Below, in pieces: positions 1-64,000 of a DNA stretch of 64,000 nt. Under the pieces are notes generated by a model. It searched no databases. It saw only the letters and a list, made by a program, of their open reading frames with translations, and was not told the DNA's origin. Every line of letters begins with the position of its first letter. Positions within the stretch are counted from its first letter, which is position 1. Source of the DNA: Octopus vulgaris (taxonomy: Eukaryota); the NCBI GenBank assembly GCA_951406725.2, contig OX597839.1, positions 32,364,001 to 32,428,000 on the forward strand, written 5' to 3'. Made by a program: the position numbers and the translations under genes.

Positions 1-55
1 TATAAACAATGCGATCGGCGATAGAAAAATAAGTAATGGATATATATATATATGA

Positions 56-349
56 TTGTTCCTTCTCGAGCCATGCCTGGCTCATTAGGGCTGGTTTCCC
101 AGTTTCCTTGGCGTATAGGTTCCCCGCCTGGACGGGACGCCGGTCTGTCGCAGGTGAGCTGCAAGATGCAGAAGGAAAGAGTGAAAGTTGTGGGAAAGAG
201 TCAGCAGAAGTTTCACCATTACCTTCTGCCGGAGCCGCGTGGAGCTTAGGTCTTTCGCTCATAAGCACACACATCGCCCGATCTGAGATTCGAACCCGCG
301 ATCCCTCGACTGCGAATCCGCTGCTCTAACCACTAGACCATGTGCCTCC
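56..349 (-). mobile_element. tRNA-derived SINE (family C; V-domain-like 3' part)
   Basis: Minus strand starts TGGAGGCACATGGTCTAGTGGTTAGAGCAGCGG...GGGTTCGAATC (Pol III A/B boxes). The 3' part is CCTGCGACAGACCGGCGTCCCGTCCAGG. A homologous copy lies at 4965-5229. Confidence 0.85.
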
Positions 350-692
350 ACACACACACACACATGTATATGTGTGCGTGTGTGCACATTTCAGGAGTTA
401 TTGCTCTGTCTTCAGCGTTACAATGGTTAACGATTGAGTCCATCGTTATAGCGATGAATTTTGTCCGATATAATTATAGGAGTAACAACATCGTTGATGA
501 AACCGGTGCGGCGTGCGTAACTCGTGAAACTGTCGAGTACGAGCTTCGATAAAAATTTATTCGTCGTCGTCGTCGTCGTTGCTACAACAGCAAAAGTCTC
601 ACGTTGAGTGTTGGTAATGAACCTGGCTTCGGTGAGTTCTAATCAGCCTGGATCAATCTAAAACATTCAACAGAATCAACTAGCGTTACTTG

Positions 693-732
693 TACGTGTG
701 TGTGTGTGTGTGTGTGTGTATACATACATACA

Positions 733-815
<83 letters not shown>

Positions 816-1197
816 ACATACATACAAATACATACATATACATACGTACAAAAATACATGCATATATACATACATACATGCCTACATACATACATGCATA
901 CATATATGTATATGTATAGGCGTGCGTGTATGTGTGTGCGTATATGTATATTGATGTATGCGTGCTTGCATTTATGTATATCCATGTACGCACACGTACA
1001 TACATACATACATACATACATACATACATACATACATACATACATACATAGATACATACAGATTTATTGATATATCCGTGTATCTGATTTTTTTTGTGTA
1101 TACATCTCTCTATATGAACTGTTTGTGCGCCCACATTCATATACGTATGTATATATGTATGAATGTATGTATGTATGTATGTATGTATGTATACATA
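693..1197. repeat. compound microsatellite (TG)n/(CATA)n/(TA)n
   Basis: Directly visible tandem repeats. Confidence 0.95.
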
Positions 1198-1602
1198 AAT
1201 GTATTAACAAAATTCTATTTGATATAGGTGTGTAAATGCAATTTTACTTGTCTATAGATTTTTGCCAATGCTGGCTAATTTAATATTAATAGTTTCCATT
1301 AGGCTGCCTAGAGCTTTTTAGAATTAACCTGAGAGAATCTTGGTCAACTTGGCACCGCCATCTTGTCGAGGCTGGGAAAAATAATCGATATTTTCTGTGA
1401 GCGAAATCACGTGAGGTCAGAGGAGTTTGGTGATGTCATCACTAACGAACTGACAGCATCTGATATTGGTGATGTACAACAGCCAATCGCCACCAACACC
1501 GATCGAGTAAATCTATGATCAAAGATATTCCAGCCGTGACCATCATGTAATTTTTCTTATAAGAACAACATAGCTAAGATTGGTATAGTTTTCATGGTCG
1601 TC

Positions 1603-1890
1603 TTTTACTTGTTTCAGTCATTAGACTGCGCCCATACTGGGGCACCGTATTGAAGAATTTTCGTCGAACGAATTAAGCTTAGCACTCTTACTTATTCTGT
1701 GAGCCTTTTTTGACAAACCGCTAAGTTACAGGGAGTAAAGACATCGGTTAACAAGTGGTGGTGATGGTGGTGGTGGATAAAAGCAGAGACACACACATTG
1801 AGCTTGTTTCAGTTTCCAAGTGTCAAGTCGGCACACAAGGCTTTGGTTGGCCAGAGACTGTAGTAGAAGACATTTGCCCAAGGTACCGTG
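1603..1890 (-). mobile_element. degenerate tRNA/CORE-type SINE (family B)
   Basis: Reverse-complement similarity to the full copy at 8352-8785 (tttacttgtttcagtcattagactgcg...gacatttgcccaaggtacc). Confidence 0.7.
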
Positions 1891-1952
1891 TAAAAGTTAT
1901 GAAAAATTAATTATACGGGTCGATGGCTTTTATATTTTGCTTTTACTAAGTA

Positions 1953-1990
1953 TTTCAATATTTCAGGGTTAATACATCGTCCTCAGGAAA
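1953..1990 (-). ncRNA. degenerate minimal Type I hammerhead-like motif
   Basis: Minus strand reads UUUC-CUGAGGA-(poorly paired stem II)-GAA-AUAU-U-GAAA. Stem I and the palindromic stem III are intact; stem II is decayed. Confidence 0.4.
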
Positions 1991-2295
1991 TCTTCATCAT
2001 AATAAAAAAAATCCAGAAACCACCGTTTGTTTAAAGCGTCGAGTATCCCCATCTAGTGGCCATTTTCCGCAGTTCTTATTTCTAATGTCTTCCCCGTGGA
2101 CTAAATTTATTTAGAAACAGTCTTTGTTTTAGTTGCTGCGCCTGGATGAAAATTGAGAGGAGAAAGACAGGTTCTCTGTAAAATAGTCCAGTAAACGTGG
2201 CCAACAAGTAAAAGAAGGGTGAAGAGTTCGAGTTTAACCATTCAGTCTCTTTCTTGTATCAAATTGGGTCATGTCATGTCACTTGGTCTATTTTC

Positions 2296-2970
2296 CGTCC
2301 TCCTCTTCCTCCTCCTCCTCCTTCTTCTTCTTCTTCTTCTCCTCCTCCCCCTCCTCCTCCTTATTCTACTTCTTCTCCTCCTCCTCCCCATTCTGTTTCT
2401 CCTTCTTTTTCTTGCCACCCCCTCCTTACCCCTCCACCCTCCTCTCCCCTCCTCCTTCTGCTTCTCTCCTCCTCCTCCTTTTCTTTCCTCCTCCTCTTTC
2501 GCCTCCTCCTCATCCCTCTTCTTCTTCTTCTTCTTCTTCTTCTTCTTCTTCTTCTTCTTCTTCTTCCTCTTCACCAATTCCCGTAATTTCACTCTTTGTT
2601 TCTTCTATTCTTTCGTTTTTTCCTTTCATTTTTTCTCTTTTATGCAGGGGTTTTCCTCCATCAGTTTATCCTCTTCCTCTCCTTTTGCTCCACCCCTCAC
2701 TCTCTCTTTCTCTCGCCCTCTCTCTTCCATCTTTCCCCTCCTTCCATCTCTCTCTCTCTCTCTCTCCTTTCATTTCCCTCTCTTCCTCATTCTCTATTCT
2801 TAATCCCCACCTCTTCTCTTGTAATGAAAAAAAAAAACAAGTCTTTTATATTCTCTCTCCCTCTTTCTTTCTCTCTCCTCCCTCTCCCTTCTTCTCCCTA
2901 TCTCTTTCCCTTCATTTCCCTCACTCTCTCTACCTTTTACCATCCTTCTCCCACCCTCTCTCTCTCCCTT
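2296..2970. repeat. polypyrimidine low-complexity tract (CCT/CTT/CT)n
   Basis: Directly visible. Confidence 0.9.
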
Positions 2971-3129
2971 ACTACCAAACTGCCATCAAACCTGTCTCCA
3001 TGTCAAGTGCTGCAACTGAAAATGGGTGAAATGTCACAACCTTTGACCCAAAAGGTCTCAGCATTCTTCCAGTATGTGTGTGTGTGTTTGTGGGGCATGT
3101 GTATGTCTGTGCATGAATGTATGTGCGTG

Positions 3130-3315
<186 letters not shown>

Positions 3316-3458
3316 CAGATAAATTAGCGGTTCGGCAAAAATGACCGATAGAATAAGTACTAGGTTTACAAAGAATAAGTCCTGGGGTCGATTTGATCGA
3401 CTAAAGGCGGTGCTCCAGCATGGCCGCAGTCAAATGGCTGACACAAGTAAAAGAATAA

Positions 3459-3536
<78 letters not shown>

Positions 3537-3548
3537 CCTATCTATCTA

Positions 3549-3606
<58 letters not shown>

Positions 3607-3781
3607 ACTGTTCATTTGTTGGTAGTTTAAGCAAGATATAACATCGAATCCATTTGGGAGTTGTTTATATTATATGAGACGAGCTACTTAAGTTTCATGT
3701 CAGGAAGAAAACGACCGAAAGTCTATCACAGAGTGTACCACATACACGCATATGAAACACACACACACACTCACACACACA

Positions 3782-3850
<69 letters not shown>

Positions 3851-4375
3851 AGGCAGATATGAATGGCCAACAAAATAAACAGCAAGACGAAATAAGAGAA
3901 AGCCCATCTCGACCAAATCCGGTTTTAGCGGCAGCAGCCGAATGACCGCAACGAGTTAAAGAGCAGGAAAAATAAAATAAATAATGTACGTAGAAAGTAT
4001 TTAGTGCAGAGGATGTTGGCCCCGGGGTATTCTCTTTCAGCGATATTATGATAACCAATGTTATTTCTTCTTTAAGTATAAGTTTGAAAGCCGAGTCGAC
4101 GAAAGGGTGTTCCAACGAAAGGGAGTTCTTGTAGCAGTCTAAATGAACAAGTCTCCAATATCCAAGTGGCTAAAAAGTTTCACCAGAAGGGTACCCATGA
4201 CCTAGATGTGGGCCCGGCATCCTTAGAGTGTAAGAAATTAAGGGCGAAAACACTTGCCTGAGGTGCGGGTTTCTTCGCTGAAGAACTGCAGTTCAGATTT
4301 CTTAAGAGTTTCTTAGTATTTAATATCACTACATCACCTCTATTTACATACAAACACAGACGCACACCTGTGTGT

Positions 4376-4382
4376 GTATCTG

Positions 4383-4460
<78 letters not shown>

Positions 4461-4463
4461 CCA

Positions 4464-4504
<41 letters not shown>

Positions 4505-4507
4505 CCA

Positions 4508-4565
<58 letters not shown>

Positions 4566-4595
4566 ATATCTATCTACCAATCTATGTATCTATCA

Positions 4596-4668
<73 letters not shown>

Positions 4669-4671
4669 CCA

Positions 4672-4703
<32 letters not shown>

Positions 4704-4711
4704 CACTGTCT

Positions 4712-4743
<32 letters not shown>
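4376..4743. repeat. (TCTA)n and (CT)n microsatellite
   Basis: Directly visible. Similar (TCTA)n tracts occur at 3460-3550, 11355-11620 and 60238-60556. Confidence 0.95.
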
Positions 4744-4749
<6 letters not shown>

Positions 4750-4761
4750 CTTTTCTGTGTA

Positions 4762-4799
4762 TCTTTCTGTTGAAGAGCGTAGGCTCGAAACGTAAAAGA
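4762..4799 (+). ncRNA. minimal Type I hammerhead motif, A6U core variant, in a Penelope-like pLTR module (4744-4897)
   Basis: UCUUU-CUGUUGA-A-GAGC-GUAG-GCUC-GAA-ACGU-A-AAAGA gives stem I of 5 bp, stem II of 4 bp, palindromic ACGU stem III and a GUA site. The module ends at (TA)n. Confidence 0.7.
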
Positions 4800-4895
4800 C
4801 TTGCTTTATTTCTATTCCTGAGCGCCATACTAATACAATTGTTTGTTTGTACTCCACCTGCCTTCGTCTTTTATTTATTTGCATAAAGCTTCCCG

Positions 4896-4933
<38 letters not shown>

Positions 4934-4964
4934 TTCTTAATCCTTTTTGCCCTTTGTGCAGCAA

Positions 4965-5227
4965 AGGGCCGGTTTCCCGATTTCCTTGGCGAATAGGTTC
5001 CCCACCTGGACGGGACGCCGGTCCGTCGCAGGTGAGCTGCAAGATGCAGGAGGAAAGAGTGAGAGAAAGTTGTGGCGAAAGAGTCAGCAGAAGTTTCGCC
5101 ATTACATATTATGCCGGAGCCGCGTGGAGCTTAGGTGTTTCGCTCATAAACACACACATCGCCCGGTCTGAGATTCGAACCCGCGATCCCTCGAATATGC
5201 TGCTCTAACCACTAGGCCATGTGCCTC

Positions 5228-5229
<2 letters not shown>
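4965..5229 (-). mobile_element. tRNA-derived SINE (family C)
   Basis: Homologous to 56-349. Confidence 0.85.
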
Positions 5230-5291
<62 letters not shown>

Positions 5292-5324
5292 CACACACAC
5301 ACACACATATATATATATATGCAC

Positions 5325-5355
<31 letters not shown>

Positions 5356-5920
5356 CTTGGACGTGCACACATACATAAACGCACATACATGCATACACAC
5401 ACACACACTTACACACTTACACACACACACACACAGAGCAAGACACAAGATTTGATGTCGCAATCAATCATGCAACAGATACATCGTATCGATCAGCGAG
5501 GAGGTCAAACATAAATATAATTACAGCAGAGAAAGATAAATATTCTACAACCAATATTAAGACATTCCGCACCAACGATTTCCTGAAAGAATTTAGTGTA
5601 AACGTACTTAAATCATCTGAAATCTTCCATTTGCGATTGTCATCATATATATACTGAGTTAGCTTCATTAGTTTCGAATTTAATGCCCGGAAGAGAAGAT
5701 CGGGTCGTCTGCCAACGATTACGTGTGACCTGTTGTATTTTGAATGACTGGAACTTGCTTTAACTACATTTATATCTATTTTGTGAATTTCTTAACGAAG
5801 TTTTTTGGGGAGTAATTCTTAGAAATTGGTTTAAATTGCTTATGTGTACGAAGTATTATGCTAAGGTTGTATCAAATATTTTTGTTGTTGTCATCGAACC
5901 AAAGGATTTTTATTGCATGA

Positions 5921-6314
5921 CTAGCAATCGCCCGGCGTTGCTCGGGTTTGTAAGGGAAATAACTATATAAGCATTTTTAGAGAGTTATAGCCAAAAAGTA
6001 GCAAAAAAATGCATTAAAAATGGAAAAAAAATTATGGTAATTTTTTTTTTAAATCGTTGACTCATCGTTGACATTTTTAGAGAGTTACTTCCCTTATATA
6101 ATAGCGAAAAAATGCATTAAAATGGGAAAAAATGATGGTAAATTTTTTTAAAATCGTAGACTCATCGTAGACGCGCGTTAATACCAGAAGGGCTCGATAT
6201 GAATCACGACTATAAGATACCCGGTTTTGGTTGAACTGCACCGCAAAATGTGGGAGTAGTTAGGAATCTAAATCAGAGTAGACAGACACACAACTTCACT
6301 TTTATATATAAAGA
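5921..6314 (-). mobile_element. non-autonomous Helitron
   Basis: Minus strand has 5' TCTTTATATATAAAAG and a 3' GC-rich hairpin (CCCGAGCAACGCCGGG) followed by CTAG, inserted between A and T. It has an internal ~90-bp tandem duplication. A second copy lies at 26468-26765. Confidence 0.85.
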
Positions 6315-6326
6315 TTGCCATTCCGA

Positions 6327-6363
<37 letters not shown>

Positions 6364-6679
6364 CTCGTTCTTTATTTTATTTAATTTTTGTTGTTTCTTT
6401 CAAGCACTGGACTGAAATTATGCCTACACACACACACACACAAACGACGGGTCGACGGGCTCCTTTTCAGCTTTTCAGTTTCCATCTACCAAATTAACTC
6501 ACAAGGCTTTGGCCGGCCCGAGGTTATAATCGAAGACACCTACTCACGTAGTGAGACTGAACCCGGAACCATGTGGTTGGGAAGCAAACTTCTTACCAAT
6601 CACCTAATTTATTTTATCTTATTAAGTAACCAGGGGTGGGTGACAAGAATCGAGGACTGTCCATAACAATCCAAAATGG

Positions 6680-7010
6680 AATTACATAAAAAGTGTGCAA
6701 AGAAGAAAAATAACATAAACAAGAAAAACAAAAAAATTCCCACAGAATCATCCGCGGTCAGTCGTCGCGACTCTGAGTTTTCGTGGCTTTGGCATGACTT
6801 GATAAGATTTCTCCATTCGGATTGGCTTTTCGTTTGAGTTTGCCGTCTTCCTTTCTGCAATATCTTTGAATGTCAGTAAAGGTGTCCCCTTGTTTCATTT
6901 CTTCTCGTATAGTTCGGAGTAAAGGAATTGTCTGGGGGAGTCTGTTGTTGTCCATTCTGTGTCCGTCGCCCAACCAACGTAAACCTATCAAACACCGTCT
7001 CCGGGTCATC
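6680..7010 (-). mobile_element. degenerate RTE-clade LINE RT C-terminal fragment
   Basis: Translation LRWLGDGHRMDNNRLP matches the RTE motif LRWLGHVxRMxxxRLPK; frameshifted. Confidence 0.65.
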
Positions 7011-7104
7011 TCCAATCTTCAAATTTAGTGAGAGAGGAACAACAATATGATGAGCGATAGGGCTATACGTCAATTGTAAAATGCTCCCATCTGCAATAAG
7101 CATA

Positions 7105-7480
7105 AGGCCTGAAATTTTAGGGGTGGGAGCTAGTCGACTGCATCGACCTCAGTGTTCCACGGGTATTTAATTTAGCGACCCCGAAAGGATGAAAGGCAAA
7201 GCCGACCTTGGTGGAATTTGAACTCAGAACGTAAAGACAGACGAAATACCTATTTCTTTACTACCCACAAGAGGCCAAACACAGAGAGGATAAACAAGGA
7301 CAGACAAACAGATTAAGTCAATTATATCGACCCCAGTGCGTAACTGGTACTTATTTAATCGACCTCGAAAGGATGAAAGGCAAAGTCAACCTTGGTGGAA
7401 TTTGAGCTCAGAACATGAAGACGGACGAAATGCCGCTAAGCATTTTGTCCGGCATACTGATGATTGTGCTAGCTCACTGT
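7105..7480 (-). mobile_element. family A SINE (tRNA head + Meta-domain-like core), tandem dimer
   Basis: Two copies of GAGTTCAAATTCC...GACTTTGCCTTTCATCCTTTCGGGGTCG joined at AAGAAATA|GGTATTTCG. Confidence 0.85.
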
Positions 7481-7685
7481 CTTTTATGGAAAATATAATA
7501 TTGACATAAAATAAGTACCAGTTGGGTACTGAGGTCAATGTAATCGATTTAGACCGTCCCCTGAAATCACTTTGCGCCAAAATGTGATAACCATGTCTAT
7601 ATTAGTTATATAATATAAAAGACTAGGTTATTTAATATATAGTATATAATACATAGGTACAGATATCGCATGTATATTGCACACT

Positions 7686-8069
7686 CTGGAAGCTCTCCGT
7701 CGGTTACGACGATGAGGGTTCCGGTTGATCCGATTAACGGAACAGCCTGCTCGTGAAATTAACGTGTAAGTGGCTGAGGACTCCACAGACACGTGTACCC
7801 TTAACGTAGTTCTCGGGGGTATTCAGCGTGACACAGAGAGTGACAAGGCCGGCCCTTTGAAATACAGGTACAACAGAAACAGGAAGTAAGAGTGAGAGAA
7901 AGTTGTGGTGAAAGAGTACAGCAGGGATCACCACCATCCCCTGCCGGAGCCTCGTGGAGCTTTAGGTGTTTTCGCTCAATAAACACTCACAACGCCCGGT
8001 CTGGGAATCGAAACCGCGATCCTATGACCGCGAGTCCGCTGCCCTAACCACTGGGCCATTGCGCCTCCA
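7686..8069 (-). mobile_element. tRNA-derived SINE (family D), full length
   Basis: Head GGAGGCGCAATGGCCCAGTGGTTAGGGCAGCGG...GGTTTCGATTCC. A near-identical copy lies on the + strand at 36815-37199. Confidence 0.9.
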
Positions 8070-8263
8070 CACACTCTATACTACAGAAGTATGGATAATA
8101 TATGTCTATACATTGTACAGGATATAATGCATAAGTATCAATATATATATAGTATAGCTTATGTCTGCATGTCTCCCTGGCCGTTGGAGAATGACAAGAA
8201 TGTATGGAATGTGTGGCAAGGTTTTAAGGCATCACGTGGTCAATGAAAATTATAAATATACCC

Positions 8264-8319
<56 letters not shown>

Positions 8320-8351
8320 TTAATGCATGTATAGTTATGCATTTAAGTATA

Positions 8352-8521
8352 GGCGCAGGAGTGGCTGTGTGGTAAGTAGCTTGTTTACCAACCACATGGT
8401 TCCGAGTTCAGTCCCACTGCGTGGCACCTTGGGCAAGTGTCTTCTATAGTTTCGGGCCGACCAATGCCTTGTGAGTGGATTTGGTAGTCGGAAACTGAAA
8501 GAAGCCCGTCGTATATGTGTG

Positions 8522-8573
<52 letters not shown>

Positions 8574-8785
8574 TGTGTGTGTTTGTGTGTCTAGCATTGC
8601 TTGACAACCGATGCTGGTGTGTTTACGTCTCCGTCATCTAGCGGTTCGGCAAAAGAGACCGATAGAATAAGTACTGGGCTTACAAAAAAAAAAGAATAAG
8701 TCCCGGGATCGATTTGCTCGACTAAAGGCGGTGCTCCAGCATGGCCGCAGTCAAATGACTGAAACAAGTAAAAGAGTAAAAGAGT
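8352..8785 (+). mobile_element. tRNA/CORE-type SINE (family B), full length with internal (TA)/(TG) microsatellite
   Basis: Head GGCGCAGGAGTGGCTGTGTGGTAAG, CORE-like GGCACCTTGGGCAAGTG, and tail ...GACTGAAACAAGTAAAAGAGTAAAAGAG. Many partial copies exist (3324-3455, 6445-6598, 31420-31612, 34515-34695, 53770-53898, 54710-54875). Confidence 0.9.
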
Positions 8786-9177
8786 GAGGAACAATATTAG
8801 ACATTAAATATCAAATAAAATTCCTCCCAATCACCTGGCCCAATGTTCTGCACTACAACATCTTCTTCTTCTGAGAGAGAATGTGTAAGTGTGTGTTTAA
8901 ACTTGCAGTTACGCGCATATACGCCCATGATACATTAATATCAAACAGTGAGAATGAGTGCTCAATATCGCAGCAGCGGATAAATGTCCTGTATTTGTGA
9001 GTTAATGGTTTCATTAAATGTGGGATCACTTTACAATTTTCAAGTCTGGCACATGGGAACGTTGGTACTCGTCTCCATCTTAGATGAAAAGTGCGCTAAT
9101 ATGATTTTGATTTTTGATTTTTCCAGTTTCAGCTAATGAGCTGTGGCCATGCTGGGGCACCGCCAAGTGCGCTAATA

Positions 9178-9209
<32 letters not shown>

Positions 9210-9222
9210 CATATATATATAT

Positions 9223-9284
<62 letters not shown>

Positions 9285-9801
9285 CGACATTCTTCCTGCT
9301 CCCCTGTCGTTCACAAAAAATTCTGCGTTTGCAATACTTTTTTTCGTTCGGCGTCAACAGCCCTTCTTATCTTGTTTTTCCCTGTCCTGTCTTTTACTGT
9401 TTATATTTTTGTACTGTCGTTACTGTCCTGTTTTTTTACCATTTTTTTACCATTTTTTACCCCTCTGCGAAAAGATCTCAGAATTTTAATTGATTTGCTT
9501 TTCGCAGGAAGGAAAGTTTCTTGTCGAAGATACGTCTCGCTTTTATCCTTCGAAACGTAGAGTAGATGAAACCTTAGCGACTGAAGAAGGGTTTTTTTCT
9601 TTGTGTTAATTGTCCTGTACTCTATTTTTTTGTTGTTTAAAAAAATGTCCAGTTCCTTTGGTTAGTGTCTATGTTTTCGTTTCTCATTGTGTTCGACATC
9701 CTTTTGGTGTCCTGTACTCATATATTCGTGTATATGTACATGTAGAGGTAGGTACGTACATATATGTTTATATATATGCATATGTTTTATTTTATTTATT
9801 A

Positions 9802-9855
<54 letters not shown>

Positions 9856-9881
9856 TTTATAAGAACACAGATGGGATGCGG

Positions 9882-9953
9882 TTCACTACAGCTGTTTCAA
9901 ACGCATTCATTATTGATGAACAAGTGCAAAAACGAAAGTTTTCTTCGGGTGAA
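9882..9953 (-). ncRNA. Type I hammerhead motif (U4C core), between two (TA)n tracts
   Basis: Minus strand reads UUCAC-CCGAAGA-AAAC...GUUU-GAA-ACAGCUGU-A-GUGAA, with a palindromic stem III and a GUA site. Confidence 0.7.
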
Positions 9954-9965
9954 TAAAGATAAAGT

Positions 9966-10005
<40 letters not shown>

Positions 10006-10006
<1 letters not shown>

Positions 10007-10330
10007 TAGCAGTATAGCCCGGCGTTGCTCGGGATTAAGTTAGGATTACTAAGCTAATCAAGCTCTTTATTTCAAACCAAACTAAATAATATTGACGTCA
10101 AATTTGAGCGAAATCCGTTGAAATTGGTAAACGTTTGACTGAAAATGAGTTGCAGACAATTTGATTGGGAAATCCCGTAAGGAATCGGTTTATCGACTTT
10201 TTCCACTCATCGATTTGTTGTTTTTGTACTGATTAAAGGCACGTTTCTTTCCTGCCAAGCTTACTTTTTAAACCATGTTTGTGTTCTCCAAGTCAACAGC
10301 CTTATCATAACTGGTACCTTAAACTCTTCG
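10006..10330 (-). mobile_element. Helitron 3' end (different body from 5921 family)
   Basis: CTAG plus the CCCGGCGTTGCTCGGG hairpin shared with the 5921 and 26468 copies. The right boundary is approximate. Confidence 0.6.
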
Positions 10331-10544
10331 CTTGCATATTTGTGTGAATAAAATCGTTTTTCTTTGGAACAGAAAAAAAAAGGCTATCTTTATTTCTTCT
10401 TTTGCAGGTGTCTCAAATTTAGGTTAAATCAGTGTTTCTCAAAGAGGAGCCCTATGGGACGGTCGGACAAGTTGTTTTGAGAAAATTTGGTTGGAATGTT
10501 TGACAACTCAGCACCGTGCATTGGATGGGGGGGAGGGGCTTTTG

Positions 10545-10684
<140 letters not shown>

Positions 10685-10988
10685 GTGTGTGTGTGTGTGT
10701 GTTTGTGTCTCCTTTTGTCTCAAAGCCGTAGGGCGCCTGTGTCATCCTTGTTTTTAACCGTTACTGTCTTCAAAAAAGTTTTTTTTCGTTTCATGTTCGT
10801 CTCTGTTGCGTTGCATTCTTTCCTTCTGGGGCTGGCCGATTCAGAGCAGATCTCAGAATTAAACAGCCGAAATTTGCAATGATGAATCGGTTTCTGACTG
10901 AAGAATGAAGGCTTTGAATGACCCGTCTGTTTCTTATGTTCGTCCCTTCGTGTATTTCACGTTATTTATATTTATATATGTAAAGGTT

Positions 10989-11060
<72 letters not shown>

Positions 11061-11366
11061 GTACACAATTGATCCGCGGCGAACGGTTTAGTGTGGATGT
11101 ACTTAGATAAATAATGACCAAAAGTGATGTGGGTAATTTCCTTTTATTTCTATATCTTTTACTGCGTAATAGATTAATTATTCGATCAATTAGTTTATTA
11201 ATTTCTTTCGTGCTCTTTCACGTTTTTGTTGACTTGTTCTTTCCTTCTTCAATTGTTTATTGCTTATTGTCAGCCAAACGCGTAGTGTGCAGCTGATATA
11301 TACAGAGATAGGAAAATAACTCGTGTATAAACACATATATAAACAACCTCTCTGTATCTATCTATC

Positions 11367-11409
<43 letters not shown>

Positions 11410-11444
11410 TTATCTATCTATCTATCTTTATATATCTGTCTGTG

Positions 11445-11547
<103 letters not shown>

Positions 11548-12279
11548 ATCTATCTATCTCTATCTATCCATCTGCCTATCTATCTGGCTGTCTGTCTGTC
11601 TATCTATTTATCTACCTATCTATACACACACACACACGAACATAGGTACTTATATATCAAACAGACAGACGTAAACAGAGGTAGCGGTTATGGTAACCGA
11701 CTAAGGGCTAAAAATATCCGTATATGCTATCCGAATCCGTTACCTGTGTTATCCCCGGGCATCGGTGTGTAGGCACACCATGCACGTTGGGTGCAGGTAA
11801 CAACAGGATAAACAAGAGTTCCTGTCCGTGTTAGGTAAATTCCCGTAGGAATTCATATTTTGGTGTGAATGAAAATTTGAGTGTAGTGGTAGTAATAAGT
11901 GGAGAGTGAAGGGAGAAGAGATGTGCATGTTAAAATGAGGCGAGAGGTCAAAGGAAAATGCGAGAAAAGAAGGAAATAGGAAGAGAAAATGAAAAAGTGT
12001 AAGGAAGTGATAACCATAACATCTTTATGCATTTTTATTTCTACATTCATTCTCTTATTTCCCTGTATACTCTTTATTTGCTTCCTTTTCCAAAATATAT
12101 ACATACGTGTATATATATATACACTCTCATATATGCATTTACAAACGTATATATGCACATATACGTATGTGCATACATATATGTATAAATATACATATAT
12201 ATATGCTGCATTTATATCGATGTCCATATGAATGTATGTCTGTGTCATTGTATACACACACTCACACAAACACGCTCAC

Positions 12280-12343
<64 letters not shown>

Positions 12344-12658
12344 AGTAGGTATTTATACATATAAAAATATACGTATATACATATCTAAATCAACATATCG
12401 ACTCGGTTTATACCCACACACGTTCTCTCTCCCTCTCTCTCCCCTCTCTCTATCTCTCCCTCTCTCCCTCCCTCTCTCTGGAGGGCCTTTTTCCAATATG
12501 TTCCTTATTTAGTTGAAAGCATTTTCTAGACTGTCCAGGCGTCTGGACGCTCCCTCCCATAACATGCAACCCTCTGCGATCTAGAGATTGGCACAGCACT
12601 ACAGCTGGCACCACATAGACTGTACATGGCGATGCCAAACCGTTATCGAGGGACATCT

Positions 12659-12677
12659 CAACCGCCAGAGGGCGCTT
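12659..12677 (+). promoter_or_regulatory. candidate CTCF-binding motif
   Basis: ACCGCCAGAGGGCGC closely matches the CTCF core CCRCYAGRKGGCRS and lies in a unique GC-richer island (12510-12690). Motif match only. Confidence 0.4.
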
Positions 12678-12758
12678 CACTCGCATTCCTTCTCTTCTCC
12701 CTCTCTCCACACACGCACGCACACATACACACCACACATACACACGTGTAGATGAGTT

Positions 12759-12803
<45 letters not shown>

Positions 12804-12919
12804 AGCATACCCACCACCCCGCCTCATATTTATAAATATATTTTCCTGTGTGTATGTGCACATACGTGTGCATTCATGTACACGAATTTCATGTGTGTGT
12901 ATACGTGTGTGTATGTGTG

Positions 12920-12987
<68 letters not shown>

Positions 12988-13085
12988 ATCCAAACATGAA
13001 AACACAAAGAGAAAACAGAACAACACGAGGACGTGGAACAAGTATAGTGTTATTGGACGCCCAGGAAAGGAAAGAAAGAAGGAGG

Positions 13086-13120
13086 ATTTAACATTTCGAG
13101 CGGAACTCTTCGTCAGAAAC
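13086..13120 (-). ncRNA. minimal Type I hammerhead motif in a (TA)n-abutting module (12983-13200)
   Basis: Minus strand reads GUUU-CUGACGA-A-GAG-UUCCG-CUC-GAA-AUGU-U-AAAU. Same family as 14625 and 54642. Confidence 0.7.
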
Positions 13121-13211
13121 ATAGAAAAAGGAAAGGTCCAAGGAAGGGAAAACGGAAAAAGAGAATCACCAACGATACACACGCGGTCACATATTGAATG
13201 ACTGGAAGGGA

Positions 13212-14453
13212 GAAGTGAAGTCAAAAAGTATCCGAACATGATTTTTTTTTTGGCACAAAATAATAATGCGTGAGCAAAATCTGCATGGGTATTAGGTGGC
13301 CATGTCCCCCCACTGAGCATGCGCAAAGGTTTTCGTGCCTATAGGTTGTGTCAGTCGCCCGCAGTGACGCGTTGAATACAGACGTGAGGAGTGTACTATG
13401 TGATTTTTCTTTTTCAGTCATGATGACCAAACGCATTGACCAAACATACTGCATTAAATCCTGCCAAAAACTTGGTGATACACACGGCCAGGCTATCGAG
13501 AAGATTCAGAAGGCCTTTGGAGGTGATGCTGTGGGAAGAACAAATAAAGGAGTGGTACAGCCGTGGTGATCTCATTCTTGCTCACAACATCATCAGCGGA
13601 AAGTGTAACCTCTCGAAAGAGCTGTTCTTCACTCCTGCTCCAGAGCGTCGGCTGCGGGGTCATTCCGAAATGCTCTACCTGCGACGATTTCATCTCAATC
13701 GAAGGAGAGGGGCTTTCTCCGTCCGGGTTGCGGATCCGTGGAATAAGCTGCCGGACGAGATAGTGAAGATGCCGACGACCGCTCGGTTCAAAGCCTCCCT
13801 TGACCACAAGTGGCCTGAACTCTTTACATGAACACCACCCTGTACATAACTCCATGTCCCCCTACATGGCCTTGCTTTTTGCTTTTTGAGCCAAAATTAA
13901 CTAACTAACTAACTAACAAAGACAGCCACACCTCAGTGGACAGTGAGTCACGTTGTTGCAGACCATGTACTGGCAGAAATGACGAAATGATTTCAAAGGT
14001 TCAAGGAATCGTCCATGTAGACTGCAACGAAAACGACCCGACCCGACCCGCGGGCAAGCAAAGAACTGGCATTTCCACCATGATAACGCACCCGCTCATT
14101 CCGCCCACGTCGTCCAAGCATTCCTCGTCAAACAAAACAGACACCACTTGTTCGTCAGGTTTTCTACTCCCCAGACTTGACTCCATGTGACTTTTGGCTA
14201 TTCCCAAAGCTCAAAAAAAAAACACTCAAAGGGAGAAGATTTCAGTCAACAGAGGACATTAAGCACAATTCGACAGCACAGTTCTATATCTCAAAAATTG
14301 ATTTCCAGAAATGTTTCCAGCAGTGGCAGGAACGCTGGCAGAAGTCTGTAGACTTCCAAGATGAATACTTTGGAGGAGACTAAATCAAAATAGTGTGGTT
14401 TTTAATATTACTAGTTTTTTTACCAAAGGTCGGATGCTTTTTGACTACATGTA
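13212..14453 (+). mobile_element. mariner (DD34D) DNA transposon, internally deleted pseudo-transposase
   Basis: TIRs AGTCAAAAAGTATCCGA (13219-13235) and TCGGATGCTTTTTGACT (14430-14446). Peptides include CIKSCQKLG...IQKAFG, HHDNAPAH, YSPDLTPCDFWLFPKLK and FQQWQERWQK. Confidence 0.92.
13563..13917 (+). mobile_element. 5'-truncated CR1-clade LINE 3' end nested in the mariner
   Basis: Peptide RGDLILAHNII...LRGH...AFSVRVADPWNKLP...FKASLD, followed by a short 3'UTR and (TAAC)n tail. It interrupts the mariner EWYSR|KD. Confidence 0.88.
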
Positions 14454-14469
14454 TATATATGTATGTATA

Positions 14470-14530
<61 letters not shown>

Positions 14531-14624
14531 TTAATCCAAACAAGAAAGCACAAAAAAACACAACGCGAGGACGTGGAACAAATATAGTATTATTGGACGC
14601 TCATGAAAGAAGGAAAGAAGGAGG

Positions 14625-14659
14625 GTTTAACGTTTCGAGCGGAGCTCTTCGTCGGAAAC
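14625..14659 (-). ncRNA. minimal Type I hammerhead motif (U4C) in module 14528-14738
   Basis: Minus strand reads GUUU-CCGACGA-A-GAGC-UCC-GCUC-GAA-ACGU-U-AAAC. The module is flanked by (TA)n. Confidence 0.7.
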
Positions 14660-15196
14660 ATAGGAGAAGGAAAGATCCAGAGAAGGGAAGACAGAGGGAA
14701 AAAAATCGCCAACGGTACACACGCGGTCACATTTTGCATGATATATATATATACACACACACACATATTAGGTCTCATCTACACACACACACACACATAT
14801 GTTCACAATCAAAATTGTTAGTTTGATGTTCAGAAATGCAAAGACTTAATTACGACGTTTCGGAAAGAGTACTTCTTTAGAAAGTGGTGTAGACGAGGAC
14901 AAATGCAGAAAAGCAATAAAATGTTTACACTATGAGTAACACCAATGCTCAGACTGAGCTAGTGTGTAAGGATATGTATACGTGTGTGTGTTGTGTATTT
15001 ATATATCCTTGTATATAACCTAACATGCTAAGCAAAGTGGAGAGCCAGAGTATCCAAAGCCGCTCATGTCGAGCGTGCAGCGGCTCGTTGAGAGCGAGTG
15101 GCATGGAACTGCCAGCGTCTTCTAGATTCAAACGAGCCAGTTGGATGTGTTAGCCTCGAAGCTAAAGGATTACTAACGGGGACAGCGATTGTATAT

Positions 15197-15298
15197 CACC
15201 TGAGGAGATGCAACTGGCTCCTTTTATACAGGTAAACCGTTGCTTAATTAAAATCCTGTGTATATGTGGGTCTATGTTATATCGAAACAGGTGTAGTG
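15197..15298 (+). ncRNA. Type I hammerhead ribozyme motif with long stem II
   Basis: CAC-CUGAGGA-GAUGCAAC...GUUAUAUC-GAA-ACAGGUGU-A-GUG has a canonical core and a GUA site. Confidence 0.7.
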
Positions 15299-15364
15299 TT
15301 TATTAAATAGCTGTCTAACCGTACTCCTTCCTGCTATTTTAAACAGTCGAAACCCTCACGACGT

Positions 15365-15577
15365 AGGAGGGCTCGACAATTTCTTACCGAACAACCACAT
15401 AGATGACATTACCTGTACAGGTGCAACTGGGTGCCACGTGTCAGATGTCGAAATGATCGCAGAGCAACGTGAAAATGAAGGGCTTTGATCAAGAACACAA
15501 CGCGACGCCCGGTCTGGGAATCGAACCCACGACCTCGCAATGTTGAGTGCAATACCTTAACTACTAAGCCATGCGCC

Positions 15578-15580
<3 letters not shown>
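15365..15580 (-). mobile_element. tRNA/CORE-type SINE (family E)
   Basis: Head GAAGGCGCATGGCTTAGTAGTTAAGG...GGTTCGATTCC. A homologous copy lies at 61670-61943. Confidence 0.8.
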
Positions 15581-15630
<50 letters not shown>

Positions 15631-16004
15631 GCATACATGTTTGCATATACACGCTTCTATGTGCGTATGTATAAACCCTTGTATGTATGCATATACATAT
15701 ACGCGCTTGTATGTATGTATACCCGCTTCTGTGTGTGCATATACACATATACTCTTATGTGTCTATGTATATATGCTTGTGTTTGTGTATGTGTACGCGC
15801 GCGTGTGAATACATAAGAGATCTACGATATGTAAACGTGTGTAAGTTTCGTGCATATAAGTATATATACACACATTTATATGTATGTACATAGTCACACT
15901 CAACTTCATGTGCATATATGTATGCGTGCCCACCCCCACCACCAATACCGGATATCTCTATATTTTGCTCCATCTATACCGGATGTCGCTTCTCCCACCA
16001 CCAT

Positions 16005-16140
16005 TATAGGTGTCTACTCTTCTGCCAGACTAGACTGGAGCCTGGGGCAGTCCCTAGCTCCCCAGACCCCGGTCGAAACCGTCCAACCCGTGCTAGCGCG
16101 GAAAACGGACGTTAAACGATGATGATGATGATGATGATGA
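16005..16140 (+). mobile_element. LINE/SINE 3' tail (RTE-like) ending in (GAT)n
   Basis: ...CCGTCCAACCCGTGCTAGCGCGGAAAACGGACGTTAAAC followed by (GAT)n. Confidence 0.55.
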
Positions 16141-16942
16141 TATATATTTATATATATATATGTATGTATGCATGTATGTATGCATGTATGTATGTACGTA
16201 TGTATGTGCGTACGTATGTGTGTATGTATGTATGTATGTATGTATGTATGTATGTATGTATGTATGTTTGTATCTTTGTATGTATCTTTGATTGTACGTG
16301 TGTAGTTGAAAACCTATTCTGAGTTACTCCGTCTGTTTAAAACCATGGGAAAAACTCAGACTTTATCCTAAACCTTTTGATCTAATCTCTCTCTCTCTCT
16401 CTCCCTCTCCCTCTCTACTCTAACCAATGTATTGAGTTCTATACCAGATAATGTTTCCACTTCGTCAAAACACTCTTTAATATACGTTTATAATTGTTAC
16501 GCTATCGCGTGTGTCTCTGTGTGTGCAGATACACCCGCAAACACACACACACACACACATACACACGCACATATATATATATATATATATATATATACGC
16601 TCATGTGTGTATATATGTATTTATATGTGTGTGTGTGTGTGTGTGTTGTGGCCTCTAGAGGTAGGTAAAGCGTGGTAGTGGGGGGTGGTGAAAGGAACGC
16701 GTAGTTATGGCGTACATTTTGTCCCTGAGGGCAACAACGCAGTAATTGAAGTACTTCTTCCGGAAATCGAAACGAGATCGTGAACTGAATTCCCCGAGAA
16801 TGTCGAATCACGTGCTTGCCACACACACACACACACACCTCCTCTCTCTCTCTTTCTCTCTATGTCTTAGCTTCAAAAGTATTTCAGTTTTTACATATAT
16901 ATATATGTATGTACGCACATAATCTGCCACTGTGTGTCTGTT

Positions 16943-16973
<31 letters not shown>

Positions 16974-17589
16974 CGGCGTGTCTCTTACAGAAGTACAGTC
17001 AATTGACCTGATGCTTCACCAAAGAGATCGATATTCTATAAATGTTTAAAATTAACTGTTTAGAGTGCACAAGAATCAGAACGTTGAGGAATTTATACTT
17101 GCGAAGTTGTACAAAACACACACACACAAACACACACACAAAGTATATATTTAAGCATTGTATCTAACAATGTGATTCGTTACCGATGGCCACATGTTTC
17201 GTCCAACACTCATTCTTTCATTCCTCTTATGCCGACCCCTCATTTCTCCCTTCAGTTTGTCCTCTCATTTCTTTCAGTTATTCGATCATTTTTTCAATCC
17301 ATCATTCGTGATTCCATTCCTCGTTCCTGTGTTCTCTTATACTTTTTCTCTTTCAATTCATTCACTTCTTCATATTTTCATTCTGCCATTTGAGATTTCA
17401 GTCCTTCCTTTATTCCTTCTTTCCCCTCGTTTATTCGTTCAGTCATTGTTTCATTCTGAATTCCTTCCTCGCACCAAACCATTCTTTCTTTCTATACGTC
17501 TACGTGCTCGATCAACCGGCCAGACATCGTAGCCAAATCTACTTCAAATTACACCTTAACATCTGAACCCCCCCCCCGGTAAGGTCACT

Positions 17590-17629
<40 letters not shown>

Positions 17630-17630
17630 G

Positions 17631-17758
<128 letters not shown>

Positions 17759-17761
17759 ATA

Positions 17762-18020
17762 TGGATGCGCGTGGCTTGGTGGTTAGGGTGTCAGCATCAT
17801 GATCGTAAGATTGTAGTTTCGATTCCTGGACCGGGCGACGCGTTGTGTCCTTGAGCAAAACACTTCATTTCACGTTGCTCCAGTCCACTCAGCTGGCAGA
17901 AATGAGTAACGCTGCGATGGACTGGCGTCCCGTCCAGCTGGGGAACACATACGCCATGGAAACCGGGAAACCAGGAAACTGGGCCCATGAGCCTGGCTAG
18001 GCTTTAAAAGGACGCATTTA
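17762..18020 (+). mobile_element. tRNA-derived SINE with CORE-like middle and V-domain-like tail
   Basis: A/B boxes, GTGTCCTTGAGCAAAACAC, and CTGCGATGGACTGGCGTCCCGTCCAG tail shared with family C. Confidence 0.8.
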
Positions 18021-18034
18021 TGTATATATATATG

Positions 18035-18231
18035 CACGAAAGGGTGCTGAAAGGGTCTGGCTGTAGGCCCAACCTTCCGAGTTCTTTTACAGGGCGTAGA
18101 AAAGCTGAAGGGCCACTGAAATAAGTGTGTGAATCTGAGAGAGGAATATGGTCAATAAAATCCTAATCAACTGATCCTCATCCTATATTTTCTTTTACCC
18201 AAAGCCGAAATCTTTTCAGCATCCCTTCGTA
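18035..18231 (+). mobile_element. mariner-derived MITE
   Basis: TIRs CGAAAGGGTGCTGAAAG and CTTTTCAGCATCCCTTCGTA. The interior encodes a decayed mariner C-terminus (EKLKGH*NKCVNLREEY). Confidence 0.75.
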
Positions 18232-18601
18232 GTGTTTAAACAACCACCATATTTAGTGGTATTACTAGTTTTTTTTTTTATATACGGAGCAAACGCAGAA
18301 AAGATTAACACAAACGCATTCATTTTACTTGCTCCTAAATACATCATTTCACCATTATGATGGTTTGGAAATTCTGCTTTGGCTGTTCCAAGTGTAATTG
18401 GCTGCTTAACTACAATGGATCACCAGGGAACACTTTATTGCATTCGGTTACTGAGAGTTTTAATTGCTCGGTATTTCATAACTAGAAATACTACGAAGTA
18501 TAGGACGTTACTTAGCCATTAGACTGGAAGCAGACGATAATCTATGAGGAGATCTAAGCACATCAATAGCAGTAATACATCCATTTGTGTACACACAAGG
18601 T

Positions 18602-18644
<43 letters not shown>

Positions 18645-18648
<4 letters not shown>

Positions 18649-18800
18649 GAGTGGCTGTGTGGTAAGTAGCTTGCTTATCAACCACATGGTTCTGGTTTCA
18701 GTCCCACTGTATGGCACCTTGGGCAAGTGTCATCTACTACAGCCTCAGGCAAACCAAAGCCTTGAGAGTGGATTTGGAAGACGGAAACTGAAAGAAGCCC

Positions 18801-18851
<51 letters not shown>

Positions 18852-19030
18852 TTTATCCCCGCCACTATCGCTTGACAATCGATGTTGCTGCATTTACGTG
18901 CCCGTAACCTAGCGATTCGGCAAAAGGGAACGATAGAATAAGTACTAGGCTTACAAAGAATAAGTCCAAGGGTCGATTTGTTCGACTGAAGACGGTGCTC
19001 CTCATGACCACAGTCAACTTATGACTGAAC
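18645..19030 (+). mobile_element. family B SINE
   Basis: Homologous to 8352-8785, with an internal microsatellite. Confidence 0.85.
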
Positions 19031-19121
19031 CAAACCACCTGTCTTCGTCTTTTGTTTTGTTTTTTTAAAAATTTAAATTTATATATATATGTGTGTGTGT
19101 GTGTGTGTATATACACACACA

Positions 19122-19170
<49 letters not shown>

Positions 19171-19319
19171 AGGGTAAGCCAGACGTCACGCAAAAATACG
19201 CTCAATACGTGTGTAAGTCACGCACAAAATGAATTCACCACGCTCCGGAATTGTCAAAGACATGCTTTAGTTTTTCTGAAATTGAATGAAATAAATAGAA
19301 TGATGATGAATACACACAC

Positions 19320-19507
19320 TCACTTGGGGTGGGTGGGGGGTAGTCGATTACATCGCCACCAGTACTCTGCTGGTACTTATTTTATCGACCCCGAAAGGAT
19401 GAAAGGCAAAGTCGACGACGGCGGAGTTTGAACTCAGAACATAAAGACGGACGAAATGCCGCTAAGCATTTTGCCCGGCGTGTTTACGATTCTGCCATCT
19501 GGTCACC

Positions 19508-19557
<50 letters not shown>

Positions 19558-19735
19558 CCTTTCTACTAAAGGCACAAGGTCTGAAATTTGGTGGGAGGGA
19601 ACTAGTTGATTACATCGACCCCAGTGTTTCGTTGGTACTTGATCTATCGATCCCAAAAGACGAAAGGCAAAGTCGACATCAGTGGAATTTGAATTCAGAA
19701 TGTAAAGATGGACGAAATGCCGCTAAGCATTTCTC

Positions 19736-19773
<38 letters not shown>

Positions 19774-20135
19774 GTAATAATAATTACGGAGATGTACTTG
19801 CATAGCAAGTGACTTGATCTGAGATCGTGTGCTGAAACAAAACCTGTTTGATCGTGGAAGGTGTTTATAAACCGTTGTAAAAATACACAAAATATACCTA
19901 TTTCTTTACTACCCACAAGGGGCTAAACATAGAGGGGACAAACAAGGACAGAGAAACGGATTAAATAGATTACATCGACCCCAGTGCGTAACTGGTACTT
20001 AAATTTATCGACCCCGAAAGGATGAAAGGCAAAGTCGACATCGGTGGAATTTGAACTCAGAACGTAACGGCAGACGAAATACGGCTACGCATTTCGCCCC
20101 GGCGTGCTAACGTTTCTGCCAGCTCGCCCGCCTTA
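19320..20135 (-). mobile_element. cluster of three family A SINEs separated by (AAT)n
   Basis: Copies at ~19320-19510, 19555-19735 and 19899-20135; the last carries the new AAGAAATA tail. Confidence 0.85.
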
Positions 20136-20660
20136 ACCTTAATATGAATAAAATGTCAACTGTTTTGGTGCATGACTTTTGGCCCACCTTGCGCGCGCAC
20201 ACGCACACACACACGGATTCTGTCTAATGACGTAATGACGTAGATATGTGCACTAAGTGCTCGGGTTAGCTTGCCACCAAAGCTCCTACTTGAACTGCGA
20301 CTAAAACAAAAGTAGTTTTGTAGCTGGCAAGCAACGAACGGCTATAAGTGGTCCGTCATTGAGCGGGAACGCACAGACAGGACACGTGGTATCACTTCCG
20401 AGCATGGCGTTTATAATTCAGGCATCATTGCAGAACTTTTTAGACTAAATAAAAGATTAAGAAATAATGCATATAGACATACACGGCAGGCTTCCTTATA
20501 GTTTCTTTATACCAAATTTATTTACGAAGCATTGGTCGATTGATGGCATAATAGAAAACACTTGCACAATGTGACGCAGAGTAGGACCGAACCCGAGAGA
20601 ACGTTGTTGGGAATGGAACTTCTGAATCACTCAACCATACTGAAATGGTGGACATGCAAG

Positions 20661-20711
<51 letters not shown>

Positions 20712-20802
20712 GGGAGAGTTTACGAAAAAAAACAAAAGACGAAGACAGGAGGTGTACAAAACAAACAGATGTATTAGTATAACGCTCAGGAATAGAAAAA
20801 GT

Positions 20803-20838
20803 CTTTTACGTTTCGAGCCTACACTCTTCTACAGAAAG
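20803..20838 (-). ncRNA. minimal Type I hammerhead motif, A6U variant (module 20711-20850)
   Basis: Minus strand reads CUUU-CUGUAGA-A-GAGU-GUAG-GCUC-GAA-ACGU-A-AAAG. Same family as 4762. Confidence 0.7.
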
Positions 20839-20874
20839 TGACACAGGAAATTTGAACTCAGAACGTAGAATGTT

Positions 20875-20914
<40 letters not shown>

Positions 20915-21118
20915 CGTACATACATACACACACACACAAATATTCTATAATTATAAACACAATTATAATTAGGGGTCAGCTAATTGCTTCACCACATACC
21001 GAATTTAGAAATAGGAGTTAAAAATCCCTTTTCTACTACTGTAAGAATCTCCACTACAGTAACATACTTTTTTTGCGAAGGCAAAGAGAAAAACAATGAA
21101 TCAACACGACTCCGTTTA

Positions 21119-21179
21119 GCCACAGACGCGTTTCGAGATTAAAGTGTTTAAAATTACTTACTTCTCTCTTCAGTGTAGC
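21119..21179 (-). ncRNA. canonical Type I hammerhead ribozyme motif
   Basis: Minus strand reads GCUACA-CUGAAGA-GAGA...UCUC-GAA-ACGCGU-C-UGUGGC, with a 6-bp stem I, palindromic stem III and a GUC site. Confidence 0.85.
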
Positions 21180-21320
21180 ATTTCCAATTATAAAATTTGA
21201 AAGTGCTAAGGTTAAATATGCACACGATCGGGCGACATCGTGCAACAACTATCCAACCTACTCTTCTAAAATTTACGCAGCCTAATGTACATACACTATT
21301 CATTCCTTGTACCCATTATA

Positions 21321-21556
21321 TATATTTCTTTACTGCCCACAAGGGGCTAAACATAGAGGAGACAAACAAGAACAGACAAATGGATCAAGTCGATTATATC
21401 GACGCCAGTGCGAAACTGGTACTTTATTTATCGACCCCGAAAGGATGAAAGGCAAAGTCGACCTCGGCGGAATTTGAACTCAGAACGTAACGGCAGACGA
21501 AATACCGCTAAGCATTTCGCCCGGTGTGCTAACGATTCTGCCAGCTCCTCGCCGCC
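21321..21556 (-). mobile_element. full-length family A SINE with ~18-bp TSD
   Basis: TSD TTCCTTGTACCCATTATA (21303-21320) and TTCCTCGTACTCATTATA (21557-21574). Confidence 0.9.
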
Positions 21557-21647
21557 TTCCTCGTACTCATTATAGCCATTCATTGCTTGCCAGCTACAAC
21601 AGTACCGTATATATATTGTTTAAAACACGCCAAGAAAAATTTTGAAA

Positions 21648-21710
21648 CCACCTGATGAATGACTGCGACTCAAAAATTTGATGACAGCAGCCAGGAAACG
21701 ATCGTAGTGG
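21648..21710 (+). ncRNA. Type I hammerhead ribozyme motif
   Basis: CCAC-CUGAUGA-(extended stem II, first pair mismatched)-GAA-ACGAUCGU-A-GUGG. A (TA)n tract lies ~130 nt downstream. Confidence 0.75.
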
Positions 21711-21833
21711 ATATTAATTATATTTTTTAATAATTGTTACATATTTAAATAATATACATTAATTTATGTATTGGCTTAAGTCTTTCATTGTTTGATTTGC
21801 CTAATAGTGGTTTTGTCTCTAATTTAATATAAT

Positions 21834-21904
<71 letters not shown>

Positions 21905-22802
21905 CACACACACTCACGCACATATATATATACATACATGGTGACCGGCTAGACTATCAAATGCTGTTATACATCGCTGATCACAATACACTTTGCATTG
22001 TGGATGGTCCTTCGAAGGCACCGGCTATTGTTTTTTTTTCTTTCTGATAAAGTTCATAGCAAGAAGTAAAAAAAAAAAAGGAAAGCTTACAGCACAACGT
22101 GGCTTAAACCATGACGGAAACAATAGCTTACAACCACAAAAGATTGTGGTTTATCTTTTTTGGGGCGGGGAGGGGGTGATAAAATAATTATTCGAAATAT
22201 TTATATTGTGAATTATAGATTATTAGTTTTGGTCGGATGCCAGGAATACCTAGGGAGCAGCATTAACGATTAAATCTACCCGGAACTATTATCGAACCGT
22301 TTCTACTTCTCCACCCGTTCTATAATATTGTAAATTATAATTCATTAATAAATTGAAGACGAGGGACTTCGATCTATTATTTTTTTTTCTTTTGGCGTGT
22401 TTAGTGTCTATCCTGCACTTAATGGAGCTCTTCGGTCACTGAAAACATAAAAAAAGCACTGTATTATGGTACAGAAGTTTCTAATATAGAAAATGCGGAG
22501 TGGTGTTGCCAGAAACGGGCGGGACAAAATGAATTGTCGTTGTTGCGTCTCTTTACGTTCTGCGTTCGAATCCCGTTCAGTTCAACTCGCCTTTTATTCT
22601 TCTGGGCCGATAAAACACACTCATTCTCTGCCTCACACATACACATTTCTTTTATAATATTGACCGATTTTCATCCCTGCCATCCCTATGTCTCGTTTCC
22701 TCTTAGAATAGACTCTTTTGTCCCTGGCCTCCTTCTATTTGCCGGAATATAGTTTGGTAAAGGAATCGCTTATTTTAATTAGTATCTAATCTTCGTATTC
22801 AC

Positions 22803-23071
22803 TAATGGTTCTCAGCTGAGATCCATAAGTTCCCTTATGGGTGGGGGGAGGGTCCATATAAGATTTTGCTGTTAAAATTTATCTGTAATAAACGGGTTTT
22901 ACTTTTGGAGTACACAAGATAGTTTAACAATTTTTTTTAACAATTCCTGAAATAATATTTAATCATAAAAATATAAAATCATTTTTTTTAAACATTGAAT
23001 AGCATTGAGGGTCCATGAGCAAAACGGGATTCAAAAGGGGTCCATAGGGTAAAAATAGCTGAGAACCACTG
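22803..23071. mobile_element. hAT-like MITE
   Basis: TIRs TAATGGTTCTCAGCT and AGCTGAGAACCACTG, with an imperfect 8-bp TSD GTATTCAC / GTGTACAC. Confidence 0.65.
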
Positions 23072-23207
23072 GTGTACACCAACACACACACACCACACAT
23101 ACACACACAAGGAAGTATTGAGACTAATTGAAAATATGTCTGATTATAAGCAAACAATTGTTGAGAATGTATACGAGACAGCCATTCATTAAAAACTACA
23201 CAGCCAC

Positions 23208-24296
23208 ACATACGTACGTACGTACGTACATACATACATGCATACATACATACATACATACATACATACATACATACATACACACATACACGCATACATA
23301 CATACACACATGCATACATACATACATACATACACACATGCATACATACATACATACATACATACACACATGCATACATACATACATACATACATACATA
23401 CATACATACATACACACATACATACATACATACATACATACATACATACATACATACACACATACATACATGCATACATACATACATACATACATACATA
23501 CATACATAAATACATACATACATACATACATACATACACACATACATGCATACATACATACACACATGCATACATACATACATACATACATACATACATA
23601 CATACATACATACATACATACATACATACATACATACATACATACATACATACACACATACACGCATACATACATACACACATACATACATACATACATA
23701 CATACATACACACATACATACATACATACATACATACATACATACATACATACACACATACATACATACATACATACATACATACATACATACATACATA
23801 AATACATACATACATACATACATACATACACACATACACGCATACATACATACACACATGCATACATACATACATACATACATACATACACACATGCATA
23901 CATGCATGCATACATACATACATACATACATACATACATACATACATACATGCATACATACATACATACATACATACACACATGCATACATACATGCATG
24001 CATACATACATGCATACATACACACATACATACACACATACATACATACATACACACATACATACATACATACATACATACATACATGCATACATACATA
24101 CATACATACATACATACATACATACATACATACATACATACATACATACATACATACATACATACATACATACATACATACATACATACACATACATACA
24201 TACATACATACATACATACATACATACATACATACATACATACATACATACATACATACATACATACATACATACATACATACATACATACATACG
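23208..24296. repeat. 1.1-kb (CATA)n satellite with variant units
   Basis: Directly visible. Confidence 0.97.
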
Positions 24297-24487
24297 TATG
24301 TATTTATACCAATGATAGCGCTAAATGTTACACACAGATATAAATTAAATTATTCGTTCCAAACGATTCCAGCAAAGTGCTCGATGAAGAAATCGGTTCA
24401 AGTTTTCTGTTACATTGTAATATTAAAATAGAAATATGCTTTCAGGAGAAATGACACACGAGAATGCGATATTTTGTGTGTCTGTCT

Positions 24488-24569
<82 letters not shown>

Positions 24570-24667
24570 GGCTGAAAATGTGTCACATGTTATACATATG
24601 TATTTTATTTAATGAAAACAAATTTAACTTTTTAAGGGGGAAAGGCCTTTTGCCTTTTGTAGAAAGT

Positions 24668-25607
<940 letters not shown>

Positions 25608-26467
25608 AAAAAAAAAAAGAAAAAATCCAAATTGTTATCATTTTGCTGTTGTCACTTAGATTCTCTCTTGTAAGTTTCCAGACTTTTAAAGTTCGATAAT
25701 AACCAAATAATATAAGGTAACAAAAAAAATAAGGTATAAAAAGAAAAAAAAGAATTAAATTCTAACAAGAAACGTTTCGAAGAATCTGAAAGAATATTTT
25801 TGCGAGTGAGAGGTGCGACGCGTGTGAGGCGAAGAAACCATGTAAACTTGAAAGTTGTACAAATGGTTTATTGTGAAGTTGGGAAGGTTACATCGAGTCT
25901 GAACGTGACTAATTTGAATGTTGAGGGCATGATCTCACTTGGGCTTAACAAAGCATTTATAGTTCTGGTTTATGTTAGTCTGCCGAGGGAGAGAGAGAGA
26001 GAGAAAGAGAGAGGACTTATACACACACACACACACGTGTATATGCGTGTACACTGACACAGAATATAGAAACACATACACACACACGTACATTCATGAC
26101 AAATACAACAGATTGTCCTAATACACGTGTTACAAGTAAAGCACAAAAAGATTTTCCACACACACACACACACGCACACACACACACACACACACATACG
26201 CATGTGGTGTGTGTTTGTGTAAGATAGAGAACCATACACACACACACACACGTTCGTGTTTGCATATGCGAGAAAAAGAGCTGGCTACTTGGTATAGTGA
26301 GTGTGTGTGTGTATGTGTGTGTGTGTGTGTATTCAGTAGAGATGCCTTCTCCACGAAGAGAATATGTATATATTTATTTTATCGGCTTCGGCTACGGGTT
26401 GTAGCTATACTGGGCCATTTCTCTTTCTCTCTCTCTCTCCCTGTATATATATATATATATATATATA

Positions 26468-26765
26468 CTAGCATTATCGGCTGGCGTTGCTCGGGTTTGT
26501 AAGGGAAATAACTATATAAGCATTTTTAGAGAGTTATAGCCAAAAAACAGCAAAAAAATGCATTAAAAATGGGAAAAAAATTATGGTAAATTTTTTTTAA
26601 AAATCGTTGACTCATCGTAGACGCGCGCTAATACCCAGAAGGGCTCGATATGAATAATGACTATAAGATACCCGGTTTTGGTTAAACTGCACCGCAAAAT
26701 GTGGGAGTAGTTAGGAATCTAAATCGTAGGAGACAGACACACAACTTCTCTTTTATATATAAAGA
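26468..26765 (-). mobile_element. non-autonomous Helitron (same family as 5921)
   Basis: TC...CTAG termini and high identity to 5921-6314, without the internal duplication. Confidence 0.85.
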
Positions 26766-27099
26766 TATATATATACCTTCACACACACACACACACACAG
26801 GTAAGTGCAGATTACCATACTTAAAATGGTGATCAGAAAATTGTTAATCAATTGGAATTCTGTAACCGTTGTGTGAAAAAACAAACATCAACACTAATAA
26901 TTGGTATTTAAAAAATGACAAGGGAGAGAACTCGAATATTTATTGAACGAATATTAAATGGGAATATGTAAACAGGAGTGATAAACCCGGGTATGTTTCG
27001 GCCGTGTTACATCTCTTCAGGAAAGCATAATTGATAGCCAACTACAAAAATCACAATTATTCGAAAAGAAAGTTTTTGTAATTGTGATAATTGTAATAA

Positions 27100-27685
<586 letters not shown>

Positions 27686-28215
27686 GTACCAGGCAGTGGC
27701 TCTCATGGCTTCTGATCTTAACTGATTGGAAGTGTTATCATGTACATTGTTTTGTCTTGGTATAAAAGATGGGCTACAGCAAATATTCTGCTCAATACCT
27801 CAGATTTGGTTGTCAGTTGTTTGACCTTAACCAGTTGACCATGTCCCTTGGTGGCTGACAATATGTGCAGAAGTTGAGGGGGGGAGCATCATAGCCACGT
27901 GTTGAGGGGGATTCTTCAGAGTTTGGATAATTCACCTTTGGAAGCATGGACGTTTCGTTCAACATCCTTAAACAGTCCTTATTCAGGGACCTTTTGAGCG
28001 GGATGGGCTACTCGACCTGAAGAAAATTCTAACTGGGCCCCACCTGCAAGGTCATGTGCTGTTTATCTTGATATGAGATCACCATGTCGCGCACATATGG
28101 TTGTGATATATGTGCCTGGTGTACCCTTATCAGACGGGTAGTCATGATGGGTATATTGGGCTTCGTATATTTGTACCCCAGTGTCACTTTGATGGCATGA
28201 ACTGCTCTCTCACTC

Positions 28216-28216
<1 letters not shown>
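27686..28216 (+). mobile_element. non-coding retroelement 3' region with (AAT)n tail
   Basis: Three copies (here, 56998-57255 on +, 58773-59221 on -). It ends ...CTCTCTCACTC(AAT)n. Confidence 0.8.
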
Positions 28217-28247
<31 letters not shown>

Positions 28248-29394
28248 CCTACAACCGGTGCGTGTGTTTTTACTTGCCAAAAGACCCTCCCACAGTTTGA
28301 AACTCAGAATCTAGTGAAAATAAATAAATAATGACGATGATGATGATAATTAGTGAAGATTGAGGTTTGTGTTAATATGATAAATTTGAAGTGGTCTTAA
28401 ATAAACAGTAATTAGTTTCCAACGACACTATATTTTATTAATGAGTCGGCATTATAATTAATTACTTCAGTTTTATCTATGTAATAATCATTAACAAACC
28501 GCTATTTATATTTGCATCCTTTTCATCTTTTTTTTTTTTTAATTTTGTTTGTATGTATTTGTTTTTATTATTTACGTATTTATTTTTGATGTTGTAATTA
28601 TGCTAGCAACATTTTTTTTTTTAGAAATTGCGGAAAATAATCGATAATAAATTGTGAAATATCGAACACGGTGCTTGATTGGTCTTTGGTAATTATAATT
28701 AGATGGTGGAGGGAGGTGGAGAGGCGGGATGTCTTGACTGCTTGTTGATTTCTGTGAAATACATATTTTTATTACATGTTGTTGTTGTTGTTGTTGTTGT
28801 GTAGCCTGTGGTCAGTCAGTCAGGATTGAACAGACCTCTAATCAAAGGCTTTCCACCCACGACAATCCCCACTTTGTGCAGGAATGCACAACTGCATTAA
28901 CTTATGTGATCTCTGTGGGATAGATTCAGTTACTATTTCTAGCAAGTCTTGTGACCATATAGAAGATCCCTCGTTGATTTGTTCTGAGTTACATATTTTG
29001 TGTCTGATTTCGTTTGTAATATAATTTACCCTTAGACTAATGGAAAACATAATTTGCTGTTCAATGTAGACAGTCAACCGCTTATAAATATAGTATTATT
29101 TCTCGTTCTTTCTTCGATTTTCTCCTGGCGAAGAATCTATCCAATTCAAATTATCTATAGAAATTGGTTGGCATGCAGAAACAGTATGCTGTGGAGACTT
29201 ATGAACGTAATTTTTGTGTATACGTTTGGGATACGATGAAAAGACAGTAATCGACCATCAAGCGATTACAACGCTAGGATATCAGCATTATATACATATA
29301 GCAGATGTACCAATGACCCGTTGGCTCACAACCACTCCAAGTTGAAAATGTCGATGCGCGGCGGCAAAGGAAAAAAAATACTATTTCAAACTTC

Positions 29395-29822
29395 ATGCCT
29401 GATTGAAGGAGGGCGGTGGTGCAATCACCACTACAGACTCAGCCCACAGACGGATTCGGCCCACACGTGACAACAGGTGTTCAACATAACCCCACGAGTC
29501 AGCAATATCCGGTCACTGAACGAGGGCGTGCAGAGCGGTTTCCTCACTTTGCGCGCTCTTCGGACAAGCCCGTCTGACAGCACATCCGTGCCTGTAGAGC
29601 TTGTGTCGAACCGGTAGCGCCCCTGGTAGCACTACCAGGCCAAGGACATCATGGAAATTATCCATGACCGGAAAGTCTTCAGGAACAGACGAGCCTGTGC
29701 GTTCTCGTCGGCGCCCAAAGAGCTCCCGAGAACGTTGTCGCATTTCCCCCTTCCCACTAATCCCCTATAAATTTCTAAAGCGGAACATCCACCGATCCCG
29801 TTGCCCGACTCGTAGCCAGTTG
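29395..29822 (-). mobile_element. Tx1/L1-type LINE ORF2 C-terminal fragment
   Basis: Peptide SLAW*CYQGALPVRHKLYRHG...CPKSAQSEETALHALVQ (CCHC knuckle region). Inverted homolog of 31614-31945. Confidence 0.75.
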
Positions 29823-29963
29823 TGAGCGTCTGGCATAACAACAACGACAGCAACAACAACCGCAAGAACGAGATGTAATGTCAACTGAAACCAACAATTG
29901 TACGAATTCCACGAATTTCACGCAACTTAAACACACAAGTTTCACAAATCAAATATCGGGTAT

Positions 29964-30613
29964 CGCCGCCACCGCCGCAGCCACCACCACCACCGCCACC
30001 ACCATCGCCACCACCACCACCGCCGCAGCCACCACCGCCACCACCACCACCACCACCACCGCCACTACCACCACCACCACCGCCACTACCACCGCCACTA
30101 TCACCACCACCACCATCGCCACCACCACCACCGCCGCCACCACCACCACCACCACCATCGCTGCCACCACCACCACCACCACCGCCACTACCACCACCAC
30201 CACCATCGCCACCACCACCACCGCCGCCACCACCACCACCACCACCACCACCACCACCACCACCACCACCACCACCACCACCACCACCACCGCCACTACC
30301 ACCACCACCACCACCGCCACCACCACCACCACCACCGCCACTACCACCACCACCACCATCGCTGCCACCACCACCACCACCACCACCGCGTCCCTATTTT
30401 TTTTTAATCTTCTCCCCCCCTCCCCATCTTTTCCAGTCATTCCTGTTTTCCTTCTCTCCGTTCTTCAATTCTTGACTCCAAAATTCCCCTCTCCTCCCAC
30501 CACCACCACCGTTTCTCTTTCTTTTTCCTTTTTTATTCCACCATTACTACTACCACCACCGCCACAAACACCAAAACCACCATCTCTACAGCTACTACCA
30601 CCACCAGCACTAT

Positions 30614-30644
<31 letters not shown>

Positions 30645-30678
30645 GCCGCCGCCATCATTACTCCTCCTCCTCCTCCTC

Positions 30679-30719
<41 letters not shown>

Positions 30720-30722
30720 GCA

Positions 30723-30764
<42 letters not shown>

Positions 30765-30765
30765 G

Positions 30766-30812
<47 letters not shown>

Positions 30813-30816
30813 GCTG

Positions 30817-30851
<35 letters not shown>

Positions 30852-30855
30852 GCTG

Positions 30856-30902
<47 letters not shown>

Positions 30903-30905
30903 GCA

Positions 30906-30939
<34 letters not shown>

Positions 30940-30947
30940 TGCTGCTG

Positions 30948-30985
<38 letters not shown>

Positions 30986-30988
30986 GCA

Positions 30989-31027
<39 letters not shown>

Positions 31028-31070
31028 GCTGCTACTACTGCTGCTGCTGCTGATACTACTACTACTACTA
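29964..31070. repeat. (CCA)n/(CTA)n trinucleotide tracts
   Basis: Directly visible. Similar tracts occur at 33490-33860, 39930-40360, 40820-41210, 44818-45295 and 58108-58485. Confidence 0.95.
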
Positions 31071-31613
31071 CAACAGTGGTGTTGTAACAAGACACCCCTC
31101 TAAGGTAAACCCCTAACCACATGAATTCAGCACAACACACAAAATGGGGTCTTGAAGTAGTAGTGGCAGTGGTGGTGGTGGTGGTGGCGGTAGTAGTAGT
31201 AGTAGTAGTATTGTAGTTGTAGCAGAGTAGACCTGTTTGAGTAGACTTATGATCAGACATTCCAGATATGACCAACCAGTCGTTGGCCAGTGCCGCTCTT
31301 ATTTGAAGACGGCTACTCAAGGATTTGAGGCAATTTGGCTGCTATTTCTACCACCAGGTCCAACGACCACCTCCACTCACACTTGTTGGCTTTTTATTTT
31401 TGTTTTATCTTTTTACCTTTGGCGTGTTTCAGTCGGACTGCGGCCATGCTGGAGCAACGTCCGGAAAAAATTTTTGTCGAATGAATCGATCCCCCACGCC
31501 CAACCACCACCACCATGACTTAATTTGTTTTTTAAAGCCTAGTACTTATTCTATCGGACATTTTCGCCGAACCGCTACGTTACAAGAACGTAAACAAACC
31601 AACACCAGTTGTC

Positions 31614-32500
31614 AACGAGAACGAACTGGCTCGTCTGTGCCGGAGGACTTACCGGTCGGGAACTATCATGGATTATTTCCAAATGTCCTTGGCCTGGTAG
31701 TGCTACCGGGGGAGTGGGGTGCTACCGGTTCGAGACAAGCTCTACAGGTACGGATGCACCGTCAGATGTACTTGTCAGAGATGCGCTCAAAGTGAGGAAA
31801 CCGTTCTGCACGCCCTCGTTCAGTGACCGGATATTGCTGACTCGTGGGGTTATGTTGAACAGCTGTTGTCAGGTGTGGGACGGATCCGTCTGTCGGCCGA
31901 GTCTGTAGCGGTGATTGCACCGCCACCCTCCTTCATTCGGGCAGGCAAGGCAGTTTTCCTTTGCCTGGTGGCTGTGGCGAAAGAGGTTGTTTGGTGGACA
32001 AGGCTGAAAGGCATGAGGACAGGATACATTCCTCTTTGGTAGAGCTCTCATTCACTTCTTCAAGTTTCACTCGAAAAGGAAATTGAGAGTGGAGAGTGAA
32101 GTGCTGTCCTCGAGTGAGTTTAATGAAATGTGAGTGAAAGTTGCGAAACTGGCAAGAGTGGATGGTACGTCTCTAAGTGTAGACCTTTGAGTCGGGGAGA
32201 AGGAATTGGAAAGGCCACTTGCTCTAGGGGTTTCAGGGAAGTCTTAGACAGTGGGGTTCCTCGATTATCCATAGAAGTGTTCCTGTATTAAGAGGGCCAC
32301 ATCTCTGTTATCCTCCCCGCCACTGTTTTCTTTAACCTTTTGTATGCTATGGGAATGTCCCTTCCTTTTCATTTTAAAGAAATTCTTTTATCATTTCATC
32401 ATATTTAACGTCTAACACTTTGTCTTTGTGTCATCCCCCCTTGTATTAATCCTTCGCCCTTGTGGCAAATAAATTAACCTTGTGTTTAATAAAGAAATCA
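31614..32500 (+). mobile_element. 5'-truncated Tx1/L1-type LINE: ORF2 zinc-knuckle end + 3'UTR
   Basis: Peptide VLPVRDKLYRYG...CQRCAQSEETVLHALVQ*P...AVAKEVVWWTRLKG. The 3'UTR ends CCCTTGTGGCAAATAAA...AATAAAGAAAT before (ATT)n. Another 3'UTR piece lies at 43070-43297 (-). Confidence 0.8.
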
Positions 32501-32719
32501 TTATCATCATTATTATTATTATTTATGGGTTTTTCTTCTTCTTTCAAATTTGCTTCCATTTCTTGCCGAGTGTCTTCCCGACTCCTAGGGCAAAGAAACT
32601 CATAGTATACATTGGTAGGCCATTAAACCAAACTCAATAGTTCGTTCATTTTTTTTTTGATAGAAATAAAATAAAATTAAAATACATGGGTAGTAATAGT
32701 TCTCACATCGACAATGCTC

Positions 32720-32771
<52 letters not shown>

Positions 32772-32818
32772 CATTATTATTATTATTATTATTATCATTA
32801 TTATTATTATTATTATTA

Positions 32819-32903
<85 letters not shown>

Positions 32904-34699
32904 CATTATTATTATTATTATTATTATCATTATTATTATCATTATTATTATTATTATTATCATACTGTTCCTAAGACTACATTATCCAACATGGCCGTTT
33001 CTTTTATGTAACAATAAGGTGTAATTTAAGGGGGATTTGCTTGCTATTTCTAGCAGGTCCAGCGATCACAGAGACACGTTGTTGTTGTCGTTAGCGATGA
33101 TGATGATGATTCTCATGAGCGTTGTTGTTGTTGTTGTTGTTGTCGTTTCCACTGGCAACATACCCATTTCCCAACCGCAAAGCTCTCTCTCTCTCACGCA
33201 CACACGCACATAGAGGCACACTACGCCATTCGGTGCAACCCGGTGCAGCATGTCAAATCAAGAATCTTTGTTGCATGTTTGACACGTCACTGCTTTACAC
33301 TCCAGGGTGCATTGCAGCTCTACAAACACGGGGTGGGGGTGGGGGTGGGGGGCAATGGGTGGTGGTTGTTGTTGTTGTTGTTGGTGGTGGTGGCGGTGGT
33401 GGGGAGTTGACAATGAAAACCTCGAGGAAAGGAAATCTTTTTCCAACGCCGCCATTCATCATTGCTAGCAGCAGCGGTGTTAATGCCAACATCACCACCA
33501 CCACCACCGCCACCACCACCAACAACAATAACAACACCACCATCGCTACCACCACCACTACCACCACCATCATTGCTACCACCGCCATCACTGCTACCAC
33601 CACCTCTGCCACCACCACCACTACCACTATCACCACCACTGCCACCACTACCACCACCACCACCGCTATCATTGCTACCACCACCACTGCCACCACTACC
33701 ACCACCACCGCTACAACCACCACCACTACCACATTTTCTACCTCTACAACCATCATCGCTACCTCCACCACCGCTAGCGCCACCTCCATCACCACCAACA
33801 CCACCAACACCATCACAAACACAACTCCCACAATCTCCACCACTACCACCACCACCCTAAAAACCACAATCATTATGACTAACATCACCATCATTGTTTC
33901 AGCCATCAGCACCCACACCGCTCCGTCATACTCTCGTCACCACCACCCCAGAGGCAACGTTACCTCACCTCAACCAGCACCACTACAACACTCAACTGTT
34001 GTACTACATCTGCCACCGCGTCGCTATATCAATTCCGCCACAACTACCCCCAACACCGCTACAACGATGCCACCACGAACTACTACCACACGAACATTAC
34101 ATATATACGAGAGAAAAAAAACCCCACAAAAACTCCATGAAACATTTCGGAATAATTCATAAAAATACATTTTACAAAAATAACAATACTCACTGAAACA
34201 ATATTTGCAAACCGGATGCACCATTATCTACTTTCTCAATAATATATATATATATATATATATAGTCAAACAAACTAAATAGGCTTAAAAATAAACGTGT
34301 CGCCAAAAGTAAACATTGTAACCATAAAAATGTTTAAAAATCTATCAAGGCACTTCCAACGGCATTAAAAACACTTTTATAGAACTAAAAGAAATGTTAT
34401 CTTCCATGACATCTCTGTAATAATAGAAGGGCAATTAATACCCAGTGGTCTGAATTACATCGAATTGAACGGACCATTTCACAAAGGGTGTGGTCTTATA
34501 ACATACTTTTTAACTTTTCTCAGTCATTAAACTGCGGCCATGTTGGAGCACGGCCTTCAATAAACTTAGACGAACGAATTGACATTAGTACTTATTTTTA
34601 AAGTCTGATACTTTTTCTATCGTTCTCTGTTGCCGAACCGTTAGGCTAGGAGGAAGTAAACACATCGACGCCGGCTGTCATGCGGTGGTGGGGGACACC

Positions 34700-36608
34700 A
34701 CGGTGGAATTTGAACTCAGAACATAAAGACAGACGAAATACCGCTAAGCATTTCGCCCGGCGTCTAACGTTTCTTATTTCTTTATTGCCCACAAGGAGTT
34801 AAACGTAGAAGGGACAAACAAGTACAGACAAAGAGAGTAAGTCGATTGCATCGACCCCAGTGCGTAACTGGTACTTAATTTATCGACCCCGAAAGGATGA
34901 AAGGCAAAGTCGACCTCGGCGAAATTTGAACTCAGAACGTAGCGGCAGACGAAATACCTATTTCTTTACTATCCACAAGGGGCCAAACACAGAGAGAACA
35001 AACAAGGACAGACAAACGGTTTAAGTCGATTATATCGACCCCAGTGCGTAACTGGTACTTATTTAATCGACCTCGAAAGGATGAAAGGCAAAGTCGACCT
35101 CGGCGGAATTTGAACTCAGAATGTAACGGCAGACGAAATACTGCTAAGCATTTCGCCCAGCGTGCTAACGGTTCTGCCAGCTCGCCGTCTTTAGTACATA
35201 AAATATTATATAAGTAGTTACATAACAGAACGTGACACTTCAACAGCTGTGCACCAGCACGTCATCAGTTGAGTGGCTTTGATAGCGGTGTTGGGTCGCG
35301 TTCAGTTTCACATCGTTTTACACCCTGTTGTATATTCAGCGTTGTCCTTACACTGAGTAACAGAAACAGTTCAAAAAGACACAAAGCATAAAAATACCAA
35401 ATAACGGAATGGTAATAAAAAAAATTAGAAATATAGATTTTATGACTGTGAGGTAAGAAGCTTGCTTCTTCAACCTCATGGTTCCAGAACGTAGCGGCAG
35501 ACGAAATACCTATTTCTTTATTACCCACAAGGGGCTAAACACAGAGGGGACAAACAAGGACAGACAAACGGATTACGTCGATTACATCGACCCCAGTGCA
35601 TAACTGGTACTTAATTTATCGACTCCGAAAGGATGAAAGGCAAAGTCGACCTCGGCGGAATTTGAAATCTGAACGTGAGGACGGAAGAAATGCCGCTAAG
35701 CATTTTGTCCGGCGTGCTAACGGTTCTGCCAGTTCGCCGCTTTTTCATTGGCCTTTCTATTGACTCATCATATCTCTGTCCCATCTTCCGGATTAACGAA
35801 AGAAGATAAGGATTATCTTTTCACATACTTAATATCTTTTATTTGATTTGTTTCAGTCACTATGCTGAGGCCATGCTGGAGCACCGCCATGAAGGGTTTT
35901 TAGTCGAACAAATCAACCCCAGGACTTTATTTTCTTTTAAAAGACTGGTACTTATTTCTAGCTAAACAATGACAGACATAGGTTATTAAGTCGATTATAT
36001 CAACCCCAGTGCGTAACTGGTACTTAATTTATCGACCCCGAAAGGATGAGAGGCAAAGTCAACCTCGGCGGAATTTGAACTCTGTCCTTGTTTGTCCCCT
36101 CTATGTTTAGCCCCTTGTGGGTAGTAAAGAAATAGAGGGGACAAACAAGGACAGACATAGGTATTAAGTCGATTACATCGACCCCAGTGCGTAACTGGTA
36201 CTTAATTTATCGACCCCGAAAGGATGAAAGGCAAAGTCGACCTCCGCGGAATTTGAACTCAGAACGTAGCGGCAGACGAAATACCTATTTCTTTATTACC
36301 CACAAGGGGACAAACAAGGACAGACATAGGTTATTAAGTCGATTATATCAACCCCAGTGCGTAACTGGTACTTAATTTATCGACCCCGAAAGGATGAGAG
36401 GCAAAGTCAACCTTTTCAAACAAGGACAGACATAGGTATTAAGTCGATTACATCGACCCCAGTGCGCAACTGGTACTTGATTTATCGACCCCGAAAGGAT
36501 GAGAGGCAAAGTCGACCTCGGCGGAATTTGAACTCAGAACGTGAGGACGGACGAAATGCCGCTAAGCACTTCGCCCGGCGTGCTAACGATTCTGCCAGCT
36601 CGCCGCCA
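34700..36608 (-). mobile_element. complex nested/tandem family A SINE cluster
   Basis: At least seven partial or complete units with rearranged junctions. It includes a copied block at 35485-35962 and an inversion at 36081-36154. Confidence 0.85.
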
Positions 36609-36814
36609 TAATTATAATTTTTCTTTTTCATATAGATCTGCAACAGCCATTGCATCACATTATTCTTGATTGATTAAATGATCGATAATGATTTCAGTTA
36701 ACTTGGGTCTAATGCTTTGGGAGGGAACAATAATATCCGAACCAAACCATTTACCGTATTTCATTCCCAAACACTTTATTACTGATCATTGATCCAACCG
36801 GTATTATGATTTCA

Positions 36815-37199
36815 GGAGGCGCAATGGCCCAGTGGTTAGGGCAGCGGACTCGCGGTCATGGGATCGCGGTTTCGATTCCTAGACCTGGCGTTGCGAGTGT
36901 TTATTGAGCGAAGACACCTAAAAAGCTCCACGAGGCTCCGGCAGGGGATGGTGGTGATCCCTGCTGTACTCTTTCACCACAACTTTCTCTCACTCTTACT
37001 TCCTGTTTCTGTTGTACCTGTATTTCAAGGGGCCGGCCTTGTCACTCTCTGTGTCACGCTGAATATCCCCGAGAACTACGTTAAGGGTACACGTGTCTGT
37101 GGAGTGCTCAGCCACTTACACGTTAATCTCACGAGCAGGCTGTTCCGTTGATTCGGATCAACCGGAACCCTCGTCGTCGTAACCGACGGAGTGCTTCCA
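36815..37199 (+). mobile_element. tRNA-derived SINE (family D)
   Basis: Near-identical to 7686-8069. Confidence 0.9.
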
Positions 37200-37252
37200 T
37201 CCATTATGATTTCAAACAAAAAATCAGGGCATCGCGTTTCGTATTCTCCCCC

Positions 37253-37299
<47 letters not shown>

Positions 37300-37729
37300 T
37301 CTCTCTTTCTCCCCCTCTCGCCACTCTCTCTCTCCACAGTTTATGTCGTATTCAGCCCCTTATTCCAAATCTAGCTTCACGCAAAAAGGTCCTGTTATTG
37401 CTTGTTGGAAAACCTTAAACAGTTTTTGTAGTGCAAACTTTAACTCCCTTAGGTTTTCAAATAGTTGAAACTTTTGGATTTGAACTTTTTTCGGGTGGAA
37501 AAGTTATATTTATGGATTCAAAATCGGGTAAAAAAAACCAAGGTAAAGGTCCTTGTTTCCTTTTGGAGTATCTCTTTTAGAGTACGTGCCATTTAATTCT
37601 TTTTTTTTCTATTTTAAACACTTGATGAAAATAAAGTACGCTGTGACATTCTATCATTGCTACAATATAACGGTTTCGAATGTTGCCTTAAGGGCAGCAA
37701 TTTTGGGCGAGGTGGGGATGAGTCTAGCA

Positions 37730-38475
37730 AGCCGGGTGAAGTGCTTAGCGGTATTTCGTCTGCCGTTACGTTCTGAGTTCAAATTCCGCCGAGGTCGACT
37801 TTGCCTTTCATCCTTTCGGGGTCGATTAAATAAGTACCAGTTACGCACTGGGATCGATGTAATCGACTTAATACGTTTGTCTGTCATTGTTTGTCCCCTC
37901 TGTGTTTAACCCCTTGTGGGTAGTAAAGAAATAGGTATTTCGTCTGCCGCTACGTTCTGAGTTCAAATTCCGCCGAGATCGACTTTGCCTTTCATGCTTT
38001 CGGGGTCGATTAAATAAGTACCAGTTACGCACTGGGATCGATGTAATCGACTTAATACGTTTGTCTGTCATTGTTTGTCCCCTCTGTGTTTAGCCCCTTG
38101 TGGGTAATAAAGAAATAGGTATTTCGTCTGTCTTTACGTTCTGAGTTCAAATTCCGCCGAGGTCGACTTTAGCTTTCATGCTTTCTGGGTCGATTAAATA
38201 AGTACCAGTTACGCACTGGGGTCAATATAATCGACTTAAACCGTTTGTCTGTCCTTGTTTATCCTCTCTGTGTTTAGCCCCTTGTGGGTAGTAAAGAAAT
38301 AGGTATTTCGTCTACCGCTAAGTTCTGAGTTCAAATTCCGCCGAGGTCGACTTTGCCTTTCATCCTTTCGGGGTCAATTAAATAAGTACCAGTTGCGTAT
38401 TGGGGCCGATCTAATCGACTAGCCCCCACCTACCCACCCACCAAACATTCGGGCCTTGTGCCTAGAGTAGAAAAG
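37730..38475 (+). mobile_element. family A SINE head-to-tail array, 184-bp period
   Basis: GGTATTTCG recurs at 37750, 37934, 38118 and 38302. The last unit ends in the alternative (old) tail. Confidence 0.92.
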
Positions 38476-39027
38476 GAACAGGCTGCCGCCAAAAAATTAA
38501 AAAAAAATCACGATATACATTTTACAAATGTAATTTAGGTTAAGAGTTCTGACTCTTGGCAACCCTGAAGTATGACACCCAATAACATTCCTTACCCTCC
38601 GTCTGTCCTAAATCTAAACTCATTATTCATATCAATGTTGTTCATTGTTCAAAAAATATCCAGTTACCATAGTAATGACTTTTTTGTCCGTTGTTGGAAC
38701 AACAAGGATTATCCTTAAAAGTAATGTCTGTAGTCTTTGATTCGTCTTGAAAAGATATGTTATTCAAGTACATCTTGCGGCCCTTACAAGTTTTTTTTTT
38801 TCCTTTTCTAAACTTGTCTTTAAGTTGTCTTCTAATTCCTTGGGCAAAGTCAAATCAATAAGTCTTCATTAGACTCATGCATTTTGTTCGACGCACGCTT
38901 ATTCCTGATATGTACCCACTTCACAGTAAATTGTGGCTTGTTTAATTTAGGAATTTATTGATCGAATACTGCAGGAGCACGTTGTTAGAACGGAAACTGA
39001 CAAGAAAACAGGAGCCACGTAATCACT

Positions 39028-39120
39028 TTCATTAGCTTACAGCTGTTTCTGCTAAAAGAAGCAGCGCATTCAGCGCTGAGTACTTGTGCAACGTCTTATA
39101 ACTTCCTCAGAGTCATTGAA
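39028..39120 (-). ncRNA. degenerate Type I hammerhead motif
   Basis: Minus strand reads UUCAAUGACU-CUGAGGA-AGUUA...UAGCA-GAA-ACAGCUGU-A-AGCUAAUGAA, with imperfect stems I and II. Confidence 0.55.
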
Positions 39121-39214
39121 ATGGAATGGATGCTTATTTTGGAAAGATGTGTTACTGTACTATAGGCTTCATAGATTTTAGCCAACAATCTATAGAACAG
39201 AGGGAGAGAGAGAA

Positions 39215-39249
<35 letters not shown>

Positions 39250-39772
39250 AGGGGGAAACACCTAGTTCCTACAAGCAATATTCTCGTGACCAAGGACTAA
39301 GAAATAAGCCGAACTAATGTCAAACCCAACTCGTATGGAGATCTTATTTAAGGGCCCTTTTTAGCTGTTCACCCCTCACTGAGTACCCTCTATGTAACTG
39401 TCCGCAGAGACAGCACTTATAAACCCACTCTTACTCAGGCCTTAACTAAACTGGATACAGCGCTGTACGTCTGAACGTATCACCGCACATCCTTGGCTGA
39501 CGGTCCATAAATTCTGATTTTGTGCGTTTGTGTTTTGTTTCACTGCTGTGATGTGCTGCAGAATACATCTATAGATTTTAGTCGCCTCTGTATCTCATGA
39601 AGAAACATAATCACCTTGTCTTTTCTCTATAAATATCTTTGTGGACATTCACACACACACACACACGCGTATAGACACATACAGAAACATATATATATGA
39701 GCATCACACACACACACACACACTTATATACATAGAGGGCGCTGACAACGCAGCTAATGGAATAGAACGGTC

Positions 39773-39785
39773 GTTGCTAGGCAAC
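39773..39785. promoter_or_regulatory. candidate RFX X-box
   Basis: GTTGCTAGGCAAC, within the longer inverted repeat TCGTTGC-TAG-GCAACGA. Motif match only. Confidence 0.45.
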
Positions 39786-40840
39786 GAGACCAGTTAGGTC
39801 AGTTGCAAAGTTAGGTGAGCGTGAGAACTCCAGCCATTATCGCCTGCCGTTTCTGGACGGACCTGGTTGTTGGCAGCCATGACAGAAGAGAAGCGTAACA
39901 AAATGTCTCCCTTGGCGTCGGCGGCGGCGGTGGTGATGGTGGTAGTGGTAGTGGGAGTGGTGGTGGTGGTGGTGGTGGTGGAAGTAAATTTGGTTATGCT
40001 GATGGCGGCGGCGGTGGTCAAGGTTATAGTGTTGATAATCTTAGCTGCGATGTTTGTGCTGTTTTGTCGGTGATCGTTGGGGACGTGGTCAGGGGTGGGG
40101 TGGTGGTACTCACTGTGGTTGATGGTGGTGGTGGTGGTGGTGGGGGGGGGCATGGCGATACTAGTGCTAATGGTGGAGATGGTGGTGATGTTGGTGGTGG
40201 AGCCAATGGTGGTGGTGGTGGTGGTGGTGGTGGGCATGGCGATACTAGTGCTAATGGTGGTGGTGGTGGTGGAGCCAATGGTGGTGGTGGTGGTGGGAAT
40301 TGTAACGTTGGTTATAGTATTAATGATTATAACAGCGGTGGTGGTGGTGGTGGTGGTGGTCAACGCGGTTGTGGAACAATGGCGATGTTTGGCCAGTGGT
40401 CAGTCTGATTTGTTGTTTTTGTGTCAGTGACGTCACTGGGACCCAAGTGACGATGACTCAGTTTCACCGCTGCTTGCTGTCTCCTTTTTTTTTTTTTTTT
40501 TGCTTTGTACACACCACAGCGCCGACACCACAACGACTTCGCCTCCATTGCACAACCATTACTAACCACAGAATAAGGAGCTCAGCGTGGTCGGTCGGTC
40601 TTCCGCTCTGCTAGAAATAGCAACCAAAACTCCCCCTACACCCTCGACCCTCTTAAACACTTTAGATCATGCAGCTTCAAAACAACGTGGACAACAAAAT
40701 GCCGCGTCTGCGAAGAAGACGGGGATGGTCGTTGATGGAACGCTATTGATCGTAATAGGTCAGTTTGACCATGGGCAGATTTGCGGGTTTAAACAAACAA
40801 AATTAAGTTACTACCTCATCAGCTCCTCCTCCTCCTCCTC

Positions 40841-40880
<40 letters not shown>

Positions 40881-40899
40881 ACTTTATTATTATTATTAT

Positions 40900-40931
<32 letters not shown>

Positions 40932-41813
40932 CAACTACTGCTGCTATTACTATTATTTCTCTCCTCCTCCTCCTCCTCCTCCTCCTCCTACTACTACTAC
41001 ACTACTACACTATTATTATTATTATTACAACTACTGCTATTATTATTATTATCTCTCCTCCTCCTCCTCATCCTCATCCTCATCCTCCTCCTCCTCCTCC
41101 TCCTACTACTACTACTACTAGTAGTACTACTACTACTACTGCTAATACTAGTACTACTACTACTACTACTACTGCTACTGCTGCTGCTGCTACTACTACT
41201 ACTACTATCACAACTGCTGCCACTTCTCTAATCAACTCCACATCGTAATAACGTGATTACACTCATCGCCGCCGCCGCCGGTTCACCCTTCATCGTCACC
41301 CAACATCCCCACCCCGCCCCGCAATACCACGTCATTATCCACTTCGGCCACCCACCACCACTACTTCCTACTAACCGCATGACCACCACAACGACCACCA
41401 CCACCCAACACCGCCGCCGCCGCCGCCGCCGCCATCGCCGACTGCGTCATTACCAAGGCCACCGGTTATTCGCTTCACCCTCCCCCCCACCCTCCCCCGC
41501 TCCGCCCTTCTCCCCCTCCCTCTCAACATTACACTGACCATCATCGCTGCTAACCATAAACACCATAACCATTGCCCGACCACCCCGCAACCTCACTGTT
41601 ACAAGCACCCCAGCACCACCGCCGCCGCCATTGATGTAATCCTGCTCTCAACAATAGACGTATACAGTACACACTCACAATTACACAGACACACGCACAC
41701 ACACACACACATACATACATACATACATACATACATACATACACACACACACATACATACATACATACATACATACATACATACACACATATATATATAT
41801 ATATACACACACA

Positions 41814-41849
<36 letters not shown>

Positions 41850-41889
41850 TATACATACATACATGCATACATACATACATACATACATG

Positions 41890-41921
<32 letters not shown>

Positions 41922-41985
41922 CGCATACATACATACATACATACATACAAACATACATACATACATACATACATACATACATACA

Positions 41986-42031
<46 letters not shown>

Positions 42032-42220
42032 CATACATGCATATATACATATATGTGTGTATAGGTGTTTATAAATATGTATATGTATATGTGTGTGTGT
42101 ATATGTATGCAGGTGTGTATGTCTGTCTATATATATATGTATATATAAATACGTGTGTGTATTATGTAGGTGTATATGTATCTATATATGTTTATATATA
42201 TATATGTGTGTGTGTGTGCG

Positions 42221-42289
<69 letters not shown>

Positions 42290-42450
42290 GTATATAGACA
42301 CGTAAACACTTGCACGCGCACACACGCACACATTATCTTGCAGCCGATCGCCCTGCCAAAGCAAGCTGTACCTCAGTAAAATACTACGAGAGAGAGGGGG
42401 GAGAGAGAGAGAGAGAAGAGAAGAAGCTGTGGTGAACGGGAGAAAGACAG

Positions 42451-42504
<54 letters not shown>

Positions 42505-43888
42505 CGGAGTTAGTGAGCGCTTAATAAAGAGAGGGAGTATACATAACATGAGAGAAAGAGAAAGAATGAAAGAGCGAGAGAGGGAGGAAGGAGCGGGATA
42601 TTTGAGGATGTAAGCGGCTGTTGTTGAAGGCCCCTTGCGGCCAAAATACATTAAAGGAGATTTGCAAGAAAGATAGCGATAAGAGCTTGCAAGAAGAATG
42701 ATGGCGTCCGTTGACATCTTTCTCTGGCTGTGGCTATTCGAGATTTTTCGGTTAACTCGTTGCAGTCCCGCAAGACCCGGAGGGCAATAAAACTAGCACA
42801 AGTTAATTCAAAGGACCAGTATTCGGTGATACGACAGAGCTAAATATAATAAGCATTTTTTGAATTTGCTATTAGGCTGCACACTGGAAGAAAATATATA
42901 CTTGAAGAATGGGTTGGGTTTTTTTTCGGAAAGTGGGCCGCATCAGGCGGGCCGCACTACTAAGAAAATTGAAGCTTTTTTTTTTACAAGTATGTCCTCT
43001 ATTTGACTTTGTTTCCTCATAACTTTCAGAAAATGGATATTTTCAATGAAATCTTCTGAGCAGGCGTATACAATACACAAGGTATAACAATGAAAAAGAA
43101 GGGACATATTCATGGCATACAAAGGTTATTTTTAAGAAATGGGAGGAGAGGACGATAGAGATGTAGTCCTCCAGATACAGGATGACCTCTTGGGTTAAAC
43201 GAGGAACCCTACTATCAGAGATTTCCCTGAAACCCCAGGAGCAAGTGCCTTCTCCACTTCCATCTATCCGACTCACAAGTCTACACTTAGAGATACATAA
43301 AAGGTATTTATTGAAAATATAATTAATAAATGCTCATTTTATTTAAAGCTATGAGGAAACAAAGTCGAAGTTTACATCTATGCAGGTATGTCACTTATCT
43401 TTTGTTAAGCGTACTTTTCAGAAAGTCCCGCGAGCCGCAGGTTGTTCACGACTGGTATAGGCGTTGTATTCTTGAGCTCAAGACATTTCATTTCATGTTT
43501 CTCCTGTCAATTCAGCTATAGATGAGTTAACCTTGCGAGGGACTGGCGTCCCGTACAGGGGGAGATTGTAGGAATCTCAGTCACTTTTAGGCTATGGAAA
43601 CCGGCCCCGTGTGTCCAAGAGACAATACTTAATTGTATTTAACCGGTATTTTTACCTTATCAGGAAACGCGTAGCTCAGTGGTCAGTGTCGCGTGAAGGT
43701 TGAGGTTTCGATTCCTGTACCCTATATATATATGTATATATATGTATATATATAGGTTATAAGAGATAATGGTGTCACTGAGACCCAAAGGTGTCAGGCA
43801 ATGCTGCATAAGTGCTATAGACAGACCATAGTTAAGTTCTAGATTCGGTGATATAGCGAATAAAGGGTTCAACGTTGGTTCTATGTCA

Positions 43889-44110
43889 GCGTGTGTATAT
43901 AAGAATTTTTTTGCGTAATAAGATAAAAAAAACCAAGGCTGTGTAGATATTAGAGCATTTATAGATAGAAGGTCTTACAGCTGTTTCTAGGATATTATTA
44001 ATTAATATCCTAGAAACAGCTGTAAGACCTTCTATCTATAAATGCTCTAATATCTATACAGCCTTGGTTTTTTATCTTATTGTGCAAAAAATTCATATAT
44101 ATATACACGC
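43889..44110. repeat. ~220-bp palindrome (inverted Penelope-like pLTR junction)
   Basis: Arms of ~108 bp surround a 5-nt loop at 43998-44002. Each arm carries the hammerhead 3' half GAAACAGCTGTA. Confidence 0.9.
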
Positions 44111-44854
44111 AAGTGTGCTGGAAAATACAAATGTTATTTGAAGTGAGTGTCTGTTCGTCCTGGATTACAATGCGAGGAATATCAGAAACACACGCGGGTC
44201 GGGTAAAGTCGATGCTTTTACACTGATTCCAGTGTTTCTTAGCGAAATTTACGTGTGTATTCTTACCTGTATAGTAAATCATATTGTGTGTGCGTGTAAG
44301 TATATATCACTGTGGGGATGAACAAAATCGGTGCGTCGAACACAACTTCATCGGTATTTGATTGCAGCCGAGGCTCCTGTATTCACGCGAAGGACGATTG
44401 ACGTTTCGTTCGTCGCCCGATCGATAAAACATGAACCGGCCAAAGTGCTGTACTTAATTCCTTGAAGGCATTGCTCCAACATGACCGCAGCTCAACTGGG
44501 AAGAACAGAAGACTGAAGACACCAAACCACTCTTCCACCCCCAACACTCCAATCAATCGATCGATCCATCCGCTCCCTTTGGCCAATCACGTGACACAGT
44601 TTGATCTCCCGATAACCTCGTCCAAATCAACATCGCCTAAAGCTGCTCTCTCCATTCTTTCTCATTCTACAGTTTTCCTTCGACCTTTTTTCCTTCCTTC
44701 CTTTCTTTTATTTTTGCCATCGTTCGTTCATATCTTTCATTCCGTCATACTTTTCTTACGCAATTCATTCGCTCATTGTTTCCTTCTTTTCCTTTCAGTC
44801 CCTCTTTTCCCTTTGTGGTAGCAGCAGCAGCAGTTAGCAGTAGTAGTAGTTGTC

Positions 44855-44885
<31 letters not shown>

Positions 44886-44890
44886 CAGTT

Positions 44891-44981
<91 letters not shown>

Positions 44982-45012
44982 CAGTAGTAGTAGTAGCAGT
45001 AGTAGTAGTAGC

Positions 45013-45050
<38 letters not shown>

Positions 45051-45096
45051 CAGCAGCAGTAGCAGCAGCAGTAGTAGCAGTAGTAGTAGTAGTAGC

Positions 45097-45128
<32 letters not shown>

Positions 45129-45216
45129 CAGCAGCAGCAGCAGCAGTAGTAGCAGTAGTAGTAGTAGTAGCAGTAGTAGTAGTAGCAGCAGTAGTAGTAG
45201 TAGTAGTAGTAGTAGT

Positions 45217-45288
<72 letters not shown>

Positions 45289-45354
45289 GGTGGTAGCAAT
45301 GGTTTTGTTGATTGAGGCAGTTTGTGCAACTTCTAAAATGATGGTATTGTTGTC

Positions 45355-45522
45355 ACGTTGTGAGTTCAAATTCCACCGAGGTCGACTATGCTTTTCATCC
45401 TTTCGGGGTCGATAAATTAAGTACCAGTTACACACTGGGGGTCGAAGTAATCGACTTAATACCTATGTCTGTCCTTGTTTGTCCCCTCTGTGTTTAGCCC
45501 CCTGGTGGGTAATAAAGAAATA
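45355..45522 (+). mobile_element. 5'-truncated family A SINE with 12-bp TSD
   Basis: TSD GGTATTGTTGTC at 45343-45354 and 45523-45534. Confidence 0.9.
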
Positions 45523-46149
45523 GGTATTGTTGTCCTTTATCCCCTGCCCAGTTCTAATTAAAGAGCATTTTAATGGTGACCATCCCATCGAATTTTTAGA
45601 TAATGGATCCTTACTTTAAGATAAAATATACTTTGAGGGGAATTTGGTTGTCGTTTCTAACAGGTCTTGCGGCCGCGCACACTCCTTCGTTATTATTGTT
45701 TGTTGCCCGGAAGTGACACAACAACAACAACAAACAATAATGGTTTGTTGTGGAGAGATTAGCGGCCCAGGTAGAGCTGTCGAAGTCCACCGTGGATCTA
45801 ATATATTGTTTGTACACCATTGCTGTTGTTTCTTTCTCCCACCCAGATGTGCAACCTGTAATTCTTCTAAACATCTTCGTCGCTTCATTTTCTTTGAGTC
45901 TTCAATGAGGAAGGAATAGAAAACTCCGAGTATTTCTTTCTTCTGAGCGACAGCTTTCACTATTCAGTCCTTTTCTCCCTCTTTCTTTGCTTCTTTGTTT
46001 TTCTTTCTTTTTTCTTTTCTTTCTCTTTCTTCCTTCATTTTCTTTTTGCATTGACTTCTTCTGACATTCATTCATTCATCACGTTCTTCCTTCCTTCATA
46101 TTTTCATCCTTTTCTTCATTCATTCAGTAATTCAAAAACAAATTGAACG

Positions 46150-47095
46150 AATGCAAAAATAAAAAGGGAAAGAAATCAACAAAGAAATGACTGAATCGAG
46201 GAAAGAAAAGAGAGAACGATGAATGAACGAATGAAAAGACGAAGAGGCGAAGGAAATAATAATGAGAGATAAAAACAATGAAGAATGGACGAACGAAAGA
46301 AGGAAAACACCGTAAAGGAAAATGAATGAACCAAAGAACAAAGAAGAAATGAATGGGAGAAAGAAGAATGAGAGAAGGAAGGAAAAAAATGGAGGAATGG
46401 CAGAAAGAATGAAAGAAATGAAGGAATTGAAGGAAGGAAGGAAAGTGTAAAGGAAGAAAGGAAAAATAAATGAAGAATAGAAGAATGGAGGAAGGAAGGA
46501 AAAATGAAGGAATGGACGGAAGAAGGAAAGAAGCATAAATGAGAGAAGGAAGAAAAAATAAATGAAAGAATGGCAGGAATAAAAGAATGAGGGAAAGAAG
46601 GAAAAATAAATGAATGGAAGGGAGGAAAATAAATGGCGGGAAGGAAGGAAATGAAGGAATGGCGGGAAGAAGAATAACTGAAGGAATGGAAGGAAGAAAC
46701 GAAGAAGCGTAAATGAGAGAAGGAAAGAAAAAGTAAATGAAGGAATAGAAAAAAGAAAAGAGTGAGGGAAGGAAGAGAAGAATCAATGAAGGAATGAAGG
46801 AAAGAAAAAGTAAATGAAGGAATAGAAGAATGAAGGAAGGAAGGAAAAATGAAGGAATGGACGGAAGAAGGAAAAAAGCATAAATGAAAGAATGGAAGGA
46901 ATAAAAGAATGAGGGAAAGAAGGAAAAATAAATGGCGGGAAGGAAAGAAATGAAGGAATGGCGGGAAGAAACAAAGAAGCGTAAATGAGAGAAGGAAAGA
47001 AAAAATAACTGAAGGAATAGAAAGAAGAAAAGAGTGAGGGAAGGAAGAGAAGAATCAATGAAGGAATGAAGGGAAGAATAAATGAAAGAATGATA
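46150..47095. repeat. purine-rich (GAA/GGAA/GAAT) minisatellite with ~300-bp internal duplication
   Basis: The block at ~46490-46800 recurs at ~46835-47070. Confidence 0.8.
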
Positions 47096-47888
47096 AAATT
47101 CTGTGAAGCAATCAAGGAAATTTCGGACAAAAAAAAAAGGGGATAAAAAAAAAACTAAGTAAAACTATTATAAAAAAATGTGAATATAAATGGCCAGAGA
47201 CATTTTTGTATGGGTTTGAAGAGGAAGGGACAGCGCCCATTGCCGGGTCCTCGAGATTGGTAAGGAGTGGAGGGAGGAATTATAATTGTGCTGATAGAAT
47301 AAGGAGCAGCAGTGATGTCGATGTATGGAGTTATTTGTCCCCAGATTGGGATCTGAGGATTTGAAGAATGGACATTAGAGCTGAAGGCAACTAGGGGCCA
47401 GGTGGGGGAGGGGGAAGAATGTAGGGGGAGAGAGGAGACAGTGGGGGTAGTGATGGAGGTGGTAGTGGAAGCAACGGTGGTGGTGGTGGTGGTGGTGGTG
47501 GTTTGAGGAAGGGAGACTAGGAGTATCGAACTGAGGAGAGAGAGAGAAAGAGTGAGAGAGGAGGAGGCTGTATCTGTGGGGAGAGGTAGGAGGAGAAAGG
47601 TAAGACGAAAGATGGGTGGGGGTTGATTGAGGGAAGGAGAGAGAGAGAGAGAATGTGGAATGATAGAAAAAGAGTGAAGGAGAAAGAAAAGAGGTGAGTG
47701 GTGTGAAGCATAAGTTATCTCTCTCTCTTTCTCTCCCCCTATCTCTCTCTTCTCTTTCTCTTTTCTCTTTCTCTCTCTCTCTCTTCTCTTTCTCTCTTCT
47801 CTTTCTGTCTTCTCTTTCTCTCTCTATTCTCTTTCTGTCTTCTCTTTCTCTCTCTCTCTCTTCTCTTTCTCTCTCTCTCTCTTCTCTT

Positions 47889-47920
<32 letters not shown>

Positions 47921-48959
47921 CTCTCTTCTCTTTCTCTCTCTCTCTCTATGTATATATATGAGATAGAGAGAGATGAGAAGAGGAAGGAGTAACATTTAAA
48001 AAGAGACAGGGTGTGGAAGGGTGAGTAGAGAGCGAAAGAAAATGAAGGAATTAAAGATGACAAATATGAAAGAGGAGAGGAATGAAATGAAAGATAGATA
48101 TAGAGAGAGGGAGAGAGAAGAGAAGAGAAAAATAGTAAGGAGAGATAGAGAGAGGGGGGAGGGGGGCATAAACGAAAGAGAAAAAGAGAAAAAGACAAGT
48201 CGATGAGAAGAAACGGAGAAAGGATAGAGAGGGGGAAAGAGAGGAAGGATTGGAATGGAAGTGGAGAGTGAGAGTGAAGGATTGAGACTGAAGGAGGGGA
48301 CGTGATAGACAGTTAGAGAGAGGGGGTGAATGACAGAGAGGTAGTGAGAGAGCGGGAATAATAGACAGTTAGAGAGAGGGGGGTGAATGATAAATAGAGA
48401 AGTAAGGGAGAGCAAGGGAGATTGTGGGCAGATAGGTAGAAAGATAGGTGAAGAGATGCGATGGACGAAAGAGAGCGGATGTTGAAGACGAAGCCGAGAA
48501 CCGGAAGAAGGAGAAAGAAGCGGGAAAGGCGTCGTATGAAGGAAGGACAAAGAGAAGGAGGCAGCGCAGGCGTAATGAAGGCCGGGAGAGAAAAAGAGAA
48601 TGAAAAAGCCCCTTCTAATGGCCTGAAGGATGATCTGGCATTCGCGAAGAGGTTATATGAAAGGTGAAAGCGAATCTGCAATTAAAAGAGAACTAACGAG
48701 AACACGAGACATTAAAAGGAGAGCGCGTGTTGCGCTGTTTCCACACCTGCCTTCCATGTTGCCATGAAAAGTCACCTTAATTGCACAGATGCGAGTGTTT
48801 GCATGCATCGATGCAGATTTTGCAGAATCGTTTGCAGTTTGCAGCAGAGACGCAACCGCTGAACCGAACCGGGTTCATTTTACACTCGAGGATTGATCTA
48901 AAGCGCGAATCGTTAATAATGGTTTCGTTTCACTAAACATAATGCAGATCTTTGCTAAA

Positions 48960-49400
<441 letters not shown>

Positions 49401-49544
49401 TATTGTTTCAGTCGATGGGCTGTGGCCATGCTGGGGCACCACCCTGAATGATTTTAGTCGACCCCAACGCTTATTTTTAAACCTAGTACTTATTCCACAG
49501 ATTTCTTTTGCTGAACTGGTAAATTACAGGAACGTAAACAAACC

Positions 49545-50365
49545 AACCTTCCCAACCACATGGTTCCAGGTTCAGTCCCACTGCGTGGCACCTTGGGCAA
49601 GTGTCTTCTTCTATAACCTCGGACCGCACACAAGGCTTCTGTAGTCTTGTGTGTGGATTTGGTAGACGGAAACTGAAAGAAGGTCATCGTATTCCCCAAC
49701 CACCGTCTGACAATGGGTGTTAGTATGTTTATGTCCTCCGTAACTTAGCGGTTCGTCATAAGAAACCGATAGAATAACTACCAGACTTTAAAAGAAAAAG
49801 TATTGGACTTAATTCGTTCGAGTAAAGTTCTCCAAAGCAGGGTCCCAGCATGGCCGCAATCTGATAACTGAAATAAGTAAAAGATACATACAACGTGTTT
49901 CTTCTAGTTTCCGTCTACCAAATCTAGTCACGAGGCTTTGGTCGGTTCGAGACTATGGTGGAAGTCTTGCCTGAGGTACCATGCAGAGGGACTGAACCTG
50001 GAACCATATGGTCGAGAAGCAGGCTTTTAACCGCAAAGGCACGCACACACGCGCCAAATCACAGCCGTCACTCACGAGCGAGTATGACTTGGTAGTATGT
50101 GCTATGCTTTCATTAATTATATGTGTGTGTGCATGTGCATGCGCGAGCGCTTTGCTGTAAACAAACCAAAACTGCCTGATAACCGATGCTGGTTTGTTTA
50201 CATCCCCGTAACGTAGCCGCTCGTTAAAAGAGACCGCTAGAAATAAGTACCAGTCTTTTAAAAGAAAATAAAGTCCTGGGGTCGATTTGTTCGACTAAAA
50301 ACCCTTCATGGCGGTGCTCCAGCATGGCCTCAGCATAGTGACTGAAACAAATCAAATAAAAGATA
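49545..50365. mobile_element. cluster of family B SINE copies and fragments
   Basis: Copies at 49545-49885 (+), 49905-50045 (- head) and 50175-50365 (+ tail). Confidence 0.75.
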
Positions 50366-50456
50366 TTAAGTATGTGAAAAGATAATCCTTATCTTCTTTC
50401 GTTAATCCGGAAGATGGGACAGAGATATGATGAGTCAATAGAAAGGCCAATGAAAA

Positions 50457-51390
50457 GGCGGCGAACTGGCAGAACCGTTAGCACGCCGGACAAAATGCTT
50501 AGCGGCATTTCTTCCGTCCTCACGTTCAGATTTCAAATTCCGCCGAGGTCGACTTTGCCTTTCATCCTTTCGGAGTCGATAAATTAAGTACCAGTTATGC
50601 ACTGGGGTCGATGTAATCGACGTAATCCGTTTGTCTGTCCTTGTTTGTCCCCTCTGTGTTTAGCCCCTTGTGGGTAGTAAAGAAATAGGTATTTCGTCTA
50701 CCGTTACGTTCTGAGTTCAAATTCCGCCGAGGTCGACTTTGCCTTTCATCCTTTCGGAGTCGATAAATTAAGTACCAGTTATGCACTGGGGTCGATGTAA
50801 TCGACGTAATCCATTTGTCTGTCCTTGTTTGTCCCCTCTATGTTTAGCCCCTTGTGGGTAGTAAAGAAATAGGTATTTCGTCTGCCGTTACGTTCTGAGT
50901 TCAAATTCCGCCGAGGTCGACTTTGCCTTTCATCCTTTCGGGGTCGCTTAAATAAGTACCAGTTACGCACTGGGGTCGATATAATCGACTTAATCCCTTT
51001 GACTGTCCTTGTTTGTCCCCTCTGTGTTTAGCCCCTTGAGGGCAGTAAAGAAATAGGTATTTCGTCTGCCGTTACGTTCTGAGTTCAAATTCCGCCGAGG
51101 TCGACTTTGCCTTTCATCCTTTCGGGGTCGCTTAAATAAGTACCAGTTACGCACTGGGGTCGATATAATCGACTTAATCCCTTTGACTGTCATTGTTTGT
51201 CCCCTCTGTGTTTAGGCCCCTTGTGGGTAGTAAAGAAATAGGTATTTCGTCTACCGTTACATTCTGAGTTCAAATTCCGTCGAGGTCGACTTTGCCTTTC
51301 ATCCTTTCGGGGTCGCTTAAATAAGTACCAGTTACGTACTGGGGTCGATGTAATCAACCAGCCTCCTCCCCGAAACTGCTGGCCTTCAAC
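50457..51390 (+). mobile_element. family A SINE head-to-tail array (five units)
   Basis: Complete head GGCGGCGAACTGGCAGAACCGTTAGC, with junctions AAGAAATA|GGTATTTCG at 50688, 50872, 51056 and 51241. Confidence 0.93.
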
Positions 51391-52033
51391 CATAATTATA
51401 AACCAAAATGAGAGCCAAAAAATGACTCAAAGATTCTGAACAGAACCAAAAGATCTGCTTCAATAAAAACGAATCAAATTCAACGCCTGACCACAAAAAT
51501 CAGTGAACGGAAGAAACGAACGGAAAAGCGAGCCTCAACAGAGTAACCAGGTGAACCTGCTAGAAAGAGCAGCTAAATTCTCATCGAAGCGTCTTGAAAA
51601 GAGAGACAGAAAAAAAAAAAGAAAGAAAGACATTAGATGATGAGAGAATGTAAGATGTGTTGGTCATGGCTGGATGGAATGTCTTGACCGTGTGCCTGCT
51701 ACTATTGCTCAAGCTACTATTACTACTACTACTACTGCAGCGACTACTGCTGCTGCTCTTGCGAATACTGCTACTACTATTACTACAGCAGTACTATAGC
51801 TATTGCTGCTACTACTACTACCAGCACCACAACCGCCGCTGCTGCTACTACTACTACTCCTACCACCACCACCACGGCCCCTACCGCTACTACTACTACT
51901 ACTACTAATACTAGACTAAATACTGAGCCTAGAATTAAGTTAATGTTAATATATTGAATGCCGAGAACGTTAAGAATCCGCCATTAAGAGCCGAAATGAT
52001 TTTGCCGCGAGGCAAACTCGGTTTTTAACCAAC

Positions 52034-52210
52034 GAAGAAGAAGAAGGAGAAGAAGAAGAAGAAGAAGAAGAAGAAGAAGAAGAAGAAGAAGAAGAAGAAT
52101 AGGAAGAAGAAGAAGAAGAAGAATAGGAAGAGGAAGTAGAAGAAGAAGAAGAATAGGAAGAAGAAGAAGAAGAAGAAGAAGGAGAAGAATAGGAAGAAGA
52201 AGAAGAGGAA

Positions 52211-52245
<35 letters not shown>

Positions 52246-52420
52246 AGGAGAAGAAGAATTGGAAGAAGAAGAAGAAGAAGAAGAAGAAGGAGAAGAAGAA
52301 GAAGAAGGAGAAGAAGAAGAAGAAGAAGAAGAAGAAGAAGAAGAAGAAGAAGAAGAATAGGAAGAAGAAGAAGAAGAAGAAGAAGGAGAAGAAGAAGAAG
52401 AAGAATAGGAAGAAGAAAAA
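52034..52420. repeat. (GAA)n microsatellite
   Basis: Directly visible. Confidence 0.97.
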
Positions 52421-52654
52421 GAAACTAACTTCAACGGCAGACATTTATAATCATGGCGAAATTAGCGTTGTAACACGTAGCCAAACCAGTACGTGATATT
52501 GTCATGGCTACGAGAGTTTGCGGGAAACTCTGCCGCTTGTTCACGCTGACAACGAGATCAAAAACAATAACTTTTTAATCTGATTGACGACACACACACA
52601 CACACACACACGATGCCTTGGATATATATATATATATATATATACTCTGTACCT

Positions 52655-53158
52655 CTCTCTATATAAATGGCAAAATGTCTGCGTGCGTGTCCTTTCTACA
52701 AATCCACAATTTTTCAGTTAGAAGGCTCGCACTTTCTATGGTCATTGAAAACCGTCCAAGGGTGGTCGTGCACATCTTTACATTTCCCCAGTCACCCCGC
52801 AAAGCCATTAAAAAAATCAATAGAAGTGACTTTTTTGTGAATTTCCTATCCAAAACCCAATCAAAATGCCCGAAACTTGATACGCCAATTGAATGCCAGC
52901 TAGCTGTATGTGATTGGTCGGGAGATTTGGACAGTATTCGCGTGTATGTGCGCAAGCATGCAGCTGTATATGCATGCACTAGCACTATGACCCGGTGTTG
53001 TCAGGTCATAGTGCTGGTAGTGTGTAAAATCCAAAGGAGCGAACCCAGGCGCCGCCTATCGAGTGAAGTACCGTGTAATTGTTTTATCTTAATTCTACAT
53101 CTTTCCTGTAATTCGATGTGGTTAGCCAGAACCTGGATTATATCAGTGCTATTATAGT
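52655..53158 (+). mobile_element. probable non-autonomous Helitron-like element
   Basis: The start TCTATATAAATGGCAAAATGTCTGCGTGCGTGTCC resembles Helitron 5' ends. No clear CTAG 3' end. Confidence 0.4.
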
Positions 53159-53202
53159 ACCTACTCGGAATACAAAATCCATTTTTCTTTACGTCACACA
53201 CA

Positions 53203-53427
<225 letters not shown>

Positions 53428-53518
53428 GATGGAATAAACTTGCTTTAATTACAAATTACCACATTTGTTTGTGTACTATGGCAATACCTGCCCGTTGCTA
53501 AGTTTTCAGTCTCATGCC

Positions 53519-53752
53519 TATTTCTTTATTGCCCACAAGGGGCTAAACACAGAGGGGACAAACAAGGACAAACATAGGTATTAAGTCGATCACATCGACC
53601 CCAGTGCGTAGCTGGTACTTAATTTATCGACCCCGAAAGGATGAAAGGCAAAGTCGACCTTGGCGGAATTTGAACTCAGAACGTAACGGCAGACGAAATA
53701 CCGCTAAGCATTTCGCCCGGCGTGCTAACGATTCTGCCAGCTCGCCGCCTTG
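53519..53752 (-). mobile_element. full-length family A SINE with 13-bp TSD
   Basis: TSD TCAGTCTCATGCC (53506-53518) and TCAGTCTCATACC (53753-53765). Confidence 0.9.
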
Positions 53753-54641
53753 TCAGTCTCATACCATTACTCTTTACTCTTTTACTTGTTTCAATCATTT
53801 GACTGTGGCCATGCTGGAGCATCGCCTTTAGTCGAGCAAATCTACCCCCCAAGACTTATTCTAAGCCTAGTACTTATTCTATCGGTCTCTTTTGCCGAAT
53901 CACAAAAATAAATACGACTTACTATTAGCTATTTGCCGACACTTCATCAGGGAGATAGCTTTTGAAGCACCCCCTCCCAACCACCACCACCACCACCACC
54001 ACCAGCAGCACCGGTGCCTCCGCCGCCGTCGCCACCACCACCACAACCACCACCAAACATCGCAATCAACATTGATGTCTTGTTCTCTGACCAAATCATC
54101 TTCCAGGATGAAGACGAAAAAATATCCGAGTAAAACTACTTCGAAGTAAGAGTAAAGAAAATTGACTACAGCCGTCACTCGCGACCGGATATGGATGATG
54201 TATGGAAAAGCCTTAGGGGCTTAATGTAGTCGTCAGCAGGCGTAGACAGCCCCTCGGTCCTCCATCCATTGATCTAGCAGAACATCGAGGATGTGAAAGC
54301 TGAAGGAAGAGAGACCTGCCCCAGTAGTCTGCTGGTATTCATTCTCAGTTGAAGACACTGTGAATGCGTGTGACCTACTGGTTTGGGTATTGGGCTAATG
54401 TTCATAAAGTCGCGGGTTCGATTCCTGCGCTTCATTTTACCTTGCTTCAGTCTATTCGCCTAAATAATAGCATCTCTCTTTAACTTGCGTCAGTCGTTAG
54501 ACAGACACACAAACATACACATACACACATATATATATATATATAAAGTTAATCCAAACAAGAAAACAAAAAGACAACAACGCAAGGACGTGGAACAAAT
54601 AAAGTATTATTGGACGCTCAGGAAAGAAGGGAAGAAGGAGG

Positions 54642-54676
54642 GTTTGACGTTTCGAGCGGAGCTCTTCGTCGGAAAC
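54642..54676 (-). ncRNA. minimal Type I hammerhead motif (U4C, GUC site) in module 54546-54709
   Basis: Minus strand reads GUUU-CCGACGA-A-GAGC-UCC-GCUC-GAA-ACGU-C-AAAC. The module abuts (TA)n. Confidence 0.72.
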
Positions 54677-55316
54677 ATAGGAGAAGGAAAGATTCCGAGA
54701 AGGGAAGACACACGACAGGCTTCTTTCAGTTTCCGTCTACCAAATCCACTCACAAGGCTTTGGTCGGCCCGAGGCTATGGTAGAAGACACTTGAGCAAGG
54801 TGCCACGCAGTGGGACTGAATCCGGAACCATGTGGTTGGTAAGCAAGCTACTTACCACGCGGCTACTCCTGTGCCTATATTTCTAATTATTATATATATC
54901 TTTCACACATATTTATTAAATGCCAGTTTTATGGCAGTTTTATTGTCAGCCATAAAGAAGAGCAACTATATTAACAGAGAATAAAACAAGGAAACAAGTC
55001 TCTGAGGAACAAATTAGATTATTGCGTTCTAACACGAACGCCATTTTCCTCCACATAAAACCTGATTGGACAACCGAAGCAGCTGGTTGACCAATGAAAA
55101 CCTCGAATGAAACTACTGACACGACACAGTTCTTTCTAATTTTGGTACAAGGCCAACAATTTCAGGGGAGGCGGGGGGTTATTGATTATATCGTCCCCAG
55201 TGCTACACCTAATAAAGTACCAGTCAAGTACTGCCGTTGGTGGAATCGACTTGGCCCTCGCCTCAAAATTGCTGGCCTTGTGCCAAATTTAGAAAGAATA
55301 ATTTTTTTTTCTGCCT

Positions 55317-55645
55317 TTAACCCTCCAACGCGGAGTATAGGCCACTTATAGTTGAATTCCATGTCGCATAATGTTTCGCTTCTGTATTTATACTCTGCCA
55401 TGAAAGTCCCCCTTTTTCCAGTTCCTTTTGTGTTGATCTCTGCCACGAGTTCTTAGGTCTACCTCTCTTTCTATATCTATCCGGATTCCACTGTAAAGCC
55501 CTTTTCGCTACATTTGGTGTGTCTTTTCTAATTGTGCTACCAATCCACTTCCACTTTTTCTTAAGTATTTGCTCCCTAATCGAAACTTGATTTGTTCTTT
55601 GCCATAGCTCCATATTGGGGCCATCTAATTTTAAGTATACTACGA
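55317..55645 (-). mobile_element. RTE-clade LINE RT C-terminal fragment
   Basis: Peptide ELWQRTNQ...KWKWIGSTIRK...ALQWNPDRYRKRGRPKNSW. Confidence 0.85.
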
Positions 55646-55654
55646 AAGAATAAT

Positions 55655-56277
55655 AATGGTTCCATATTTTTGTACATAGCCTACCTTTTTAGAAGGCGGG
55701 AGTTAGTTGATTACATTGACCCCAGTGTTCAACTGGTACTTATTTTATCGACCCCGAAAGAATGAATAGTAAAGTTGACCTCGGCACAATTTGAACTCAG
55801 AACGTAAAGACGGACGAAATGCCGCTCAGCATTTTGACCGGCATGCTAACGATTCCTTTCTAGTCTAGACACAAGGCCCGAAATTTTTTGGGAGGGGGCC
55901 AGTCGATCAGATCGACACCAGTGCGCAACTGGTACTTAATTTATCGACCCCGAAAGGATGAAAGGCAAAGTCGACCTCGGCGGAATTTGAACTCAGAACG
56001 TAGCGGCAGACGAAATACCTATTTGTTTACTACCCACAAGGGGCTAAACACAGAGGGGACAAACAAGGACAGACAAACGGATTAAGTCGATTATATCGAC
56101 CCCAGTGCGTAACTGGTACTTATTTAACCGACCCCGAGAGGATGAAAGGCAAAATCGACCTCGGCGGAATTTGAACTCAGAACGTAGCGGCAGACGAAAT
56201 ACCGCAAAGCATTTCGCCCGACGTGCTAACGTTTCTGCCAGCTTGCCGCTTTGATGATGATGATGATGATAATAATG

Positions 56278-56314
<37 letters not shown>

Positions 56315-56788
56315 TAATAATAATAATAATGGTTTCAAATTTTAGCACAAGGCCGGAAATTTCGGGGGATGCAGAAGTCGATTAGATCGACCCAGGAGCT
56401 CAATCAGTACTTATTTAACCGACCCCGAAAAGATGAAAGGTAAAGTTGACCTCACCTGTATTTGAACTCAGAGCGTAATAAGCTGGAAAAAGTATCGCCA
56501 AATATTTTGTCCGATGTACTGACGATTCTTGCAGCTCGTCGCTTGAATAATCTTTTCTATTATAGACACAAGGCCTGAAAGTTGTGGGGAGGGGTTAAGT
56601 CGATTACAGCGACCCCAGTGCGTAACTGGTACTTAATTTATCGACCCCGAAAGGATGAAGGGCAAAGTCTACCTCGACGGTATTTGAACCCAGAACGTAA
56701 AGACGGGCGGAATGCCGCTAAGCATTTCGCCGGGCGTGCTAACGATTCGGCCCCCCCTCACAGCCTTGCTCGTCGCTTTAATACTACG

Positions 56789-56841
<53 letters not shown>

Positions 56842-56848
56842 CACCACC

Positions 56849-56904
<56 letters not shown>

Positions 56905-56914
56905 CACCACTACC

Positions 56915-56981
<67 letters not shown>

Positions 56982-64000: not shown

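What the first reader, a model, noticed from the sequence alone, without database searches (positions are those of the whole stretch)
43889..44110. Long palindrome folded back at a hammerhead stem II
Seen: the right arm reads TAATATCCTA-GAA-ACAGCTGT-A-AGACC..., which is a stem II 3' strand, GAA, the same palindromic stem III as at 9888 and 39039, a GUA site and ~85 nt of tail to TA repeats. The left arm is its mirror, so the CUGANGA half has been replaced. Established: Penelope-like elements often carry inverted pLTR segments. Inference: cDNA snapped back on the ribozyme's own stem II and self-primed second-strand synthesis, giving an element with two 3' ends, both in TA context. This is a candidate mechanism for the inversions and a source of ~108-bp dsRNA or cruciform DNA.
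Basis: partly seen in the sequence, partly recalled or inferred. Interest (0 to 1): 0.72.

Follow-up and report, generated by a model that had tools for sequence, protein, structure and literature searches.

The report
Head-to-head Penelope-type retroelement stump
This 222-base DNA palindrome is two truncated copies of a common non-coding, hammerhead-like retroelement joined head to head inside a TA microsatellite, a layout already known for Penelope-like elements and likely made by copying one RNA from both cut ends of the target, so it is an ordinary repeat copy with some mechanistic interest.

Summary
The palindrome is real (71-nt arms 99% complementary; RNA hairpin -156 kcal/mol, z -27.6). 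It is not a stand-alone element. It is two 5'-truncated copies of a ~1.26-kb non-coding retroelement, joined head to head in a (TA)n run, with the join inside the self-complementary stem II of a hammerhead-like motif.

However, the family's ancestral 5' half-core reads CCGAUGA (619 exact copies). CUGAUGA (88) and CCAAUGA (70) look like CpG-decay products. Rfam finds no hammerhead.

In an unbiased sample, 20 of 80 family loci are head-to-head, and their junctions lie at many positions. None of the 20 lies in stem II; about 23 such loci were found genome-wide.

All 15 classifiable pairs join one short-end arm with one long-end arm (P = 6e-7). The two arms share subfamily markers, and the short arm usually reaches further 5'. 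This fits priming on both target strands of one RNA from two start sites, as shown in vitro for a Penelope-like element, better than a single cDNA snapping back.

The layout, the one-sided tail, the (TA)n targeting and a self-priming idea are all in print. This scan had already noted the short/long rule on other DNA of this genome. No autonomous partner was identified.

The parts
43722..43757 (.). TA-rich microsatellite on the left of the insertion (remnant of the target)
   Evidence: Sequence read. Inverted-repeat pairs I3 and I6 lie here. Read laying flags 43718-43759 as a skipped repeat.
43758..43896 (-). The 'tail': the extra ~140 nt (reference positions 1258-1118) that only the long arm carries. 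Its outer end is the element's distal 3' end, next to (TA)n.
   Evidence: BLAST of reference copy L113:1308-2566 on the window places 43758-44010 at ref 1255-1004 on the minus strand, 90.6% identity. The same stretch is conserved in the flanks of most two-armed copies and follows the short end in long single copies.
43897..44010 (-). Long arm proper, the antisense copy: arm, mirror of GAAACAGCTGTA (43976-43987) and stem II strand
43990..44010 (.). Stem II palindrome with the join. GGATATTA is at 43990-43997, loop TTAAT at 43998-44002, TAATATCC at 44003-44010. The loop has the sense orientation of the right (short) arm, so the join lies within 43990-43997.
   Evidence: sequence compared with the non-inverted copies printed.
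43993..44106 (+). Short arm, the sense copy (ref 1010-1122): 3' half-core GAAACAGCTGTA at 44013-44024, would-be cleavage site between 44024 and 44025, about 81 nt of arm, then the proximal 3' end in the TA run
   Evidence: BLAST (92.1% identity) and the motif scan.
44095..44105 (.). TA run at the right end (the element's internal TATATA site merged with the target microsatellite)
   Evidence: Other copies end here in (TA)n of varying length.

Best explanation
The palindrome is a head-to-head pair of 5'-truncated copies of a ~1.26-kb non-coding retroelement of Penelope type. It was likely laid down in one insertion into a (TA)n microsatellite, when both cut target strands primed reverse transcription of the same RNA.

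Shown:
- The family has a fixed 5' start, a 5'-truncation series and two discrete 3' ends. The short end lies 76 nt after the would-be hammerhead cleavage site; the long end lies 141 nt further on.
- A quarter of family loci are head-to-head pairs with the 3' ends pointing outward.
- Pairs join one short-end arm with one long-end arm.
- The two arms share subfamily markers but carry independent small errors.

Inferred:
- One strand primes at the proximal start site and gives the short arm.
- The other strand primes at the distal site on the same RNA and gives the long arm with its tail.
- The long-arm cDNA either stalls near the first priming site or follows until the two 3' ends meet. Each cDNA then serves as template to finish the other strand.
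- In this copy the two ends met in stem II of the hammerhead-like motif. Its self-complementary sequence would let two antisense cDNAs anneal over 8 nt.

The window copy has no 5' half-core on either arm, so it cannot fold into a hammerhead. As RNA it would be a ~108-bp hairpin.
For: Family and sense strand:
- There are 1295 exact genome matches to the 18-mer of the 3' half-core plus stem II, with 0 in the control.
- Mapped to L113:1308-2566, copies show 5' ends scattered from ref 1 to about 1050 and 3' ends at about 1117 or about 1258.
- No ORF above 116 aa is present.

Unbiased sample (the first 100 hits, which are 95 loci):
- 15 loci are not this family; 60 are single copies (43 short end, 15 long end, 2 other); 20 are head-to-head.
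- Of the 20 pairs, 15 are short+long, 0 short+short, 0 long+long, and 5 have one odd outer end. The expected share of short+long is 0.38; binomial P = 5.7e-7.
- The short arm reaches more than 25 nt further 5' in 8 pairs and the long arm in 1; 6 are within 25 nt.
- In 7 of the 15 the long arm stops at ref 1078-1195, near the proximal start site, as in classical twin priming.

All 57 head-to-head loci collected: 51 short+long, 4 short+short-like, 0 long+long, 1 unclear, 1 not classifiable.

Same template:
- Arm-to-arm distance is 0.101 against 0.120 +/- 0.0025 for shuffled partners (0 of 5000 shuffles reach it).
- Shared derived states number 58 against 22.6 +/- 4.6 (0 of 5000).
- Marker 1094 gives 27 TT, 14 CC and 3 discordant, where 20 discordant are expected.
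- A 3-nt indel and a T-run length are independent between arms (11 discordant, 10.9 expected).

Joins are abrupt, with a gap or overlap of a few nt outside palindromic sites.

Literature:
- A purified Penelope-like protein cleaves and extends both strands and starts RT at two internal sites, which explains the 'tail'. Those starts lie 85-92 nt after its hammerhead cut site (PMC11167929, main text read).
- An inverted 5'-truncated copy, a tail at one end only, and (TA)n targets are described for Penelope-like elements (PMC8557442, passages).
- The genome holds many RT+GIY-YIG ORFs.
Against: - No autonomous element sharing sequence with this family was found. The 781-aa RT+GIY-YIG family that was sampled has no similarity to it.
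- 'One RNA' cannot be told apart from two sister transcripts of one source.
- Large overlaps, with both arms copying the same 100-250 nt, are unlike L1 twin priming, where the median overlap is 12 bp (PMC12016303, passages). They require strand displacement, which is assumed here.
- Six of the 15 pairs are near-symmetric fold-backs, which a snap-back also predicts.
- In the in vitro study no difference in start site between the two strands was seen (PMC11167929).
- The 33 palindromic loci were found with the palindrome itself as query, so they form a biased set.
- Loop orientations were read by eye.
- All copies are old (about 5-20% diverged), so nothing was observed at insertion.
Confidence: 0.62

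Rival explanations
1. Snap-back, the first reader's model, related to the self-priming proposed for Penelope elements in 2013. One cDNA is primed at the 3' end and copied up to stem II. It folds back on the palindromic stem II and copies itself. The copy ends at the internal TATATA, where it joins the TA target.
For: - The join lies in a perfect 8-bp self-complementary stem.
- Six of 15 unbiased pairs are near-symmetric fold-backs with short loops.
- Arms share template markers.
- PMC3846280 (Discussion passage) interprets palindromes at inverted junctions as self-priming.
- A long-arm primary cDNA whose copy ends at the internal TA site would also give the short+long rule.
Against: - In the window copy loop II has the orientation of the short arm, not of the long arm.
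- Among the 23 stem-II joins the loop goes with the short arm in 9, with the long arm in 4, is symmetric in 4 and is unreadable in 6.
- In 12 further near-palindromic loci the short arm carries part or all of the 5' half-core that the long arm lacks; the reverse holds in 2 (read by eye).
- In the unbiased pairs the short arm reaches further 5' in 8 and the long arm in 1. In 7 pairs the long arm is only a 60-180-nt tail piece, so it cannot have been the template of the short arm.
- Joins occur all along the element; 0 of 20 lie in stem II.
Confidence: 0.17
2. DNA-level fold-back after insertion. A normal copy was converted into a palindrome by replication template switching or hairpin-mediated rearrangement at the stem II inverted repeat.
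For: Stem II is a natural short inverted repeat, which can seed palindrome formation. The locus lies in unstable (TA)n DNA.
Against: - This model would not produce the genome-wide short+long rule (15 of 15).
- It would not explain outer ends that coincide with the family's two 3' ends.
- It would not explain the loss of exactly the upstream ~1 kb in every case.
- At least 23 loci on many chromosomes share the same architecture.
Confidence: 0.05
3. Two independent insertions of the same family into one (TA)n hotspot that happen to face each other.
For: (TA)n runs are the family's target, and nested or adjacent insertions do occur. One example is the tail-to-tail pair in L088.
Against: - The arms abut with 0-3 nt or with overlap, and no TA repeat lies between them.
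- Head-to-head pairs number 20 against 1 tail-to-tail pair in the unbiased sample.
- The short+long rule holds.
- Subfamily markers are concordant: marker 1094 has 3 discordant pairs of 44, where 20 are expected.
Confidence: 0.03
4. A palindromic unit that spreads as such, either a TIR-bearing MITE with TA target duplications or a retrotransposing palindromic master copy.
For: About 35 two-armed copies of similar size with TA at both ends were found by BLAST.
Against: - The arms are unequal: one carries a 140-nt tail.
- The centres differ between copies.
- The short arm's outer end is never truncated, as 5' truncation of a palindromic RNA would cause.
- The non-palindromic form outnumbers it by far: only 7 strict palindromes against 1295 hits for the 18-mer of the 3' half-core plus stem II.
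Confidence: 0.03

Closest known systems
Insertions of endonuclease-bearing Penelope-like elements with an inverted 5'-truncated copy and a one-sided 'tail' (Arkhipova et al. 2013, PMC3846280; Craig et al. 2021, PMC8557442; passages read). The Hydra clade is the (TA)n-targeting, hammerhead-bearing clade reported in molluscs among others.
   Same: - 5' truncation.
- A head-to-head inverted copy abutting the direct one.
- An extension present at one end only.
- Insertion into (TA)n.
- A hammerhead-type motif close to the 3' end.
- A palindrome at the inverted junction.
   Different: - The element here is non-coding (~1.26 kb), and no coding partner with shared sequence was found.
- The tail is 141 nt, not 30-40 nt.
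- The box reads CCGAUGA in the family's ancestral form.
- Clade membership cannot be tested without the partner's RT.
In vitro mechanism of the Anolis Poseidon element PAc (Frangieh et al. 2024, PMC11167929; main text read)
   Same: - Both target strands are cut and extended.
- There are two internal RT start sites, and the interval between them is the 'tail'.
- The start sites lie a similar distance after the hammerhead cut site (85-92 nt there, 76 nt here for the short end).
- Targets are AT-rich.
- Hammerhead cleavage is not needed; here, no pile-up of 5' ends at the cut site was seen (0 of 60 single copies).
   Different: - That study saw no strand difference in start site and did not address inverted products.
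- Here genomic copies pair one start site with the other almost without exception.
- Both 3' ends here contain a TCTTATA-type TA motif that could pair with the target. The PAc start site is not homologous to its target.
L1 5' inversions by twin priming (Ostertag and Kazazian 2001, as cited and described in PMC12016303; passages read)
   Same: - Two cDNAs of opposite orientation are primed by the two target strands, one at the 3' end and one internally.
- About a fifth to a quarter of insertions are affected (18-22% for L1; 20 of 80 here).
- In 7 of 15 pairs the 3'-primed cDNA ends near the internal priming site.
   Different: - In L1 the two cDNAs overlap by a median of 12 bp. Here they often both copy the same 100-250 nt, giving true palindromes.
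- The internal site here is a fixed second start site, not a variable one.
Minimal hammerhead motifs of Penelope-like elements (Cervera and de la Pena 2014, PMC4209133; passages read)
   Same: - Long helix II (8-9 bp here).
- Short helix I (4 bp).
- An unpaired nucleotide after position 9.
- A palindromic helix III/loop 3 (ACAGCUGU) suited to dimer formation.
- Motifs 100-700 bp apart on opposite strands were noted in Schistosoma.
   Different: - C instead of U at core position 4 in the ancestral form. A U4C variant is known from a viroid and lowers activity in vitro (PMC3088659, Discussion passage).
- No G10.1-C11.1 pair.
- No Rfam match.
- The window copy lacks the 5' half altogether.

Membership tests
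Hammerhead ribozyme (type I, minimal Penelope variant) | 5' half-core CUGANGA | tested here: not met
   The window copy has no 5' half on either arm. Exact counts in the family are CCGATGA.. 619, CTGATGA.. 88 and CCAATGA.. 70. The ancestral form therefore has C at position 4, and the canonical box appears only as a CpG-decay product.
Hammerhead ribozyme (type I, minimal Penelope variant) | 3' half-core GAAA, an A15.1-U16.1 pair and a cleavable H17 | tested here: met
   GAAACAGCTGTA followed by AGACC is present on both arms and in the non-inverted copies.
Hammerhead ribozyme (type I, minimal Penelope variant) | [quoted passage not shown] | tested here: met
   Read from the non-inverted copies. 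Helix I is GTCT/AGAC (4 bp). Helix II is GGGATATTA/TAATATCCT (8-9 bp). There is an extra A after the box. ACAGCTGT is self-complementary. The features are those listed in PMC4209133. No covariation test was possible within one family.
Hammerhead ribozyme (type I, minimal Penelope variant) | Conserved G10.1-C11.1 pair | tested here: not met
   The base of helix II reads A..A or G.U, depending on the register.
Hammerhead ribozyme (type I, minimal Penelope variant) | Match to a curated hammerhead covariance model | tested here: not met
   There is no hammerhead hit in the window at gathering score. There is none at E<=1 in 5 loci, and none at E<=10 on a CTGATGA-bearing copy, L034:1470-1580. Minimal motifs without helix III may escape these models.
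Hammerhead ribozyme (type I, minimal Penelope variant) | Self-cleavage | not testable with these tools
   This needs transcription of monomer and dimer constructs. Indirectly, 0 of 60 single copies begin within 6 nt of the expected cut site.
Penelope-like element insertion (non-autonomous derivative) | 5' truncation with fixed 3' end(s), i.e. target-primed reverse transcription | tested here: met
   The 5' ends are scattered and the 3' ends lie at ref ~1117 or ~1258. Six of 11 long copies share the same 5' start.
Penelope-like element insertion (non-autonomous derivative) | An inverted 5'-truncated copy abutting head to head | tested here: met
   20 of 80 family loci in the unbiased sample, and 57 loci in all.
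Penelope-like element insertion (non-autonomous derivative) | An optional tail present at one end only | tested here: met
   All 15 classifiable pairs have the 141-nt extension on exactly one arm. In the full set the figure is 51 of 57.
Penelope-like element insertion (non-autonomous derivative) | AT-rich or (TA)n target | tested here: met
   Flanks printed are mostly (TA)n on both sides. In the window these are 43722-43757 and 44095-44105. No count was made.
Penelope-like element insertion (non-autonomous derivative) | Sequence shared with an autonomous RT+GIY-YIG element of the same genome | tested here: inconclusive
   GIY-YIG gave 6136 first-look candidates, and 148 of 150 scored candidates matched. 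Sixteen of the 148 lie in an open frame of 781 aa. That ORF matches GIY-YIG at 30.6 bits and RVT_1 at 28.9 bits, where the RVT_1 cut-off is 29.6. The 13 loci inspected share nothing with this element. Only one coding family was examined.
TIR MITE (DNA transposon) | Constant terminal inverted repeats with a fixed target duplication, and a family made of the palindromic unit | tested here: not met
   The arms are unequal. Only 7 strict palindromes occur against 1295 hits for the 18-mer of the 3' half-core plus stem II. The family majority is non-palindromic and 5'-truncated.
Metazoan non-LTR retrozymes | Short tandem units, each with a hammerhead, giving circular RNA | tested here: not met
   Copies are dispersed and up to 1.26 kb long, with one motif near the 3' end. 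The only tandem seen, in L039, repeats a 5' segment without the motif. Circular RNA was not testable.

The most novel reading that the evidence does not exclude
The near-strict pairing of one short-end arm with one long-end arm, the shared template markers, and the short arm's longer reach are a genomic record of how Penelope-like elements make their inverted repeats. A two-headed enzyme complex primes both target strands on a single RNA from two different start sites. The two cDNAs then finish each other. Self-complementary spots such as the hammerhead's stem II are places where they anneal.
Probability: 0.45. Interest if true: 0.55.

Novelty: new member of a known kind. Interest (0 to 1): 0.36.

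Why it matters
How Penelope-like elements build their inverted and tandem repeats is stated as an open question (PMC8557442). Biochemistry has so far shown only that both strands are cut and extended and that RT starts at two sites (PMC11167929). This abundant non-coding family gives hundreds of natural insertion products in which both start sites, both arms and the join can be read. The short+long rule and the marker concordance offer a testable model, namely one RNA, two primers and two start sites. For genome annotation, it shows that such palindromes in (TA)n are retroelement stumps and not MITEs, microRNA precursors or new ribozyme devices. Rfam's microRNA models score the hairpin at up to 64 bits, below their thresholds.

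Tried and rejected
- Rfam found no hammerhead in the window, in 5 family loci, on a canonical-box copy, or at the two other 12-mer sites. The only hits on the palindrome are sub-threshold microRNA-precursor models that respond to any long hairpin.
- tRNA-like stretch at 43655-43720 as a possible SINE head of the element: ARAGORN finds no tRNA, the genome search returns only itself, and none of the fetched loci holds it. It is a local flank, not part of the family.
- Coding capacity: the element has no ORF above 116 aa. The window's 19 longest ORFs have no RT or endonuclease domain.
- Autonomous partner: the 781-aa RT+GIY-YIG family shares no sequence or 12-mer with the element, so no partner was identified.
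- Expression: no RNA holder is listed for the locus. In four runs guessed to be RNA, contigs cover only the repeated part 43760-44102, and their loose ends come from other, non-inverted copies. The unique flanks have no cover. Nothing can be said about transcription or editing of this locus.
- DNA contigs of runs under four organism labels hold the left flank up to the TA run and, in three of the four, the junction of the right arm with its flank. The short contigs break in the repeat, so no empty site or full bridge was obtained.
- The following were considered and rejected, for the reasons given under rival explanations: a MITE, a retrotransposing palindromic master copy, two independent insertions, and post-insertion fold-back.
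- The 3-nt indel at ref 1046-1048 first looked like a subfamily marker that is discordant between arms. It behaves as an independent recurrent error, so it was dropped as evidence for two different templates.

Full report
**Observation.**
The stretch 43889-44110 is a long palindrome. Its arms 43927-43997 and 44003-44073 are 71 nt long and 99% complementary. Further arm pieces extend the symmetry out to 43891-44106. As RNA it folds into a single hairpin of -156.1 kcal/mol, against -38.8 +/- 4.25 for shuffles (z -27.6).

The centre reads GGATATTA-TTAAT-TAATATCC. The 12-mer GAAACAGCTGTA also occurs at 9887-9898 and 39038-39049 on the minus strand. Those two sites are not this family in the BLAST, and Rfam finds no hammerhead there.

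**It is a family member, and the palindrome is only part of the unit.**
A search of the window's own 2.8-Gb genome with the 222 nt gave 2207 first-look candidates. The 40 that were scored were mostly two-armed copies on many chromosomes. Aligning 21 of them with their flanks showed two things:
- On one side only, about 140 nt beyond the palindrome is conserved. In the window this runs down to 43758.
- Some copies have a non-palindromic centre with a CTGATGA box.

**The non-inverted form.**
Exact-pattern counts over the genome, each with 0 hits in the reversed control:
- 1295 for the 18-mer of the 3' half-core plus stem II.
- 619 for CCGATGAAGGGATATTAT.
- 88 for CTGATGAAGRGATATTAT.
- 70 for CCAATGAAGGGATATTAT.
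- 7 loci for a strict two-sided palindrome pattern.

The usual form reads..CACACCGTCT, a 7-nt box, A, GGGATATTA, TTAAT, TAATATCC, TA, GAAACAGCTGTA, AGACC.., and then the arm.
- The ancestral box is CCGAUGA. CUGAUGA and CCAAUGA have about equal counts, as expected for the two CpG-decay products.
- Helix I is only 4 bp.
- There is no G10.1-C11.1 pair.

The long helix II, the short helix I, the extra nucleotide after position 9 and the self-complementary ACAGCUGU are the features described for minimal hammerheads of Penelope-like elements (PMC4209133, passages read). A U4C variant is known from a viroid and lowers activity in vitro (PMC3088659, Discussion passage). Rfam's hammerhead models find nothing, even on a copy with the canonical box. 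I therefore call it a hammerhead-like motif of the Penelope type, with activity untested.

**The whole element.**
Walking upstream gave a non-coding unit of about 1.26 kb. I used the copy L113:1308-2566 as the coordinate system. On it:
- the box lies at ref 995;
- stem II lies at about 1003-1027;
- the would-be cleavage site follows 1041;
- a proximal 3' end lies at about 1117 (..TTCTTATATA);
- a distal 3' end lies at about 1258 (..TCTCTTATA);
- both ends run into (TA)n.

Six of 11 long copies share the same 5' start. No ORF exceeds 116 aa. Copies show a 5'-truncation series with these two discrete 3' ends. This identifies the hammerhead-sense strand as the RNA strand, and target-primed reverse transcription into TA repeats as the likely mode of spread.

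**Head-to-head pairs.**
Mapping all fetched loci gave 57 with an antisense copy abutting a sense copy, 3' ends pointing outward. Of these:
- 51 pair one short-end arm with one long-end arm;
- 4 are short+short-like;
- none is long+long;
- 1 is unclear;
- 1 could not be classified.

Thirty-three of these loci had been found with the palindrome itself as query. I therefore also took the first 100 genome hits of the 18-mer as an unbiased sample of 95 loci:
- 15 are other families.
- 60 are single copies: 43 short end, 15 long end, 2 other.
- 20 are head-to-head, which is 25% of the 80 family loci.
- Of the 20, 15 are short+long, none is short+short or long+long, and 5 have one odd outer end.
- The expected short+long share from the single copies is 0.38; binomial P = 5.7e-7.
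- The short arm reaches more than 25 nt further 5' in 8 pairs and the long arm in 1; 6 are within 25 nt.
- In 7 pairs the long arm is only a tail piece ending at ref 1078-1195, close to the proximal start site.
- None of the 20 has both inner ends in stem II.
- A site near ref 962 recurs in L063, L164, L187 and L192.
- Four of the 60 single copies begin in stem II; none begins within 6 nt of the cleavage site.

**Are the two arms copies of one template?**
The test used 85 aligned positions in 44 pairs.
- Arms differ by 0.101, against 0.120 +/- 0.0025 for shuffled partners (0 of 5000 shuffles reach it).
- Arms share 58 derived states, against 22.6 +/- 4.6 (0 of 5000).
- Marker 1094 gives 27 TT, 14 CC and 3 discordant pairs, where 20 discordant are expected. 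Marker 1074 gives 31, 9 and 4, where 16.5 are expected.
- A 3-nt indel and a T-run length are independent between arms: 11 discordant, 10.9 expected.

So the arms come from the same template or source, but each was synthesised with its own errors.

**The palindromic class.**
Twenty-three loci have both inner ends in stem II, and 12 of these hold at least one exact 18-mer. If the 20-in-100-hits rate holds over all 1295 hits, about 259 head-to-head loci are expected genome-wide. The palindromic class would then be about 5% of them. That estimate is compatible with 0 of 20 in the sample.

Their centres differ. Reading the sequences printed by eye, with the long arm on the left:
- loop II has the orientation of the short arm in 9 (including the window copy);
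- it has the orientation of the long arm in 4;
- it is symmetric in 4;
- it is unreadable in 6.

In 12 further near-palindromic loci the short arm carries part or all of the 5' half-core that the long arm lacks. The reverse holds in 2 loci.

The short arm's outer end is always at about ref 1117, so there is no sign of a palindromic master RNA undergoing 5' truncation. These joins therefore arose repeatedly, but stem II is one junction site among many.

**Mechanism.**
Shown: two discrete 3' ends, the short+long rule, shared template markers, independent arm errors, the short arm's longer reach, and abrupt joins.

Inferred: both strands of the cut TA target prime on one RNA.
- One strand primes at the proximal site and gives the short arm.
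- The other strand primes at the distal site, which is still free, and gives the long arm with its tail.
- The second cDNA either stalls near the first priming site (7 of 15 pairs) or follows until the two 3' ends meet (6 of 15 near-symmetric joins).
- Each cDNA then templates completion of the other strand.
- Where the ends meet in stem II, two antisense cDNAs can anneal over its 8-nt self-complementary strand. This gives a perfect palindrome, as in the window.

This agrees with in vitro work on an Anolis Penelope-like element (PMC11167929, main text read):
- Both strands are cleaved and extended.
- RT starts at two internal sites, and the interval between them is the 'tail'.
- The start sites lie 85-92 nt after the hammerhead cut site (76 nt here).
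- Cleavage by the hammerhead is not required.

It also resembles L1 twin priming (PMC12016303, passages read), except that the overlaps here are much larger.

It remains possible for some near-symmetric joins. It does not explain the arms' unequal content, including that of the window copy.

**Link to Penelope-like elements.**
The published hallmarks are all present: 5' truncation, an inverted 5'-truncated copy at the 5' end, a tail at one end only, and (TA)n targets. Hammerheads are universal in the (TA)n-targeting Hydra clade, which also occurs in molluscs (PMC8557442, passages read).

The genome holds many RT+GIY-YIG ORFs. The search gave 6136 first-look GIY-YIG candidates, and 16 of the 148 listed matches lie in an open 781-aa frame (domains). 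The family I inspected shares no sequence with this element, so the partner is not identified and clade membership is open.

**Other data.**
DNA contigs from runs under four organism labels hold the left flank up to the TA run, and those of three of the four hold the junction of the right arm with its flank. The insertion is therefore probably old. No RNA holder is listed for the locus. Contigs in runs guessed to be RNA cover only the repeat itself.

Earlier notes of this scan describe the same head-to-head layout, and the same short-end/long-end rule, on another piece of this genome. My counts were made independently on different loci, and they agree.

**Verdict.**
The proposed mechanism is neither new nor the best fit. 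This is a new member of a known kind, of moderate interest for the mechanism of Penelope-type insertion.

Noticed in passing
window 43655-43720: A tRNA-like stretch with box A/B-like motifs lies directly left of the TA run. ARAGORN calls no tRNA. The genome search returns only itself, and none of the other fetched loci holds it. It is not part of the family, and its origin is unknown.
   Followed up: partly
window 9887-9898 and 39038-39049 (minus strand): The same 12-mer GAAACAGCTGTA occurs twice more. Only about 0.008 chance occurrences are expected in 128 kb of two strands. The first sits in a ~125-nt insert between two (TA)n runs, with a TGATGAA on the opposite strand. It is possibly another head-to-head stump of a related family. 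Neither site matches this family or any Rfam hammerhead.
   Followed up: partly
L136:1406-5087, L137, L138 (G000 C16, C17, C2): An abundant Penelope-like family has an apparently intact 781-aa ORF that matches RVT_1 just under its cut-off and GIY-YIG above its cut-off. A 359-378-aa upstream ORF precedes it. The copies have direct flanking repeats and end next to (TA)n. Sixteen of the 148 listed GIY-YIG matches lie in a 781-aa open frame. The loci inspected have no GAAACAGCTGTA motif, and no CYGATGA box occurs anywhere in L136.
   Followed up: partly
L039 (G000 C2:97155466-97158483): Three tandem units of about 470 bp are made from the element's 5' region (ref ~464-924), upstream of a normal 3' part. 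The repeated unit does not include the hammerhead-like motif.
   Followed up: no
genome-wide counts: CpG decay of the ancestral CCGATGA box creates the canonical hammerhead box CTGATGA in 88 dead copies, about as often as the other decay product CCAATGA (70). Motif scans for CUGANGA would therefore pick out decayed copies rather than the source form.
   Followed up: yes
15 of 95 loci of the unbiased sample (e.g. L074, L081, L084): Other repeat families share the exact 18-mer ATATCCTAGAAACAGCTG but not the rest of the element. L081 has a CTGATGA box with a different stem II. This suggests several families built around one motif.
   Followed up: no
window 43940-44060: Rfam microRNA-precursor models (MIR6217, MIR4208, mir-999, let-7 and others) score the hairpin at 43-64 bits, all below their gathering scores. 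This shows how such stumps could be mis-annotated as microRNA genes.
   Followed up: yes
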